From: Bacteroidales bacterium
Lineage (GTDB): Bacteria; Bacteroidota; Bacteroidia; Bacteroidales; ML635J-15
Reading direction: 5' to 3'
DNA length: 57,627 bases
NCBI GenBank assembly: GCA_046546095.1
Contig: JBKGYK010000004.1
Location: 1-57,627 of the forward strand
In this document: positions 1 through 57,627 of the stretch, piece by piece
How positions within the stretch are numbered: position 1 is the first letter of the stretch
Layout: each line of letters opens with the position of its first letter
Notes under the pieces: model-generated
What the model was told of the DNA's origin: nothing
The model's input: only the letters and a program-made list of their open reading frames with translations
Databases searched by the model: none
Position numbers and translations under genes: made by a program

Positions 1-3000
1 TACCTTGTCCGTGCATACAACGATTGCGGCAGCGAAAGCAGCAATTCAAACGAAATTGAAGTGAACTTGTCCTGCTCCGATCCAACAACCCAGGCCTCAA
101 CGCTTGATTTCCCGGATACGCAATACGATCAGATGGATGTCTCCTGGACAAACGGCGATGGCGATTATCGCCTTGTTGTAGCAAGCACATCGCCAATTAC
201 AGGAGCGCCTTCGGATAATACATCATACACTGCCGATGCCAGTTTTGGTGATGGCGATGAACTTAATACTGGAGAGTTTATTGTATATGCCGGTAGCGGT
301 AACAGTTTTACCATGACCGGACTTAACAGCGACACCGAGTATTTCATCAAAGTATTCGAATACAACTGCGATGGTGGCAGTGAACAATATCTTACAACAT
401 CTCCCTTGTCAGATTCAGAAACCACAGTTGCCAACATTCCTGCGGTAACTGATTTTGATGTTACTTGCATGACTGAAACAACGGCTACCGTTGAATGGAC
501 AAATCCATCTTCCGGTAATTGGGACGGTGTCATTATAGCTATTCGTAATTCAACAAACCCGGTTCATACATTAAGTGATGACCCTGCAACGGTTTCAGCG
601 GATGCTGTGTTTGGGAATGGTCATGAATTTGGTACAACAACACCTTATTCCTACCTTGTGTACAAAGGCACCGGAACATCAATAACCATTACAGGCCTTA
701 CACAGGGACAAGACTACTCACTTAAAGCATTTTCTTATTATGGCAGCTTGATTGGAGATGAAACAACAACCTCAATTGCCGGTCTTGATATTCAAGAAGT
801 TACTTCAGCCAGCGCTGCTGCAGGAAATAGCGAGGCAACTGTCGGCTGGACCAATCCTGATTGTTATGATGAAATTCTTGTCGTCGGTAAAGACGGTGGT
901 TCTGTTACATCAACTCCTTCCGGAGATGGGAGTGCATATTCCGCAGATGCTGTATTTGGTGTCGGAACAAATATCGCTACAAATGAATATGTGGTGTATC
1001 AAGGTACCGGGTCTTCAATAAATGTTACCAACCTTACGAATGACAACACCTATTATTTTAAAATTTTTACTCGAATTGGTACAGAATGGTCGGGTGGAGT
1101 TGAAGTTTTTGTCGTTCCTGCTGATGTAACAGTATTAGAAGGTGGTGATATTGCAATTATATCCGTTAATACGCAGTATCAAGACTCCGAAAGCGATGAT
1201 GAATGGTGCTTTATCAGTTTTAAAGACATTACAGAAGGCACATCCATTGAGTTTACCGACAACGGTTATGAACGTGAAACAGCCGGTTTGTGGGGCGACA
1301 CGGAGGGTACAATCCGATTGACAAGAAATGGTGGTGGAACAATTGCCGCAGGAACTCCGATTTGTGTGCAGGGTGCCGGAAATTCAAGTGATGATTTTAC
1401 GATAATAAATTGTGGTGATAGTGATGATGAAAACTGGACAATTTCTTCCCTAAATGATGGTTCTTCTTACGATTTAAATAGCTCTGATCAAATCTGGGTT
1501 TTCCAAAATGGAAACTGGGATAATCCTTCCGGTGAACATGATGCAGATTATACCGGAAATGTTGTATGGGGCTGGACAGGGACAGGATGGGAAGATATGC
1601 CTGGATATAGCGATACGAAAGGATCTACGGTTCCTCCGGGAGCAGAGTGTTTTAATAATAATCTGGATGGATTATCAACGAAAGGAAAAGTGGCATATAC
1701 CGGTGATATGAGTGCAGTGACTCAAATTGAATGGATACTTAGAATTAATGATCCTGCAAATTGGACAAACTATGATGTTGGTGATAATAATGATGATTAT
1801 AATGATGATTTTTATTCTAATGGTCCCGATTATGCAAATACATGTCAAACCTTTAGTATCAATCCGGGTGGATATACTCACGGAACGTGGACAGGTCAAA
1901 GAAACACTCAGTGGTTTGAATGTGCCAACTGGGAAAGCCTTGTAATTCCTGATGAAACTACTGATGTGTTATTTGACAGCGATGATTGTAGCAATAATAT
2001 TGAGTTGGTTGCAGGTGAAACTGCAGAGTGCAATGATTTAACGCTTCAGGGAACAGGTGCATATTCATTGTGGGGAGAAGGCGATGAGACCAAAAAAATT
2101 GAGATATTCGGCGATTTGACAATTAAGAATGATGACTTACTTGCTTTTGATGATTTTGATGCCGGTACCGATGATGGAACCATAATCTTGCATGGCGACT
2201 GGATAAACCAAACCGGCACAGATGGTTTTTACCAAGGAAATAGTCTTGTTGTATTTAATGGTAATCAATCTCAAACAATTAGCTCCACAGAAACTGAGAC
2301 TTTCCATGAAATCAAAATTGATAAAGCTTCAAATAATCTGAATTTGCAACAAAATATTACGACTTCAAATCTTGAATTCGTGAATGGATTGTTGTCCACA
2401 GATGCGTATTCAATATTCATTGATAATACAAACGAAAATGCATTATCCGGTCATAATACCAATTCCTACATCAACGGAAACCTCCGGCGTGCTGCTACTA
2501 ATGCAGGTGCATACGATTTCCCGGTAGGAGATGCTTCAAATTATGAATTGGCAACTGTGGATGTTACTTCTGCCACAAGTTTAACACATCTTGATGCACA
2601 TTTTGCAACTGCTGATCTCGGGCCACTTAGCATTGGCAGCCTTGGTCTTGTTGTGGACGGAACACCACTCGTTTCTGTGCTTGATGCCGGGTACTGGGAA
2701 ATCGAACCAAATACTGGTGCAAGCGTAAATTATGATATCGAAGTAAATCTTGCGGGTTCCTCTAATGCAGCTGCCGATGCAGAACAACATGCCGTAATTA
2801 AACGTGATGATGCCGGTTCTGATTGGGAATTGCAGGGCAGTCACGATAACACAACGCAATCCATCAATGGTAGTGTGGTAACTGCACAGGTTTCCAGTCT
2901 GAGTGGATTCTCTCAGTTTGCCATTGCACGCAGCAATCAGTTCCCGCTGGCGGTTGAACTGACTGATTTTGATGCATCATGCCAGCATGGCCATGTGTTG

Positions 3001-3492
3001 CTTGAGTGGACAACCGCTTCCGAAGAAAACAGCGATTACTTCCGCATTGAATACGCTCCTGATGCCAGATCATGGAAAACCATAGATAAAGTACTGGCGT
3101 TTGGTACCACCAATCAGCAGCAGGCATATCAGCTTCTGCTTGAAGATGTACCGGAAACAGGATACTTCCGTCTCAGTGAAGTGGATACAGATGGAACAGT
3201 AACATCATACAAACCTGCATACATAAACTGCAGTAACGGCGAACAGGCAGAGTTTACACTAGCTCCCAATCCGGCAAAAACTTCGACAAATCTGAAAGCT
3301 CAAAATGCATCCGCTGATTTCTATCTCGTTCGCATCAGTGATATGCAGGGCCGGCTGGTCAAAGCTGTGAGCTGGGAAAATCCCGCAGAGCAGTCCCTTA
3401 TGATTTCTTTATCAGACCTCCCTTCCGGCATGTACAATGTAAAAGTATTCAACGAATCGGAGGTACAATACCTCAAATTTATAGTTAAATAA
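1..3492 (+). CDS. Large T9SS-secreted protein, 5'-truncated by the window edge: 3 FnIII-like repeats, a lamin-tail-like domain, a beta-helix-like region and a T9SS type A C-terminal domain
   Basis: The frame is open from base 1 (YLVRAYNDCG...), so the GTG at 61 is not the true start. Repeats of ADAxFGxG...VYxGxGxS...TxL; typical 'FPLAVELTDF' Ig module; CTD 'LAPNPAK...ISDMQGRLV...LPSGMYNVKV...KFIVK'. Confidence 0.85.
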   Translation, partial: YLVRAYNDCGSESSNSNEIEVNLSCSDPTTQASTLDFPDTQYDQMDVSWTNGDGDYRLVVASTSPITGAPSDNTSYTADASFGDGDELNTGEFIVYAGSGNSFTMTGLNSDTEYFIKVFEYNCDGGSEQYLTTSPLSDSETTVANIPAVTDFDVTCMTETTATVEWTNPSSGNWDGVIIAIRNSTNPVHTLSDDPATVSADAVFGNGHEFGTTTPYSYLVYKGTGTSITITGLTQGQDYSLKAFSYYGSLIGDETTTSIAGLDIQEVTSASAAAGNSEATVGWTNPDCYDEILVVGKDGGSVTSTPSGDGSAYSADAVFGVGTNIATNEYVVYQGTGSSINVTNLTNDNTYYFKIFTRIGTEWSGGVEVFVVPADVTVLEGGDIAIISVNTQYQDSESDDEWCFISFKDITEGTSIEFTDNGYERETAGLWGDTEGTIRLTRNGGGTIAAGTPICVQGAGNSSDDFTIINCGDSDDENWTISSLNDGSSYDLNSSDQIWVFQNGNWDNPSGEHDADYTGNVVWGWTGTGWEDMPGYSDTKGSTVPPGAECFNNNLDGLSTKGKVAYTGDMSAVTQIEWILRINDPANWTNYDVGDNNDDYNDDFYSNGPDYANTCQTFSINPGGYTHGTWTGQRNTQWFECANWESLVIPDETTDVLFDSDDCSNNIELVAGETAECNDLTLQGTGAYSLWGEGDETKKIEIFGDLTIKNDDLLAFDDFDAGTDDGTIILHGDWINQTGTDGFYQGNSLVVFNGNQSQTISSTETETFHEIKIDKASNNLNLQQNITTSNLEFVNGLLSTDAYSIFIDNTNENALSGHNTNSYINGNLRRAATNAGAYDFPVGDASNYELATVDVTSATSLTHLDAHFATADLGPLSIGSLGLVVDGTPLVSVLDAGYWEIEPNTGASVNYDIEVNLAGSSNAAADAEQHAVIKRDDAGSDWELQGSHDNTTQSINGSVVTAQVSSLSGFSQFAIARSNQFPLAVELTDFDASCQHGHVLLEWTTASEENSDYFRIEYAPDARSWKTIDKVLAFGTTNQQQAYQLLLEDVPETGYFRLSEVDTDGTVTSYKPAYINCSNGEQAEFTLAPNPAKTSTNLKAQNASADFYLVRISDMQGRLVKAVSWENPAEQSLMISLSDLPSGMYNVKVFNESEVQYLKFIVK

Positions 3493-3512
3493 ACCTGAGC
3501 TTTTATGGTATG

Positions 3513-3544
3513 AAACCGGGTTTTGTTTTGGGACCCGGTTTTTT
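3513..3544 (+). terminator. Intrinsic terminator after the T9SS cargo gene
   Basis: aaaccggg(tt)...(ga)cccggttt stem followed by a T-run. Confidence 0.75.
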
Positions 3545-3832
3545 CTTGAAATATCCCTGCATGAGGGCACCTGCCTGCCGGCTTACAAGGCGTGGCTTTC
3601 CGGTGTAGGGCTTTTGCGCTGATGGAATGGCCTGCCTGAACATGCCCGCATCCGGATTCATGAAAACATGCAATTTTGGCAGTTGTATTGTCATTTTAGC
3701 ACAGGCTGGCAGATATTCATAATGTGATGTAATGATCACAAAATCAAATATATAGATTAAGGTTCGAATGGCATTGCCTGTCTGGTTTCGTTGTGGTACG
3801 TATTTTGCCAGTAAATGCAGCAAAGAACAATT

Positions 3833-4414
3833 ATGATTACACAGGTCATACAAAATTACGATGAACTTCAGGATGTGATTAACAGACATTCGGATGTGTA
3901 TTGTTTGCTGTATAAGCCGGAAAGCGAATTGAGTAAATGTGCTACAGACAGGCTTGGTGAAGCAGCAGAAAAAGGCAAGGATGGAGTCATGTGTCTTGTG
4001 GATGTCAGCCAGGTAAATGATATACATCCGAAATATCATGTTACTGCCGCGCCAACATTGCTGGTTTTCAAAAACGGGAAGCAAAACAATCAGATAAAAG
4101 GCTGTAACGATACGTCTTTTTATGAAAACCTGTTCAATGGAAGTTATTTTGTCAGTGCAGGTGATGATGGAAAGCCCCAAAAACGGATTACTGTCTATAC
4201 TACGCCTTCATGCACGTATTGTACTACCCTGAAACGTTACCTTGACAGTATGCAGGTAAAATACCGGGAGGTGGATGTGTCAGGAGATGCCCGGCAGGCA
4301 GAGGAGTTGATGAAACGTACCGGACAGCAGGGTGTACCACAAACCGATATAAATGGTAAATTTGTGGTCGGATTTGATAAGAACAAAATTGATCAGTTAC
4401 TGGATATAAATTAA
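3833..4414 (+). CDS. Thioredoxin-like (CXXC-less) / glutaredoxin-like (YruB/NrdH-type) fusion protein
   Basis: N-terminal Trx fold with cis-Pro motif 'AAPTLLVFKNG' but SELS at the CXXC position. C-terminal 'VYTTPSCTYC...GQQGVPQTDING..VVGFD'. Start at 3833 or 3815. Confidence 0.8.
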   Translation: MITQVIQNYDELQDVINRHSDVYCLLYKPESELSKCATDRLGEAAEKGKDGVMCLVDVSQVNDIHPKYHVTAAPTLLVFKNGKQNNQIKGCNDTSFYENLFNGSYFVSAGDDGKPQKRITVYTTPSCTYCTTLKRYLDSMQVKYREVDVSGDARQAEELMKRTGQQGVPQTDINGKFVVGFDKNKIDQLLDIN

Positions 4415-4444
4415 AACAAGTTAAATTTATTAAATAGAAAGATT

Positions 4445-4732
4445 ATGAAAGATTTACAACCACTCAACGAAAATGTATTGCTGGACATCAGCGGTGAAGC
4501 AACTGAAGAAAAGACAGCTTCCGGTATTATCATTCCCGACACTGCCAAAGAAAAACCACAGTATGGTACTGTCATGGCAGTCGGCCAGATTGAAAACAGC
4601 TCTATTGCCGTTGGTGATAAAGTGTATTACAAGAAATTCTCCGGTTCTGAGCTGGAAATGGGTGATAAAAAATATTTGCTGATCCCTTATGCTGACCTTC
4701 TGGCAAAAGTTGTTGATACTGAGAACATTTAA
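4445..4732 (+). CDS. groES: Co-chaperonin GroES family protein (orphan, no adjacent groEL)
   Basis: 'LQPLNENVL', mobile loop 'EEKTASGIIIPDTAKEKP', 'AVG...VGDKV'. Confidence 0.9.
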   Translation: MKDLQPLNENVLLDISGEATEEKTASGIIIPDTAKEKPQYGTVMAVGQIENSSIAVGDKVYYKKFSGSELEMGDKKYLLIPYADLLAKVVDTENI

Positions 4733-4767
4733 CCCTCAGTCAGCAGAAACAAACATTTCATAAGTAC

Positions 4768-4809
4768 ACAAAGTCTGGGTTTTTTTTGAAAAATTCAGAC
4801 TTTGTTTTT
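4768..4809 (+). terminator. Intrinsic terminator after groES
   Basis: acaaagtctg...cagactttgt inverted repeat followed by tttt. Confidence 0.7.
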
Positions 4810-4836
4810 GCATAAAGAAATTAATCTTTATATTTG
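4807..4836 (+). promoter_or_regulatory. Bacteroidota housekeeping promoter (-33 TTTG / -7 TAnnTTTG) for tRNA-Phe
   Basis: TTTG 4807-4810 and TATATTTG 4829-4836. The same TATATTTGCACTCCG string precedes the tRNA-Thr cluster. Confidence 0.75.
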
Positions 4837-4852
4837 CACTCCGCAAACGCGA

Positions 4853-4925
<73 letters not shown>

Positions 4926-4929
4926 CCTC

Positions 4930-4958
4930 AAAAAACCCGGTTTTTGGCCGGGTTTTTT
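4930..4958. terminator. Bidirectional intrinsic terminator
   Basis: aaaaaacccgg-tttttgg-ccgggtttttt. Confidence 0.8.
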
Positions 4959-5235
4959 GGTTTTAGAAAGCCATGAATTATGAGGCTGAAAGGTTCAAAT
5001 TAGCCCCGGGTTTCAACTTTCGGGTTTGCAGCAAAAATCATGATCAAAAGCCATATTAATACAATGAATTCATCCCGTTTCCCCGGGTTGAAAGAAATAT
5101 GGGTTAATTGCATTTGATCAGGCATGTGTCTGACCCACAGAAAAATAATAATGCTGAGAAGTAGCAAACTACTGTCCGGATAATTAGAGATGGCCAATAA
5201 ATGTGAATTATCACAAATTTATGGTTTGATCCCTT

Positions 5236-6036
5236 TTATCTGAGTATCGCATCCCACACACCCAAAAGGTGCCCTGAAAAAGCAATGATGATGAATATAA
5301 GCAATACCCTGACAAATCCGGCGCCTTTGTTGATGGCCAGATGAGAGCCCAGCAGACCGCCGCCAAAATGTCCGATGGCAGCAACCAGACCCAAAACCCA
5401 TTCCATTTGTCCGTCAAGCACATAAATCAGTACGGCAAAAGGGCTGTAGAGCAGTACCATGAAAACTTTCAGGGCATTGGCTTTCACAAGATCATAACCA
5501 GCCTGCAGTACCAGTGCAGACAGCAGGAAAATGCCAACACCAATATGAATGAATCCGCCGTAGCTGCCGATCAGGAAAAACAGAATTACCTGCAGAGCAC
5601 CTACCTTACGACTGGTTTTTTCTTTTTGTTCTTCTATCCACTTTTTCGGATCAAAAATGATGAAAATCAACAAAAACAGAAGAACACCCCCAATGATCTT
5701 TTCAAACAAATCATGTGGCATATTTACTGCTATCAGGGCCCCGGTGATGGAACCAAGTACGACCGGAATGCCGAGTATGAGGCCTTTCCTGACCTCCAGT
5801 TTATCCTTTTTGAAAAACCGGTAGGAAGCCGTGGCTGTTTGCATGATCACTCCAAGCCGTAACGTCCCGTTGGCCATGGGAGCAGGTATTCCCAGCGCCA
5901 TCATAATGGAAAAAGTAATGACAGATCCTGATCCGGCAAGCGTGTTAATGATGCCGGTAGCAAAGCCTGCAGCTATCATGATCAGAAATACCTGCCAGGA
6001 ATATAAATCAAGGGATGACAAAAAGGACTCAATCAT
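5236..6036 (-). CDS. Sulfite exporter TauE/SafE (TSUP) family membrane protein
   Basis: 'GFATGIINTLAGSGSVITF...PAPMANGT', 'GSYGGFIHIGVGIF'; about 8 TM segments. Confidence 0.85.
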   Translation of the reverse strand: MIESFLSSLDLYSWQVFLIMIAAGFATGIINTLAGSGSVITFSIMMALGIPAPMANGTLRLGVIMQTATASYRFFKKDKLEVRKGLILGIPVVLGSITGALIAVNMPHDLFEKIIGGVLLFLLIFIIFDPKKWIEEQKEKTSRKVGALQVILFFLIGSYGGFIHIGVGIFLLSALVLQAGYDLVKANALKVFMVLLYSPFAVLIYVLDGQMEWVLGLVAAIGHFGGGLLGSHLAINKGAGFVRVLLIFIIIAFSGHLLGVWDAILR

Positions 6037-6081
6037 ACAACAAAACTAAAAATAAAACCCGATATTTTGGATAAACAACCA

Positions 6082-6984
6082 TCAGATGGCATCTTGTTCT
6101 ACTGATTTTTTCAATGACTTAAATCCTTCTCCCAGAATTTCATGGGTGTCTGAAACACTCAAAAATGCATGAGGATCAATCTTGTTGATATAATCTTTTA
6201 AAATACTTAACTCACGACGGGTCAATACGGTAAATATCACCTTTTTCTCCTTTCCGTTGTACATGCCTTCAGCTTTCAGATAAGTACCACCGCGTCGCAA
6301 ATCGTTCAAAAGTTTTTCTTTGATTTCCTCATGTTTGTCTGATATGATGATGAGGCTCTTGTTGTAACTGATGCCTTCAACTACCACATCTATCACCTTG
6401 CCTGTAATGAAAATCACAATCCAGGAATACAGCGGTATCTCCCAGCTTTTGAATGCAACGAGGCCGAATAGTACGATGACAGAATCCACATAAATCAAAA
6501 GCTGTCCCAGTGGCAGACGTGTATATTTTGAAAGAATCATGGCTATGATGTCTGAACCTCCCGTAGTTGCTCTTGAGCGAAGTACCAGGCCCAGACCTGC
6601 ACCCAGTATTACTCCTCCAAAAATCGAGGACAAGAGCGCATCGTCGGGAACAAGTGCCACATCACCCTGTATCCACATCAGCAGATTTACAAACTGTGAA
6701 AGGGCGATTATGCCAACAATGGTTTTCCACCCAAAGCGCGGGCCCAGAACTTTCAGGCCGATAAGCAGAAGGGGAATATCAATGGCCAGTGCCACAAAAC
6801 CTGTTTGCCAGCCTACCAGATGATGGATGATAATCGCAATACCATATGTGCCTCCCGGTGCAAGTTTGTACGGAGATATAAAGTAGACAAAGGCCACCGC
6901 CATCAAAAAAGTTCCCAAAAGAATCAGAAACAATGACCTGAACCACACCCAGCTAAATAATTTTTCTTTGGTAATAAATGCCAT
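6082..6984 (-). CDS. YitT family membrane protein (DUF161/DUF2179)
   Basis: 'LAPGGTYGIA', 'ATTGGSDIIA', C-terminal 'IDPHAFLSVSDTHEILGEGF'. The ATG at 6984 is preferred because a -7 promoter element lies inside the longer ORF's 5' extension. Confidence 0.88.
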   Translation of the reverse strand: MAFITKEKLFSWVWFRSLFLILLGTFLMAVAFVYFISPYKLAPGGTYGIAIIIHHLVGWQTGFVALAIDIPLLLIGLKVLGPRFGWKTIVGIIALSQFVNLLMWIQGDVALVPDDALLSSIFGGVILGAGLGLVLRSRATTGGSDIIAMILSKYTRLPLGQLLIYVDSVIVLFGLVAFKSWEIPLYSWIVIFITGKVIDVVVEGISYNKSLIIISDKHEEIKEKLLNDLRRGGTYLKAEGMYNGKEKKVIFTVLTRRELSILKDYINKIDPHAFLSVSDTHEILGEGFKSLKKSVEQDAI

Positions 6985-7011
6985 AACTTTTCTAAATTTT
7001 GAAAATGGCTG

Positions 7012-7019
7012 CAAATATA
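7012..7019 (-). promoter_or_regulatory. -7 element (TATATTTG) for the YitT-TSUP operon
   Basis: Reverse complement of caaatata, 27 nt upstream of the ATG. Confidence 0.65.
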
Positions 7020-7159
7020 GGTTATCCAATATTATCCCCAAGCATTATATGTTGTAAAAGCATTATTTTTTTTTCGTTCGCCTTTGTTTTCAATTTGTAA
7101 GCTATTATTTTTACCTGCAAGATAAAATTTGAAAATAAACACATAAAATAATTACTATT

Positions 7160-8356
7160 ATGGCAAAACGTACAATTGTTAGTTTACCTGGTGACGGTGT
7201 AGGTCGCGCAGTATTGGATGCTACCATCCGCGTGCTTGACGCTGCTGGTTTTGAAGCTGATTATGTTGAAGGTGACATTGGTTGGGAATTCTGGAAAACA
7301 GAAGGAAACCCCCTGCCTCAGCGTACCCTCGATCTGATCGAAAAACACAAAGTTGCTTTGTTTGGTGCCATTACCTCCAAACCAAAAGACGAAGCCGCTG
7401 AAGAACTCGTTCCCGAGCTTCAGAACAAAGGCCTGGTGTATTCATCTCCAATCGTTGGCTTGCGTCAGCACTTTGGACTGGATATCTGCCAGCGTCCATG
7501 TCATACCTATAAAGGGAACCCACTGAACTTTATTCGCCGTGGTGGTGACGGAAACATTGAAGAACCAATGGTGGATGCTGTTATCTTCCGCCAGAATACC
7601 GAAGGCCTTTATGGCGGTGTAGAATGGTCTAACCCCGATGATCTGGTGTACAGTGCCCTGATGTCTCATCCCAAATTTAAAAAGAATTTCGGTGAAACCC
7701 CACGGGAAGAAATATCCGTGTCTACACGGATCTTTACCAAAAAAGCTACCGAACGTATTCTGCGTGCAGCTTTTGAATACGCCAAAGAATTTGGATACGA
7801 GTCTGTAACTGTTTGTGAAAAACCAAACGTTATTCGCGAGACATCCGGTATGATGTACAAAATGGCTCTCGAGATTCAGAAAAATGATTATCCCGATATC
7901 TGGGTCAGAAATACCAATATTGATGCTCAGATGATGTGGCTCACCAAAAATCCTGAAGACTATGGTGTGATCGTTGCAGGTAACATGTTCGGTGATATCG
8001 TTTCTGATGGCTTCGCAGGACTCATTGGAGGCCTTGGCTTTGCCTGTTCAGCTCAGTTTAACCCAGCCAGTGGCATTGGTGTATTTGAACCAACCCACGG
8101 ATCTGCTCCAAAATATGCAGATTATGATGTGTCTATCGTAAATCCTGTCGCTATGGTTGAATCTGCCTGTATGATGCTTGACTTTATCAAAGAATATGAT
8201 ATGGCAAAACGCATCCGCAAAGCCGTAGCTGAAGTGATCGAAGAGGGCAAAGTGCGTACTTACGATATGATGAAAATGCGTGGCAAACCTGATGTGATCC
8301 ATAAAGGTGCCGCCAGTACTGACCAAATGGCCGATGCAATTATTGAAAAATTATAA
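7160..8356 (+). CDS. Isocitrate/isopropylmalate/homoisocitrate dehydrogenase family protein
   Basis: 'LPGDGVG', 'FRQNTEGLY', 'CEKPNV', 'NMFGDIVSD', 'FEPTHGSAPKYA'. Confidence 0.88.
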   Translation: MAKRTIVSLPGDGVGRAVLDATIRVLDAAGFEADYVEGDIGWEFWKTEGNPLPQRTLDLIEKHKVALFGAITSKPKDEAAEELVPELQNKGLVYSSPIVGLRQHFGLDICQRPCHTYKGNPLNFIRRGGDGNIEEPMVDAVIFRQNTEGLYGGVEWSNPDDLVYSALMSHPKFKKNFGETPREEISVSTRIFTKKATERILRAAFEYAKEFGYESVTVCEKPNVIRETSGMMYKMALEIQKNDYPDIWVRNTNIDAQMMWLTKNPEDYGVIVAGNMFGDIVSDGFAGLIGGLGFACSAQFNPASGIGVFEPTHGSAPKYADYDVSIVNPVAMVESACMMLDFIKEYDMAKRIRKAVAEVIEEGKVRTYDMMKMRGKPDVIHKGAASTDQMADAIIEKL

Positions 8357-8380
8357 TAATTACTGAAATACAGCTTGTAG

Positions 8381-8414
8381 AAACCGTCTCCTTTTTTAAG
8401 CAGACGGTTTTTTT
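8381..8414 (+). terminator. Intrinsic terminator
   Basis: aaaccgtct...agacggttt followed by a T-run. Confidence 0.8.
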
Positions 8415-8492
8415 GTGCAGGATTACTTCATGCCTTTGGAACTTGAGAACTGAAATAGTAACTTAGTATCCTTTTAATCAATACTCAGGATC

Positions 8493-9455
8493 ATGTTGCT
8501 GAAAATCACCATCATATTGGCTGTTATTTTTCAGGTCATTGCGGCCGGACAAGCCATGCGCCTTACCAGAAGAACTAAGTATAATTTTTCATGGATTCTC
8601 ATAAGCCTCGGACTGGCTGCTTTGCTGGTTAGAAGGATAGTTGAATTCCTTCCATTGGTGTCGGATTTTCAGGCACAGGATTTTCGCCTGCTCTATATAT
8701 GGGTAGGTGTGCTGTCCTCACTTTTTCTTGCCCTCGGCTTTTTATTAATTCGTCAAATATTCAATTATATTGACCGCATGGAGGCTGAAAGACGCAAAAC
8801 TGAAAAACAAATTCTTTCTTCTGTCATTGCTGCTGAAGAATCCGAACGGAAACGCCTGGCCAGAGAACTGCATGATGGACTCGGTCCCCTAATGTCCGGA
8901 ATCAGAATGTCTGTATCAGCTTTGGAACAACAAGTGCAGAATGAAAAGCAAAAAGAAATAGCCGGTAACGCTAATAAACTCATACAGGAAGCTCTGAAAT
9001 CTGTCAAGGATATTTCTGCCAACCTCAGCCCCCACATGCTGGAAAACTTTGGCCTGGAACAGGCACTCAGGAACTTTATCAACAAAATAAATGCTTCCGG
9101 AGAGATCAAAGCACATATGCAAGCTGATATTGACAAGAAAAATCTTTCCGGCAAACTTGAAACCATTGTGTACAGGGTAATCTGTGAAATGCTGACAAAC
9201 ACCCTCAAACATGCCCGGGCAAGCAGAGCAGAAATTATTATGCATCAAAGCAGCAAAGCACTTCTGATAGATTATCAGGACAACGGACAGGGATTCAATG
9301 TGGATGAAGTTATCAGCAATCAACAGGGCATGGGCATTTCCAATATATACTCTCGGGTGGCCTCACTGAATGGAAGTGTGGACATCAGGGCTTCCCGTGA
9401 AAATGGTACAAATGTGAAAATTTATATACCTTTGGAGTATGAGTACAAAAACTGA
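8493..9455 (+). CDS. Sensor histidine kinase (HisKA_3, NarX-like) with a short 3-TM N-terminus
   Basis: 'EESERKRLARELHDGLGP' H-box; 'DNGQGF', 'GMGISNI' ATPase boxes. Confidence 0.92.
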   Translation: MLLKITIILAVIFQVIAAGQAMRLTRRTKYNFSWILISLGLAALLVRRIVEFLPLVSDFQAQDFRLLYIWVGVLSSLFLALGFLLIRQIFNYIDRMEAERRKTEKQILSSVIAAEESERKRLARELHDGLGPLMSGIRMSVSALEQQVQNEKQKEIAGNANKLIQEALKSVKDISANLSPHMLENFGLEQALRNFINKINASGEIKAHMQADIDKKNLSGKLETIVYRVICEMLTNTLKHARASRAEIIMHQSSKALLIDYQDNGQGFNVDEVISNQQGMGISNIYSRVASLNGSVDIRASRENGTNVKIYIPLEYEYKN

Positions 9456-10089
9456 TATCAGAGTAATGCTGGTGGATGACCACACATTGTTTCGTAATGG
9501 ATTGAAAACGCTTTTGTCCAATATGGAAAATGTCAGTGTGGTTGGAGAAGCTGCCAATGGCGAAGAATTTCTCAATGATCTCGGAAATACACAACCCGAT
9601 ATTGTTCTGCTGGATATAGCCATGCCCGTTATGGATGGCGTTGAGGCTGCTACAAGAGCCCTGAACCAATATCCCGACCTGAAAATCATTACGCTCTCAA
9701 TGTATGGAGATGAAGCTTATTACAACAGAATGGTCGAAGCTGGCGTGAGAGGTTTTATCTTAAAGGATTCCGATATCAGAGAGGTGGAAACCGCCATAAA
9801 AACAGTATATAGCGGCCGGACATATTTTTCTCAGGAATTGCTCCAGGCATTGCTGGCTGGAATCAGGTCAGAACCTGGAATTGAAAAATATGATCTGTCA
9901 GAAAGAGAAATAGAAGTCATTCAGCAGGTCTGCGAAGGAAAATCGAATCTGGAAATAGCTGATGATATGTGTATCAGTAAACGAACGGTTGAAAAGCATC
10001 GTGCCAACATCATGGAAAAAACCCATTGTAAAAATACAGCCAGCCTGGTGATTTTTGCAGTAAAAAATCACCTGTATGAAGTCAGGTAA
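9439..10089 (+). CDS. NarL/LuxR family response regulator
   Basis: 'LVDDH', 'LLDIAMP', HTH 'LSEREIEV...SNLEIA...ISKRTVEKHRANIMEK'; overlaps the kinase gene. Confidence 0.93.
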   Translation: MSTKTDIRVMLVDDHTLFRNGLKTLLSNMENVSVVGEAANGEEFLNDLGNTQPDIVLLDIAMPVMDGVEAATRALNQYPDLKIITLSMYGDEAYYNRMVEAGVRGFILKDSDIREVETAIKTVYSGRTYFSQELLQALLAGIRSEPGIEKYDLSEREIEVIQQVCEGKSNLEIADDMCISKRTVEKHRANIMEKTHCKNTASLVIFAVKNHLYEVR

Positions 10090-10348
10090 ATCGGAATTGC
10101 GGATACTGGTTTTGCCCGTACATTGGTTTTATGAGACTGAAAGAAAGCAACATGCTCACCATTTCTCCTGATGCCGGCAAATAATGCGGATGTGTACATC
10201 GGATTGCCGGAAGAAAGAGGCAGAATTATTTCCCGCTTATCCGGTAAAGCCCCTGAAGGCAGCAATAAAATGAATGTCCCTACGTTTTTCTCCCGACAGG
10301 AAAAGCAATTGTACGGCTTCCTGTAGTAAAAAAGTCTGATTAGAATAT

Positions 10349-10356
10349 TATCTTTG
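10349..10356 (+). promoter_or_regulatory. -7 element TATCTTTG only 4 nt before the ATG
   Basis: TATCTTTG-CCTT-ATG. Confidence 0.55.
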
Positions 10357-10360
10357 CCTT

Positions 10361-11797
10361 ATGCGTGATATTTGTATCGTCATCATATTCCTGGCAGGAA
10401 TTGTTATCCTTGCTTCCTGTGAACAAAACCAGTTTACCACTGATCCCTCAGATAAACTGGAATTCTCAAATGATACCGTGCAGTTTGATACCATCTTTAC
10501 AAGCATTGGCTCAACTACAAAATATTTTACAGTAATTAATCCTCATAATAAAGATATTGAAGTGGACAGAATCAGCCTTGCCCGAGGGAAAAACTCTGTT
10601 TACCGCCTGAATATTGATGGATATCAGGCTACAAGCTTGTCGGATGTTCATATCCCTGCCGGCGACTCCATCTTTGTTTTTGTGGAGCTGACCATTAACC
10701 CTTCCGCCAATGATATGGTGGAAAAAGATTCTGTGCAATTCAGTGTGAATGGTAATTCGCAGGATGTCAAACTGGTGGCATTTGGACAAAACGTCCATCT
10801 GATTGATGGGAATGTGATTTCAAATGATACAACCTGGACAGACGATAAACCCTTTCTGATTTATAATTCGGTGCTGATTGATGAAAATGCTAACCTGCAG
10901 ATACAGGCGGGAACCCAATTGCATTTCCATTATGGCTCAAGCATGCTGGTGGAAGGCAGTCTGAAAACCTACGGTACGCTTGATCAACCAGTTGTCTTTC
11001 AGGGCGACAGGTTAGAAGAAGCCTATCGGGACGAACCCGGACAATGGGGTGCGTGGCTGGAGCTTGAAAATGGCGGGCTGTATATCCTTGGTGGATTACA
11101 CTTTCTGTCAGGCAGCAAAAACAATGAATTGAATTACACGGAAATCAAAAACAGCATTGTCGGACTACGTGCCGATTCTGTAGTTACTCCCGGTACCCCC
11201 ACAGTGAAAATGAAGAACTGTATTGTCCAGCACATGAATGTAGCTGGCCTATACGGTGCAGGAGCCCACATAGAAGCTGAAAATTCTGTGTTTGCAAATT
11301 GCGGGCAATACACAGCCGCACTGCTCTTTGGTGGAAAATATGATTTCAAACACTGTACTTTTGCCAATTATTATACCGGCAGCCGGCAAAACAGCTCCCT
11401 GGTAATGAATAATTACTTTACCTATGAAGGAGAAGGGGGAACCATACTGGATGCCCGGCCTTTTGAAGCGAGCTTTGGCAATTGTATCATACATGGTAAC
11501 CTGGAAGAAGAGCTTGATATTGACGGTGTGGAAGAAGCCGGTTTTGATTATGTCTTTAATCATTGTCTGCTGAAAACACAAAGTAATACAGACAGTGAGC
11601 AGTATATTTCAATCATTCGCAACGAAGACCCGGAATTTATTGATAAATATGATACCTATGATTTTCGCCTGGATTCTCTCTCACCCGCTTTAAATCAGGG
11701 TGATCCGGATATTGCCAACGAAGTGCCGCTTGATTATGACGGGTACAGTCGGCTTTCTGGTGAGGGCCCGGATTTAGGAGCTTATGAACGCAATTAA
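10361..11797 (+). CDS. Hypothetical lipoprotein (Ig-like N-terminus, beta-helix-like C-terminus)
   Basis: Lipobox 'ILASC'; repeated short beta-strand motifs ('FANCG', 'HCTFAN', 'NCIIHGN'); C-terminal 'GPDLGAYE'. Confidence 0.7.
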   Translation: MRDICIVIIFLAGIVILASCEQNQFTTDPSDKLEFSNDTVQFDTIFTSIGSTTKYFTVINPHNKDIEVDRISLARGKNSVYRLNIDGYQATSLSDVHIPAGDSIFVFVELTINPSANDMVEKDSVQFSVNGNSQDVKLVAFGQNVHLIDGNVISNDTTWTDDKPFLIYNSVLIDENANLQIQAGTQLHFHYGSSMLVEGSLKTYGTLDQPVVFQGDRLEEAYRDEPGQWGAWLELENGGLYILGGLHFLSGSKNNELNYTEIKNSIVGLRADSVVTPGTPTVKMKNCIVQHMNVAGLYGAGAHIEAENSVFANCGQYTAALLFGGKYDFKHCTFANYYTGSRQNSSLVMNNYFTYEGEGGTILDARPFEASFGNCIIHGNLEEELDIDGVEEAGFDYVFNHCLLKTQSNTDSEQYISIIRNEDPEFIDKYDTYDFRLDSLSPALNQGDPDIANEVPLDYDGYSRLSGEGPDLGAYERN

Positions 11798-11808
11798 AAA
11801 ACAATTTT

Positions 11809-12858
11809 ATGCATAGATACATTGGATTATTCGTATGGCTGATGATTGCCGGTAGCATCCTTACTGCACAGGAAATTGTTGAAGAAAATCCTGATGCAGT
11901 CAATATCATGTTCTATAATGTTGAAAATCTTTTTGATACGGAAGATGACCCGGACAAATGGGATGAGGAGTTTACGCCCGATACTGCAAAATACTGGACT
12001 TACTATCGCTATCAGCAAAAACTGTTTCAGATTTATCAGGTAATCACCGCTGTCGGAGGATGGGATGCCCCGGATGTGGTAGGCCTTAGCGAAGTCGAGA
12101 ACAGAACTGTTCTGGAGGAACTTATCAGCAAAACACCATTGTATAATGCCGGATACGAAATCATACATTACGAATCACCGGATGCCAGGGGAATTGATGT
12201 GGCAATGCTATACAGGGAAAAAAATTTCAACCCCATTGAAGATTATCCCATTCCCGTAGTTTTCCCCGGAGACCAGCGTGCTACCCGTGATATACTGTAT
12301 GTGAAAGGTGAAGTAAGAACCGGAGATACGGTACACCTGTTCGTCAACCACTGGCCATCACGCTGGGGAGGGCAGATGGAAACAGAGCCGAAACGGGTTC
12401 ACGCAGCCTCAGTCCTGCGGCATCATGTGGACAGCCTGTTCAAAGAACACAAAAACCCCCAAATTGTAATCATGGGCGATCTCAATGATTATCCTGATAA
12501 TAAATCGATCACACAAACCCTGAGGGCACAGAAAACATTCTCCAATCCCAGACCTGAAGTGTTGTATAACCTCAGTTATTACCTGCAGGAAGAAAAAGGA
12601 CAGGGAAGTCATAAATACCAGGGAGAATGGGGCATACTTGACCAAATCATTGTCTCCGGCAGCCTCCTGGAAAAATCAGGTTCACTCTATACCGATTTTG
12701 ATCATGTTTCTGTTTTTATGGCCGATTTCCTGCTTGAGAAAGATGAAAAAAATGTTGGAAGACAGCCAAAACGGACATACATCGGATATAAATATCACGG
12801 TGGATACTCTGACCATCTGCCGGTGTACATAAAACTCTTACAAAACCCGGATGAATAA
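11809..12858 (+). CDS. Exported endonuclease/exonuclease/phosphatase (EEP) family protein
   Basis: Signal peptide; 'NVENLFD', 'VNHWPSR', 'MGDLND', 'GYSDHLPV'. Confidence 0.9.
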   Translation: MHRYIGLFVWLMIAGSILTAQEIVEENPDAVNIMFYNVENLFDTEDDPDKWDEEFTPDTAKYWTYYRYQQKLFQIYQVITAVGGWDAPDVVGLSEVENRTVLEELISKTPLYNAGYEIIHYESPDARGIDVAMLYREKNFNPIEDYPIPVVFPGDQRATRDILYVKGEVRTGDTVHLFVNHWPSRWGGQMETEPKRVHAASVLRHHVDSLFKEHKNPQIVIMGDLNDYPDNKSITQTLRAQKTFSNPRPEVLYNLSYYLQEEKGQGSHKYQGEWGILDQIIVSGSLLEKSGSLYTDFDHVSVFMADFLLEKDEKNVGRQPKRTYIGYKYHGGYSDHLPVYIKLLQNPDE

Positions 12859-12942
12859 CGATTGATTTCGGTTTCATGTTTTTTTCTTTTTTTCCTCTCG
12901 TTTCTTTTTGTATTTTTGGGATAACACCAAAACCCAAAAATT

Positions 12943-14019
12943 ATGACAAGTTTATTAGATATTGTTCAACCCGGTGTAATTACCGGTACAGATGTACAGC
13001 GTGTATTACAACATGCCAGGGATAACAAGTATGCCATCCCTGCCGTAAATATTGTCGGAACTGATTCTGCCAATGCAGTAATGGAAGCCGCCCGTGATGT
13101 CAAAGCCCCGGTTATCATTCAACTGTCAAACGGAGGTGCGCATTTTTATGCAGGGAAAGGCCTTTCCAATGAAAATGAGGAAGCAGCCATTGCAGGAGCT
13201 ATTACTGCCGCCCAGCACATCCACCACCTTGCAGAAAACTACGGAGTACCTGTGATTCTGCATACAGACCACGCCGCCAAAAAACTGTTGCCATGGATCG
13301 ATGGTATGCTTGAGGCAGGTGAAGCATTCTACGATGCCTATGGGAAACCGCTTTTTAGCTCCCACATGATTGACCTCTCAGCAGAAGACCTCGAAGAAAA
13401 TGTGCAAACATGTAAAAAATACCTCGAACGCATGAGCAAAATCGAGATGACTCTCGAAATTGAACTTGGCGTAACAGGAGGAGAAGAAGACGGTGTGGAT
13501 AATACAGATATCGACAATTCCAGGCTTTATACTCAGCCTGAACATGTCGCATATGCTTATGAAACACTGAAAAAGGTCAGCAATAACTTCACAATAGCTG
13601 CTTCGTTTGGAAATGTGCACGGAGTCTATAAGCCCGGAAACGTCAAATTGCAGCCGGTTATTCTGAAAAACTCCCAGGATTTTATTGAGAAAGAATACAA
13701 AACGGAAAAAAATCCTGTGTTCTTTGTGTTTCACGGTGGTTCCGGTTCATCTCAGGAACAAATCAGAGAAGCCATTGGCTACGGTGTGATCAAGATGAAT
13801 ATTGATACCGATACGCAATGGGCGTTCTGGGACGGTGTGCATCAATACTACAAAGAGAAAAAGGATTATTTGCAGGCACAAATTGGAAATCCTGACGGAG
13901 ATGATAAGCCAAACAAGAAAATCTACGATCCGCGCAAATGGCTCAGAGCCGCAGAAGAAAGTATGGCCAGGCGTGTGATGCAGGCATTCGATGATTTGAA
14001 TTGTACCAACATATGCTAA
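12943..14019 (+). CDS. fbaA: Class II fructose-bisphosphate aldolase (type A)
   Basis: 'VILHTDHAAKK', 'FSSHMIDLS', 'FGNVHGVYKPG', 'FHGGSGS', 'YDPRKWLR'. Confidence 0.96.
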   Translation: MTSLLDIVQPGVITGTDVQRVLQHARDNKYAIPAVNIVGTDSANAVMEAARDVKAPVIIQLSNGGAHFYAGKGLSNENEEAAIAGAITAAQHIHHLAENYGVPVILHTDHAAKKLLPWIDGMLEAGEAFYDAYGKPLFSSHMIDLSAEDLEENVQTCKKYLERMSKIEMTLEIELGVTGGEEDGVDNTDIDNSRLYTQPEHVAYAYETLKKVSNNFTIAASFGNVHGVYKPGNVKLQPVILKNSQDFIEKEYKTEKNPVFFVFHGGSGSSQEQIREAIGYGVIKMNIDTDTQWAFWDGVHQYYKEKKDYLQAQIGNPDGDDKPNKKIYDPRKWLRAAEESMARRVMQAFDDLNCTNIC

Positions 14020-14040
14020 GTTATAATTATGTTGATATGA

Positions 14041-14069
14041 AAAAGCTGCTCCCAGGAGTGGCTTTTTTT
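14041..14069 (+). terminator. Intrinsic terminator after fbaA
   Basis: aaaagctgctc-ccag-gagtggcttttttt. Confidence 0.75.
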
Positions 14070-14273
14070 GTGGGCAGCCTGTTGCAGAAAATTTGGGCTT
14101 TTTCCTGAATTTAACCGGAAAATTGCCGCAAAACATACTTGCTGGGCTGTATGGTTTTCCTGTATTGTCATAGTAGCAACCCGCCTGGATTTGCCTGATC
14201 GCATGAAAAGTATTCGCTTGAATTTTTCCAATTAATTTTTACCTTTGGAACAAAACTAAGCAAACGGATTGTT

Positions 14274-15647
14274 ATGACAGGTAATTCCAAACCCAGAGAC
14301 GGGTTTAATTCGAAGTTTGGTGTGATTGCTGCAGCTGCCGGATCAGCTGTCGGACTGGGAAACATCTGGAGATTCCCTTATGTGGCAGGAGAAAATGGAG
14401 GAGGAGCATTCCTGCTGATTTACCTGGGCTTCATCTTTACAATCGGCATCTCCGTCATGTTGGCTGAGTTTGCAATAGGACGAAAGGCACAACGCAATGT
14501 CCTTGGATCATTCAAAAAGCTGGCTCCCGGAAAACCCTGGTGGCTCGTAGGATTGATGGGTATAGTGGCTGCATTTGCCATCCTGGCTTTCTATTCAACC
14601 ATTGCAGGCTGGACTTTTGAATATCTTATGCAGGCAATAGGAAACGGGTTTTCAGGTAAAAATACGGAAAGCCTGAATCAAATGTTTACGGATTTTCAGA
14701 GCAGTACTTTCAGGCCTTTGCTCTGGCAACTGATTTTTATGATATTTACTGCAGGCATTATTCTCGCCGGCGTCCACAACGGAATTGAAAAATATACGAA
14801 AATGCTCATGCCCCTGCTGGTATTGCTAATTCTTGTTATGTGTGTACGCTCACTCACTCTCGGCGGTGCAGATGAGGGCCTCAAATTTCTTTTTAAACCG
14901 GATTTTTCAAAAATAGATGGAATTGTCATACTCGAAGCCCTGGGACAGGCATTCTTTAGTATGAGTATTGGAATGGGAGCACTCATTACATATGGTTCTT
15001 ACATAAAAAAGGATAATTATCTGCCCTCTACTGCCTTTCATGTAGCCATTGCCGACACAGCCATTGCCATCCTGGCAGGTGTTATGATATTTCCCGCGGT
15101 TTTTGCTTTCGGAATGTCAGCAGATGCCGGTCCCGGACTTGTCTTTCAAACCCTGCCCAATATTTTTGGCAGCATGATTGAAATCATGCCCGCCGGTGGT
15201 TATATTTTCGGAGTGTTGTTCTTTTTGCTTTTATCCGTGGCAGCACTCACTTCCACAATATCGTTGCTGGAAGTAGTGGTGGCATATGGTATTGAAGAGT
15301 TGAAAATGAGCAGAAGAAAAGCTACACTGCTTTTTGCATCAGCCATTGCCTTACTGGGCGTGTTGGCCACGCTCTCTTTCTCGGAACTCTCGGAATTTAC
15401 AATATTTGGAAAAACAATTTTTGATAATCTGGATTGGTTGTCTGCAAATCTGCTGCTGCCAATAGGAGGGGTGTTTATCGTGATTTTCCTTGGATGGGTG
15501 CTCGGGTCTAAAGCTGTGAAAAATGAACTTACCAACCATGGGGAAGCCAAAATGCGTGTTTTCGGGATTTTTCTTTTTATTGTAAAGTATATTGCTCCGC
15601 TTGCCATAATTCTCGTTTTCCTGTACGGAATTGGCCTGATTGGATGA
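14274..15647 (+). CDS. Sodium-dependent transporter, neurotransmitter:sodium symporter (NSS/SNF) family
   Basis: 'GSAVGLGNIWRFPY', 'ENGGGAFL', 'GQAFFSMSIG'; -7 element TACCTTTG at 14240-14247. Confidence 0.93.
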   Translation: MTGNSKPRDGFNSKFGVIAAAAGSAVGLGNIWRFPYVAGENGGGAFLLIYLGFIFTIGISVMLAEFAIGRKAQRNVLGSFKKLAPGKPWWLVGLMGIVAAFAILAFYSTIAGWTFEYLMQAIGNGFSGKNTESLNQMFTDFQSSTFRPLLWQLIFMIFTAGIILAGVHNGIEKYTKMLMPLLVLLILVMCVRSLTLGGADEGLKFLFKPDFSKIDGIVILEALGQAFFSMSIGMGALITYGSYIKKDNYLPSTAFHVAIADTAIAILAGVMIFPAVFAFGMSADAGPGLVFQTLPNIFGSMIEIMPAGGYIFGVLFFLLLSVAALTSTISLLEVVVAYGIEELKMSRRKATLLFASAIALLGVLATLSFSELSEFTIFGKTIFDNLDWLSANLLLPIGGVFIVIFLGWVLGSKAVKNELTNHGEAKMRVFGIFLFIVKYIAPLAIILVFLYGIGLIG

Positions 15648-15675
15648 TAAAAATGATAATTTTATTTGAATAGTT

Positions 15676-17085
15676 ATGGACGTATTTCAGCAAATTACCG
15701 ATTTCCTGCATACCGGAATAAAATGGTATAATGAGTTTGTAGGAGGGTATCTGATTGTGGCAATGCTTATTCCGGTAGGTGTGTTTTTTGCCTTTAAATT
15801 CAAATTCCTGCATATTACCAAACTCAGACATTCTTTCCGTGTCATCAGCGGAAAATATGATAAGAATAAGGATACCGGTGATATCAACCATTTTCGTGCC
15901 CTTACAACTGCACTATCCGCCACCGTTGGTACCGGAAATATTGTCGGGGTGGCTCTTGCCATACAATGGGGTGGACCCGGTGCAGTATTCTGGATGTGGA
16001 TCGTGGCATTCTTTGGCATGATGCTGAAATTCGTGGAATCCACACTCGGACTGAAATACAGGAAAATCAATCAGGATGGTTCAGTCTCCGGCGGACCTAT
16101 GTATTATATTGAATACGGCCTGAAAAAGAAACTGGGAAAATTCGCCAAAATCCTGGCAGTGATCTTTGCAGTTGCTGCAGTCATTTGCTCTTTCGGTACC
16201 GGAAATATGGCCCAGGCAAATTCCATTTCCGATGCCCTGTTTACCAGTTATGGCGTGGATACCTGGCATACCGGTCTGGTCATCATGATGCTTACACTTC
16301 TGGTCATTATCGGAGGTATCAAACGTATCGCCAGGGTAACGTCTAAACTCGTGCCTTTTATGGCAGTTTTTTATGTGCTGACTGCCCTGCTTATTATTGG
16401 TGTTATGTATAAGGAAATTCCGGGTGCTTTTGCCATGATCTTTGGGGATGCATTTACCGGAACTGCTGCTACCGGAGGATTTGCAGGCTCTGTATTTATC
16501 ATGACACTGAAATTTGGTGTACAGCGGGGATTATTCAGTAACGAAGCCGGACAAGGTTCTGCACCCATTGCTCATGCTGCTGCAAAAACCGAATACCCCG
16601 TAAGGGAAGGCCTTGTGGCTTCAGTCGGACCCTTGATTGATACCCTGATTATTTGTACAATGACCGCTATGGTGATTCTTGTTACCGGGGCATGGACTAC
16701 TGGTTCAGAAGGAGTGGGCATTACCATTGACAGCTTTAGAATCGGACTGGAACCCATTGGCCTGGGACGGGTTTCAAGACACCTTATATCCATCGGATTA
16801 TTGTTGTTTGCTTTTTCTACCATAATCTCCTGGTCTTATTATGGTAGCAGGGCCGTGCAATATCTTTTTGGATACAAAGCCATCAAACCATATTATTGGG
16901 TGTTTGGCGCATTTGTATTCCTCGGCAGTATCTGGGGGCTTGATATGGTGTGGGATTTTGTGGATATGGTCATCACCTTTATGACAATCCCCAACCTGAT
17001 AGGCATTGTGCTGCTCGCACCAGTCGTCAAAAATGAAATCGAAAAGTATTTTCAGGCCATGAAAGAAACCAAAACTTTGTATTGA
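15676..17085 (+). CDS. Alanine/glycine:cation symporter (AGCS) family
   Basis: 'ALSATVGTGNIVGVA', 'GGPGAVFWMW', 'RGLFSNEAGQGSAPIAHAAA'. Confidence 0.93.
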   Translation: MDVFQQITDFLHTGIKWYNEFVGGYLIVAMLIPVGVFFAFKFKFLHITKLRHSFRVISGKYDKNKDTGDINHFRALTTALSATVGTGNIVGVALAIQWGGPGAVFWMWIVAFFGMMLKFVESTLGLKYRKINQDGSVSGGPMYYIEYGLKKKLGKFAKILAVIFAVAAVICSFGTGNMAQANSISDALFTSYGVDTWHTGLVIMMLTLLVIIGGIKRIARVTSKLVPFMAVFYVLTALLIIGVMYKEIPGAFAMIFGDAFTGTAATGGFAGSVFIMTLKFGVQRGLFSNEAGQGSAPIAHAAAKTEYPVREGLVASVGPLIDTLIICTMTAMVILVTGAWTTGSEGVGITIDSFRIGLEPIGLGRVSRHLISIGLLLFAFSTIISWSYYGSRAVQYLFGYKAIKPYYWVFGAFVFLGSIWGLDMVWDFVDMVITFMTIPNLIGIVLLAPVVKNEIEKYFQAMKETKTLY

Positions 17086-17095
17086 CCCTGAGATA

Positions 17096-18211
17096 ATGTC
17101 AAACAAGTGGAAAGATATCCTGGCCTTTACTACACGAGAAAAACGTGGAGTTATTGTACTTGTGATTCTTTTGCTTTTGCTTATCTCAATCAAAGTCTGG
17201 TCGCCCTGGAATAGGGATGAACATGAAATGTATGATTTTTCCGGTTTTGAATCAGAAATCAACCGGTTTGAAATGAAACTTGCTGCAGATGAGAGTGCTG
17301 ATCAGACACATCATCAACAGAAATCCGCGCAGGATGATTATTCTCCGGATTACAGTAAAGAACTTTTTGCTTTTGATCCAAATACAGCCGGCAGACAAGA
17401 ACTGATGGATCTTGGCTTTACAGAAAGCCTGGCTGATAACATCATGAATTACAGAAAGGCAGGTGGATATTTTTCGGAAAAACACGATCTGAAAAAGATT
17501 TATGGCATACCGGAAAAATTGTACGACAGACTCGAACCTTACATATCAATATCATCTGCAGAGGAAGAAGAAGAGGAAGAAGCTTTCTTTTTTGATCCCA
17601 ACCGCATTGGGAAAGACAGCCTCCTCCTGCTTGGTTTTAACAATGGGGTGGCAGAAAGATGGGTTAAATACAGAGAGGCTTCCGGCGGATTCGACAGCAT
17701 AACGGACATTAAGCGACTTTATGGTATGGATAACGATTTGCTTGAAAAACTTGAACCTTTCATGCAATTTGAGCAAAAGAAGGAAAAACACCGGGATACA
17801 CCGGATGAAAAGTCGCCTGTAGATATTAACACCGCCGGATTCAGAGAACTCATGGAACTTGATATCATCAGTAAGAAACTGGCCGGCCAGATACTCTCAT
17901 ACAGAGATCTGCTGGGTGGTTATATCCATACCGGACAATTGAAGGAAGTGTATGATATCAGCCAGGAAGATTATCAGTTGCTAAAAAAGTGGGTCATGAT
18001 TGATCCCGAACAGATTACTACAATAAATATCAACGAAGCAGACTTCGGTACTTTGCTAAGGCACCCATATCTGTCAAAGGCAGATGTTAAAAACATCATG
18101 AAATTCAGGGATCATGCAGGTGAAATTGATTCTCTCAGTCAATTACAACAAAACAATATTCTAAAGGATACTACGTACCAAAAAATTTCACCATATTTGT
18201 CCCTGCATTAA
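17096..18211 (+). CDS. Membrane-anchored helix-hairpin-helix (ComEA-like) protein with four HhH modules
   Basis: N-terminal TM; modules begin FAFDPNT, FFFDPNR, VDINTA and ININEA. Confidence 0.8.
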   Translation: MSNKWKDILAFTTREKRGVIVLVILLLLLISIKVWSPWNRDEHEMYDFSGFESEINRFEMKLAADESADQTHHQQKSAQDDYSPDYSKELFAFDPNTAGRQELMDLGFTESLADNIMNYRKAGGYFSEKHDLKKIYGIPEKLYDRLEPYISISSAEEEEEEEAFFFDPNRIGKDSLLLLGFNNGVAERWVKYREASGGFDSITDIKRLYGMDNDLLEKLEPFMQFEQKKEKHRDTPDEKSPVDINTAGFRELMELDIISKKLAGQILSYRDLLGGYIHTGQLKEVYDISQEDYQLLKKWVMIDPEQITTININEADFGTLLRHPYLSKADVKNIMKFRDHAGEIDSLSQLQQNNILKDTTYQKISPYLSLH

Positions 18212-18218
18212 AAAAGAG

Positions 18219-18249
18219 TTTGACAGATAAAAATAAAAGCTTATTTTTG
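18219..18249 (+). promoter_or_regulatory. Housekeeping promoter for rpsU-xerC-hpf
   Basis: TTTG 18219-18222, 19-nt spacer, TATTTTTG 18242-18249. Confidence 0.75.
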
Positions 18250-18285
18250 CAGCCCTTTAATTTAATTGAAATAAAAGATAAACAT

Positions 18286-18477
18286 ATGATTATTGTACCA
18301 GTAAAAGAAGGCGAAAACATCGACAGAGCATTGAAACGTTTCAAACGCAAATTTGAAAAAACCGGTGTTATCAAAGAATTGCGCGATCGTCAGGCATATA
18401 CAAAACCATCTATGCAGCGTCGTCAGCAGATGATCCACGCCAAATATATTCAGCAACTTAAAGATCAGGCCAATTAA
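18286..18477 (+). CDS. rpsU: 30S ribosomal protein bS21
   Basis: 'MIIVPVKEGENIDRALKRFKRKFEKTG...YTKPS'; real start at ATG 18286. Confidence 0.96.
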   Translation: MIIVPVKEGENIDRALKRFKRKFEKTGVIKELRDRQAYTKPSMQRRQQMIHAKYIQQLKDQAN

Positions 18478-18539
18478 AATCTTTCGTACCTGAAACCTTT
18501 GCATCCACTTTACGTAATATTTTATAAGTGAAGTTGACT

Positions 18540-19439
18540 ATGCAAAAGGACGCGTACCTGAAGTTTTTAGAGTTTGAGAAGCGGTATTCTTTACATACCC
18601 TTAAGGCATATAAAAAAGATGTAGAGCAATTTTATTTTTATTTCTCTATTTCTGAAGAAAATGAAACCCAGGCATTGATGGAGGTGAGCTCCGGAGATAT
18701 TCGTGCCTGGATTGTTCATTTAATGAGCTCTGTTAGTCCTCGAACTGTCAACAGAAAACTCACAAGCATAAAAGGGTTTTATCGCTATCTGCAACAAAAT
18801 GATGTCCTTAAGATAAACCCAGCTGACAGAGTGCAGTCTCCCAAAATGAATAAAAAACTGCCTGAATTTATGCCGGAAAAACCAATGGAAAAACTTTACA
18901 CCTTGTTTGAAAAGCATGAGGAAACCTTTTCGGCAATCAGGGACTTTCTGTTGATTGAATTGTTGTATACTACGGGTATCCGTCAGGCCGAACTTATGGG
19001 GATAAAACACGGAGATATTGACTGGCAGGCAAATCAGATCAAAGTGACAGGTAAAGGCAATAAGGAGCGCCTGATACCCGTATCCAAAGACATTACAAAA
19101 ACCGTTAAATCCTATATTCATGCAAAACAAAATGAGGGGTTTTCTTGTAATCTTTATGATATGTTAATTGTTACCAATTCAGGCCATAAATTGTACCCAT
19201 CATTCGTTTATAATACAGTAAACTTTTATTTGTCTCAGGTTAGTACAATGAAAAAAAGAAGTCCGCATACACTCAGACACAGTTTTGCAACACATATGCT
19301 TAATCGCGGTGCTGATATCAATGCCATCAAGGAGCTTCTCGGACATTCAAGCCTTGCTGCCACACAGGTATACACACATAACAGTTTCGAACAATTAAAA
19401 AAAATATATAAACAGGCTCATCCCAGAGCCGGCATTTAA
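18540..19439 (+). CDS. xerC: Tyrosine recombinase XerC/XerD (chromosome dimer resolution)
   Basis: Catalytic residues R (TGIRQAE), K (GKGNKER), HxxR (PHTLRH), H (LLGHSS), Y (TQVYTH); conserved Bacteroidota position between rpsU and hpf. Alternative GTG start at 18528. Confidence 0.85.
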   Translation: MQKDAYLKFLEFEKRYSLHTLKAYKKDVEQFYFYFSISEENETQALMEVSSGDIRAWIVHLMSSVSPRTVNRKLTSIKGFYRYLQQNDVLKINPADRVQSPKMNKKLPEFMPEKPMEKLYTLFEKHEETFSAIRDFLLIELLYTTGIRQAELMGIKHGDIDWQANQIKVTGKGNKERLIPVSKDITKTVKSYIHAKQNEGFSCNLYDMLIVTNSGHKLYPSFVYNTVNFYLSQVSTMKKRSPHTLRHSFATHMLNRGADINAIKELLGHSSLAATQVYTHNSFEQLKKIYKQAHPRAGI

Positions 19440-19443
19440 TTTC

Positions 19444-19451
19444 AAGGAGGT
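19444..19451 (+). promoter_or_regulatory. Strong Shine-Dalgarno sequence for hpf
   Basis: AAGGAGGT followed by a 6-nt spacer (aataat) and the ATG at 19458. Confidence 0.8.
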
Positions 19452-19457
19452 AATAAT

Positions 19458-19763
19458 ATGAACATTAATGTGCACTCATTAAATTTCGATGCAGACAAAA
19501 AATTGGTTGACTTTATCAATCAGAAAATGGAAAAGCTCACACAGGTAGCACCAGACATCATCGCTGCAGATGTGACGCTGAAAGTGGAAAATGTTGACGA
19601 CCTTGAAAATAAGTTCGTCGAGGTATTAATTGACATCCCCCGCAAAGATGGTGTATTTACCAAAAAGCAGGCCAAAACCTTCGAGCAGGCCGTTGATCTC
19701 AACTACCAGGCACTGCGCAGACAACTCAAAAAATTCAAAGAAAAACAACGTCTGAAAAAATAA
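19458..19763 (+). CDS. hpf: Ribosome hibernation promoting factor HPF/RaiA (short form)
   Basis: 'MNINVHSLNFDADKKLVDFINQKMEKL', 'KKQAKTFEQAVD...LRRQLKKFKEK'. Confidence 0.9.
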   Translation: MNINVHSLNFDADKKLVDFINQKMEKLTQVAPDIIAADVTLKVENVDDLENKFVEVLIDIPRKDGVFTKKQAKTFEQAVDLNYQALRRQLKKFKEKQRLKK

Positions 19764-19775
19764 TTCCAAATATTT

Positions 19776-19806
19776 TTTGGTAGTAAAATAAAACTGTATA
19801 TATTTG
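19776..19806 (+). promoter_or_regulatory. Housekeeping promoter for the tRNA-tuf operon
   Basis: TTTG 19776-19779, 19-nt spacer, TATATTTG 19799-19806. Confidence 0.8.
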
Positions 19807-19859
19807 CACTCCGTTTTCGGTACGGGTTTCACATCCCGTAAACGTTCTTAGAAACAATA

Positions 19860-19936
19860 GCCGATGTAGCTCAGCTGGTCAGAGCAGCTGATTTGTAATC
19901 AGCAGGTCGGGGGTTCGAATCCGTCCATCGGCTCCA
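19860..19936 (+). tRNA. tRNA-Thr (TGT), CCA encoded
   Basis: GCCGATG/CATCGGC acceptor; GCTGA-TTTGTAA-TCAGC anticodon arm; one G-G mismatch in the T-stem. Confidence 0.93.
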
Positions 19937-19942
19937 TTGTTT

Positions 19943-20025
19943 GGGGAGATACCAAAGTGGCCAACTGGGGCAGACTGTAAATCTGCTGGCAAATGCCTTC
20001 GTAGGTTCGAATCCTGCTCTCCCCA
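19943..20025 (+). tRNA. tRNA-Tyr (GTA)
   Basis: GGGGAGA/TCTCCCC acceptor; CTGTAAA loop; long variable arm. Confidence 0.96.
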
Positions 20026-20051
20026 CTTTTATTGTCATTAAAGCTAAGGAT

Positions 20052-20124
20052 GCGGGAATAGCTCAGTTGGTAGAGCACAACCCTTCCAAGGTTGGGGTCG
20101 CGAGTTCGAGCCTCGTTTCCCGCT
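20052..20124 (+). tRNA. tRNA-Gly (TCC)
   Basis: GCGGGAA/TTCCCGC acceptor; CAACC-CTTCCAA-GGTTG. Confidence 0.96.
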
Positions 20125-20130
20125 CTGAAA

Positions 20131-20202
<72 letters not shown>

Positions 20203-20269
20203 CTGATTTTTTTATTAAGTAGAATACAGAATATCTAAGAAGTAATATTGTAAGTAAACATTTAAAACC

Positions 20270-21457
20270 ATGGCAAAAGAAAAATTTGAAAGAAACAAGC
20301 CGCATGTCAATATTGGTACCATTGGTCACGTTGACCACGGTAAAACTACACTGACCTCTGCGATTACCAAGATTCTGGCTAAAGATGGTTATGCCACAGA
20401 AGCCAGTTTCGATTCTATTGACAACGCTCCCGAAGAAAAAGAAAGAGGGATTACAATTAACTCAGCGCACGTAGAGTACGAAACCGCAAATCGTCACTAC
20501 GCACACGTTGACTGTCCGGGTCATGCCGACTATGTGAAAAACATGGTAACTGGTGCTGCTCAGATGGACGGTGCTATCCTCGTTGTAGCTGCTACTGATG
20601 GTCCGATGCCACAGACCCGTGAGCATATCCTGCTCGCTCGTCAGGTAAACGTACCTAAAATTGTGACCTTTCTCAATAAATGCGACCTTGTTGATGATGA
20701 AGAACTCCTCGAACTCGTTGATATGGAAGTTCGTGAACTCCTGAGCTTCTATGAATTCGAAGGTGACGATGCTCCGGTTATCCGTGGCTCTGCTCTTGCA
20801 GGTCTCAATGGAGAAGAAAGCGGTGAGAAAAATATCCGTGAACTTATGGCAGCTGTTGATGAGTGGATTCCCGTTCCTCCGCGTGACAATGAAAAACCAT
20901 TCCTGATGCCGGTTGAGGACGTATTCTCAATTACAGGACGTGGTACTGTTGCTACAGGCCGTATCGAAGCCGGTGTTGTTAACACTGGTGAAGAAGTTCA
21001 CCTTATAGGTCTGGGTGCAGAGCAACGTAAAACTGTTGTTACAGGTGTTGAGATGTTCCGTAAAATTCTTGATACCGGTGAAGCTGGTGATAACGTTGGT
21101 CTCTTGCTCCGTGGTGTAGACAAAAAAGAAATTAAACGTGGTATGGTATTGGCCAAACCAGGTTCAATTAAACCTCACACACATTTCAAAGCTGAGGTAT
21201 ATGTACTGAAAAAAGAAGAAGGTGGTCGTCACACCCCATTCCATAACAAATACCGTCCACAGTTCTATCTGCGTACAATGGATATTACCGGTGAGATTAC
21301 TCTGCCAGAGGGTGTTGAAATGGTAATGCCTGGTGATAACGTAACCATTGATGTTGATCTTATCTATCCTGTAGCTTGTAACGTAGGTCTGCGTTTCGCA
21401 ATCCGTGAAGGTGGACGTACCGTAGGTGCAGGTCAGATTATCGAAGTTGACGAGTAA
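20270..21457 (+). CDS. tuf: Elongation factor Tu
   Basis: 'GHVDHGKTT', 'RGITI', '[12 protein letters not shown]', 'GGRHTPF'. Confidence 0.99.
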
Positions 21458-21481
21458 ACCATACAAGGTATAAATGATACA

Positions 21482-21519
21482 AAAATTAGTTCGGCAGGTC
21501 TGCCTGCCGAATTAATTTT
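21482..21519 (+). terminator. Long hairpin between tuf and tRNA-Trp (terminator or processing site)
   Basis: aaaattagttcggcagg-tctg-cctgccgaattaatttt. Confidence 0.65.
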
Positions 21520-21527
21520 ATCATTAT

Positions 21528-21600
<73 letters not shown>

Positions 21601-21622
21601 CAAAGTAGAAAGTTGCAAGAAT

Positions 21623-21814
21623 ATGGCAAATATTAGAACATATTTTAAAGGAACCTACGAAGAGTTGGTTCATAAAGTGTCCTGGCCTACATGGTCAGAC
21701 CTTCAAAATAGCGCATTAGTAGTAATGGTTGCTTCCGTAATAATTGCACTTATTGTTTACTTGATGGATGTTTCATTTAAAAACCTGCTGGAACTCATCT
21801 ACAGTATTTTTTAA
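21623..21814 (+). CDS. secE: Preprotein translocase subunit SecE
   Basis: 'ELVHKVSWPTWSDL' plus a single TM; synteny. Confidence 0.95.
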   Translation: MANIRTYFKGTYEELVHKVSWPTWSDLQNSALVVMVASVIIALIVYLMDVSFKNLLELIYSIF

Positions 21815-21834
21815 TCATTGATTTGTGAGTTAGC

Positions 21835-22380
21835 ATGGCTGATGTTGAAAAAAAATGGTATGTGATCCGGGCGATCAGTGGAAAAGAGAAAAAAGTCAAA
21901 GACTATCTCGAAACTGAAATTGCCCGCAGAGGACTGCAAGAACAAGTATCCAATGTTTTGATCCCGATGGAAAAGTTCTATCAGGTGAGAAATGGAAAAA
22001 AAGTCTCTAAAGAAAGAAACTATTTCCCTGGATATGTGTTGATTGAAGCAGCTCTCGATGGAGAAATTATGCACATCATCAAAGATGTGTCTAATGTTAT
22101 TGGATTTCTCGGTTCAAAATCGGGCGAACCTGTACCCCTGAGAGAGTCAGAAGTTAACAGGATACTTGGTAAAGTTGACGAACTCGCAGAACAGGAAGAA
22201 GAAATCAACATCCCGTATTATGTTGGCGAATCTGTGAAAGTTATTGATGGACCCTTTAATGGTTTCAACGGAACCGTAGAAGAAGTCCATGAAGACAAGA
22301 AAAAACTGAAAGTAATGGTGAAAATCTTTGGACGAAAAACACCATTGGAATTGAGTTTCATGCAAGTTGAAAAAGAGTAA
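21835..22380 (+). CDS. nusG: Transcription termination/antitermination factor NusG
   Basis: '[15 protein letters not shown]', 'YFPGYVLI', KOW 'GPFNGFNG', '[10 protein letters not shown]'. Confidence 0.98.
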
Positions 22381-22385
22381 AAATT

Positions 22386-22829
22386 ATGGCTAAACAAGTA
22401 GAGGCCCTGATCAAATTGCAAATTCGTGGTGGTGCTGCGAACCCCTCCCCTCCGGTTGGACCCGCACTGGGTGCAAAAGGAGTGAACATTATGGAGTTCT
22501 GTAAGCAGTTCAACGCACGTACGCAAGAACAGGCCGGTAAAGTTTTACCTGTTATCATCACTGTGTATGGTGACAAGTCTTTTGATTTTATTGTAAAAAC
22601 CCCACCGGCTGCCGTTCAATTGCTCGAAGCCAGCAAACTGAAAAAGGGTTCTCCCGAGTCAAACCGAAATAAAGTGGGTTCGGTAACCTGGGATCAGGTC
22701 AAAGAAATTGCAGAGGCCAAAATGGTCGACCTTAACTGTTTTACAGTGGAGTCTGCAATGAAAATGGTTGCTGGAACGGCTCGTAGTATGGGGATTATCG
22801 TAAAAGGTGATGCCCCGTTTGATAATTAA
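22386..22829 (+). CDS. rplK: 50S ribosomal protein uL11
   Basis: '[12 protein letters not shown]', 'FCKQFNART', 'GTARSMG'. Confidence 0.99.
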
Positions 22830-22845
22830 TTAAGCGTGACTCGAA

Positions 22846-23538
22846 ATGGCAAAAAAGACAAAAAACAGAAAACAGGTAATCGAAAAAATCGAAGCCGAGA
22901 AAAAATATCCCATTGATGAAGCTGCAAAATTGGTGAAAGATGTTACTACCACCAAATTCGACGCTTCTGTGGATATGGATTTCAGGCTTGGTGTTGACCC
23001 CCGTAAAGCCGACCAAATGGTCAGAGGTATTACTACCCTGCCACATGGTACCGGCAAAGAGGTCAAAGTACTTGTGCTGTGTACACCAGAAAAAGAGGAA
23101 GAAGCAAAAAATGCCGGAGCCGATTATGTTGGTCTCGATGATTATATCGAGAAAATTCAGGAAGGTTGGACTGATATGGATGTGATTATCACCATGCCTC
23201 CTGTAATGGCCAAAATCGGACGCCTGGGACGTATCCTTGGCCCCCGGGGTTTAATGCCCAATCCCAAAAGTGGTACTGTAACTATGGACATCGGTAAAGC
23301 CGTCGAAGAAGTTAAGAAAGGCAAAATCGATTTTAAAGTTGATAAATACGGTATTATTCATATCAGTATCGGAAAAGTTTCCTTCACCCCTGAACAAATC
23401 AAGGACAATGCTAAGGAAATCGCTCAGACAATCGCCAAACTAAAACCGGCATCGTCTAAAGGTACTTATATGATGAGTGTTCACATTTCAAGTACTATGA
23501 GCCCGGGTATTAAACTCGATCCAAAGTCTTTGGTTTAA
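22846..23538 (+). CDS. rplA: 50S ribosomal protein uL1
   Basis: '[14 protein letters not shown]', '[16 protein letters not shown]'. Confidence 0.99.
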
Positions 23539-23557
23539 ATTTTTAGACTTTACTTCT

Positions 23558-24079
23558 ATGAAGAAAAGAGAAGACAAAAACAAACAGATTGACATTCTGG
23601 CCGAAGAGGTGAATAAATTCGAACATTTTTACCTGACTGACGCGCAGGGGTTAAATGCTGAAGAATCTACAATCCTCCGCAAAAATTGCTTTGAGAAAGA
23701 AGTAAAGCTTACTGTGGTAAAGAATACACTGTTTAAAAGAGCATTGGATAAAGCCGATGGTGAATTTGATGAGCTATATGATTTGCTCAAAAATAATACT
23801 ACCGTCATGTTTACCAATACGGCCAATGCTCCCGGCAGAGTTCTTAAGGATTTCCTTAAAAACCATGATAAGCCTATTTTTAAAGGGGCATACGCAGCTG
23901 AAAGTGTCTACGTAGGAGAGGATCAGCTCGAAGTCTTGGCTTCACTGAAATCCAAAGAAGAACTCCTCGGTGACATCGTTATGCTGTTGCAATCCCCGGC
24001 TCAAACAGTTGTATCTCAACTCCAGAGTGCTGGTCAAAAAATTGCCGGGCTTACAAAAGCACTGGCCGAAAAAGAGTAA
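23558..24079 (+). CDS. rplJ: 50S ribosomal protein uL10
   Basis: 'VVKNTL', 'LASLKSKEELLG'; synteny. Confidence 0.96.
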   Translation: MKKREDKNKQIDILAEEVNKFEHFYLTDAQGLNAEESTILRKNCFEKEVKLTVVKNTLFKRALDKADGEFDELYDLLKNNTTVMFTNTANAPGRVLKDFLKNHDKPIFKGAYAAESVYVGEDQLEVLASLKSKEELLGDIVMLLQSPAQTVVSQLQSAGQKIAGLTKALAEKE

Positions 24080-24120
24080 TAAATATTTAGTATTGAAATC
24101 ATCGTAAAAGTTATAGTAAA

Positions 24121-24495
24121 ATGGCAGATCTTAAAAAATTAGCAGAAGAGTTAGTAAATCTGACTGTTAAAGATGTCAGCGAACTCGCAGACATCCTCAA
24201 AGAAGAGTATGGTATCGAACCAGCTGCTTCTGCTGCAGTTGTCGCAGCTCCGGCTGGTGGCGAAGGTGAAGCAGAAGCTGAACAAACTGAATTCGACGTA
24301 ATGTTGAATTCTGCTGGTCAGGCAAAACTTAAAATTATCAAAGTAGTTAAAGAATTGACCGGATTAGGCCTTAAAGAAGCTAAAGCCCTCGTCGATAGCG
24401 CACCAGCTGCAGTTAAAGAAGGTGTGGCTAAAGAAGAAGCCGAGCAGATCAAATCTCAGCTCGAAGAAGAGGGTGCAGAGGTTGAACTTAAATAA
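24121..24495 (+). CDS. rplL: 50S ribosomal protein bL12
   Basis: 'EQTEFDV', 'TGLGLKEAK', '[11 protein letters not shown]'. Confidence 0.99.
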
Positions 24496-24519
24496 GTTCA
24501 GCGTATATTAACGATTTTT

Positions 24520-24553
24520 AGGTTTAAAACCAGGCATACCTGGTTTTAAACCT
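24520..24553 (+). terminator. Perfect 15-bp hairpin between rplL and rpoB (attenuator-like)
   Basis: aggtttaaaaccagg-cata-cctggttttaaacct followed by tt. Confidence 0.7.
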
Positions 24554-24591
24554 TTCGTTGTTATATATTTTCTTTAACTAATCCAACGTCA

Positions 24592-27500
24592 ATGTCAGTA
24601 CAAAAACAACAGAGATATTCCTTCTCAACAACAAAAAATCAGCTAGATTATCCTGATTTTCTCGCAGTGCAGTTGAAATCTTTTAAAGACTTCCTGCAAC
24701 TGGATACAACTCTTGAGAAAAGAAAAAACGAGGGCCTCTTTAAGGTGTTTAATGAGAATTTCCCTATTACAGACACCAGAAATAATTTTGTTCTCGAATT
24801 CCTCGATTACTCAATCGATATGCCCAGGTACACCATTGAGGAATGTCTTGAGAGGGGACTGACTTACTCCGTCCCGCTCAAAGCCAAACTCAAACTCTAT
24901 TGTACCGACCCGGAACATGAGGACTTTGAAACTACCGTGCAGGATGTCTGGCTGGGAACAATCCCTTATATGACCCCCAGAGGATCTTTTATAATCAATG
25001 GCGCTGAACGGATTGTCGTGTCACAGTTACACCGGTCACCAGGGGTTTTCTTCGGACAAAGCCTGCATGCCAATGGTACAAAATTGTATTCCGCAAGGAT
25101 TATTCCTTTTAAAGGATCCTGGATGGAGTTCGCTACAGATATCAATTCTGTCATGTTCGCTTATATCGACAGAAAAAAGAAATTACCTGTAACTACTCTT
25201 CTCCGGGCAATCGGATTTGAAAGCGATAAAGAAATTCTCGAAATATTCGGACTCGCCGAAGAAATCAAAGCTAATAAAACAGCACTTAAAAAAGTTGTTG
25301 GTAGAAAACTGGCTGCCAGAGTACTTAGATCCTGGGTGGAAGACTTCGTGGATGAAGATACAGGTGAAGTTGTATCCATCGAAAGAAATGAAGTTATTCT
25401 CGACAGAGAAACTGTCATTAAACAGGAAGATATTCCTACCATCATTGAATCAGGTTCCAAAACCATCCTGGTACATAGGGAGCAGTCCAAAACATCAGAT
25501 TACGCAATCATCTACAACACGCTTCAAAAAGATCCCTGTAACTCAGAAAAAGAAGCCGTTGTTTATATATACAGACAGTTACGTAACTCCGAACCACCTG
25601 ATGAAGCTACAGCAAGAGAGGTTATCGATAATCTTTTCTTCTCAGATAAGAGATACGACCTCGGTGAGGTGGGACGCTACAGACTCAACAGAAAACTTAA
25701 AATTGATATTAATGTCGATACCAAAACTCTCACAAAAGAGGATATTATCGCCATTATTAAATACCTGATCGAGCTGATTAATTCCAAAGCTGATGTGGAT
25801 GATATTGATCACCTCAGCAACCGACGCATTCGTACCGTCGGTGAACAACTTGGAAATCAGTTCGGTGTCGGACTTGCCCGTATGGCCAGAACAATCAGGG
25901 AAAGAATGAACGTCAGGGATAATGAAGTTTTCCATCCCACTGACCTGATCAATGCTAAAACATTGTCATCGGTTATCAACTCTTTCTTTGGTACCAATCA
26001 GTTGTCGCAGTTCATGGATCAGACAAATCCCCTGGCTGAAATGACACATAAGCGCAGACTCTCTGCCCTCGGTCCTGGTGGCCTGTCCAGAGAACGTGCC
26101 GGCTTTGAAGTCAGGGATGTCCATTATACGCACTATGGACGACTTTGCCCCATTGAAACACCGGAAGGACCAAACATTGGCCTGATATCTTCACTTTGTG
26201 TGTATGCTAAAATCAATGAGCTTGGATTCATTGAAACACCATACCGTAAAGTGGAAAGCGAACAGGTAAAACTCAACGATACTGATATAGAATATCTCAG
26301 TGCGGAGGAAGAAGAAAATCATGTGATCGCACAGGCGAATGCACCGATAGATGACAATGGTATATTCCAGTCTGATAAAATCCGTGTCAGACATGATGGG
26401 GAATACATTGTCAATGAACCATCAAAAATCCAACTGATGGATGTGGCTCCTAATCAGATCGCTTCCATTGCTGCTTCTCTTATTCCTTTCCTGGAACATG
26501 ATGATGCAAACCGTGCTTTGATGGGTTCCAATATGATGCGACAGGCTGTGCCTTTGCTTCAGAATGACTCACCAATTATTGGCACCGGTATTGAAGCCAG
26601 AGTGGCCAGGGATTCAAGAATCCTCGCAGTTGCTGAAGGGGATGGCGTGGTCGAGTATGTGGATGCTGAAAAAATCATTATCAGATACATCAGAACGGAA
26701 GAGGAACAATTCGTTTCTTTTAAAGATGACATGGTAACCTATCCACTTACCAAATTCCAGAAAACAAATCAGAACAGCAATGTCAATATCCGACCCATCG
26801 TACGAAAAGGTGAAAAAGTTTCCAAAGGACAAGTCCTTACTGAAGGATATGCTACCCAGGGCGGAGAGCTTGCCATCGGCAGAAACCTGAAAGTGGCTTT
26901 TATGCCATGGAAAGGGTATAACTTTGAGGATGCGATTGTTATTTCTGAAAGAGTGGTGCGTGAGGATGTGTTTACTTCCATTCATATTGTTGAACATCAG
27001 CTGGATGTGAGAGATACAAAACGCGGACTTGAAGAACTTACCGCAGATATCCCGAATGTCAGCGAATCTGCTACCAGAAACCTTGATGAAAATGGTATCA
27101 TCCGTATCGGCGCCAATGTGAAGCCCGGAGATATTATGGTGGGTAAAATTACACCCAAAGGTGAAACAGACCCCTCTCCTGAAGAAAAACTGCTGCGTGC
27201 CATTTTTGGTGATAAAGCCGGTGATGTTAAGGATGCTTCTATGAAAGCTTCACCCTCAACATCCGGAGTTGTCGTTGATAAAAAGCTTTTCTCCAAAACT
27301 TTCAAAGACAGAAAAACCAGAAATCAGGAAAAAGTGCTTATAGAGAATATCGATAACGAATTTGAACAGGCAGCCGCCAATTTAAAATCAAAACTGGTTG
27401 ATAAACTCTTTATTCTGGTAAATGGCAAAACATCCCAGGGTGTGAAAGATAATTTTGGCGCTGAATTGATCCCCAAAGGGAAAAAGTTCACCCAAAAATC

Positions 27501-28401
27501 TCTCAATACAATTGATTATCTGAATGTCAGCCCGTCAAAATGGACTACTGACAAGAAGAAAAACAGGATGATTGAAACCATCCTGCAGAATTACCTCATC
27601 GAGTACAAAGAGCTTGAAGGAGAGTTCCGCCGCCGGTCACTCAATCTTACCATCGGAGACGAGCTGCCCAATGGTATTGTGCAGATGGCCAAAGTATATC
27701 TTGCCAATAAGCGTGTCATAAAGGTCGGTGATAAAATGGCCGGACGACATGGTAACAAAGGTATCGTTGCAAAAATCGTTCGCCAGGAAGATATGCCTTT
27801 CCTCGAAGATGGCACCCCGGTAGATATCGTATTGAATCCATTGGGTGTTCCTTCACGTATGAACCTGGGGCAGATATATGAAACTGTACTGGGTTGGGCC
27901 GGTGAAAAACTTGGAATGAAGTTTGCCACCCCGATTTTCGATGGAGCAAGCCTCGATGAAATCAACGAATTAACCGATAAAGCCGGTGTACCGCGTTATG
28001 GCAGAACACACCTGTTCGATGGCGAAACTGGAGAAAAGTTCCACCAGCCAGCTACAGTAGGTGTGATATATATGCTCAAACTCGGACATATGGTGGACGA
28101 CAAAATGCATGCCCGTTCTATCGGACCGTATTCACTCATCACGCAGCAACCACTTGGTGGTAAAGCGCAGTTCGGTGGACAGCGTTTCGGTGAAATGGAG
28201 GTATGGGCACTTGAAGCCTTCGGGGCTGCCCATACATTGAGAGAAATTCTGACCGTGAAGTCGGATGATGTAAAAGGTCGTGCCAAAACTTACGAATCGA
28301 TCGTGAAAGGTACACCAATGCCAACTCCCGGAATTCCGGAATCTCTCAATGTGCTTATACACGAACTTCAGGGATTGTGCCTGAATTTTGAAATGAAATA
28401 A
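24592..28401 (+). CDS. rpoB: RNA polymerase beta subunit
   Basis: 'SQLHRSPG', '[10 protein letters not shown]', '[12 protein letters not shown]', 'GGQRFGEME'. Confidence 0.99.
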
Positions 28402-28428
28402 GTTTTACGGATTTAATTAATCAGATAT

Positions 28429-31400
28429 ATGGCTTTCAGAAAAGAAAAGAAAGTTACCAGTAACTTCGATAAGTTATCCATCAGTTTGGCTTCCCCGGAA
28501 GATATTCTGGATCGTTCAAGTGGTGAGGTGACAAAACCAGAGACCATCAACTACAGAACCTATAAACCTGAAAGAGATGGCTTGTTCTGTGAAAGAATCT
28601 TTGGACCTGTTAAGGATTTCGAGTGCCATTGTGGTAAATACAAAGGAATCCGTTACAAAGGTATCGTTTGTGACCGCTGTGGGGTTGAAGTCACCGAAAA
28701 GAAAGTTCGCCGGGAACGTATGGGACACATCAGCCTTGAAGTGCCTGTCGCTCATATTTGGTATTTCAGATCATTGCCTAACAAAATAGGATACCTCCTG
28801 GGATTGCCCACAAAAAAACTGGATACCATCATCTATTACGAAAAATATGTCGTAATTCAGCCTGGTGTCAAAGAAGCGGATGGCATTGCTAAGATGGATT
28901 TCCTTACCGAGGAAGAATATCTTGATATCATGGAAAGCCTGCCCGCCGGAAATCAGGCATTGGACAATACAGATCCTCAGAAATTTATCGCCAAAATGGG
29001 CGCTGATGCTGTATTTGAATTGCTGAATCGTATTGAATTGGACGAACTATCCTATACACTCCGCGATAAAGCAAATAAGGAAACATCTCAGCAGCGAAAA
29101 AATGAAGCCCTCAAAAGGCTCAGCGTTGTTGAAGCTTTCCGTGCCTCAAAAGATAAAAACAGGCCTGAATGGATGATCGTAAAAGTAATTCCGGTTATTC
29201 CTCCGGAATTGAGACCACTTGTGCCTCTTGATGGAGGCCGGTTTGCAACATCCGACCTGAATGATTTGTACCGCAGGGTAATCATCAGAAACAACAGGCT
29301 TAAACGCCTCATGGAAATTAAAGCTCCTGAAGTTATTCTCAGAAATGAAAAAAGAATGCTGCAGGAATCCGTTGATAGCCTCTTTGATAACTCAAGGAAA
29401 TCTAATGCTGTGAAAACTGACGCTAATCGTCCCTTGAAATCCCTCAGCGACAGCCTGAAAGGAAAACAAGGCCGTTTCCGTCAGAACCTGCTTGGTAAAC
29501 GTGTTGATTATTCCGCACGTTCGGTTATCGTCGTAGGTCCGGAATTGAAACTCCATGAATGCGGCCTTCCCAAAGATATGGCAGCAGAATTGTACAAACC
29601 TTTTGTTATTCGTAAACTCATCGAAAGGGGAATTGTAAAAACTGTCAAATCTGCCAAAAAAATTGTTGACCGCAGAGACCCTGTCATCTGGGATATTCTG
29701 GAAAACGTGCTCAAAGGCCATCCGGTTATGCTTAACCGTGCACCAACACTTCACCGCCTCGGTATTCAGGCATTCCAGCCAAAACTTATCGAAGGTAAAG
29801 CCATTCAGTTGCACCCCCTGGCATGTACCGCTTTTAATGCAGACTTTGATGGTGACCAAATGGCAGTTCACCTGCCACTGAGTAATGCCGCAATCCTGGA
29901 AGCTCAGGTGCTCATGCTCGCTTCACACAACATCCTGAACCCCGCAAATGGTGCCCCGATTACTGTTCCTTCGCAGGATATGGTTCTGGGACTGTATTAT
30001 ATTACCAAAGGCCGAAAAGGAGTCAAGGGTGAAAATCTTGTATTCTATTCGCCGGAAGAAGTGAAAATCGCCTACAATGAAGGCAGAATCGCGCTGAACG
30101 CCAATATCAAGGTAAGGGTGAAAGATATTGATGAAAACGGAGAGTCCTTTACACACATTGTTGATACTACTACCGGACGTGTTCTCTTCAATGATGTTGT
30201 ACCGGAAAATGTCGGATACATCAATGATATTCTCACAAAAAAATCCGTGCGGGGTATTATTTCCTTTGTCCTCAGTAAAACCAATACCGCGGTTACTGCA
30301 AAATTCCTCGACGATATTAAGGATATGGGCTTTGGAATGGCCTATAAGGGCGGATTGTCCTTTAACCTTGATGATGTAATTATTCCGGCTGAAAAAGCTG
30401 ATATGGTTCAGGAAGGTTATGACCAGGTGGACGAAGTGGTGAATAACTATAACATGGGTTTTATTACCAATAATGAACGCTACAATCAAATCATTGATAT
30501 CTGGACTCATACTAATGCCAAGCTTACACAACTTGTAATGAGTAAATTGTCCAAAGATAATGACGGTTTCAATGCTGTGTATATGATGCTGGATTCCGGC
30601 GCCCGTGGTTCCAAAGAACAGATTCGTCAGCTCTGTGGTATGAGGGGGCTGATGGCCAAACCACAGAAATCCGCAGGAGGTGGACAGCAGATTATTGAAA
30701 ATCCAATCCTTGCAAACTTTAAAGAAGGACTTTCTGTACTTGAATACTTTATCTCTACTCACGGAGCCCGTAAAGGTCTTGCCGATACAGCTCTCAAAAC
30801 TGCTGATGCAGGTTACCTGACCAGAAGACTTGTGGATGTCTGCCAGGATGTGGTTATCACAGAACCTGATTGTGGAACACTCCGGGGTATTGTGGCCACG
30901 GTTATTAAGAAAAACGAAGAGGTGGTGGAATCACTATATGAAAGAATTCTTGGTCGCACCACTGTCCACGATGTTTATCATCCTCAGAGCGGTGAACTTA
31001 TCATTAAATCCGGCGAGCAGGTCACAGAACCCATTGCTCAAAAAATTGAGGATTCTCCCATTGAAGAAGTGGAAATCAGATCTGTCCTCACATGCGAATC
31101 AAAACGTGGGGTTTGTGCCAAATGTTACGGACGTAACCTGGCAACTTCACGCATGGTACAAAAAGGTGAAGCTGTGGGTGTGATCGCTGCCCAGTCAATT
31201 GGTGAACCCGGTACTCAGCTGACACTGAGAACATTCCATGTTGGGGGTGTTGCCGGTAATATTGCCGCTGAATCTTCCATCACTGCAAAATATGATGGCA
31301 GACTGGAAATGGAAGAGCTGCGTACCGTTACACTCAGGCAAAAGGATGAGGAACCTGTTGATATCGTTATTGGTCGTATGGCAGAAATGAAAATCATTGA

Positions 31401-32718
31401 TGATAATACCGGTATTACACTTATGACCAACAATATTCCCTACGGTGCAAAGCTGTATGTTCAGGATGGTCAAAAAGTGGAAAAAGGAACCAAAATATGC
31501 CAATGGGATCCTTTCAATGCCATTATCGTCAGTGAGAAAAACGGTGTAGCAAAATTTAAAAATGTCATTGAGGGTATTACTTATCAGGAAGAATCCGATG
31601 AACAAACAGGATTCAAAGAAAAAGTGATTACCGAAACCAAAGACAAGAAAAAGAATCCTGAGCTTGCCATTGTTGATCCTAAAGATAAAAACAATGTGCT
31701 GAAGAATTATAACCTGCCCGTGGGAGCTCACCTTTCTGTTGAAGAAGGTGATAAACTCATCGCAGGACAAACCATCGCCAAAATACCGCGTAATGTGAGT
31801 AAAGGTGGCGATATCACAGGTGGTCTGCCAAGAGTTACCGAACTGTTTGAAGCGAGAAATCCCTCCAATCCGGCTGTGGTTTCTGAGATCAACGGACAGG
31901 TTGAGTTTGGTAAAATTAAACGTGGTAACCGTGAAATCATCGTCAGGTCTAAAGACGGAGAAACCAAAAAATATCTGGTACCGCTCACCAAACAGATTCT
32001 GGTTCAGGAAGGTGACTACATCCGTGCAGGTACTTCATTGTCTGACGGGGCCATTACACCTGCTGATATTCTCAATATCAAAGGTCCGACAAAAGTACAG
32101 GAATACATTGTCAATGAAGTGCAGGAAGTGTATCGGCTCCAGGGTGTGAAAATCAATGACAAACACTTTGAGGTTGTTGTCCGTCAGATGATGCGTAAAG
32201 TTATCATCGAAGATCCGGGTGATACCATGTTCCTCGAAAAACAAATTGTCGATAAATGGAAATTCCGTGAAGTCAATGATGAGATTTACGGAATGCAGGT
32301 AATTGAGGATTCAGGTGATTCCGAAACCCTCAGGGCCGGACAAATCGTAACTGCGCGTCGATTGAGGGATGAGAACTCACTCTTGAAGCGCCGGGATCTG
32401 AAAATTGTCTCCGGCAGACCTGCCGTCCCTGCAACATCAAGCCAGGCACTTCAGGGTATTACCAGAGCTGCACTACAGACACAAAGCTTCATGTCTGCTG
32501 CATCTTTCCAGGAAACCAATAAAGTGCTCAATGAAGCTGCTATATTTGGTAAAGATGATAACCTGCTTGGACTGAAAGAAAATGTCATCGTTGGACATTT
32601 GATTCCGGCTGGTACTGGCTTGCGTGATTATGACAAGATACTTGTCGGCAATAAATCCGAACTGCAACAGCTCGAAGAAAGTGCTGCCAGAGAAACAATT
32701 CAACCAGAAGAAGAATAA
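28429..32718 (+). CDS. rpoC: RNA polymerase beta' subunit
   Basis: Zn finger 'CHCGKY...CDRC', catalytic 'NADFDGD', 'DITGGLPRV'. Confidence 0.99.
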
Positions 32719-32729
32719 GCCTAACTATT

Positions 32730-33056
32730 ATGGAAGACAATAAAAATAAAAAAGGAAATCAGCTGAATATCCAACTGGACGAGGAAACAGCGCAGGGAAC
32801 ATATGCCAACCTTGCTGTTATATCTCATTCCAGCTCAGAATTTATCGTGGATTTTATCCGTATCATGCCCGGTGTGCCAAAAGCACCGGTGAAGTCAAGA
32901 ATCGTACTCACACCTGAACATGCCAAACGCCTGATGGGCGCGCTACAGGAGAACGTGAAAAAATTCGAAAGTATGCATGGTGAAATCAAAATTAAAGGAG
33001 GACATACTCCTCCAAAAATGCCGATGAATTTTGGCGGACCTACCGCTGAAGCCTGA
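32730..33056 (+). CDS. DUF3467 domain protein
   Basis: 'GTYANLAVISHSSSEFIVDF', 'RIVLTPEHAKRL'; typical position after rpoC in Bacteroidota. Confidence 0.85.
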   Translation: MEDNKNKKGNQLNIQLDEETAQGTYANLAVISHSSSEFIVDFIRIMPGVPKAPVKSRIVLTPEHAKRLMGALQENVKKFESMHGEIKIKGGHTPPKMPMNFGGPTAEA

Positions 33057-33063
33057 CTAAAAC

Positions 33064-33096
33064 AAAAAGCGCTGCCCGATCCGGACAGCGCTTTTT
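33064..33096. terminator. Bidirectional terminator between DUF3467 and asnB
   Basis: aaaaagcgctg...cagcgcttttt. Confidence 0.85.
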
Positions 33097-33120
33097 GTAT
33101 AAACCTGTTCTGAAAGTGAT

Positions 33121-34968
33121 TTACCGGTCGTTCTTCTCTAAGAACTGGTGCAATACAATCAATACCCATAGCCTGTTGTAAAGATAATCTGTTCCCCTTC
33201 GGTAATTATCAACCATGGACTTTACTTTATCATAGTTAACTACCTGATGCTTCTCAATAATTTCTTTTGACAGAAAATCATCAATCAGGTAACTCAAATC
33301 TTCTTTTAACCATTGCTTTAATGGAAGAGCAAACCCCCACTTTGGCCTGTTAAAAAGCTCTCTGGGCACCTGATCATACAAGGTTTCCTTTAAAAGATAT
33401 TTTTTTGTGTTTTTGAATATCTTGAGTTTGGGATCAAGGTTGAGCGCAAATTCAACAATATTATGATCAAGCAATGGAACTCGGGCTTCCATGCTGTATT
33501 TCATGGTGGCACGGTCAAGTTTTACCAGCAGATCATCTTTGAGATAATAGCGCAAATCAAAAACAGCCTGATTCTCTCCCGGGGTCAGCTCTCTGACAAA
33601 ATAACTGTAGTCTTCAAGCAAATTAATTTCATCTGCATGGTGATGGAGAATTATATCGGCTATTTCAGCTTGTGAGAAAAAATATTGCTCCTGAGAAAAA
33701 ATATGTGATTTGAGTTGTTCCTTCCTTGAAAATTCAAACAAATGAGATGCCCGCTTATGCTTGTTTGACATCCGTGATAAACCTGCTTTTATTGGAAGTC
33801 TGAGACCCCTGATGAGGGGATTTGATAAACGTTTGGCCCAGGTATAGGCGCCATAGCCATGAAATAGCTCATCACCACCATCACCAGACAAAACCATGCT
33901 GACATCTTTGCTGGCAAATCTGGCCAGCAGCATAGTGGGTATGGCCGATGAATCTGCATAAGGCTCGTCATAATTTTCGACAATGTCAGGAATCATTTCC
34001 CGGGCCTCTTTCTGGGAAATGATATGCTCATGATGATTTGTTCCCAGATAGTCCGCAACTTTCTTAGCATAGCTTGCCTCATTGTATTCGCTCTCTTTAA
34101 ATCCAATGGAAAAGCTGTTCAGCTTCCGGTTTGTATGTTTCTGTGCAAGAGCGGTTACCAGACTGGAATCAATGCCACCGCTGAGAAAACTGCCAAAAGG
34201 AACATCACTCATCAGCCTCATTTTAACGGAATCTTCAATAAGCTCACTAAGTCTGTTCCTGGCATCCTTCTCATCTTTGATAAGATTCCTCCTGATGGCT
34301 CCTTCTATCATCCAGTATGCCTCTATGCGCAAGCCATTGTCATCAATAATTCCAAAATGCCCCGACGGAAATTTCCGTATGTTGCGGTAAATGGTATTGG
34401 GCTCAGGAATGTATCCAAGATGCAAAAATTCATGAATGGCTACCTTGTTTATCTCTTTTTTTGACTGTATTCGGTGAATCTGCATCAGAGCCTTCAGCTC
34501 AGAAGCAAAAGCAAAATGTTCACCGTCCCAGAAATAAAACAAAGGTTTAATGCCCAGTCTGTCGCGGAAAAGATACATTTCCTTGTTCTGCTTGTCGTAT
34601 ATGGCGATAGCAAACTGACCGTTAAGCTTATTGACAAATGTTACTCCCCAGGCTTCGAAAGCTTCAATGACAACCTCAGTATCACTGCTTGTCTTCAGGT
34701 CAATATTAAGCTCTGCCGCAATTTCCCTGTAATTGAAAACTTCTCCGTTATAGACACATGTATAGCGCCGTGAATGTGACTCCATGGGTTGATTGGCATT
34801 ATCCGAAAGATCCAATATGCTCAGACGCCGGTGAGCCAATCCTGCCTTGCTGTTGATGTAAAACCCATCAGCGTCAGGACCCCTGTGTTCAAGGATATGA
34901 GCCATGGATTTGAGCTCCTTTTCAGAAACAAATCCATCAGATGCATAATAACCAGCAATTCCACACAT
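33121..34968 (-). CDS. asnB: Asparagine synthase (glutamine-hydrolysing) family amidotransferase
   Basis: N-terminal 'MCGIAG', 'HRGPD', 'RDRLGIKPL', 'FLSGGIDSS', 'SGDGGDE', 'EARVPLLD'. Confidence 0.93.
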   Translation of the reverse strand: MCGIAGYYASDGFVSEKELKSMAHILEHRGPDADGFYINSKAGLAHRRLSILDLSDNANQPMESHSRRYTCVYNGEVFNYREIAAELNIDLKTSSDTEVVIEAFEAWGVTFVNKLNGQFAIAIYDKQNKEMYLFRDRLGIKPLFYFWDGEHFAFASELKALMQIHRIQSKKEINKVAIHEFLHLGYIPEPNTIYRNIRKFPSGHFGIIDDNGLRIEAYWMIEGAIRRNLIKDEKDARNRLSELIEDSVKMRLMSDVPFGSFLSGGIDSSLVTALAQKHTNRKLNSFSIGFKESEYNEASYAKKVADYLGTNHHEHIISQKEAREMIPDIVENYDEPYADSSAIPTMLLARFASKDVSMVLSGDGGDELFHGYGAYTWAKRLSNPLIRGLRLPIKAGLSRMSNKHKRASHLFEFSRKEQLKSHIFSQEQYFFSQAEIADIILHHHADEINLLEDYSYFVRELTPGENQAVFDLRYYLKDDLLVKLDRATMKYSMEARVPLLDHNIVEFALNLDPKLKIFKNTKKYLLKETLYDQVPRELFNRPKWGFALPLKQWLKEDLSYLIDDFLSKEIIEKHQVVNYDKVKSMVDNYRRGTDYLYNRLWVLIVLHQFLEKNDR

Positions 34969-35035
34969 AGATATATTCTCCTCTAAATAACAAAATTAGT
35001 AATATTTGCCACATGGAAAATACACAGTAAACGTT

Positions 35036-36418
35036 TTATACCATATTCTCAGGATTGATGAGTTTATCAAATGTTTCACTGTCTAAGTACTTGAGTATCA
35101 GGTTTGCTTCGCGAAGGCTGATCTTGTGGTTATGTGCATAATGTGCTGTTTCTGCAGCTTTTTCATAACCAATGACCGGGCTCAGAGCTGTTGCCAGCAT
35201 CAGGGATTGTTCCTTGTTTTGCCTGAGCTGATCCTCGCAGGGCATGAGATTCTGAATGTAAGAATTGGCAAAAGAACTGGAGATATCTCCCAACAGATGT
35301 GCAGATTCAATGCTGTTGGCAGCCAGTAAAGGCATAAAAACGTTGAGTTGAAAATGACCGTTCATGTTCGCTATGCTGCTTCCTGTATCATGGCTGATTA
35401 TACGCGTACATGCCATTTGCAGGGCTTCAACTTGTGTTGGATTTACTTTTCCTGGCATGATAGAGGAACCCGGTTCCATGGCCGGTAACTCAATTTCATG
35501 CAGACCGGTACGCGGACCGGACGCCATCATGCGGATGTCATTGGCAATCTTGAACAGCTCGCCGGCCAGTACACTCATGGCATACTGTACTTTGACAATT
35601 GCCGACCTTGAGGATAATGCCTCAAAATGATTCTTAGCCGGATGAAAATCATGTCCGGTGCACTGCTGCAAGCGTTCACAAACCCTTTCCGAAAAGCCTT
35701 CCGGGGCATTCAGTCCGGTGCCAATTGCTGTCCCGCCTATGGCCAGCTCAAGCAAATACCCGGAACTGCTTTCAAGATGCTCTGTACCGGATTCAACCTG
35801 ACGGGCAAATGCGGAAAACTCCTGGCCCATAGTCATCGGTACTGCATCCATCATGTGTGTGCGTCCTGTTTTATATAGATTCTTGAATTCTGCTGCCCTT
35901 GCGTTGAGATGTCCGGACAGTTTTTGTAATGATGGAAGAACTTTACCGTATATCAAACCATACAAAGCAATATGGATGGCAGACGGAATGACATCATTGG
36001 ATGACTGGCTTTTGTTGACATCGTCATTGGGATGAATTATTCTGTATTGCCCGCTTATTTCGCCGGTTTTGATTTGTTCTGCCCGGTTGGCAATAACCTC
36101 ATTGATGTTCATATTGGTATGGGTGCCCGATCCTGTTTGCCAGACACTTAAAGGAAACTCAGAATCGTGTTGCCTGTTCAGAATTTCATTGCATACCTCA
36201 GTGATGACATCTTTTGCCTGAGAGGTGATGAGCCCGAATTTGTGATTAATGACTGCTGCTTCACGCTTGATCTGAGCCAAAGCATCAATTATCTCCACAG
36301 GAATGGGGTGGTTTCCGATTTTAAAATTTTCCAGAGACCTTTGAGTAACTGCACCCCATAGCTTTTCTGCAGGTATTTCTACCTGGCCTAAACTGTCTCT
36401 GGATTTGCGGGTTCTCAT
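35036..36418 (-). CDS. fumC: Class II fumarate hydratase
   Basis: 'WQTGSGT..NMNINEV', 'HPNDDVNKSQSSND', 'GSSIMPGKVNP'. Confidence 0.88.
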   Translation of the reverse strand: MRTRKSRDSLGQVEIPAEKLWGAVTQRSLENFKIGNHPIPVEIIDALAQIKREAAVINHKFGLITSQAKDVITEVCNEILNRQHDSEFPLSVWQTGSGTHTNMNINEVIANRAEQIKTGEISGQYRIIHPNDDVNKSQSSNDVIPSAIHIALYGLIYGKVLPSLQKLSGHLNARAAEFKNLYKTGRTHMMDAVPMTMGQEFSAFARQVESGTEHLESSSGYLLELAIGGTAIGTGLNAPEGFSERVCERLQQCTGHDFHPAKNHFEALSSRSAIVKVQYAMSVLAGELFKIANDIRMMASGPRTGLHEIELPAMEPGSSIMPGKVNPTQVEALQMACTRIISHDTGSSIANMNGHFQLNVFMPLLAANSIESAHLLGDISSSFANSYIQNLMPCEDQLRQNKEQSLMLATALSPVIGYEKAAETAHYAHNHKISLREANLILKYLDSETFDKLINPENMV

Positions 36419-37221
36419 GCTTGCGGTTTTAAAAAATATTTGACATTTTTGATGAATAGTTTCGGTTGTTCAGCGTGTAGCCAGTGTCCGGCATCAGGGA
36501 TACTGATAATTTCCGACTGTGGAAAAATAAACCGGATAAACGAAAAATCGTCCAGGGAAATGTAATCTGATTTTTCACCTCGCAGAAAAAGCACGGGAAT
36601 TCTGATTTTTTTCGTTGCAAAGTCATCTGCATACAATCCTTCCATGATTTCCGGAAGATTGTCGCGCAGAGATTTCAGGTTAAGTTTCCATTCAAGGCCT
36701 GCATCGGTCTTTTTGATGTTTTTTAAGAAAAATCCACGGAGCCGTTCATCAGTAATTTCTTTTGACAGGATTTCATCAACATCAGCAAAATTCTCCTGGG
36801 ATGAAATATCTGTTTGTAACAGCTTGTCCATCAGATTCAGATGGAAATTGGCATGCTCGGATGGCTCACTCAGGTTTTTATAGGAGCGAGGTGACATATC
36901 AGCAACAATCATTTTGTCAAGCATATCGGGGTATTCGGCAGCAAAGAACATGGCAAGTTTACCACCCATGGAATGCCCCAAAATATGTGCTTTATCAATA
37001 CCACAACTTTCAAACAGATCCAGTACATCCTTCGTCATGGATGGGTAGGAGTGGTCTTTATGATGCGGAGATTGCCCGTGGTTGCGCAAATCCGGAACAA
37101 TTACACGAAAATCTGAGGACAAAGTTTTGGCTATACTCATCCAGTTGTCAGAACTGCCATATAGCCCGTGTAAAATAATCAGCGGAATTCCTTCTCCGTA
37201 TTCGCGGTAAAAAAGTTTCAT
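36415..37221 (-). CDS. Alpha/beta hydrolase (YbfF-like esterase)
   Basis: 'LHGLYGS', nucleophile 'GHSMGG', 'AGHWLHAE'. Confidence 0.9.
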
Positions 37222-37943
37222 GATCCGGGTTTTAGTAATTCACGTTTGTACATTTGTATTGTGTTTTCAAGTCCAAGATACAGTGCATCTGATATCAGGG
37301 CGTGTCCTATAGAAACCTCATCAAGCCCCGGAATGTTCACTGCAAAATATGCCAGGTTGTCAAGAGAAAGATCGTGACCTGCATTGATACCAAGCCCCAG
37401 TTGCTGTGCTTTTTCCGCGGCTGCAATGAAAGGCCCGATGGCAGCTTCTTTGTTTTTATGAAAGCTTGTGGCGTAAGGCTCAGTATATAGCTCTATCCTG
37501 TCCGTGCCGGTTTCTGCTGCATGAGCAATGTTTTCCGGATTGGTATCGACAAAAACTGAAGTTCTGCAACCTGATTCTTTTAACCTGATGATAATTTTCT
37601 GCAAAAATTTCTGATTTGTTTTGGTATCCCAGCCGGCATTTGACGTCAGAGCTCCCGGCGGATCAGGCACAAGGGTCACCTGATGTGGCCTGATTTCATC
37701 AATCAAAGCCAGAAACTGCTCATTGGGATAACCTTCAATGTTGAATTCTGTCTTTATGGCAGGTTTGATTTCCCGTACATCGCTGTAACGAATGTGTCTT
37801 TCATCTGGTCGGGGATGGACAGTGATGCCGTCAGCACCAAATCTTTCACACATGACAGCTGCTTTACCTACATCGGGAATATTGCCCCCCCGCGCATTGC
37901 GTATTGTGGCAACTTTATTTATGTTTACACTCAATCTTGTCAT
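37218..37943 (-). CDS. pdxJ: Pyridoxine 5'-phosphate synthase
   Basis: '[16 protein letters not shown]', '[10 protein letters not shown]', 'NAGHDL', 'SIGHALI'. Confidence 0.97.
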
Positions 37944-38026
37944 CTGTTTCTTTTTCTTACAAATATATGTTATCTTTATCAGGAACGGAATTTGCAGGTA
38001 ATAAAAAAAACAAAGGATAATACGCT

Positions 38027-38695
38027 ATGTATGCTAAAAATCTGATTTCTGAAATTGTTCCGGCTTTGAAAACCTCTGATACCGGTGATAAAGCTTTGTC
38101 ATGGATGGAGTTTTTTAAAGTTTCCCATTTACCAATCGTCAACAATGAGGATTTTCTTGGTATGATCTCAGAGTCTGATATTTATAATCTCAACTGTGGT
38201 AAAGAAGCCATTGGGAATCATAAGCTGTCGCTAATAAGACCTTTTGTGCTGGAAGACCAGCATTTGTGGGAAGTTGCAGAAATTGTAGCAGAAATGAAAC
38301 TTACTCTTATCCCGGTGCTTGCAACAGATTCAAAAAAATTTCTGGGTTCTGTTATCCTGCCTGATCTGGTGCATCACCTTGCCAAAATAACCGGAGCCGG
38401 TCACACAGGCAGTATCATTGTGCTGGAAATGGGGCAAAAAGATTATTCTTTGAATGAGATTTCCCGGATCGTGGAAGAAGAAAACACCAAAATCCTCAGC
38501 CTTTATGTGTCCGGTGCCAATGACAGCATGAAAATTTTTGTCACCATCAAGCTGGATACAAGCGAAATATTACCAATTATCCGGAGTTTTGATCGCTATG
38601 ATTATGTTATCAGGGCTTCATTTTTGATGGATGATGACATCAACAAGCATTATCGTGACAGATATGAATCCTTCCTGTCTTATCTGAATGTCTGA
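38027..38695 (+). CDS. CBS domain-containing protein
   Basis: Tandem CBS ('SHLPIVN', 'LIPVL') plus an ACT-like C-terminus; conserved divergent partner of pdxJ in Bacteroidota. Confidence 0.85.
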   Translation: MYAKNLISEIVPALKTSDTGDKALSWMEFFKVSHLPIVNNEDFLGMISESDIYNLNCGKEAIGNHKLSLIRPFVLEDQHLWEVAEIVAEMKLTLIPVLATDSKKFLGSVILPDLVHHLAKITGAGHTGSIIVLEMGQKDYSLNEISRIVEEENTKILSLYVSGANDSMKIFVTIKLDTSEILPIIRSFDRYDYVIRASFLMDDDINKHYRDRYESFLSYLNV

Positions 38696-40086
38696 TGTAT
38701 CGGGTAATCTGCAAATTATTGACTTTTCTTGTGTTGTGTTTGCCTGCCCCTGCGCAGGTCATCTCGCATATTGATATTGATGGAAACAGACATACCCATG
38801 ATGAAGTAATCCTCCGGGAATTATGTTTTTCCATAGGCGATACTGTTCCGCCAGACAATCTTGATCAGTATTTCTCTTGTTCGGAAGATAATCTGTTGAA
38901 TACATCACTTTTTGTCCGGGTAAATATCACAGAACATATCGTCAGCGACAGCATTCAGGTAAGGATTGAGCTGAAAGAAAGATGGTATTACTGGGTATAT
39001 CCCATACTGGAGCATGCTGACCGAAACCTGAGCGCCTTTTTGAACAATGCAGACTGGAAAAAAGTGAACTACGGACTGAGCTTTGAAAAACACAACCTTT
39101 TTGGCAGAAACCAGTTTCTAAAACTAAAACTCCGGTATGGCTATCGTGAACAGCTTGGCCTCTTGTATGAAAATCCGGCAGTGGACAAACAGGGGAAACA
39201 CGGAGTTCAGCTTTTTGCTGACCGTTTCAGACAACGTCAGGTGGCTGTGGGAAATCAAAACGACAGGCAGATATATTTTTACCAGCCTGATGAAGTTGCA
39301 ATACACGAAAACCGTGCCGGCCTGGTGTATACATCACGCCCGGAGCTCAGAAAACGGGTGCGGATGATTGGGAGTTTTCATCATTTCAGTCTTTCAGATA
39401 CTTTGTTTGCAAGACAAGCGGATTATCTTACTCATGCAGAACAAAACGCTTCCTACCTGAGCATTCGCATGCAGTTTGAGTCTGATAGGCGGGATAAAAA
39501 GTATTTTCCTGCCAACGGATATTATCTTTTTTTTCAATTGAGAAAAGATGGAATTGGTTTATTGGAAAATTCTCCTGATTTTTTGCGATTTGATACAGAG
39601 CTTGCATTCTATCATCAGTTCAATGAAAAATGGTATTATGCTGCAGAATACTTCCTGAAATATCACATCATGAATCAGGAAAATATTCCCTATTATTTGT
39701 CTGAAATGAGTGGATATGAGCATTATCCCCGAGGGTATGAACTTTTTCCTGTTCATGCAGGTTCCGGTTCGGGTTTGAATCAGACAATCAAATACCGTTT
39801 ACTGGCCCGGGAGATGTACAAGATCAACAACATGCCGGTTTATGAATTTGATGAGATATATTACGAGCTTTTCTTGTATTCATTCGTTGATATGGCAGGT
39901 AGCAGAAAGTTTAAAAGTTATGGGTATGACAATGAGCTGGAAGGGGCTTTTTTGATGAGCAGCGGCCTTGGTCTGGAGTGTCAGACTTTTTATGACCGGA
40001 GTTTTGGCATGCATCTGGCATTTACAAATCTTAAAGCTTTTGGTATATTTGCATGGTTTCATTCTCCATTGTATAAAATTTATTGA
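38695..40086 (+). CDS. Omp85-like outer-membrane protein with a single POTRA domain
   Basis: Signal peptide; POTRA 'ISHIDIDGNRHTHDEVILREL'; 'ELKERWY', 'HNLFGRNQ', 'YFPANG'; aromatic-rich barrel. Confidence 0.75.
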   Translation: MYRVICKLLTFLVLCLPAPAQVISHIDIDGNRHTHDEVILRELCFSIGDTVPPDNLDQYFSCSEDNLLNTSLFVRVNITEHIVSDSIQVRIELKERWYYWVYPILEHADRNLSAFLNNADWKKVNYGLSFEKHNLFGRNQFLKLKLRYGYREQLGLLYENPAVDKQGKHGVQLFADRFRQRQVAVGNQNDRQIYFYQPDEVAIHENRAGLVYTSRPELRKRVRMIGSFHHFSLSDTLFARQADYLTHAEQNASYLSIRMQFESDRRDKKYFPANGYYLFFQLRKDGIGLLENSPDFLRFDTELAFYHQFNEKWYYAAEYFLKYHIMNQENIPYYLSEMSGYEHYPRGYELFPVHAGSGSGLNQTIKYRLLAREMYKINNMPVYEFDEIYYELFLYSFVDMAGSRKFKSYGYDNELEGAFLMSSGLGLECQTFYDRSFGMHLAFTNLKAFGIFAWFHSPLYKIY

Positions 40087-40982
40087 TGATGAAAATTGCT
40101 ATATACGGAAGACGATTTAATAAAGGGTTCAACGGAAGTATAATTCAGATGTTTGAGACACTGAGAAAACACAATATCAAATACTGGATATATAAGCCGT
40201 TCGCCAATTTTATTAAAGAAAAAGTTGCCTATGAGCCGGCTTGTGAAGGCTTGTTTAGCCACCCCATTGATGGCTGGGACGATTTTGATATGATTTTCTC
40301 CATTGGTGGCGACGGAACATTCCTGGAGACGGTAACACTTGTTAAGGACTCCGGAATTCCCGTGCTGGGTATCAATAGCGGACGGCTGGGCTTTCTTGCC
40401 AATGTTTCCAAAGAAATCATCCCTCAGGCACTGGAACAGGTGATAAATCATGAATATACTCTTGAAAAACGCTCACTTCTAAAGATTGAAACAGAATTGG
40501 ATGATTTTGGTGACAACAATTATGCCCTCAATGAAGTGGCACTGCAAAAACATGTAAGCCCGTCCATGATCAAAGTGCATGCATTTTATAACGACCAGCT
40601 TATCAACACCTACTGGTCAGACGGCCTGATTGTGAGTACTCCCACCGGAAGCTCTGCTTATTCTCTGAGCTGTGGCGGTCCGATTGTGCACCCCAATAGC
40701 AAAAATTTTGTCATTACACCCATCGCCCCGCATAATCTCACCGTTCGGCCATTGGTGATCTCAGATGAGGGAATACTCAGATTGAAACTGGAGGGAATGC
40801 AGAAAACTGCCAAATTAAGCCTTGATTACAGAGCAGTCCACAGAGCCTTCTACGAAGAAATTATTATTAAAAAGGCTGATTTTTTTGTAAATTTTGTCAA
40901 TTTGGTTAATAATAACTATTTTAGCACTTTACAGAAAAAACTGATGTGGGGTGTCGATGTGAGAAATTATGGCAATCAGTGA
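40086..40982 (+). CDS. nadK: NAD+ kinase
   Basis: 'SIGGDGTFL', 'GRLGFL', 'ALNE', 'DGLIVSTPTGSSAYSLSCGGP'. Confidence 0.96.
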   Translation: MMKIAIYGRRFNKGFNGSIIQMFETLRKHNIKYWIYKPFANFIKEKVAYEPACEGLFSHPIDGWDDFDMIFSIGGDGTFLETVTLVKDSGIPVLGINSGRLGFLANVSKEIIPQALEQVINHEYTLEKRSLLKIETELDDFGDNNYALNEVALQKHVSPSMIKVHAFYNDQLINTYWSDGLIVSTPTGSSAYSLSCGGPIVHPNSKNFVITPIAPHNLTVRPLVISDEGILRLKLEGMQKTAKLSLDYRAVHRAFYEEIIIKKADFFVNFVNLVNNNYFSTLQKKLMWGVDVRNYGNQ

Positions 40983-41027
40983 ACAGTTTTTCTGTCTTGT
41001 GTGTTATAATGCTTTAGTTCGGATATT

Positions 41028-41918
41028 ATGAAACGACTTTTCCTTTTAACAATTGTGCTGACAATGCTTGTCGGATCGGCAAGTGCTCAGTTTGGTTCTC
41101 AGTGGAGAAAATTGCGTGAAGAAGTGATCTTCGGCGTGGGAACAACAAATTTTATGGGTGAATTGGGTGGTGCCGATCAGGTCGGAACCCATTATGCCAG
41201 AGATTTTGAATTTTCTTTTACACGCCCGGTGTTTTCTGCAGGATACCGGTACAAATTGAACAAGTCATTTTCCACAAAAGGACTGCTTTCATTTGGAATG
41301 CTGTATGGTGATGACGCAACCACCGCAGAAATTCACCGAAACAGCAGAAATCTTTCATTTCGATCACCCATACTGGAATTGGGAGGATATATTGAATACC
41401 ACATCATCAAAGAAAAATTTGGGCACAGGTACGACCTGAGAAGAAACCGGGGAAAATCCAATACACCCAGTTTATACATTTTTACCGGAGTGAATGGCAT
41501 TTGGTTCAATCCAAAAGCTCAATACCAGGACGAATGGGTAGCACTACAACCCCTCGGGACTGAAGGACAGGGACGGGTGGATACCCGTGAACCATACAGC
41601 CGGATTTCAATGTCTTTTCCTGTTGGTTTTGGTATGAATTTCCTCATGGACAGAAACCTGGGCGTTGGTTTTGAATGGGGTGTGAGATATGCCATTACAG
41701 ATTATATGGATGATGTTAGTACAACCTATGTCGATCCCGAACTCTTTGGAGATGATGAGGTCGCAAGAGCACTGGCTGACAGATCAAAGAACGACTGGCC
41801 GGGTTCGACACCCTATAGCCAGAGAGGAAACTCAAATTACAATGATGCATACATGTTTCTTACAATTAATGTAACCTACAAACTCCGTCCCAGTGGACCG
41901 GGTATGCCAAAATTCTAA
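41028..41918 (+). CDS. DUF6089-like outer-membrane beta-barrel protein
   Basis: Signal peptide; 'GTTNFMGELG', 'RNLSFRS', 'DYMDDVS', 'RGNSNYNDAYMF'. Confidence 0.75.
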   Translation: MKRLFLLTIVLTMLVGSASAQFGSQWRKLREEVIFGVGTTNFMGELGGADQVGTHYARDFEFSFTRPVFSAGYRYKLNKSFSTKGLLSFGMLYGDDATTAEIHRNSRNLSFRSPILELGGYIEYHIIKEKFGHRYDLRRNRGKSNTPSLYIFTGVNGIWFNPKAQYQDEWVALQPLGTEGQGRVDTREPYSRISMSFPVGFGMNFLMDRNLGVGFEWGVRYAITDYMDDVSTTYVDPELFGDDEVARALADRSKNDWPGSTPYSQRGNSNYNDAYMFLTINVTYKLRPSGPGMPKF

Positions 41919-41997
41919 AATTTTATGTGAAAATACATACTATTCTCATATGCACTACGTTTGCATTACGGCTTAGGTTTACACCGATTGTAAATTT

Positions 41998-42741
41998 ATG
42001 AAAAGAAAAAATTTGAAAAAAACTCCATATTTGTTATTGTCCCGGATTATACCGGGGCTATTTGTTTTGATTATTTCTGCTGGCACAGGCAGTGCGCAAA
42101 AAGCAGGAGAAATCGGTCTACACCTTGGACAAACTTATTATATGGGTGATTTAAACTGGGCACAGCATTTTTATAAAACCAGAGCAAATTACGGTGTCTT
42201 TTATAAACAACATTTTGATTCACGGATAATCCTTAAAATCGGTGGAATGTATACCCACCTGCAGGCTGATGACCTCGACTCAGAGTTTGAGTATCAAAAC
42301 CTCAGAAATTATGCCTTCGAAACCGGATTGTGGGAAGCCGCAGCACAGATAGAGTTTCATTTCCTTGTATATGAAGTCGGTGAAACCAAAAAGAAAAACT
42401 ATACTCCGTATGTTGATCTTGGTCTTGGTGTATCATATACACCTGATGCCCAGGAAGATTTTGCGATGAATATACCCATGGGTGTAGGCTTCAAACTTAA
42501 CCTTACCAATCGAATTGTTCTGGGTGCCGAATGGGCATTTAGAAAATCTTATTCAGATATGCTGGATAATGTTACCGGAGAAGATTTGGATATTTATGAA
42601 GAATCCCGTATTCCGGCAAGCTCTGAAAACAGACGAAAACAAACAGGTTTCATGACAAATGATGATTGGTATTCTTATGCGGCAGTTACATTATCATATG
42701 CATTTACAATAAATGATTTTAAATGTCATGCATATTATTAA
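41998..42741 (+). CDS. DUF6089/PorG-like outer-membrane beta-barrel protein
   Basis: 'GQTYYMGDL', 'IPMGVGFK', 'DMLDNV', 'NDDWYSY'; directly upstream of uppS-bamA, the porG position in Porphyromonas. Confidence 0.75.
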   Translation: MKRKNLKKTPYLLLSRIIPGLFVLIISAGTGSAQKAGEIGLHLGQTYYMGDLNWAQHFYKTRANYGVFYKQHFDSRIILKIGGMYTHLQADDLDSEFEYQNLRNYAFETGLWEAAAQIEFHFLVYEVGETKKKNYTPYVDLGLGVSYTPDAQEDFAMNIPMGVGFKLNLTNRIVLGAEWAFRKSYSDMLDNVTGEDLDIYEESRIPASSENRRKQTGFMTNDDWYSYAAVTLSYAFTINDFKCHAYY

Positions 42742-42753
42742 TTTTGTACGCCA

Positions 42754-43494
42754 ATGTCAGAACTGAAAGAAAAAATAAATAAAGACAGGCTGCCAAAGCA
42801 TATTGCCATAATTATGGACGGCAATGGCCGATGGGCAAAACAGCGTGGTCGTATGAGATTGCACGGGCATAAGGCCGGAGCAGGTGCTGTGAGGGAGGTA
42901 ACTGAGGCTTGTGCTGAACTGGGTGTGGAGCATCTTACTCTTTATGCTTTTTCAAGTGAAAACTGGAACCGGCCGGAACAGGAAGTTTCCGGTTTGATGA
43001 ATTTACTTGTTGATAAACTTGAAAAAGAGCTCAATACTCTGACAAAAAACAGTATCAGGTTGCGAACCATTGGAGATGTCAGTCAATTGCCTGGAAAAGT
43101 GCAGAGCAAACTACAGGATGTTGTCGAAAAAAGCAAAGACGGACAGCGCATGTGTCTCAACCTTGCACTCTCTTATTCCGGAAGATGGGATATTGTTCAG
43201 GCAAGCAGAAAAATTGCAGAGGATGTCAGGCAAGGAGAGTTGAGCGTAGAGGAAATCAATGATGAGAAATTCTCGCAATACCTGGATACCAGAGATATCC
43301 CGGACCCGGATTTTATGATTCGTACCAGCGGTGAACAGAGAATTAGTAATTACCTGTTGTTCCAGTTGGCTTATGCAGAATTGTATTTTACAGATATACT
43401 TTGGCCCGATTTTGATAAAAAAGCCCTTTACGAGGCAATCCTTGATTACCAGGGAAGAGAAAGACGATTTGGAAAAACTAGTGAACAATTGTAA
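42754..43494 (+). CDS. uppS: Undecaprenyl-diphosphate synthase (isoprenyl transferase)
   Basis: 'IIMDGNGRWA', 'FSSENW', 'RTSGEQRISNY', 'RERRFG'. Confidence 0.97.
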   Translation: MSELKEKINKDRLPKHIAIIMDGNGRWAKQRGRMRLHGHKAGAGAVREVTEACAELGVEHLTLYAFSSENWNRPEQEVSGLMNLLVDKLEKELNTLTKNSIRLRTIGDVSQLPGKVQSKLQDVVEKSKDGQRMCLNLALSYSGRWDIVQASRKIAEDVRQGELSVEEINDEKFSQYLDTRDIPDPDFMIRTSGEQRISNYLLFQLAYAELYFTDILWPDFDKKALYEAILDYQGRERRFGKTSEQL

Positions 43495-43505
43495 GCGTGG
43501 ACGGA

Positions 43506-45986
43506 ATGAAGAAATTCTTTTTTAGCATAGTAGTACTTGTATCAATAACTTCAGCCAGTTTGGCGCAGGTATCTTTGACAGACGAATTAACAAAAATTAA
43601 TTACGACAACCCAAAAGAATATGTGATTGGGGGAGTTGAAGTCACTGGAATTAATCACCTTGACCACTCCGTGATCATACACCTTTCCGGTTTGCAGGTA
43701 GGTGATACCATTAGTGTACCGGGCGAAGAGATCACTTCTGCAGTAGAAAATCTCTGGGAACAGGGACTGTTTTCTGATGTGGAAATTGTTGCCGACAGAA
43801 TTGTTAATCAGCAGGTCTTTCTAAATCTTAAACTGGAGGAACGACCCCGCTTGTCAAAATTTACCTTCAACGGTGTAAAAAAACGCGAAGCCGACGATCT
43901 GCGTGAAAACCTGAAACTGACAAAGGGATCTCAGGTAACTGAAAACCTTCTCATGAATATCAATGCAGGTGTGAAGCGATATTTTGTTGATAAGGGCTTC
44001 CTGAATGTGTCTGTTGATGTACAACAGGAGAAGGATACTACCATGACAAACAATGTTATCCTTACCATCAACGTCAACAAGGGAGAAAGGATAAAAATTG
44101 ACAATCTTATCCTCCAGGGCAATGAGCATTTGTCAGATTTCAAAATTAAACGGGCAATGAAAGAAACAAAGGAAAAAGCCTGGTACAATGTTTTTAAATC
44201 TTCTAAATTTATCAGCAAAGATTTTAGGGACGATAAAAAAGCAGTGATTAAAAAATACAATGAAGAAGGATTCCGTGATGCCCGTATTATCAAAGATTCA
44301 ATTTGGAAAAATGACGATAACAGCATTAACCTGAAGCTTGTTATTGATGAAGGAAATAAATACTATTTCAGAGAGATTGACTGGATAGGAAACACAAAAT
44401 ATAACAACGAACAGCTCACCCGTGCTCTTGCCATTGAGCGTGGGGATGTGTATAACCAACAACTACTTGACGAACGACTCATGGGCGAGAATTCCGTTTT
44501 TTCACTATATCAGGACAATGGCTATCTGTTTTCCAATATTACACCTGTTGAGGTCAATGTGGAAGGTGATTCCATCGACCTTGAAATGCAGATATATGAA
44601 GGGAAACAGGCCAAAATTAACGAAGTGACAATCAATGGAAATACACGAACCAATGATCACGTGGTCCTTCGGGAGATCAGAACCCGCCCGGGTGATCTCT
44701 ATAAACGCTCAGATATTCAACGTACCATCAGAGAGCTTGCTCAGCTTGGGTATTTTGATCCGGAAAAACTGAATGTGGATTTTGAGCCGGATCCGGAAAA
44801 AGGCGAGGTTGACCTTGAATATATTGTTGAAGAAAAACCTTCCGATCAGATAGAGTTGAGCGGTGGTTATGGTGCCGGCATGATTGTGGGAACACTTGGG
44901 CTCACCTTTAATAACTTCTCATTACAAAATGTTTTTAATCCCTCGGCTTACAGACCATTGCCCGCCGGTGACGGACAGAGACTCAGCCTGAGAGCACAGG
45001 CCAGTGGCCCATATTATCAGAATTACAGCTTTTCTTTTGTTGAACCATGGCTTGGAGGACGTAAACCCAATTCACTATCGGTTTCTGTCTATAATTCACG
45101 ACAGACATACGGCTCCGATAGTACCGCTCAAAAGTTTATTGTCACGGGTGCCTCTGCAGGCCTCGGCCAGCGTCTCGAGTGGCCTGATGACTTTTTTACG
45201 CTTTATACAGCACTCGGATACAAACATTACAATATTTATCAGTGGTCTGGCTTTATTTATGATGACGGTACGTCTAACAACATCAACTTTACTGCCGATC
45301 TCGGGCGCTCCAGCAGCGGACCCAACCCCATTTTCCCAACACGGGGCAGCGACATGAATCTTTCTGTGGAACTGACTCCACCATTTTCATTGCTGGGTGA
45401 TAAAGACTATTCGGGAATGTCACCGCAGGAAAAATATAACTGGATTGAATATCATAAATGGAAATTCAAAGGTGATTGGTTTACTACCCTGCTTGGTTCT
45501 AAAGAAGGTGGAAGCAGAGCACTTGTGCTGCACTCCAAATTCGAATTTGGATTCCTGGCATTTTACAACAGTGATGTGGGACCATCACCATTTGAAGGTT
45601 TCCAGCTTGGTGGCGATGGATTGTACGGATATAACCTGTACGGACGGGAAACTGTGGGATTGAGAGGTTATACCAACAATTCACTCACACCCTCTGACGG
45701 TGGAAATCTTTACAATAAGTTTAGCCTGGAGTTACGATATCCACTTTCTCTGAATCCAACGGCTACTTTTTACGGCCTTGCCTTTATTGAAGGCGGAAAT
45801 GCCTGGTATGATTTCAACAATTATAATCCCTTTGACTTAAAACGCTCAGCCGGCTTTGGTATCAGAGTTTATATGCCTATGATTGGCATGCTGGGTGTCG
45901 ACTGGGGATATGGATTCGATGAAATTCATGGAAAAACCGGGGTGAACGGATCTCAATTCCATTTTGTTATTGGTCAGCAATTCTAA
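43506..45986 (+). CDS. bamA: Outer membrane protein assembly factor BamA
   Basis: 5 POTRA domains ('INGNTRTNDHVVLRE'); 'LRGY' motif; C-terminal 'FHFVIGQQF'. Confidence 0.96.
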   Translation: MKKFFFSIVVLVSITSASLAQVSLTDELTKINYDNPKEYVIGGVEVTGINHLDHSVIIHLSGLQVGDTISVPGEEITSAVENLWEQGLFSDVEIVADRIVNQQVFLNLKLEERPRLSKFTFNGVKKREADDLRENLKLTKGSQVTENLLMNINAGVKRYFVDKGFLNVSVDVQQEKDTTMTNNVILTINVNKGERIKIDNLILQGNEHLSDFKIKRAMKETKEKAWYNVFKSSKFISKDFRDDKKAVIKKYNEEGFRDARIIKDSIWKNDDNSINLKLVIDEGNKYYFREIDWIGNTKYNNEQLTRALAIERGDVYNQQLLDERLMGENSVFSLYQDNGYLFSNITPVEVNVEGDSIDLEMQIYEGKQAKINEVTINGNTRTNDHVVLREIRTRPGDLYKRSDIQRTIRELAQLGYFDPEKLNVDFEPDPEKGEVDLEYIVEEKPSDQIELSGGYGAGMIVGTLGLTFNNFSLQNVFNPSAYRPLPAGDGQRLSLRAQASGPYYQNYSFSFVEPWLGGRKPNSLSVSVYNSRQTYGSDSTAQKFIVTGASAGLGQRLEWPDDFFTLYTALGYKHYNIYQWSGFIYDDGTSNNINFTADLGRSSSGPNPIFPTRGSDMNLSVELTPPFSLLGDKDYSGMSPQEKYNWIEYHKWKFKGDWFTTLLGSKEGGSRALVLHSKFEFGFLAFYNSDVGPSPFEGFQLGGDGLYGYNLYGRETVGLRGYTNNSLTPSDGGNLYNKFSLELRYPLSLNPTATFYGLAFIEGGNAWYDFNNYNPFDLKRSAGFGIRVYMPMIGMLGVDWGYGFDEIHGKTGVNGSQFHFVIGQQF

Positions 45987-45997
45987 TTTATTAATTT

Positions 45998-46013
45998 TGG
46001 CCTGTTATTTGCA
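45998..46013 (+). promoter_or_regulatory. Sigma54-type -24/-12 promoter upstream of skp
   Basis: TGGCCT-GTTAT-TTGCA; GG-N10-GC spacing; does not match TAnnTTTG. Confidence 0.55.
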
Positions 46014-46046
46014 GATAGATAGTTCTGAAACAAAAACCTTAACATT

Positions 46047-46559
46047 ATGAAAAAACTTGTAATAATATTATCAGTCATCTTTGCTTCAACAGGCTTATTT
46101 GCACAAAAATATGCTTACGTTGATACTGATTACGTCATGAACAATATCCCTACTTATGAAACTGCACAGCAACAGTTGAACGAATTGTCCGAGCAGTGGA
46201 AAGGGGAAATTGATGAAATGAAAGGTGAAATCGAAAAAATGTATGAAGACTTTAAATCAGAAAAAGTTTTCCTTACAGACGAGTTGAAAGCAAAACGAGA
46301 AGAGGAAATTATCCGGAAAGAAAAAGAAATGCGGCAATTGCAGCAAGAATATTTCGGGCGAGAAGGCTTGTTATTCGAGAAACGCAAAGAATTGCTTAAA
46401 CCGATTCAGGATGATATCTTTAATGCCGTGAAAGAAATCGCTCAGGAGGGGAATTATGCTGTTATCTTTGATACAGCCAATAGCATGAATATGCTTTATA
46501 CTGACCCAAAATATGATAAGAGCGATGATGTGCTCCGAAAATTGGGCTACAAAAATTAA
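46047..46559 (+). CDS. skp: OmpH/Skp periplasmic chaperone (copy 1)
   Basis: 'QKYAYVDTDY', coiled coil, 'KPIQDDIFNAVKEIA', 'YDKSDDVL'. Confidence 0.93.
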   Translation: MKKLVIILSVIFASTGLFAQKYAYVDTDYVMNNIPTYETAQQQLNELSEQWKGEIDEMKGEIEKMYEDFKSEKVFLTDELKAKREEEIIRKEKEMRQLQQEYFGREGLLFEKRKELLKPIQDDIFNAVKEIAQEGNYAVIFDTANSMNMLYTDPKYDKSDDVLRKLGYKN

Positions 46560-46604
46560 TTGTTAACTTTGCATAATAGTAGAAATTTAAACAAAAAACA
46601 GAAT

Positions 46605-47114
46605 ATGATGAAACGCATTGGATTATTGATGGCACTTGCACTCTTGCTAAGTAGTGCCGCTGGCAGTTTTGCACAGAAAGCCGAATACGGATATGTAAAA
46701 GTAGAAGACATTTTCAAAGAAATGCCGGAACGTACACAGGCAGAAAAGCAAATTACCGAGTATTCTAAACAACTGGAAAATCAGTTACAAACCATGAATG
46801 CTGAGTTTGAAAAGAAATACCAGGAGTATGAAGAAAATTATGAGACCTGGGGTACTTCTGTAAGAAGTGATAAAGAAATGGAGATTCAGCAACTCCAGCA
46901 GAGAATCCAGGGATTTCAGCAAAGCGCACAATCAGACCTGCAGGAAAAAGAACAGGAATTGCTGAAACCCATCTATGAGAAAATCAGGACTGCAATTAAG
47001 GATGTTGGTGATGAAGAGGGGTATACTTACATATATGATGCCTCAATGTTGCTGTACAAATCTGATGATAGTAATGACCTGACAGATAAGGTTAAAACCA
47101 AGCTTGGTCTGTAA
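46605..47114 (+). CDS. skp: OmpH/Skp periplasmic chaperone (copy 2)
   Basis: 'YGYVKVEDIF', 'LLKPIYEKI', 'YTYIYD', 'DLTDKVKTKLGL'; own -7 element TAACTTTG at 46564-46571. Confidence 0.92.
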   Translation: MMKRIGLLMALALLLSSAAGSFAQKAEYGYVKVEDIFKEMPERTQAEKQITEYSKQLENQLQTMNAEFEKKYQEYEENYETWGTSVRSDKEMEIQQLQQRIQGFQQSAQSDLQEKEQELLKPIYEKIRTAIKDVGDEEGYTYIYDASMLLYKSDDSNDLTDKVKTKLGL

Positions 47115-47133
47115 TTAATGAAATTATGTAGAG

Positions 47134-47172
47134 AAAGGCCATTCGCTGCTTAGCGGATGGTCTTTTTTTTTT
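47134..47172 (+). terminator. Intrinsic terminator after skp-skp
   Basis: aaaggccattcgct-gctt-agcggatggtcttt followed by a long T-run. Confidence 0.85.
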
Positions 47173-47183
47173 ATTTTTACATT

Positions 47184-47993
47184 ATGAGTAAGTCTGAAGC
47201 ACCCATTGGTATGTTCGATTCCGGCCTGGGCGGATTGTCCGTCTGGAAGGTTGTGTCTGCCTTTCTTCCCCGTGAATCATTTATCTATTATGCAGACAGT
47301 AAATTTGCACCATATGGTTGCCGGAGCAGGGAAGAAATCATTGAGCGCAGCATGTGTATTACCGATTTGCTTTTAAAGGATGGTGCAAAACTGATCGTTG
47401 TTGCCTGCAATACGGCCACTGCAGCAGCCATTGATTTTCTCAGAGAATCCCATCCTGATATTCCCTTTGTGGGAATGGAACCTGCAATTAAACCGGCTTC
47501 CCTGCTCTCTGAAACAGGAAATGTGGGAGTACTTGCAACACAAGGCACATTCAGTGGAGCCTTGTTTAAACGAAACAGGGAAAAATACAATCCTTATGTA
47601 AAAATTCATTTCAGAGAAGGTGAAGGTCTTGTTGAGCTTGCAGAAAAAAACATGGTCAACTCTGCAAAAGCTGAACGCCTGCTTAGAAAATATATCGAAC
47701 CTATGATGCAGGCTCAGGTTGACCAACTTGTGCTGGGATGTACACATTATCCTTTGTTTATCCCTTTAATCCGCAGAATTACCGGAGATTCAATGAAAAT
47801 CATCGATCCCGCCGATGCCATAGCACGACGCACGAAAGACCTGCTCATCCAACACAGGAAAATCAATATAAATCAGGATGCGGGAAATTCTGTTTTTTTT
47901 ACCAATGGGAAATTACAAAATCTGGAAAGAATGCTGATATCTCTCGTGCCGGATCAGAAAAAGTCAAATATCTCACATTTCTGTTGCGATTAA
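47184..47993 (+). CDS. murI: Glutamate racemase
   Basis: 'FDSGLGGLSV', 'VACNTAT', 'LGCTHYP'. Confidence 0.97.
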   Translation: MSKSEAPIGMFDSGLGGLSVWKVVSAFLPRESFIYYADSKFAPYGCRSREEIIERSMCITDLLLKDGAKLIVVACNTATAAAIDFLRESHPDIPFVGMEPAIKPASLLSETGNVGVLATQGTFSGALFKRNREKYNPYVKIHFREGEGLVELAEKNMVNSAKAERLLRKYIEPMMQAQVDQLVLGCTHYPLFIPLIRRITGDSMKIIDPADAIARRTKDLLIQHRKININQDAGNSVFFTNGKLQNLERMLISLVPDQKKSNISHFCCD

Positions 47994-48038
47994 GGAAAAT
48001 TTTGTATACATTTGAAGGTGGCATAGAAAATATTAATC

Positions 48039-48764
48039 ATGATGAATTGTATTATTGTTGATGATGATCATATTATCCGGCAGCTCATAGAAAGGTTTAT
48101 CCGGAAAACCCAAAAGCTAAATTTGCTGGGGTCATTTCAAAACCCTGTGAACGCACTTGAAGAGATGGCCGACAGGGAAGATATAGATATCATCTTTCTG
48201 GATGTGGAGATGCCGGAAATGTCCGGTCTGGAATTTCTTGAGAATCTCAGAACATCCCCCAGGGTAATTATTGTCAGCGGAAAAGACAAATATGCCATCA
48301 ATGCTTTTGATTATGATGTGACAGATTATTTGTTAAAACCCATAACATACGGAAGATTTTACAAAGCTGTACAAAGAGCCATTGACAAATCCGAAAAAGA
48401 AGTTGCTGAAAATCCGGGAAAAGATATCCCTGCAAATTCAGATGAGATTTTTATTAAAGAAAACTCCAGCCTTATCAGAGTGAAATTCGGTGATATATAC
48501 TATATCGAAGCTCAGGAAAATTATATCTCTTTACAGGCTCACGACAAAAGACATCTTATCCATTTTACAATGAAAGCCATTGAAAGCCAATTGCCAAAAG
48601 ACAAATTTGTCCGAATCCACCGATCCTATTTCGTGAATACAGGGAAAATAGATTCAATTACGGGCAATACAATCAATGTGAAACTCAAGGACGGTAAGGC
48701 ATCATTACCCATCGGCAAATCCTATAAAGATAAACTGATGGAAAACCTGAATCTTATGAAATGA
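48039..48764 (+). CDS. LytTR family response regulator (orphan)
   Basis: 'IVDDD', 'FLDVEMP', 'DYLLKP', 'FVRIHRSYFVN'; -7 element TACATTTG at 48007-48014. Confidence 0.93.
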   Translation: MMNCIIVDDDHIIRQLIERFIRKTQKLNLLGSFQNPVNALEEMADREDIDIIFLDVEMPEMSGLEFLENLRTSPRVIIVSGKDKYAINAFDYDVTDYLLKPITYGRFYKAVQRAIDKSEKEVAENPGKDIPANSDEIFIKENSSLIRVKFGDIYYIEAQENYISLQAHDKRHLIHFTMKAIESQLPKDKFVRIHRSYFVNTGKIDSITGNTINVKLKDGKASLPIGKSYKDKLMENLNLMK

Positions 48765-48765
48765 T

Positions 48766-49959
48766 ATGCAGCATACAGGAATCCGATCACTTTTTCAACA
48801 ACGACTTGGACTCACCTCTGAGCATCCTATGATGTTTCAGGCAAGTCGCGCCGATGGTATATATGTTTACAACGAAAAGAACAAGCCCTTTTACGACCTG
48901 GTTTCAGGCGTGTCTGTAAGTAACCTGGGACACCGGCATCCTGAAATTAATAAAGCAATAAAAGAGCAGGTGGATAAACATATGCACCTTATGGTATATG
49001 GTGAATTTGTGCAGCCCGTACAGGTAGAATTGGCCGATTTGCTGGTAAGTCAGCTTCCGTCTTCACTGAATTCGGTGTACTATGTTAACAGTGGATCAGA
49101 AGCTGTTGAAGGGGCAATGAAACTAGCCAAACGGTACACCGGACGCAGCAAAATCATTGCTTTCGATAAAGCATACCACGGCAGTTCTCAGGGAGCATTA
49201 TCCCTGATGGGGGATGAAACATTCAAGCGCAATTATCGCCCTTTACTTCCGGATATACATTTTCTGAAATTCAATGATCAGGATGAGTTTGATATGATTG
49301 ACAATCATACCGCAGCTGTGATTCTGGAACCCATACAATCGGAAGCGGGAATTCGGATCCCGGATGATGATTTTCTGCCGGCCCTGAAAGCCCGGTGCAA
49401 GGAAGTAGGTGCCCTGCTGATATTTGATGAAATTCAAACCGGCTTTGGACGTACAGGTAAACTCTTCGCTCATCAGCACTGGAATGTTACACCAGATATT
49501 ATGTGCGTGGCCAAAGCTTTTGGCGGAGGCATGCCACTGGGAGCATTCGTGGCCGACAAATCTGTTATGGATAGCTTTAAAACCAATCCTGTCCTGGGAC
49601 ATATAACTACCTTTGGAGGACACCCTGTGTCATGTGCTGCCGCCCTTGCCAGTCTGAAAGTGCTGCTGCGTGATAAGCTGGTGGAACAGGTTGAGGCAAA
49701 AGCACAGCTTTATTTTGACATGCTCGGGCATCCGCGTATTAAAAGGGTGTGGGGAAAAGGTTTGTTCATTGGTATAGAGATGGAAACCGCACAGGAGGCT
49801 GCACGTGTGATGGAACTCGGAGCAAAAGACGGTGGATTCATCACCGATTTGTTTCTCTTCAAACCCAATGCTTTTCGCATAGGAGCTCCGCTGATTATCA
49901 CTGAAGAACAGATAAGAGATTCTGTGAAACTGATTCTGGATGTGGTGGATAGAGTGTAA
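48766..49959 (+). CDS. Class III PLP aminotransferase (acetylornithine aminotransferase-like)
   Basis: 'NSGSEAVEGAMKLA', 'DEIQTGFGRTG', PLP lysine in 'VAKAFGGG', 'TFGGHP'. Confidence 0.9.
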   Translation: MQHTGIRSLFQQRLGLTSEHPMMFQASRADGIYVYNEKNKPFYDLVSGVSVSNLGHRHPEINKAIKEQVDKHMHLMVYGEFVQPVQVELADLLVSQLPSSLNSVYYVNSGSEAVEGAMKLAKRYTGRSKIIAFDKAYHGSSQGALSLMGDETFKRNYRPLLPDIHFLKFNDQDEFDMIDNHTAAVILEPIQSEAGIRIPDDDFLPALKARCKEVGALLIFDEIQTGFGRTGKLFAHQHWNVTPDIMCVAKAFGGGMPLGAFVADKSVMDSFKTNPVLGHITTFGGHPVSCAAALASLKVLLRDKLVEQVEAKAQLYFDMLGHPRIKRVWGKGLFIGIEMETAQEAARVMELGAKDGGFITDLFLFKPNAFRIGAPLIITEEQIRDSVKLILDVVDRV

Positions 49960-50066
49960 TACCTGTTTTTATGAACTGCCTGTAATGCATATCTGTTAAC
50001 TCAATAATTTTCCGTAAATTCGTTGAGCTGTAAAACATATACAGACCAATGTTCGTTTGTACAGGT

Positions 50067-50960
50067 ATGAAGCAGATGATATTCATAGCAGCTTTTGTTT
50101 TATGTTCTTCCTTCTTTGCAGTGGGACAGGACAGGACATATTATTCTGCCGGTGATTTACAGGATATCAGTGCATACCTTGATGATGCCCGAAATGCCTG
50201 GGATGATGAAGCCAAACGTAGTGCCAATCAAAAAGCACTTGATGATTTCCGGGAATTGTTGGAAGATCCTGCTTCCTTCTCTTACAACTATGATTCTCTC
50301 AAATACATTCACATTCTGGAATCCGATGATGGAAAACTAAGAATTTTCACCTGGAATCTTATGTTTAATGATTTGACACACCGTTTTTATGGTTTCATCC
50401 AGTATAAACCGGATAAGGATACGTATCATGTGCATGAGCTTAAAGATAAGACCGACTTCTCTACAGACAGCCGTGCCCGGTATCATTATCATACGGAATG
50501 GTATGGTGCTGTTTATTACGATATTATCGAAAAAAAAGATGGAAGGAAAACCTTGTATACTTTGTTGGGATGGAAGGGGCAGGATGACCTGGTACAGCAA
50601 AAAGTTATTGAAACCCTTGAGTTTGGCAGGAAAGACCTGCCTCAGTTTGGTGACAATAATTTCCGGATAGACAGGGATAAGGAGGACCGCATTGTTTTCA
50701 GGTATTCAATCAAAGCCCAGATGCAACTTTATTATAACACAAAGCATGATATGATTGTCTTTGACCATTTGTCACCAGGAAATCCGAAAATGATCGGACA
50801 TTGGGAATATTACGGCCCGGACTTTTCTTATGATGCATTTGAATACAAAAATGGCATATGGTATTTTATTTCTGATATAGATCCCGATATTGCCATTAAT
50901 TATGAGGAAAATGAAAAAATCAAAAAACTAAAACAGCGCAAACCATCAAAGAATTTTTAA
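50067..50960 (+). CDS. Conserved exported hypothetical protein
   Basis: Signal peptide (MKQMIFIAAFVLCSSFFAVG/Q); aromatic-rich motifs 'LRIFTWNL', 'WYGAVYY', 'IVFDHL', 'YGPDFSYD'. Confidence 0.75.
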   Translation: MKQMIFIAAFVLCSSFFAVGQDRTYYSAGDLQDISAYLDDARNAWDDEAKRSANQKALDDFRELLEDPASFSYNYDSLKYIHILESDDGKLRIFTWNLMFNDLTHRFYGFIQYKPDKDTYHVHELKDKTDFSTDSRARYHYHTEWYGAVYYDIIEKKDGRKTLYTLLGWKGQDDLVQQKVIETLEFGRKDLPQFGDNNFRIDRDKEDRIVFRYSIKAQMQLYYNTKHDMIVFDHLSPGNPKMIGHWEYYGPDFSYDAFEYKNGIWYFISDIDPDIAINYEENEKIKKLKQRKPSKNF

Positions 50961-51482
50961 ATGGCCAAAGAATATGTCATAGATGTGTATTATGTGGATG
51001 ACGATGACCTTTATCTGAATTATTTTCGGAAAAGATTTCAGCTTGATTTGCCATACAATTTGCATACATATAATTCCGGAAAAACGTTTATCCGGCAATT
51101 TATTCAGGATTGTAAAAAGCGCAAAAACCAGAAAATTGTAATTCTTGATTATCTGCTGAAAAGCGGCGATGAACCGGATGCAAAAACCGGCATGGAATTG
51201 CTGCCATTGATTAAACATCATAGCCCGGATACAGAAGTGCTTATCCTTTCGGCCAGAGTGAATTACAATATCAAGCCAACTGCTGGAAATTATACTCCGG
51301 CTGCATTCATCAAAAAAGAGGACAATGCATTTGACCACATTTCTGCCACGATTAAACGCATTGCTGCAAAATACGAGCTGGATAAAAAACAAAGTCAAAG
51401 CAGAACTGCAACCCAGGTGTTTGTCGGTGTGCTGATGGCTGCCGTTTTTGCATTTCTGATCATGTACTTTGTCAACAATTAA
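50961..51482 (+). CDS. Stand-alone receiver-domain protein with a C-terminal TM anchor
   Basis: 'VDDDD', 'ILDYLL', 'ILSA', 'FIKK'; C-terminal 'VFVGVLMAAVFAFLIMYFV'. Confidence 0.82.
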   Translation: MAKEYVIDVYYVDDDDLYLNYFRKRFQLDLPYNLHTYNSGKTFIRQFIQDCKKRKNQKIVILDYLLKSGDEPDAKTGMELLPLIKHHSPDTEVLILSARVNYNIKPTAGNYTPAAFIKKEDNAFDHISATIKRIAAKYELDKKQSQSRTATQVFVGVLMAAVFAFLIMYFVNN

Positions 51483-51527
51483 ATCAGCATTGACAGCCAA
51501 TCTGCCTTTTTGTCACATTATCTTTGG

Positions 51528-51543
51528 TGGCACAACCTTTGCA
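51528..51543 (+). promoter_or_regulatory. Sigma54-type -24/-12 promoter upstream of htpG
   Basis: TGGCAC-AACCT-TTGCA matches the TGGCAC-N5-TTGCW consensus. Confidence 0.65.
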
Positions 51544-51573
51544 AACTTGAGGGAAACAAAAAATTAAGAGATT

Positions 51574-53622
51574 ATGCGCAAAGGTAAAATAGATGTCACC
51601 AGTGAAAACATTTTTCCTGTGATCAAAAAGTTTCTGTATTCAGACCACGAAATTTTTCTCAGGGAGATTGTCTCCAATGCTGTGGATGCTACCCAGAAAC
51701 TCAAAACACTTGCCAAACGAGGCGAGTTTGATCAGCAAATGCCGGAAGAAACAATTCGTGTGAAAGTTGACAAGGATGCAGGGACAATCACCGTAAGTGA
51801 TTTTGGTATAGGAATGACAGAAGAAGAAGTGATTAAGTATCTGAATCAGATTGCCTTCTCAAGTGCTGAAGAATTCCTGGAAAAATATAAAGATGATGCC
51901 AATGCGATCATTGGTCATTTCGGACTGGGTTTTTTCTCAAGCTTTATGGTTAGTGAGAAGGTTGAAGTGGTAACAAAATCCTGGAAAAAAGACGCAAAAG
52001 CTGTTCGCTGGGAATGCTCCGGTAACCCGGAATATGCTATTTCTGATGCAGAAAGAGAGCATATTGGTACCGATGTGATCATGCATATTGATGAAGAAAA
52101 CAAAGAATTTCTGGAAGATTCAGAAATTCAGACACTCCTTGATAAATACTGTAAGTTTTTGCCTGTACCCATTGCTTTTGGTAAGAAAAAAGAATGGAAA
52201 GATGATCAGGAAATAGAGACAGATGAAGACAATATAGTCAACAATACAAATCCTGCATGGACACAACAACCTGCTGACCTTAAGGATGAGGATTACAAGG
52301 CTTTTTACAGAGAACTTTATCCTACTTTGTTTGATGAGCCGCTCTTCCATATCCATTTGAATGTGGATTACCCTTTCAATCTGTCCGGTATCCTGTATTT
52401 TCCAAAAATCCGGCAAAATATTGACATACAAAGGAATAAAATTCAATTGTACAGCAATCAGGTATTTGTAACCGATTCTGTGGAAGGCATTGTACCTGAA
52501 TTCCTCACCTTGCTGCATGGTGTGATTGATTCACCCGACATCCCCCTGAATATTTCACGCTCATATCTGCAAAGTGACAGAAATGTCAAGAAAATCTCAG
52601 GACATATCACCAAAAAAGTTGCGGATAAGTTGCAGGAAATCTTTAAAACTGATAGAAAGCAGTTTGAAGAGAAATGGGATGATCTCAAAGTGTTTATCGA
52701 ATATGGCATGATTTCGGAAGAAAAGTTTTACGAGCGTGCCAAAGACTTTACTTTGCTGAAAAATTCAGAAGGCAAATATTTCACGCTTGAAGAATACAAA
52801 AATATCATTAAAGAAAATCAAACCGATAAGGACAAGCAGTTGATTTATCTCTATGCCACGGATAAGGATGCACAATATACCTATATCAATGATGCCAATG
52901 ACAAGGGATACGATGTACTTCTTATGGATGGACAGATCGATGCACATTTTGTGAATCACCTGGAAACGAAACTTGAAAACACGCGTTTTGTAAGGGTTGA
53001 TTCTGATGTAGTTGATAAGCTGATTAACAAAGATGAGAAAAAAGAAAGCAAGTTAAAGCCCAAAGAAGAAAACAGACTTACATCTGTGTTTGAATCTCAG
53101 GTGCCCTCTGAAGGCAATTTTATTGTAGCTCCCGAACCACTGGACGAGAAGGCCATGCCTGTGATGATTACCCAGGAAGAGTTTATGCGCAGAATGAAAG
53201 ACATGTCAAAGCTCAGCGGTGGTATGTACGATAATCTGCCCGATTCATACAAACTGGTGGTCAATACCAATCACCCGTTGATCGGCAACATTAGCAGCCA
53301 GGCAAATGAATCTCTGGGTAAAGATCTGGATAAACTGGAAAGCGAAATCGAAGAGCTTAACACAGAAATAAACAAGCTGGATGCTGCACAAAAAGAGAAG
53401 AAAGAAGAGGAAGTAAAACAGGAAGAAAAGGATAAGTTGAAAGATCTGCAGGATACCCTCGGGAAAAAGCAGGAAAACAAAAGAGAAAAACTGCAGTCAT
53501 TTGGCAGAGATACAAAACTTGTCAAACAACTTGTTGACCTTGCACTCTTATCCAACAATATGCTGCGCGGGGAGGCACTGAATAAATTTGTGCGCAGATC
53601 CATTGATTTGATAGAGGACTAA
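51574..53622 (+). CDS. htpG: Molecular chaperone HtpG (Hsp90)
   Basis: 'EIFLREIVSNAVDA', 'DFGIGM', 'IIGHFGLGFFS', 'GVIDSPDIPLNISRS'. Confidence 0.97.
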   Translation: MRKGKIDVTSENIFPVIKKFLYSDHEIFLREIVSNAVDATQKLKTLAKRGEFDQQMPEETIRVKVDKDAGTITVSDFGIGMTEEEVIKYLNQIAFSSAEEFLEKYKDDANAIIGHFGLGFFSSFMVSEKVEVVTKSWKKDAKAVRWECSGNPEYAISDAEREHIGTDVIMHIDEENKEFLEDSEIQTLLDKYCKFLPVPIAFGKKKEWKDDQEIETDEDNIVNNTNPAWTQQPADLKDEDYKAFYRELYPTLFDEPLFHIHLNVDYPFNLSGILYFPKIRQNIDIQRNKIQLYSNQVFVTDSVEGIVPEFLTLLHGVIDSPDIPLNISRSYLQSDRNVKKISGHITKKVADKLQEIFKTDRKQFEEKWDDLKVFIEYGMISEEKFYERAKDFTLLKNSEGKYFTLEEYKNIIKENQTDKDKQLIYLYATDKDAQYTYINDANDKGYDVLLMDGQIDAHFVNHLETKLENTRFVRVDSDVVDKLINKDEKKESKLKPKEENRLTSVFESQVPSEGNFIVAPEPLDEKAMPVMITQEEFMRRMKDMSKLSGGMYDNLPDSYKLVVNTNHPLIGNISSQANESLGKDLDKLESEIEELNTEINKLDAAQKEKKEEEVKQEEKDKLKDLQDTLGKKQENKREKLQSFGRDTKLVKQLVDLALLSNNMLRGEALNKFVRRSIDLIED

Positions 53623-53663
53623 TTTCCCGGAAATACTGGAATGTTTACTGCAATACATTAGAT

Positions 53664-53695
53664 GAAGTCCCGCCAACACGGGACTTCTGCTTTTT
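53664..53695 (+). terminator. Intrinsic terminator after htpG
   Basis: gaagtcccg-ccaaca-cgggacttc followed by tgcttttt. Confidence 0.75.
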
Positions 53696-53754
53696 CAGTG
53701 GGAGATAAAAATATAATAATCCGGAATTCGTTATTTTTCTGTAACTTTACAGTA

Positions 53755-54276
53755 ATGAAATCAAAGATTTCAACATACCTGTTTTCTTTTATTGCAGTAA
53801 TAGCACTTGCATCATGCTATGAAGTGAAAGAGTATCCGCCCGAACCTGAGATATCCTATGAATCACTGTGTCTAAGTGATACTACTGATGCTCTTGGTAA
53901 TGAGATATTGTCCGGAACGCTGAAGGTGTATTTTATTGATGGCGATGGAGACATCGGTGCTGAGGAGCCTACCGACAGTGCATCTGCTGAGGACAGCAAA
54001 AACTTCTTCATTGATTTGCTTGAGAAAGTGGATGGGGTATACGAAGTTAAAGAACTGGCTGTGCCGTATGAATACCGGATACCATATTTTGCAACAACAG
54101 CAAATAATCCGAGTTTAAAAGGATATCTCAAAGTTTCAGAAATTGACTTTTTCCCGCCTTTTGAAGGTGATACCATAAAGTTGAGATGTTATCTCCTGGA
54201 CAGGGCAGGGAATAAGAGCAATACGGTAATTACCCCGGAAGTTGTTCTCGAGGATTCACTCAGGTCATCGGAATGA
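53755..54276 (+). CDS. Hypothetical lipoprotein
   Basis: Lipobox 'ALASC'; 'FIDGDGDIG' motif; the ATG at 53755 gives a proper signal peptide. Confidence 0.75.
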   Translation: MKSKISTYLFSFIAVIALASCYEVKEYPPEPEISYESLCLSDTTDALGNEILSGTLKVYFIDGDGDIGAEEPTDSASAEDSKNFFIDLLEKVDGVYEVKELAVPYEYRIPYFATTANNPSLKGYLKVSEIDFFPPFEGDTIKLRCYLLDRAGNKSNTVITPEVVLEDSLRSSE

Positions 54277-55687
54277 CATTGCGATAGTGTTCGTATCTTT
54301 CCACCACTTCCTCAACATAATTTATTGGCTGTATGCCAGTGCAGTAGCCGTGTTTCACCACTTCATCCTCAAAATAGCGTGGATTGGATTTATGCATTAG
54401 AAAATACCTTACATTTCCGTCCCAGACATTGGGATTTCTGCCGTATTTTTCCGCAAGCCTCATCGCATCAAAAATGTGTCCTGGTCCGATATTGTAGGAA
54501 GCCAGAATGAATTTCACCCTGTCCTGAAAATTGCTTACTGATTCAGGGATTTTGTTATCCAGATACTGAATATACCTTGCTCCGGCATAAATTTGCTCAG
54601 GTATTGAGGAGTTTTGTGAAACACCCAGAAAGTCTGCAGTGGCAGGCATTAATTGCATAATACCAAAAGCACCTGCCCAGGACACTGCATCAGGATTGAA
54701 ACGAGATTCCTGAAAAATAAGGGAAGCAAGCAGGCGCCAGTCCCAGTCAATCATTTCACTGGCTTCTTTTATATAGGCATCATATTGTGAAATATAGCCG
54801 CCTTCACCCGAATAAAATTCGCTTTGCCTGGTGGTTTTGGCGCGCGAGCTTTTAAAGTATTTGTGGTACAAAAATTTGTATTCGGATGTTTCTTTATACG
54901 CTTTTAGCCATGTATTTATGGTATCAGCCAGGTCTGATGATTCCTGCCGGATCGCCCAGGCCAGCTTCTGTGGAAAACTAACAGGTGTTTTTACGTCGAT
55001 ATTGTTGTAATAGGCTTCATTGATGGTGGCCACGTTTTCATCACAGACAGCATAATCAATTATACCGTTTGAAACCAGATGGATAATTTCCTCCATTTCC
55101 AGCGAATCAATTTCAACAATATAGATGCTATCAGCTATCTCTTCGGAAAGGTTTTTTAATCTGCTGTAGGCTGCCCCTCCTTTTTGTATGTGGACGGTTT
55201 TGCCTGCAAGATCGAGCTGATTTCTGATAAATTCAATGCTGTCATTTCTTGTTGAGTGCCGTTGTACCAACACCTGACGTGTTTCTGCTATGGGTTCAGT
55301 GAAATTCAGATATGTTTTACGCTCTGGTGTGATGGTAAGGCTCTGGGCTATAAGATCAATCTCTTTATTTTTCAGGTATTCTGTGCTTTTGATCAGATCG
55401 TTTTCTACAATGAGTTTTAGATTCAGTTCATGTCTGTCTGTAAATTTTCGTAAGAGGTCATACTGAAATCCCATGGGTTGGCCTCTGTATACAAAGTAGT
55501 CTGTTGAGTTTGTACTGACACCGGCAATGAGTTCGCCACGTTGTTCAATGTCTTTGAAATCAACAATTTTGGATTGCACCTCTTCGTCTTTTTGTTTTTC
55601 CTTTGTACTTAGCTGGCAATGACCAAAAAACAAAGCCAAAAGCACGATAATACCATATGTGATTATTCTGTATTGCTTGTTTGTCAT
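54260..55687 (-). CDS. mltF: MltF-like lytic transglycosylase (solute-binding domain + SLT domain)
   Basis: 'YFVYRGQPMGFQYDL'; SLT 'FQESRFNPDAVSWAGAFGIMQLMPATA', 'ASYNIG'. Confidence 0.88.
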   Translation of the reverse strand: MTNKQYRIITYGIIVLLALFFGHCQLSTKEKQKDEEVQSKIVDFKDIEQRGELIAGVSTNSTDYFVYRGQPMGFQYDLLRKFTDRHELNLKLIVENDLIKSTEYLKNKEIDLIAQSLTITPERKTYLNFTEPIAETRQVLVQRHSTRNDSIEFIRNQLDLAGKTVHIQKGGAAYSRLKNLSEEIADSIYIVEIDSLEMEEIIHLVSNGIIDYAVCDENVATINEAYYNNIDVKTPVSFPQKLAWAIRQESSDLADTINTWLKAYKETSEYKFLYHKYFKSSRAKTTRQSEFYSGEGGYISQYDAYIKEASEMIDWDWRLLASLIFQESRFNPDAVSWAGAFGIMQLMPATADFLGVSQNSSIPEQIYAGARYIQYLDNKIPESVSNFQDRVKFILASYNIGPGHIFDAMRLAEKYGRNPNVWDGNVRYFLMHKSNPRYFEDEVVKHGYCTGIQPINYVEEVVERYEHYRNVIPMT

Positions 55688-55701
55688 AATATCAGGCTTT
55701 C

Positions 55702-57558
55702 TTAGTCATAAAATTCCCACGAAAATCCAAAGCTAATGGCTGATGGACGTTGGGGATAATGCAGCAATGACCATGCCGCATTGTTTAGAAAATCTCCGCC
55801 TATATTATTATAACGGATAAAAGCCCTGAATCGTTTCACTTTGAAGCTTAAAAATGCATCCAGCAAGAGGCTTTCATGAAGTTTTTGGTCATAGGCCGGG
55901 GCAAAAAAACCTGTTGCCGGAATATATGTAACAGCCTTGTAGTCAGAATGAAATCTTGCATCTACACCTGTTCTCAAGCGCATATTATGATTAAAAAGAT
56001 CGTGTTCAAAATAAATTCCGCCAAATGCCAGAATATCCGGTACATGTATAATGGAATCCACACTGATGTTCTGATAAATGAGGTCTGTGCGTAAACCAAA
56101 GGCACCAAGCCTGAAATCTTTTCCGATGCCTGCACCGGAAATGTTTACAGGACCTTTGTATTGTTTTGGAATCCCCGCCGTTGAAATATAAACCGGATCA
56201 ATGAGTAAACTGTGATTCAGTCGTATGTTAAGGTGATATTTTTTGTTTTGATACTGGATCCGGCTTTTGAATTCCTTTTCATTGCGGTGCTTTTGATCCC
56301 AGGCAAAATGGTTTGAAGCGTAATGTTCATAAAAATAATTGGCTCTTTCGTGCCTTAGATCAGATTGCAGACTGAAACAGTTTAGGCTGTCTGCATGCCA
56401 GCTGAGATCTATTTTTGAGTGGAAGTCCGCTTGTCTTCTTCCGGCCAGGCCGTATTTAATATTGGCAGCGTATTCCAGCGGTGTATCTGCCAGGCTGCGA
56501 ATACTGAGTTTTACAAAGTGATTTTGAATCAGCTCATCTCCGGAGGGCAGGTGAAAGCGTTTCCCTTCATTGATGATTCCGGCAAAAAGCCTGTATATTT
56601 TCAGGCTGTCTTTTTCTCCAAAATATTGTATTCCTGCCTGATGTGTACCTTTGACAAGAGCTACAGAATCAAATGTTGCAGTTGGATCTCTGTACACGTT
56701 GATGTAATTGTCACCCGGGATATCTGAGAATATACGCCAATTCCGGCTAAATTTGATGTCCTGGTAAATGCTTAGATTGCCATGATATTTTAGTTGCAAC
56801 AAGGTGTCGTTTTCTTTGTATATACTGTCCTCAGACATATTACCCAACCTGTATTCATGTGCAAAAAATATATGTTGGTTTTTCTGATCGCTGGTTGCAT
56901 CATTCAACCTGACGGAAAGATTGTCGATTCTGGTTCCCTCGATGTATGCTGTATCGTTGGATATGCCGCCGAATTCCTGAGCTGACTGGGAGTTGGCAAC
57001 AATGTTGAAATGATTTTGGTATCGTCGTCCGGTGAAAGATTGCCAGAGGACAAAGTCCTTATTTTTGGATGCGGAGTGAATAAAACTACCGTCAGTTTTG
57101 ATGGAATGGTATTTTACACCTGCATTGAGAAATGGTGTTGCATTGATTGTGAAAATGCCTTGTACGTCTTCATAACCGTCGTCTGAAGAATTAAAATCAA
57201 AGCGGGTAAAGGGTTTTCTGGCGTTGAAATAGGTTACATTATCAGGTCTGGAAAAATAGGCTGTATAGTTGTTTCTGAAAATAAAATCGGGCAGGGGAGG
57301 ACGTGAGAAATAGTCAAAAGGCATAAATGCTTGTCCGTTGTTACCTGTAAGCATGCCTCCGTGAATGCTTTGGCGGTATATTGGTTCGAAAAGGTGAAAG
57401 TTTTCAAGCAGGGTATCCCGGGAAAAGAAACTGTCAATGGTATCCGGTGTATAGTTTAATTTCCAGGTACTGAAATGTCTTTCAAGTCCTTCATGCTGAG
57501 CCTGCAGGTTAGCTGTTCCTGTCAGGATAAAGAGGATGTATATCAGTAATTTTTTCAT
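55702..57558 (-). CDS. Putative porin (Bacteroidota outer-membrane beta-barrel)
   Basis: Signal peptide; 'GNNGQ', 'YFNARKPFT'; C-terminal 'HYPQRP..ISFGFSWEFYD'. Confidence 0.8.
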   Translation of the reverse strand: MKKLLIYILFILTGTANLQAQHEGLERHFSTWKLNYTPDTIDSFFSRDTLLENFHLFEPIYRQSIHGGMLTGNNGQAFMPFDYFSRPPLPDFIFRNNYTAYFSRPDNVTYFNARKPFTRFDFNSSDDGYEDVQGIFTINATPFLNAGVKYHSIKTDGSFIHSASKNKDFVLWQSFTGRRYQNHFNIVANSQSAQEFGGISNDTAYIEGTRIDNLSVRLNDATSDQKNQHIFFAHEYRLGNMSEDSIYKENDTLLQLKYHGNLSIYQDIKFSRNWRIFSDIPGDNYINVYRDPTATFDSVALVKGTHQAGIQYFGEKDSLKIYRLFAGIINEGKRFHLPSGDELIQNHFVKLSIRSLADTPLEYAANIKYGLAGRRQADFHSKIDLSWHADSLNCFSLQSDLRHERANYFYEHYASNHFAWDQKHRNEKEFKSRIQYQNKKYHLNIRLNHSLLIDPVYISTAGIPKQYKGPVNISGAGIGKDFRLGAFGLRTDLIYQNISVDSIIHVPDILAFGGIYFEHDLFNHNMRLRTGVDARFHSDYKAVTYIPATGFFAPAYDQKLHESLLLDAFLSFKVKRFRAFIRYNNIGGDFLNNAAWSLLHYPQRPSAISFGFSWEFYD

Positions 57559-57573
57559 TGATGACTAAAGTAC

Positions 57574-57606
57574 AAAAAAAAAGCCTTACGCGTTAGCGCA
57601 AGGCTT
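57574..57606 (-). terminator. rrn operon terminator
   Basis: On the minus strand aagccttgcgc-taac-gcgtaaggctt followed by a T-run; the single mismatch on + becomes a G-U pair on -. Confidence 0.8.
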
Positions 57607-57613
57607 AAAAAAT

Positions 57614-57627
57614 AAGGCGGCGACCTA
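57614..57627 (-). rRNA. rrf: 3' end of 5S rRNA (partial, runs off the window)
   Basis: The minus strand reads TAGGTCGCCGCCTT, the usual Bacteroidota 5S 3' terminus, directly followed by a terminator. Only about 14 nt are visible. Confidence 0.7.

Follow-up and report, generated by a model that had tools for sequence, protein, structure and literature searches.

A conserved Shine-Dalgarno element precedes the ribosome hibernation factor gene hpf in Bacteroidales and may be read by ribosomes with an exposed anti-Shine-Dalgarno sequence

The stretch of DNA analysed here (the window) comprises 57,627 nt of contig JBKGYK010000004.1 from a Bacteroidales bacterium (assembly GCA_046546095.1) and carries, on its forward strand, the gene run rpsU-xerC-hpf. 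A promoter-like element of the Bacteroidota type (TTTG, 19 nt, TAttTTTG), with a putative function, was read upstream of rpsU at positions 18219-18249, and a sigma-70-style scan also marked 18220-18247 within it. The rpsU gene (18286-18477) encodes a bS21 protein of 63 aa whose matches to PF01165 and TIGR00030 are both above the cut-offs. It is followed by the gene of a XerC/XerD-family tyrosine recombinase of 299 aa (18540-19439; PF00589 and PF02899), for which we took the ATG at 18540 as the start, a GTG at 18528 being the alternative, and whose best NCBIfam match, XerC, scored 309.8 bits, below the cut-off of 335. Its TAA stop codon (19437-19439) lies 18 nt before the ATG of hpf, at the distance given in the first-pass annotation of this DNA. 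The hpf gene (19458-19763, ATG at 19458-19460) encodes a short ribosome hibernation factor of the HPF/YfiA family, 101 aa long; in profile searches the product matched PF02482 over residues 3-98 with 63.1 bits (cut-off 23.7), and TIGR00741 with 38.5 bits, just under the cut-off of 40.9. Homologues align from residue 1. Neither reading of the window sequence nor the scan found a promoter-like site between rpsU and hpf. Downstream of hpf, a second Bacteroidota-type promoter-like element (TTTG, 19 nt, TAtaTTTG) was read at 19776-19806 on the same strand, where the scan marked 19777-19804, and the tRNAs of a tRNA-tuf cluster start at 19860; this second element likely marks the end of the rpsU-xerC-hpf unit. 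In essentially all of the 80 loci retrieved with the hpf of the window, rpsU and hpf flank the recombinase gene.

Between the recombinase stop codon and hpf we found a Shine-Dalgarno (SD) element, AAGGAGGU, at 19444-19451 on the forward strand, separated from the start codon by the 6-nt spacer aataat (19452-19457), a distance inside the usual range of about 4-9 nt. The 8-nt SD at ideal spacing that the first reading had reported is thus present. The assembly of the source genome is without a 16S gene. A complete genome of the same genus has the canonical 16S 3′ tail GGAACACCUCCUUUCU-3′, whose segment ACCUCCUU would form 8 consecutive Watson-Crick pairs with the hpf motif. The dG of the motif is -12.6 kcal/mol. 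The CCUCC core is also found in the 16S tail of a genome of the same order. Both the SD and the AUG of hpf were single-stranded in every predicted fold tried.

Such elements are scarce in this genome. Ranked by pairing to the 16S tail, hpf occupies position 5 among 2209 genes, so that few genes bear an equally strong SD, and within the window dG values of -7 or lower were reached by two of the 49 called genes, hpf (-12.6) and asnB (-9.2). The pairing scan found no SD before rpsU, whose leader is A/T-rich (dG -1.6), nor before tuf, secE, nusG, rplK/A/J/L or rpoB/C, in agreement with what had been judged by eye; the recombinase start also lacks one (dG -2.3), and the start-context matrix of the genome follows the SD-less Bacteroidota pattern. 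Genome-wide, AAGGAGGT is depleted, with 53 occurrences observed vs about 82 expected. The earlier estimate of a chance expectation under 0.01 holds in a composition-only model but understates reality: AGGAGG-type SDs stand before about 1% of the genes of this genome, and empirically about 0.1 genes with an SD as strong as that of hpf are expected in the 49-gene window. A chance origin of the hpf SD was excluded by the rank of hpf, by the genome-wide depletion of the 8-mer and by a conservation of about 90% in the order.

That conservation was measured in 119 Bacteroidales genomes drawn evenly over more than 140 families. Most genomes were MAGs without 16S genes. An SD with dG ≤ -9 precedes hpf in 103 of them, vs a gene background of about 3%. 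With the same threshold, it was present in 71 of 80 loci from Parabacteroides, Tannerella, Bacteroides and Phocaeicola, and was found in Phocaeicola vulgatus, Parabacteroides distasonis and Tannerella forsythia; the element is therefore conserved before hpf orthologues. Among other orders, it occurred in 12 of 30 Flavobacteriales, in 0 of 30 Cytophagales and in none (0/15) in an order that has the same junction, with the upstream stop 13-16 nt away. In the Bacteroidales leaders the matched segment slides along the complement of the tail (AGAAAGGAG, AAAGGAGGT, AGGAGGT, GGAGGTG), while a GGAG core is present in 103 of 103, the aligned spacing is 6.1 ± 1.4 nt and the length in relatives is mostly 5-9 bp. 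Since the register slides and the spacing stays canonical, selection appears to act on pairing with the rRNA. Judged from these comparisons, the hpf motif is a genuine SD element whose pairing with the 16S 3′ tail is maintained by selection, and HPF output is probably controlled at the level of translation.

We compared hpf with other SD-bearing genes in one set of 30 Bacteroidales genomes. SDs were found before hpf in 27, before rplI in 26 and before rpsR in 21, whereas rpsF, the first cistron, had none (0/29); the hpf SD is thus as consistent as that of rplI and more so than that of rpsR. The view taken at first that strong SDs sit mainly on rpsU and rpsR does not apply to Bacteroidales, where they also precede rplI, rplE, rplF and further genes (PMC7797042 and our own counts). 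The conserved SD genes known so far in this order (rpsR, rplI, rplE, others and now hpf) are all ribosome-related. They are also all internal cistrons, the first cistrons rpsF and rpsU being devoid of an SD.

This last regularity is central to a close rival explanation, touched on in the first reading, by which the SD enhances re-initiation: after terminating on the XerC-like ORF 18 nt upstream, ribosomes would remain on the mRNA, be captured by the SD and restart at the hpf AUG, and SDs in Bacteroidales would serve internal cistrons only. The contrast between rpsF and the downstream rpsR and rplI fits this idea, and so do the strongest SD genes of the genome, 12 of 13 of which overlap or lie no more than 18 nt from an upstream same-strand stop, vs a background of about 34%. 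The excess of strong SDs (dG ≤ -12) over mock windows is likewise confined to tight cistron junctions (12 genes vs 4), leading genes showing no enrichment (2 vs 1-3). A co-directional ORF is also close at hand: the upstream stop lies within 25 nt of the hpf ATG in 156 of 185 Bacteroidales loci, and the two ORFs overlap in Parabacteroides. Moreover, haloarchaea provide a precedent: their SDs have no effect on de novo initiation yet help in termination-reinitiation (Huber et al. 2019, PMC6728339). The hpf SD resembles the haloarchaeal ones in its position at an internal cistron near an upstream stop; it differs in lying in the spacer and not inside the upstream ORF.

Nevertheless, the hpf SD is also kept where the junction loosens. 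Of 26 loci in which 26-150 nt separate the ATG from the upstream stop, 23 retained it; these loci include a clade whose recombinase ORF stops about 56 nt sooner and a single locus that has a promoter-like box of its own. It is lacking from Cytophagales and from the order that shares the tight junction. These data speak against re-initiation, and the persistence at longer spacings and the absence at an equal junction led us to reject the notion that the SD is a by-product of the tight xerC-hpf junction. In Flavobacterium johnsoniae, the internal SD of prfB acts on elongating ribosomes only in bS21 mutants, so the anti-SD seems to be hidden on translating ribosomes as well (PMC10798248), and Huber et al. 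judged SDs to be unused in Bacteroidetes (PMC6728339). In the predicted folds the SD is unpaired, with no structure for an upstream ribosome to open. Weighing both sides, we regard re-initiation as a real possibility, though not the one that we favour; if it were true, Bacteroidales would use SDs as haloarchaea do, against the current view of no use at all.

Bacteroidia ribosomes hide the anti-SD, as was established in F. johnsoniae, where one gene, rpsU, uses its SD to sense ribosomes lacking bS21. In the source organism of the window, bS21 has S42, Y54 and I55, bS18 matches 10 of 12 contact residues (the reference set includes Y32, K37, F50 and N56), and bS6 is a protein of 120 aa with a C-terminal extension past the 90-aa Pfam domain. 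From these protein sequences, the residues that sequester the anti-SD are intact, and those of bS21 and bS18 support the sequestration presumed at the outset. Their conservation weighs against a plain constitutive enhancer, according to which the ribosomes would be only partly blind and a strong SD would always raise HPF synthesis with no gating. Some observations do agree with such an enhancer: SDs are found on about 1.7% of Bacteroidales genes vs 0.2% in Flavobacteriales (PMC7797042), the 3′ tail is incompletely resolved in the Porphyromonas gingivalis ribosome structure (PMC12123416), and the SDs of hpf and rplI occur in the same lineages, as would be expected of a property of the lineage's ribosome. 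However, leading genes are not enriched in SDs over mock windows, and in Prevotella bryantii and Bacteroides expression is reported not to be stimulated by SDs. We consider a constitutive enhancer improbable.

The reading that we favour, with a probability of about 0.4, is that the hpf SD is read by ribosomes whose anti-SD has been freed through loss of bS21, bS18 or bS6. Normal ribosomes would conceal the anti-SD in the pocket made by these three proteins. Presumably co-transcribed with rpsU, the hpf mRNA would be abundant during growth but poorly translated, as complete ribosomes would be blind to its SD. Ribosomes with a free anti-SD, either lacking one of the three proteins or immature, would initiate efficiently on hpf, and their accumulation would raise HPF output. 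The response of hpf to such ribosomes, the choice of gate protein in Bacteroidales and the physiological trigger are inferred.

Several lines of evidence argue for gating by pocket-deficient ribosomes: the 8-bp pairing and rank of hpf, the conservation and sliding register of the SD, its single-stranded state, its independence from the tight junction and the intact pocket residues. In F. johnsoniae, a tuf′-gfp reporter with the 7-nt SD AGGAGGU was lower in the wild type, rose more than 2-fold with bS21-deltaC and about 1.7-fold on bS21 depletion (PMC9976891), and mutating the pocket in bS21, bS18 or bS6 releases the 16S tail (PMC13000457). The ribosome-related nature of all conserved SD genes and the existence of three Flavobacteriales operons with both an rpsU and an hpf SD also point in this direction. 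On the other side, McNutt et al. concluded that in-vitro stimulation by bS21-poor ribosomes occurs only with an SD extended to 9-13 bp and with an energy below -13 kcal/mol, a weak-SD mRNA not being stimulated (PMC9976891), and the hpf SD, with 8 bp and -12.6 kcal/mol, falls short of this. In addition, the restriction of the SD excess to tight junctions, and of SDs to internal cistrons, is a pattern that gating does not predict, and the hpf and rpsU SDs of Flavobacteriales are not linked.

In that order, 3 genomes have both SDs, 9 only that of hpf and 3 only that of rpsU; the three with both carry an extended rpsU SD and the hpf SD in one operon. There it is the rplI SD that goes along with the hpf SD; the rpsU SD shows no association with it. 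The idea that the SD had moved within the operon from rpsU to hpf was discarded, because the two are independent in Flavobacteriales and some genomes have both. Gating by bS21 specifically, which the first-pass annotation had put forward, would be plausible. For Bacteroidales, the field's own unproven idea involves ribosomes lacking bS18 and bS6, not bS21, and ribosomes lacking bS21 or bS18 have been shown in no member of the order (PMC13000457).

The closest known system is the rpsU autoregulation of F. johnsoniae (Jha 2021, McNutt 2023, Arpin 2026). In both cases a strong SD stands in an otherwise SD-less Bacteroidia genome, its pairing partner is a 16S tail that bS21, bS18 and bS6 normally conceal, and the gene neighbourhood is the rpsU operon; the response of the 7-nt SD reporter to bS21 loss was observed there. 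Unlike the F. johnsoniae gene, rpsU of the source organism has no SD, and the hpf SD is weaker (8-9 bp and about -12 to -14 kcal/mol vs 9-13 bp and -14 to -21). Since the hpf product is not a pocket protein, another gene would be controlled, in contrast to autoregulation. A second comparison is with the moderate SDs of Bacteroidales on rpsR, rplI, rplE, rplF and rplW (Jha 2021, Table 1), for which reading by bS18-poor ribosomes has been hypothesised. They share with the hpf SD the order, the energy range and the position on a downstream cistron just after an upstream stop; unlike them, hpf is not a ribosomal protein gene.

In other bacteria, hpf/raiA is mainly under transcriptional control by stress and stationary-phase regulators. 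Here the protein family is the same, and so is the need for more HPF when growth stops; in contrast to that usual arrangement, hpf probably forms one transcription unit with rpsU, a ribosomal protein gene of the growth phase, and what is conserved is a translational signal.

Neither hpf nor hibernation in the sense meant here is mentioned in the main texts of PMC7797042, PMC9976891, PMC13000453 and PMC13000457 or in supplements of PMC9976891, and wider literature searches returned no prior report. Bacteroidales is the order of the main human gut commensals, in which only ribosomal protein genes have so far been listed as SD-bearing. The hpf SD is therefore a concrete target outside this class, with a read-out in hibernation and starvation survival and in genetically tractable strains. 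If gating were true, control by specialised ribosomes would extend from autoregulation to a different gene and link ribosome composition to dormancy. A bolder proposal is that pocket-deficient ribosomes would have in hpf their first target other than ribosomal protein genes, throughout Bacteroidales and also in the gut genera Bacteroides, Phocaeicola and Parabacteroides. The HPF level would then be set directly, through the SD, by the composition of the ribosome pool, and the SD genes hpf, rplI, rpsR and a few more would make up a small regulon that senses incomplete ribosomes. In this full extent we hold the proposal to be rather unlikely.

The last codons of the recombinase ORF (AHPRA) contain a further conserved element, a small predicted hairpin, GGCUC-AUCCCA-GAGCC, at 19415-19430 on the forward strand. 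Concealment of the SD in a hairpin until upstream translation opens it is unsupported, the SD and AUG being unpaired in all folds tried. GGA-rich motifs are common targets of proteins and small RNAs, and the purine block and hairpin could together form a non-ribosomal signal, that is, a site for a regulatory protein, small RNA or RNase that sets hpf mRNA stability or its processing out of the rpsU operon transcript. The purine block, however, varies as sliding 16S complementarity predicts, at canonical spacing, which a fixed ligand site would not; a search of the leader against Rfam matched no family, even at E ≤ 5; and the hairpin is also found in orders without the hpf SD, so that the two elements are separable. 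We hold little expectation that such a signal explains the SD. The hairpin itself was 85% paired by pair counting, and its covariation score was reached by 0 of 500 shuffles. The synonymous sites covaried (C-G 40, C-A 0, U-A 89, U-G 14), and genome GC bias was rejected as the source, the neighbouring His third position showing no association (p = 0.53 and 1.0). In most loci the hairpin lies 16-24 nt before the hpf ATG, and it is retained even where it is no longer coding.

The ORF of the XerC/XerD-family recombinase encoded between rpsU and hpf ends at a TAA codon (19437-19439), which is followed by the Shine-Dalgarno (SD) element AAGGAGGT (19444-19451) and, six bases past it, by the start of hpf (19458; 101 codons). 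The coordinates and spacing that the first-pass annotation had given for this SD match the sequence exactly. Profile searches confirmed the identities of bS21 (rpsU, 18286-18477, upstream of the other two genes), the recombinase and the HPF/YfiA-family hibernation factor. The rpsU-xerC-hpf run is flanked by two sites that fit the promoter consensus of Bacteroidota well (TTTG, 19 nt, TAnnTTTG): one upstream of rpsU (18219-18249) and the other downstream of hpf (19776-19806), where it precedes the tRNA-tuf cluster. Since there was no other match within the run and no terminator was found between the two, rpsU, the recombinase gene and hpf probably form a single transcription unit.

As contig C4, the window belongs to a MAG (2.94 Mb, 120 contigs) labelled Bacteroidota/Bacteroidales, in which no 16S gene was found. 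The canonical tail GGAACACCUCCUUUCU-3′, taken from a congeneric complete genome and thus that of a relative, forms eight consecutive pairs with AAGGAGGU. When 2209 simple gene calls were ranked by predicted pairing energy to the 16S tail (dG), hpf occupied rank 5 with -12.6 kcal/mol. The start-context matrix of these calls displayed the signature of SD-less Bacteroidota (A at -3, A-rich from -11 to -14), with G accounting for just 9-15% at the positions where an SD would sit, and the SD 8-mer was depleted genome wide (53 copies versus ~82 expected). Comparably strong SDs are few, but the hpf SD is not unique: AGGAGG-type cores occur in ~1% of genes, including those for bL9, bS18 and uL5, all three listed for Bacteroidales by Jha et al. 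(PMC7797042). Inside the window only hpf and asnB reached -7 kcal/mol; rpsU, tuf, secE, nusG, rplK/A/J/L and rpoB/C did not, in agreement with the SD-less starts originally ascribed to them. The asnB gene (asparagine synthase, 615 aa; 33121-34968, minus strand), the sole other SD-like gene of the window, carries GAGGAG (dG -9.2).

The SD proved to be conserved upstream of hpf across Bacteroidales. Among 80 loci retrieved with the HPF of the window, the rpsU-recombinase-hpf order was almost universal, and nearly all Bacteroidales-type loci had a strong SD 4-8 nt upstream of the hpf ATG. We then sampled the order evenly (301 genomes, more than 140 families; hpf found in 278). A dG ≤ -7 was reached in 77/80 genomes of the evenly sampled set and a dG ≤ -9 in 75/80; the most divergent homologues reached the latter in 28/39. 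Combined, 103 of 119 leaders had a dG ≤ -9; the background in the window's genome is ~3% of genes. The same threshold was reached in 71/80 loci from Phocaeicola, Parabacteroides, Tannerella and Bacteroides, and among cultivable species the SD is present in Phocaeicola vulgatus ATCC 8482, Parabacteroides distasonis, P. goldsteinii, Tannerella forsythia and Bacteroides fluxus. It was found in 12/30 Flavobacteriales proper, in 0/30 Cytophagales and in 0/15 members of a small order around locus L079, although the recombinase stop there is as close to the ATG (13-16 nt) as it is in Bacteroidales. One MAG with a Chlorobiota label (L020) showed the same gene order and a TGGAGG SD (-9.3); either it is mislabelled or the feature reaches beyond the class Bacteroidia. 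SD-less leaders of Cytophagales and many Flavobacteriales (L226, L243, L266, L270, L285 and others) carry a TT(H)AACCNTTAAA-like motif ~12-20 nt before the ATG, which may be a different leader signal in place of the SD.

The leader sequences indicate that selection acts on pairing with the rRNA. The conserved block is not a fixed word, as its register shifts along the sequence complementary to the tail (AGAAAGGAG, AAAGGAGGT, AGGAGGT, GGAGGTG), the GGAG core is present in 103/103 SD-positive leaders at an aligned spacing of 6.1 ± 1.4 nt, and G at -9 reaches 72%, compared to ~14% genome wide. Predicted folds leave both SD and AUG unpaired. That the element serves a non-ribosomal ligand or a processing role appears improbable. 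In Parabacteroides (L316-L346) and in L173, L174, L184 and L191, the recombinase ORF runs through the SD (..KKEGG..) and stops just before hpf or a few codons inside it, so the SD doubles as coding sequence there.

Applying the same method to the same 30 Bacteroidales genomes, a dG ≤ -7 was found for hpf in 27/30, rplI (bL9) in 26/30, rpsR (bS18) in 21/30 and rpsF (bS6) in 0/29. The rplI and rpsR counts reproduce the published SD frequencies of 0.83 and 0.66 (PMC7797042), which validates the method and places hpf level with the most consistent known SD gene of the order. The hpf SD belongs among the SD elements of the SD-blind Bacteroidia. In Flavobacteriales, an rplI SD accompanied the hpf SD in 9/12 genomes versus 2/18 of the others (Fisher p = 0.0012, kinship ignored), the hpf SD did not co-occur with an rpsU SD, and rpsR had an SD in 0/30. 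Three Flavobacteriales loci (L258, L259 and L260, in G405, G390 and G416) combine two SDs in one operon, an extended one on rpsU (-16 to -17.6) and one on hpf (-10 to -13), and their genomes also carry the rplI SD; they would lend themselves well to a natural test of whether a small SD regulon exists. We found no mention of hpf as an SD gene in the main texts of four papers from the Fredrick laboratory or in supplements to one of them; in the laboratory's publications of 2026, rpsU is still given as the sole SD gene of F. johnsoniae, and rpsR is the only one mentioned for Bacteroidales.

A hibernation factor encoded on the transcript of a growth-phase ribosomal protein gene requires translational uncoupling, and an SD ignored by complete ribosomes would supply it. 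We tentatively favour, at roughly 40%, that the hpf SD is gated by ribosomes with a free anti-SD. In F. johnsoniae the 16S tail is hidden in a bS21/bS18/bS6 pocket and freed by loss or mutation (PMC7797042, PMC13000457); an engineered AGGAGGU lowered tuf′-gfp expression in the wild type and raised it >2-fold with bS21-ΔC and ~1.7-fold on bS21 depletion (PMC9976891). A merely constitutive enhancer of hpf seems to us unlikely. The window's organism keeps the signature residues (bS21 S42, Y54 and I55; 10/12 bS18 contacts; the bS6 C-terminal extension). Against gating, stimulation in vitro required an extended SD (PMC9976891) while that of hpf spans 8 bp only, and pocket-deficient ribosomes are not known in Bacteroidales (PMC13000457). 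The original proposal of bS21-gated hibernation is partly supported: the element is real, selected and apparently unreported, but bS21 is only a putative gate, and in this order bS18 together with bS6 is no less probable.

Re-initiation at hpf after termination on the recombinase ORF is somewhat less probable than gating, with which it is compatible. Of the 13 strongest SD genes in the window's genome, 12 overlap an upstream stop or begin no more than 18 nt from one. Strong SDs exceeded mock windows only at tight junctions, where a same-strand stop lies upstream of the start at a distance of ~30 nt or less (12 versus 4 at dG ≤ -12), and leading genes showed no excess (2 versus 1-3). SDs sit on downstream cistrons and are absent from first ones: in rpsF-rpsR-rplI (contig C46, minus strand), rpsF has none, rpsR has AAGGAGG at a 3-nt junction and rplI has AAAGGAGG at a 15-nt junction, a contrast also seen in 30 other Bacteroidales genomes. 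The excess at tight junctions resembles the usage of haloarchaea, which put SDs to exactly such use (PMC6728339), and is a pattern not described for Bacteroidales. However, 23 of the 26 loci spaced at 26-150 nt retain the hpf SD, among them a Prolixibacteraceae clade in which the recombinase ORF ends ~56 nt earlier; tight junctions occur without any SD in other orders; and evidence from a prfB study points to a hidden anti-SD on F. johnsoniae ribosomes during translation (PMC10798248).

The last five recombinase codons (AHPRA) contain a small hairpin (GCYC, 6-nt loop, GRGC), located at 19415-19430 in the window and at the corresponding position in the majority of retrieved loci. The third positions of the Ala and Arg codons, both synonymous sites, covary (C-G 40, C-A 0, U-A 89, U-G 14; Fisher 7e-24), and neither is associated with that of the adjacent His. 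Pair counting found 85% of hairpin cells paired, versus 11-51% with the partner slid, and 0/500 shuffles reached the covariation score. Orders that lack the hpf SD have the hairpin as well. In Prolixibacteraceae/Tangfeifania (L037, L040, L042, L044, L049, L053, L056, L057, L059, L060, L064 and L066) the recombinase ends 56-86 nt before hpf, implying loss of its usual C-terminus; hairpin and SD are both retained, now in intergenic sequence. Where the region no longer codes, the hairpin is kept by compensatory change (GUCC/GGGC).

Follow-up and report, generated by a model that had tools for sequence, protein, structure and literature searches.

In Escherichia coli, sigma-E promoters lie in the bamA-skp-lpxD region, and PspF together with sigma-54 constitutes an envelope stress system. 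The closest described counterpart of the locus analyzed here is in Flavobacterium psychrophilum, where primary 5′ ends were mapped and one promoter motif, SM4, corresponds to the −24/−12 elements of sigma-54 (Guerin et al. 2021, ISME Commun 1:33; PMC9723704). Promoters of the SM4 class (Table 2A of that paper) precede skp, htpG, dnaK, grpE-dnaJ, groESL, clpB, lon, and genes for a thioredoxin and a muramidase. The skp start (THC0290_0618; Table S2 of PMC9723704) is at 753817, with a posterior of 0.999 for SM4/Sig54 and a 5′ UTR of 6 nt. Its promoter sequence, AggtcaacaattttaattatatTTGGCACGATAGTTGAATTTaacattatacgcttatgaa, includes ggtcaacaattttaattatatTTGGCACGATAGTTGAATTT and runs from the bamA C-terminus and stop codon straight into the motif; transcription begins 14 nt past the G of TTG. 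Published SM4 sites at groES (TTGGCATAATTTCTGA), clpB (TTGGAATAACAATTGA), lon (ATGGCACAATCCTTGA), and the muramidase gene (TTGGCATAGCTTTTGT) have a relaxed −12 element, as do the sites of the lineage considered below.

A computational survey of sigma-54 promoters (PLoS One 2025; PMC12316311) found those of GroEL/ES, GrpE, DnaJ/K, HSP90, Clp, and Lon to be enriched in Bacteroidota, with Bacteroidia among them. It also cites sigma-54 dependence of GrpE and GroES in Bacteroides thetaiotaomicron; its main text makes no mention of Skp/OmpH or BamA. Francke et al. (2011; PMC3162934) contains nothing on Bacteroidetes, skp, or htpG, and our literature search returned nothing direct on RpoN and start sites in B. 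thetaiotaomicron. A sigma-54 chaperone regulon that includes a skp promoter is already published (PMC9723704), and its heat-shock part has been extended to Bacteroidia (PMC12316311). Because the concept is in print, the DNA analyzed here contributes an orthologous example from an uncultured member of the Bacteroidales, together with a comparative footprint, and no new mechanism.

The bamA-skp junction and its transcription unit

The window (the whole stretch of 57,627 nucleotides that was analyzed) corresponds to contig C4 in an assembly of 2.94 Mb (42.6% G+C, 97.6% complete) whose nearest named relatives are metagenome-assembled genomes of uncultured Bacteroidales/Bacteroidota. The genes of interest follow one another in the order uppS, bamA, skp1, skp2, and then murI (Table 1). 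Immediately behind bamA, at 45998–46013, is TGGCCTGTTATTTGCA, in which the TGGC-N7-TTGCA (GG-N10-GC) frame is exact and points toward skp; it begins 12 nt past the bamA stop codon and ends 33 nt ahead of the skp ATG. The first-pass annotation had placed a sigma-54-type promoter at this position and had reported the same frame before htpG; both matches were confirmed, and the one at htpG (TGGCACAACCTTTGCA) is a perfect match to the textbook sigma-54 consensus. Our analysis makes it very likely that the element is an internal sigma-54 (RpoN) promoter, located directly after the bamA stop and belonging to a wider sigma-54 regulon.

Table 1. Features of the window and sigma-54 activator genes of the same assembly
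Feature	Position	Strand	Remarks
uppS	42754–43494		
bamA	43497–45986	+	829 aa, 5 POTRA repeats; stop TAA 45984–45986
TAATTTTG	45992–45999	+	perfect Bacteroidota sigma-A −7 box (TAnnTTTG); overlaps −24 element
−24 element TGGC	45998–46001	+	GG at 45999–46000; TTT directly before
−12 element TTGCA	46009–46013	+	G at 46011, C at 46012
Predicted transcription start	46022–46025	+	11–14 nt downstream of G 46011
skp1	46047–46559	+	OmpH family, 170 aa
TAACTTTG	46564–46571	+	perfect sigma-A type −7 box in skp1-skp2 spacer, read directly from the sequence
skp2	46605–47114	+	OmpH family
Intrinsic terminator	47130–47179	+	18-pair stem and T run; closes skp1-skp2 unit
Inverted repeat TGACA-N15-TGTCA	51491–51515	+	just upstream of htpG −24 element
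htpG sigma-54 promoter TGGCACAACCTTTGCA	51528–51543	+	30 nt ahead of ATG 51574
htpG	51574–53622		
Activator 1	contig C3 (L002 1027–2250)		receiver and AAA+ domains, no HTH/DNA-binding domain; loop GAFTSA
Activator 2	contig C12 (L003 1375–2712)		AAA+ domain and HTH_8, no receiver/regulatory domain; loop GSFTGA

Considered one at a time, tests of chance occurrence differ in what they say about the site. The exact pattern occurs three times in the whole window (both strands) against 0.81 expected, and at least three occurrences were seen in 5 of 100 shuffles, so this test alone is weak; the third match (20785–20800), absent from the first-pass annotation, falls within an open reading frame (20270–21457) and is most simply explained by chance. 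Within the approximately 3.5 kb of intergenic DNA in the window, two matches are present where about 0.03 would be expected from the density in the genome's genic DNA, a value of the same order of magnitude as the 0.02 estimated in the first pass. A matrix built from eight start-anchored SM4 sites of F. psychrophilum gives the skp site 14.0 bits. Chance produces scores of at least 14 bits at a rate of about 1.5 per 100 kb genome-wide, and upstream regions contain eight such sites in the sense orientation versus three in antisense, so the skp site by itself is only moderately convincing. Its −24 flank (TGGCCT) deviates from TGGCAC/T.

By analogy with the F. psychrophilum skp promoter and its 14-nt distance from the G of TTG to the mapped start, we infer that transcription would begin near 46022–46025, leaving a 5′ UTR of about 22–25 nt; the median reported for F. 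psychrophilum is 24 nt (PMC9723704). The sequence upstream of the −24 element is bamA coding DNA, in which no recognizable activator (enhancer) site was found.

No hairpin or terminator was detected in the bamA-skp spacer, nor was there an Rfam match, and the predicted RNA fold of 45975–46060 is less stable than that of shuffled sequence (z = +1.59); an RNA element or terminator in this spacer was rejected on the basis of the fold and the Rfam search. Since no terminator separates the two genes, read-through from bamA into skp is possible. The far end of the unit is marked by the intrinsic terminator behind skp2, in agreement with the proposed skp1-skp2 transcription unit. (Scans with a sigma-70 consensus are uninformative for Bacteroidota promoters, and only the terminator output of that analysis was used.)

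For skp2, the likely true start is the ATG at 46605, which is in the reading frame of the TTG listed at 46560. The perfect −7 box TAACTTTG is found approximately 34 nt ahead of this ATG, and on sequence grounds skp2 probably has its own housekeeping promoter as well. The terminator overlaps the listed murI start (47157), so the ATG at 47184 is the more likely start of that gene. This ATG is very near the T run of the terminator, and the murI leader is possibly short or absent, as has been reported for murI of F. psychrophilum.

Conservation at the junction

Eighty named loci from species representatives of the Bacteroidales yielded 79 distinct bamA-skp junctions, the window's own included. Of these 79, 47 have a sense-strand TGG-N8-TTG no more than 100 nt from the skp ATG. 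The same blocks set 4–7 or 9–12 nt apart were found in 0–2 junctions, and the antisense control gave 0–5; the expectation that the motif would be kept upstream of skp in relatives is thus borne out, with strict spacing and strand. Anchoring the search on TTGG alone recovered TTTG at one fixed downstream offset in 41–48 of 49 cases, so the two-block structure is not an artefact of the search. The block TTTGG[C/T]C[C/T]GTTATTTG[C/T]A is nearly invariant within the genus and both of its flanks diverge; the junction of Roseimarinus sediminis DSM 28824 reads GATGGTACAATAGTTGTA.

The base that follows TTG varies across the 47 orthologous sites (T in 21, C in 16, A in 9, and G in 1), and judging from these sequences conservation in this lineage does not extend to the canonical −12 C. 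Because of this variation the TTGCA model of the first-pass annotation is too strict.

In a wider sample, drawn from other orders of the class, 17 of the 29 skp loci match the pattern in the 130 nt that precede the skp ATG. Several of these matches lie between bamA and skp and a few within the last bamA codons, where they may be coincidental. The distribution of the skp promoter behind bamA points to an old origin, as many Bacteroidales, other orders of the class, and Flavobacterium would share it. The motif is nevertheless missing from the junction in 32 of the 79 species, many of which have a junction of 25–35 nt with no motif at all. Of 50 genomes, 48 have an rpoN gene, motif-less ones included; comparison of rpoN presence with the motif is therefore uninformative, and the skp promoter appears to be dispensable, and to be gained, lost, or moved easily.

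Several variants were seen at individual loci. Three skp loci of the class-level sample (L151, L156, and L174) have TTGCAC/T-N5-TTG at the promoter position (for example TTTGCACGATTGTTGA), and a fourth (L149) has TAGCAC-N5-TTG. In all four, T or A stands where the GG has its first G, and the remainder resembles the F. psychrophilum skp site; their −24 may be a decayed or variant element. Six other loci (L162, L170, L171, L173, L086, and L090) have a good TGGCA-N-TTTG motif within the last bamA codons, as in TTGGCATGAACTTTGAAC, which encodes ..IGMNFE... In a Salinivirgaceae-like set this embedded motif varies at synonymous sites, and it could be a promoter within the coding region or a coincidental result of codon choice. 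The TGGAAC or GGAAC seen in some relatives was also considered as an ECF-sigma element; this was rejected, since the AAC lacks conservation and the distance to the second block is 5 nt, not 16–17.

Sigma-54 machinery and quality-control promoters in the genome

The genome encodes a complete RpoN of 477 aa with activator-interacting, core-binding, and DNA-binding domains (PF00309, PF04963, and PF04552) and the RpoN box ARRTVAKYR, as well as two AAA+ enhancer-binding ATPases (Table 1), in both of which the GAFTGA-type loop is variant. The gene for activator 2 is followed directly by lptE (L003 2709–3221). Activator 1 has no DNA-binding domain and would therefore need no enhancer site. No RpoH was found in the 97.6% complete assembly; the best hits to TIGR02392 are two RpoD-like sigma factors with 156–160 bits, versus a cut-off of 323. 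No CIRCE element was found in the assembly.

Nine quality-control loci were considered: dnaK, grpE, groEL, htpG, clpB, a clpC-like gene, lon, htrA, and skp. TGGC-N7-TTG occurs within 150 nt upstream of six of them (dnaK, grpE-dnaJ, clpB, the clpC-like gene, htpG, and skp) compared with 27 of 1,547 upstream regions overall (P = 1.3e-9), and controls with a 6- or 8-nt spacer or on the antisense strand gave 0–1. When skp and htpG, which had prompted the hypothesis, are left out, four of seven loci are positive (P ~2e-6, a rough estimate, not computed by the tool). Matrix scores place htpG at 16.0 bits, dnaK at 14.3, and the clpC-like gene at 13.7, on either side of the value for skp. The predicted occurrence of the motif at other chaperone and protease genes is thus upheld for dnaK and clpB, and also for grpE-dnaJ and the clpC-like gene; only a weak match was found upstream of groEL, and none upstream of lon or htrA. 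The groEL gene starts at position 376 of its contig (C85), and the 375 nt upstream contain no open reading frame of at least 80 aa that could be groES, which may be elsewhere or have been missed; the weak sigma-54-like match there is ATGGCATAAAATTCGT.

Spacing is equally specific when all genes are considered. In sense upstream regions TTGGC-Nx-TTG has 16 sites at x = 7 versus 0–7 at the other spacings (x from 2 to 25). Among the genes behind these sites or the top matrix hits are grpE(-dnaJ), skp, dnaK, htpG, and those for an outer-membrane beta-barrel protein, three thioredoxin-like proteins, an N-acetylmuramoyl-alanine amidase, and many proteins with signal peptides, a set much like that of F. 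psychrophilum. A scan with the canonical TGGCAC-N5-TTGCW (GG and GC fixed, up to two mismatches) showed no such enrichment: 37 of 585 hits were intergenic (6.3%, versus 8.8% of the DNA being intergenic). The −12 part of that model is too strict for this lineage. Sigma-54 promoter scans in Bacteroidota should accordingly not require the −12 C, as the enrichment of TTGGC-N7-TTG is clear.

At htpG, a motif of the TGGCA[C/T]-N5-TTTG type was found at all 30 of the loci listed, which range from genus to order and include the genome's own, 47–110 nt ahead of the ATG; at two of these loci CGG or TGC replaces TGG. The inverted repeat just upstream of the window's htpG −24 element (Table 1) has counterparts in relatives, where TGACA/TGTCA-type repeats, often TGACA-N3-TGTCA, occupy the same place (htpG loci L120–L146). 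Within the genome itself, TGACA-type elements are found 35–50 nt upstream of the −24 element at htpG, dnaK, and grpE, and none is found upstream of skp and the other envelope genes. From its sequence and position, TGACA...TGTCA is a candidate binding site for a promoter-proximal activator of the cytoplasmic genes.

Interpretation and comparison with known systems

Other interpretations of the skp element were weighed. The overlapping TAATTTTG is perfect to the TAnnTTTG consensus of Bacteroidota (PMC9723704), and the TTT before the GG is kept in 41–47 of the 47 orthologous sites, so that skp might be transcribed from a housekeeping sigma-A promoter with a start near 46004, the sigma-54 frame being incidental. 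We consider this improbable, since the TA that a −7 box joined to the −24 element would need is kept in only 14 of the 47 sites, and the conserved block consists of the GG and a TTG at fixed spacing downstream; a −7 box leaves this second block, exactly 12 nt away, unexplained. The closest upstream TTTG (45963–45966) is 25 nt distant, versus the 19–21 nt required for a −33 element, and the mapped F. psychrophilum start fits sigma-54 geometry at a site where the published sequence has no TAnnTTTG (PMC9723704). In a weaker form of the same idea, sigma-A and sigma-54 promoters overlap and compete; TAATTTTG is possibly a second, housekeeping promoter of this kind.

TTTGG and TTTGC also resemble a direct repeat with a 12-bp period, and TTTGG-N7-TTTG could be the site of another DNA-binding protein, such as a response regulator bound to repeats about one helical turn apart, that modulates read-through or a nearby promoter. 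The lack of a conserved −12 C is in keeping with such a site, but relaxed −12 elements (TTGA and TTGT) are also present at start-anchored F. psychrophilum sites classed as sigma-54, and the motif family co-occurs with classic TGGCA[CT] sites of sigma-54 at htpG, dnaK, and the clpC-like gene. As strand and distance from start codons also fit a promoter, we regard a site for another protein as very improbable. The slimmest prospect is that the match is functionless and that all transcription of skp comes from a uppS-bamA-skp operon. The missing terminator, the failure of the exact pattern to be significantly over-represented in the window as a whole, and the many short, motif-less junctions are all compatible with this, but conservation that is specific for strand and spacing in 47 of 79 junctions argues strongly against it, as does the mapped start at the orthologous site in F. 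psychrophilum.

If the element is a sigma-54 promoter, the polymerase would bind its GG (45999–46000) and TTGC (46009–46012) as a closed complex, to be opened by one of the two AAA+ enhancer-binding proteins of the genome; the resulting skp1-skp2 mRNA would extend from about 46022–46025 to the terminator at 47130–47179. This transcription would depend on RpoN, and the inducing signal may be a stress. Because nothing terminates transcription between bamA and skp, the promoter would add a regulated, stress-responsive supply of periplasmic chaperone to that provided by read-through. Other members of the regulon would be htpG, dnaK, grpE-dnaJ, clpB, the clpC-like gene, and genes for thioredoxins, the cell-wall amidase, and many exported proteins. 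Such a regulon would stand in for the sigma-32 and sigma-E circuits in a lineage without RpoH. The first-pass annotation had proposed a sigma-54-dependent quality-control regulon spanning both compartments in place of RpoH/RpoE logic; the six positive loci of nine and the lack of RpoH and CIRCE in the assembly support that proposal, which is not new (PMC9723704), and they support the view that Bacteroidota without sigma-32 use sigma-54 for cytoplasmic heat shock as well as for some of their envelope stress response.

The distribution of TGACA-type elements suggests two arms of the regulon, fitting the two activator architectures. In one arm, cytoplasmic heat-shock genes (htpG, dnaK, and grpE) with the TGACA...TGTCA site may be served by the HTH-bearing activator encoded beside lptE; in the other, envelope genes (skp and those for outer-membrane proteins, thioredoxins, and the amidase) may have no enhancer and be served from solution by activator 1. 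The second arm, if it exists, would account for a sigma-54 promoter situated directly behind a coding region. As a general account of Bacteroidia, in which sigma-54 tolerates a relaxed −12 (TTG-N, not TTGC) and the regulon is split in this way, the scheme is speculative and on balance rather unlikely.

The locus is most like that of F. psychrophilum. Both have the order bamA, skp, a second ompH gene, and murI, with the motif immediately after the bamA stop and in a TTGG-N8-TTG frame, and F. psychrophilum BamA ends in …GQQF, like the window's ggtcagcaattctaa. The two regulons share htpG, dnaK, grpE-dnaJ, clpB, a thioredoxin, a cell-wall hydrolase, and exported proteins, and the pairing of an activator gene with lptE is also common to both (THC0290_0733/0732 in F. 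psychrophilum). The organisms belong to different orders, Bacteroidales here and Flavobacteriales there. The F. psychrophilum start has been mapped, whereas that in the window is predicted from the sequence. The spacer and the 5′ UTR are longer here (a predicted 22–25 nt, approximately, versus 6 nt), the −12 element is TTGC rather than TTGA, a sigma-A −7 box overlaps the −24 element here and not in F. psychrophilum, and the genome encodes two activators versus three.

The resemblance to E. coli is one of arrangement: in both, a promoter within an envelope-biogenesis cluster would give skp extra, stress-responsive transcription, and activator 2, consisting of an AAA+ domain and an HTH alone, has a PspF-like architecture. 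In E. coli, however, skp is controlled by a cascade of ECF sigma and anti-sigma factors, whereas here the same role would fall to sigma-54 and an ATPase activator.

Follow-up and report, generated by a model that had tools for sequence, protein, structure and literature searches.

A conserved sigma-54 promoter upstream of htpG in a Bacteroidales bacterium and a 13-bp box as the candidate site of a PspF-like activator

Results

Conservation of the htpG promoter

The htpG gene of a Bacteroidales bacterium (ML635J-15) is preceded by the element TGGCAC-N5-TTGCA, which on the evidence of its conservation is a genuine, deeply conserved sigma-54 promoter. A 13-bp box just upstream of it recurs at other chaperone genes and is a candidate site for the only DNA-binding sigma-54 activator found in the genome. 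The window analysed here is the whole stretch of 57,627 nucleotides (positions 1–57,627, forward strand) of contig JBKGYK010000004.1 from assembly GCA_046546095.1, and element counts refer to the genome of 2.94 Mb. Coordinates are collected in Table 1.

Table 1. Features of the window and the observations on which they rest
Feature	Position	Strand	Basis
Sigma-54-like element TGGTACGTATTTTGC, 7 nt ahead of the first ATG in the long frame of a trx/grx fusion gene	3794..3808	+	Weaker; core score 16.4 bits
Sigma-54-like element TGGCCT-GTTAT-TTGCA, 34 nt before skp-skp	45998..46013	+	Weaker; C for A in the -24 element
Distal TGACA pentamer	51491..51495	+	Kept within the genus
13-bp box TGCCT-TTT-TGTCA (TGCCTTTTTGTCA)	51503..51515	+	Information peaks, spacing, score
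Spacer, fixed 12 nt, free sequence	51516..51527	+	Columns with almost no information; contains TATCTTTG
Sigma-54 promoter core TGGCAC-AACCT-TTGCA	51528..51543	+	Consensus match, conservation, score
Predicted htpG transcription start (A51554 to A51556)	51554..51556	+	Arithmetic from -24/-12
htpG, Hsp90-family chaperone, 682 aa	51574..53622	+	Pfam HSP90 (3.6e-48) and HATPase_c_3

The core TGGCACAACCTTTGCA at 51528–51543 is an exact match to the consensus TGGCAC-N5-TTGCW, and its two doublets, GG (51529–30; -25/-24) and GC (51541–42; -13/-12), are one helical turn apart. Counting from these doublets gives A51554, the same +1 that the first-pass annotation had predicted; the positions it had assigned to TGACA (51491–51495), TGTCA (51511–51515), TATCTTTG (51519–51526) and the core were all confirmed. 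An alignment of 76 htpG loci has a purine peak 27–29 nt past the T of TGGCA, which is the expected start position. The predicted leader, which would run to the ATG at 51574, is approximately 18–20 nt long, A-rich and unstructured. Folding of the leader region is not significant when compared with shuffled sequences (z = 0.37), and with a leader of this length we rejected an RNA thermometer or other leader structure.

Exact TGGCACN5TTGC has a single occurrence in the window and five in the genome, where approximately 3.7 are expected from base composition; the sequence match by itself therefore proves nothing. When the genome is scanned with the core weight matrix, 501 of 598 matches fall inside genes. 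What lifts the promoter above chance is its conservation across htpG loci and not the motif match: YGGYAY-N5-TTG is present within 200 nt upstream of htpG in 77 of 79 Bacteroidales loci, against a chance expectation that we estimate at approximately 0.006 per locus. The two loci without it are L043 and L061, the latter with no upstream sequence available. The relatives of htpG across Bacteroidales share 60–99% identity. With a weight matrix built from other genomes, the htpG core is the top-scoring site of the genome (19.6 bits), and the proposal of a sigma-54 promoter at htpG, already made in the first-pass annotation, is borne out.

The genome encodes rpoN (PF04552 match at C72:5631–6104, 2.1e-54); its open frame spans 486 aa and the ATG-started product 478 aa, and rpoN was found in all 26 other genomes checked. 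In most loci of the 76-locus alignment, GA or GT takes the place of the canonical GC at -12, which is unusual for sigma-54. This variable C, together with the lack of over-representation of the exact consensus, would be compatible with a core that is read by another sigma factor (e.g., of the ECF type) or with a chance match that has no promoter function. We regard either as highly improbable, since conservation in nearly all loci excludes chance, the conserved blocks lie approximately one helical turn apart (GG-N10-G), unlike the 16–19 nt of the sigma-70 family, and published start sites downstream of the same motif have been assigned to sigma-54 (PMC9723704). A scan for sigma-70-type promoters returned minus-strand matches only and was set aside as inapplicable to Bacteroidota.

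The housekeeping -7 consensus of Bacteroidota is TAnnTTTG, and TATCTTTG, 48 nt before the ATG, matches it perfectly. The first-pass annotation had proposed dual promoters on these grounds, with basal transcription by sigma-A from a start at approximately 51531 and stress transcription by sigma-54. Such an arrangement is compatible with our main explanation and physiologically sensible, since sigma-54 is silent without an activator. Nevertheless, no -33 TTTG is present 19–21 nt upstream of TATCTTTG, and a promoter at this position would overlap and compete with the -24 element. Within the variable spacer, TAnnTTTG is found only in the window, in same-species L008 (99% identity) and L117, and in L078, whereas other genomes of the genus have different spacers. 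Among 77 htpG loci, six have TAnnTTTG within 150 nt upstream, the same number as expected from shuffled sequences (6.0). At this chance frequency htpG of Bacteroidales generally lacks a sigma-A promoter and TATCTTTG looks accidental, so that the dual-promoter claim is not supported, and we consider a basal promoter here rather unlikely.

A 13-bp box at fixed distance from the core

The box upstream of the core has the consensus TGnCA-WWT-TGTCA and the general form TGnCn-N3-TGnCA. At htpG it is separated from TGGCA by exactly 12 nt, which places its centre near -45, with the -24 GG approximately 20.5 bp downstream. Across the 76 htpG loci, information peaks between -25 and -13 as counted from TGGCA, and pentamers are most often spaced 12/13 and 20/21 nt from TGGCA. 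Of these loci, 35 have the exact box, 24 of them at exactly N12. With 10.9 bits, the htpG box has the joint-highest score among the candidate sites of the genome.

Taken by itself, the box pattern is no more frequent in the intergenic DNA of the genome than expected (46 observed, 46 expected). Box and core combined give 18 matches against none in the control in 26 relatives (17 upstream of htpG and one at dnaK), 36 against two in 50 Bacteroidia genomes, and 10 against four in 151 genomes of other classes. In the two larger genome sets, the genes downstream of such matches encode HtpG (10 cases), DnaK (six cases), ClpB, GroES and TrxA. Judged by these counts, the box together with the promoter marks chaperone genes across the class Bacteroidia. 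Statistics on the sequence alone were discarded as an argument, because neither the core consensus nor the box is enriched by itself; only conservation and the combination of the two are informative. We infer that the box is a conserved protein-binding site and a candidate enhancer of a sensor-less activator. No description of the 13-bp box was found in the accessible literature.

TGTCA, the right-hand half of the box, had been paired with the distal TGACA as a regulatory inverted repeat, TGACA-N15-TGTCA. Part of this proposal stands, since the proximal arm belongs to the conserved box. The spacing of the distal arm is a matter of the genus: it is kept in same-genus L114, L116, L117, L118, L121 and L122, and in L009, but its position is not conserved in other Bacteroidales, and pentamers 32–33 nt from TGGCA are found in seven of the 76 loci. 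The repeat as such is weak: when the window was shuffled 100 times, 12 of the shuffled sequences contained it at least once. The distal TGACA is probably an auxiliary third half-site.

We also considered TGCCGTTTTTGCA (51440–51452), 75 nt from the htpG core, as a possible distal box like those of dnaK and hsp20 (see below). It was rejected because it lies inside the 3' end of the upstream open reading frame and itself reads ...TTTAGCA in same-genus relatives, so that its conservation is that of coding sequence.

Box and core at other chaperone genes

The same sigma-54 element precedes dnaK, grpE-dnaJ, clpB, clpC and hsp20 in this genome, in agreement with start-site data from Flavobacterium (PMC9723704) and with the chaperone regulon postulated in the first-pass annotation. 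That htpG is its strongest member, as also claimed there, is consistent with the top core score genome-wide, and by this measure the htpG promoter is the strongest of the chaperone regulon in this genome. The box is found at htpG, hsp20, grpE-dnaJ, clpB and dnaK and is missing from non-chaperone sigma-54-like sites (e.g., C55:1313). It is proximal at hsp20, grpE-dnaJ and clpB and distal at dnaK; neither dnaK nor clpC has a proximal box in this genome. Boxes also lie farther out, 74 nt from the core at dnaK and 75 nt at hsp20, and such variable distance is how enhancers behave. At groEL, on contig C85, a box is present with no clear core, and no core is evident upstream of lon in this genome.

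Classical sigma-54 enhancers are located at -80 to -150 and act by looping. At dnaK and hsp20, the distal boxes (74–75 nt) agree with the classical distance of approximately 80–150 bp, whereas the htpG box does not. Its centre at approximately -45 abuts the footprint of the holoenzyme, which is atypical for an enhancer, a point already made in the first-pass annotation, and would suit the operator of a repressor or of another non-activator that blocks the holoenzyme or the activator until stress removes the blocker; an architectural protein would fit this position too. In addition, a box with proximal placement is missing at htpG in Prevotella-like and rumen Bacteroidaceae-like clades, although the same clades have a perfect sigma-54 core at htpG and an ortholog of the activator described below, including its HTH. 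The box is therefore not obligatory, and activation is not strictly dependent on it. Furthermore, the box at the activator gene of Prevotella-like genomes precedes a TAnnTTTG -7 element by 11 nt, a repressive position.

Against a repressor, at dnaK and hsp20 boxes lie approximately 75 nt away from the core, too far to occlude the promoter, and a candidate gene for such a repressor was not found. In addition, no motif other than the box co-varies with these promoters, and the one activator that has an HTH must bind somewhere. Finally, the -12 element is weakened in 49 of 60 box-bearing loci, as if the box compensated positively: box-bearing promoters mostly have TTGA or TTGT, whereas box-less promoters have TTGCA. 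On balance, the evidence leans towards an activator site, and we consider a repressor or other blocking protein unlikely.

Candidate activator

Sigma-54 holoenzyme binds its promoter but cannot open it alone and requires an AAA+ enhancer-binding activator. The genome encodes two such proteins, at C12:43937–45181 (loop GSFTGA) and C3:37147–38370 (loop GAFTSA), each loop being a variant form of GAFTGA, the canonical sequence. The C3 protein has a REC-AAA+ architecture with no HTH. The C12 protein, which is encoded next to lptE and secG, is composed of an AAA+ domain (Pfam, residues 12–178), a lid (184–263) and an HTH_8 domain (368–409) and has no sensor domain. Since it is the only HTH-bearing activator, it is most likely the protein that binds the box. 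Its AAA+ domain and Fis-type HTH are connected by a linker of approximately 100 aa that contains the conserved helix SEREILYQILFDM.

Orthologs of the C12 protein are present in 25 of 26 genomes. In approximately 10 genomes the ortholog is the sole activator found, and all of these have rpoN and a sigma-54-type htpG promoter. The presence or absence of the activator was discarded as a test of the box because it does not discriminate, the ortholog being found in box-less clades as well. A box is located 76 nt upstream of the ATG of the C12 gene, with no sigma-54 core there, and boxes precede the orthologs in four further genomes against approximately 0.3 expected (all 21 regions). These positions suggest autoregulation.

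RprY, a response regulator of Porphyromonas gingivalis, was also considered as a regulator of htpG. It is reported to bind the groES, dnaK and clpB promoters in that species but did not bind the htpG promoter in the same study (PMC3646045), and we rejected it.

Proposed mechanism

We think it probable that the sigma-54 promoter of htpG and a PspF-like activator docked at the box together drive a proteostasis regulon. In this mechanism, htpG would be transcribed by the sigma-54 (RpoN) holoenzyme from a start near A51554. The box would lie approximately two helical turns from the -24 GG and thus on the same face of the DNA, and TGCCTTTTTGTCA, helped by the distal TGACA, would most likely be where the single DNA-binding activator of the genome docks. 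With its long flexible linker, the activator could keep its HTH at -45 and still bring the ATPase ring to sigma-54 at -12, so that no DNA loop would be needed. This circuit would also drive hsp20, grpE-dnaJ and clpB from a proximal box and dnaK from a distal one, with clpC, groES and skp probably under the same control, and would constitute the proteostasis (heat-shock) regulon of this bacterium. As to the activating signal, our guess is release from a chaperone or other negative partner, as PspA releases PspF. We infer the protein that binds the box, the mode of action of the linker and this signal from sequence features.

We would give roughly even chances to a wider proposal, namely that TGnCA-N3-TGTCA is the enhancer of a heat-shock circuit common to the class Bacteroidia, with a PspF-like master regulator that acts through its flexible linker from an unusual, helically phased position close to the core, at -45. 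Proximal docking at the box would here substitute for the canonical GC at -12, and the activator would be restrained by a chaperone or other partner acting on its conserved linker helix.

Discussion

Comparison with known systems

The type of sigma-54 promoter found at htpG has already been published for the phylum and is not new. In Flavobacterium psychrophilum, mapping of transcription start sites placed SM4 (sigma-54) promoters (Guerin et al. 2021, ISME Commun, PMC9723704) at a co-expressed set comprising groES-groEL, lon, dnaK, grpE-dnaJ, htpG, skp and clpB, and the conserved bases were validated by mutagenesis at another promoter. The -24/-12 motif and the gene set are the same as in our genome, although F. 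psychrophilum belongs to the Flavobacteriales and the host here to the Bacteroidales. That study notes three PF00158 proteins without assigning an activator, and neither an upstream box nor an enhancer is described in it (PMC9723704); the box, the fixed N12 spacing and the candidate activator are added here, by computation only. A survey of sigma-54 sites (PLoS One 2025, PMC12316311) predicts enrichment at chaperone COGs of Bacteroidota, with COG0326 (HSP90) for Bacteroidia. It employs a core-promoter weight matrix only, and its text mentions neither upstream activating sites nor PspF.

The C12 protein resembles PspF of Escherichia coli in that it is an AAA+ protein lacking a sensor domain, with a Fis-type HTH at the C terminus and a site near its own gene, and by this analogy control by a partner protein in trans would be expected. 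PspF sites are located approximately 80–130 bp upstream of the promoter, with IHF-assisted looping. The htpG box, in contrast, abuts the promoter, the C12 linker is long and carries SEREILYQILFDM, and the targets are cytoplasmic chaperones instead of pspA.

With sigma-32, HrcA/CIRCE and HspR/HAIR the proposed circuit would share its output, the co-ordinated induction of dnaK, groE, clpB and htpG. Those systems rely on a heat-shock factor of the sigma-70 family or on a repressor operator, whereas activator-dependent sigma-54 would be used here. Dependence of grpE and groES on sigma-54 is elsewhere ascribed to a study by Sabree et al. 2009. In the heat-shock promoters of P. gingivalis no classic CIRCE sequences were found (PMC3646045).

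For the heat-shock response of Bacteroidota, the promoter type is thus known but the accessible literature names no regulator, and the groups concerned include gut Bacteroides and Prevotella, oral Porphyromonas and fish-pathogenic flavobacteria. The htpG locus described here is a clean full-consensus example, and comparison with its relatives supplies a specific cis element and one candidate activator, which makes the question of the regulator directly testable.

Other features of the window

Both open reading frames downstream of the weaker element at 45998–46013 encode OmpH/Skp proteins (Pfam). The gene that follows the element at 3794–3808 encodes a fusion of Glutaredoxin and Thioredoxin domains (Pfam), and there is no proximal box at this element. 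Since 7 nt is less than the approximately 12 nt needed from -12 to the start site, either the trx/grx gene begins at a later codon or the element would not be its promoter.

An open reading frame of 173 aa upstream of htpG is receiver-like, and we considered it as a dedicated regulator; it was rejected, its synteny being confined to the genus and its match lying below the Pfam cut-off. No terminator of the upstream gene that overlaps the htpG promoter was found in the window; in other clades such an overlapping terminator is present.

The htpG promoter

We found each of the motifs that the first-pass annotation had described at htpG at its position in the window (table below). Counting from the GG (51529–30) and GC (51541–42) of the sigma-54 core, the −24/−12 element, transcription is predicted to start at A51554. 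TGGCACN5TTGC has a single exact match in the window and five in the whole genome (2.94 Mb, 42.6% G+C), where composition predicts about 3.7. The window sequence alone would not place the core above chance; comparative evidence is decisive.

We compared 80 htpG loci from Bacteroidales genomes (59–99% protein identity), 79 of them besides the window's own. YGGYAY-N5-TTG lies within 200 nt upstream of htpG in 77 of the 79, the exceptions being L043 and L061, the latter with no upstream sequence to scan. According to a weight matrix built from 76 loci, with the window and its 99% relative left out, the htpG site of the window is the genome's top match both for the core (19.6 bits) and for the combined pattern (30.6 bits). 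Purines in the 76 upstream regions peak 27–29 nt past the T of TGGCA, which fits a start at 51554–51556. The proposed sigma-54 promoter is thus supported by a core that relatives keep and that is the best-scoring one in this genome, and phylogenetic footprinting across Bacteroidales htpG promoters, suggested along with it, reveals a second conserved block.

Features of the htpG locus and related sites (C3 and C12 are other contigs of the same genome; all other positions are in the window)
Feature	Position	Sequence or length	Remarks
Weaker sigma-54-like match	3794–3808	TGGTACGTATTTTGC	directly before thioredoxin/glutaredoxin-fusion gene (3815–4414)
Weaker sigma-54-like match	45998–46013	TGGCCT-GTTAT-TTGCA	flanked by bamA and a tandem pair of skp (OmpH) genes
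ORF upstream of htpG	50961–51482		degenerate receiver-like; 27.1 bits, under Pfam cut-off of 30.2
Distal TGACA	51491–51495	TGACA	window sequence
Box	51503–51515	TGCCT-TTT-TGTCA	conserved block in alignment
TGTCA	51511–51515	TGTCA	window sequence
−7-like match	51519–51526	TATCTTTG	window sequence
Sigma-54 core	51528–51543	TGGCAC-AACCT-TTGCA	window sequence
htpG start codon	51574	ATG	window sequence
htpG	51574–53622	682 aa	Pfam HSP90, 3.6e-48
dnaK core		TGGCATAATGATTGA	upstream of dnaK
clpC core		TGGCATAATTGTTGG	upstream of clpC
grpE-dnaJ core		TGGCAGGCAATTTGT	upstream of grpE-dnaJ
clpB core		TGGCTTGCAATTTGA	upstream of clpB
hsp20 core		TGGTATGCAGTTTGA	upstream of hsp20
Sensor-less activator	C12:43937–45181	414 aa	Pfam Sigma54_activat 12–178, AAA lid 184–263, HTH_8 368–409
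Second activator	C3:37147–38370		receiver and AAA+, without DNA-binding domain (Pfam)

A dual promoter, basal and stress-induced, is not borne out. The −7-like match TATCTTTG sits in the free spacer between box and core and recurs only in relatives of the same species (L008, L117); other genomes of the genus have different spacers. The window sequence contains no TTTG 19–21 nt upstream of it. Of 77 loci, 6 carry TAnnTTTG in the 150 nt before htpG, against 6.0 from shuffling, so that Bacteroidales htpG genes generally lack a recognisable sigma-A promoter. The match is best read as fortuitous, although it may have weak activity in this strain.

The ORF upstream of htpG has a hydrophobic C-terminal tail, and its synteny with htpG extends within the genus only.

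The 13-bp box

An inverted repeat TGACA-N15-TGTCA had been proposed as a regulatory site, but at least one occurrence of this pattern arises in 12 of 100 shuffles of the window. The 76 anchored upstream regions reveal instead a conserved block at −25 to −13 from TGGCA, with the consensus T-G-n-C-A-(A/T)-W-T-T-G-t-C-A, separated from TGGCA by a spacer of almost no information. The distances of TGNCA pentamers to the core cluster at 12/13 and 20/21 nt, and exact TGnCnnnnTGnCA is present in 35 of the 76 loci, in 24 of these at exactly 12 nt. The block corresponds to 51503–51515 in the window, so the repeat's right arm belongs to a 13-bp box (TGnCn-N3-TGnCA), as its core-proximal half. The left arm does not share this conservation, its N15 spacing being kept in same-genus relatives only; it probably serves as an accessory, third half-site. 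From the centre of the box to the −24 GG is about 20.5 bp, or roughly two helical turns, which places both on the same face of the DNA. A distal box at 51440–51452 was dismissed, as conservation there is coding only.

Box plus core is highly specific. Box-N12-core matches 18 times in 26 relatives (17 before htpG, one before dnaK), whereas the reversed control pattern gives none. With a spacing of N11–13, we obtained 36 matches (control, 2) in 50 genomes of class Bacteroidia and 10 (control, 4) in 151 genomes of the phylum's other classes. Genes downstream of the Bacteroidia matches in the fetched loci encode HtpG (10), DnaK (6), ClpB, GroES, thioredoxin and a few others; two further products, judged from their first residues, are likely rhomboid-family and LemA-family proteins.

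Prevotella-like and rumen Bacteroidaceae-like clades have a perfect core, TTTGGCACGnnnTTTGCA, and no proximal box. Among the 76 loci, the −12 GC is present in 11 and absent from 49 with a box, and present in 15 and absent from one without. Box and canonical GC are thus inversely related (Fisher's test, 3.6e-8), but the support is weaker than this value suggests: the box-less state needs only about three changes on the HtpG tree, so that some three independent events underlie the association. The window promoter belongs to the minority with both box and GC. Locus L058 is labelled Acutalibacteraceae (Bacillota), and its HtpG nests in the Prevotella-like clade beside L072; the contig is probably mis-binned.

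In a Barnesiella, Bacteroides and Coprobacter-like clade (L033, L034, L035, L047, L048, L050, L055, L059, L063, L075 and L085), with core GGCATTTTTTTTG, the spacer between TGTCAG and CTGGCA forms a self-complementary stem whose sequence varies among genomes while pairing is kept (e.g., CAGACC..GGTCTG, CAGCCTC..GAGGTTG). The stem is followed by a T-run, so that this htpG promoter doubles as a terminator-like hairpin. Such a spacer is absent at the window htpG, where neither a terminator nor a significant RNA fold was found in 51483–51600.

The candidate box-binding activator

The genome encodes sigma-54 on contig C72 (PF04552, 2.1e-54) and two true enhancer-binding activators, with sigma-54 contact loops GSFTGA (C12) and GAFTSA (C3). 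The C12 protein, a PspF-like AAA+ protein, has no N-terminal sensor domain and a linker of about 100 aa (Pfam); lptE follows its gene (Pfam LptE), and a small hydrophobic ORF after lptE is, judging by sequence, a putative secG. The C3 protein may serve non-chaperone sigma-54-like sites before surface and lipoprotein genes, e.g., at C55:1313 and on C5.

The box is probably an enhancer of the sensor-less activator, as four observations suggest. This protein is the genome's sole activator with a DNA-binding domain. We checked 26 genomes: an ortholog aligning over its full length is present in 25 and is the only activator at E ≤ 1e-20 in about 10 of these, which again points to this protein as the binder. 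All 26 encode rpoN, and all except that of L043 have a sigma-54-type htpG promoter. The box-less clades still carry the activator, with recognition helix SDRTLYRR versus SERTLYRK. Boxes near its own gene argue for the same binder: TGCCATTCTGTCA stands 76 nt before its start codon, unaccompanied by a sigma-54 core, and exact boxes precede the orthologs of four other genomes, against an estimated 0.3 or so expected. Some of these four genomes are Prevotella-like, and there the box lies 11 nt ahead of a TAnnTTTG −7 element, suggesting autorepression. Positional flexibility is typical of enhancers, and the varied positions of the boxes at dnaK and hsp20 (74 and 75 nt from the cores) and at clpB, which has two, support enhancer-like binding by this activator. 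At htpG, however, the box lies at −45, atypically close for an enhancer, and it may, less probably, be a repressor site.

An alignment of 21 orthologs of the sensor-less activator shows a strongly kept linker segment of about 13 residues (about 279–291), SEREILYQILFDM; the rest of the linker is acidic and variable. This segment may be a docking site for a negative partner or an oligomerisation element.

The chaperone regulon

A sigma-54 promoter and chaperone regulon are already known for the phylum. In Flavobacterium psychrophilum, mapped start sites define motif SM4, with typical −24/−12 elements, ahead of groES-groEL, lon, dnaK, grpE-dnaJ, htpG, skp and clpB; most of these genes fall in a single co-expression cluster (Guerin et al. 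2021, PMC9723704). A 2025 survey reports sigma-54 sites enriched at Bacteroidota chaperone COGs and names HSP90 (COG0326) for Bacteroidia (PMC12316311). A keyword search of the main texts of both papers (PMC9723704, PMC12316311) returned no activator name or upstream site, further full-text literature searches yielded no paper naming either for these promoters, and no description of the 13-bp box was found in the searchable literature.

The proposed membership of htpG in a chaperone regulon is supported: like cores precede dnaK, clpC, grpE-dnaJ, clpB and hsp20, and htpG, as had been claimed, is the strongest member by its bit scores. A similar core precedes a gene for a secreted thioredoxin-like protein. 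The skp genes, which follow the weaker element at 45998–46013, have a published SM4 counterpart in F. psychrophilum (PMC9723704).

On contig C85 (1–376), groEL has no groES directly upstream; its upstream region carries a box, TGTCATTTTGACA, at 233–245, but the core is defective (TGGCATAAAATTCG). The element at 3794–3808 has no proximal box and ends 7 nt ahead of the first ATG of the long thioredoxin/glutaredoxin frame, and the real start codon may therefore be further downstream.
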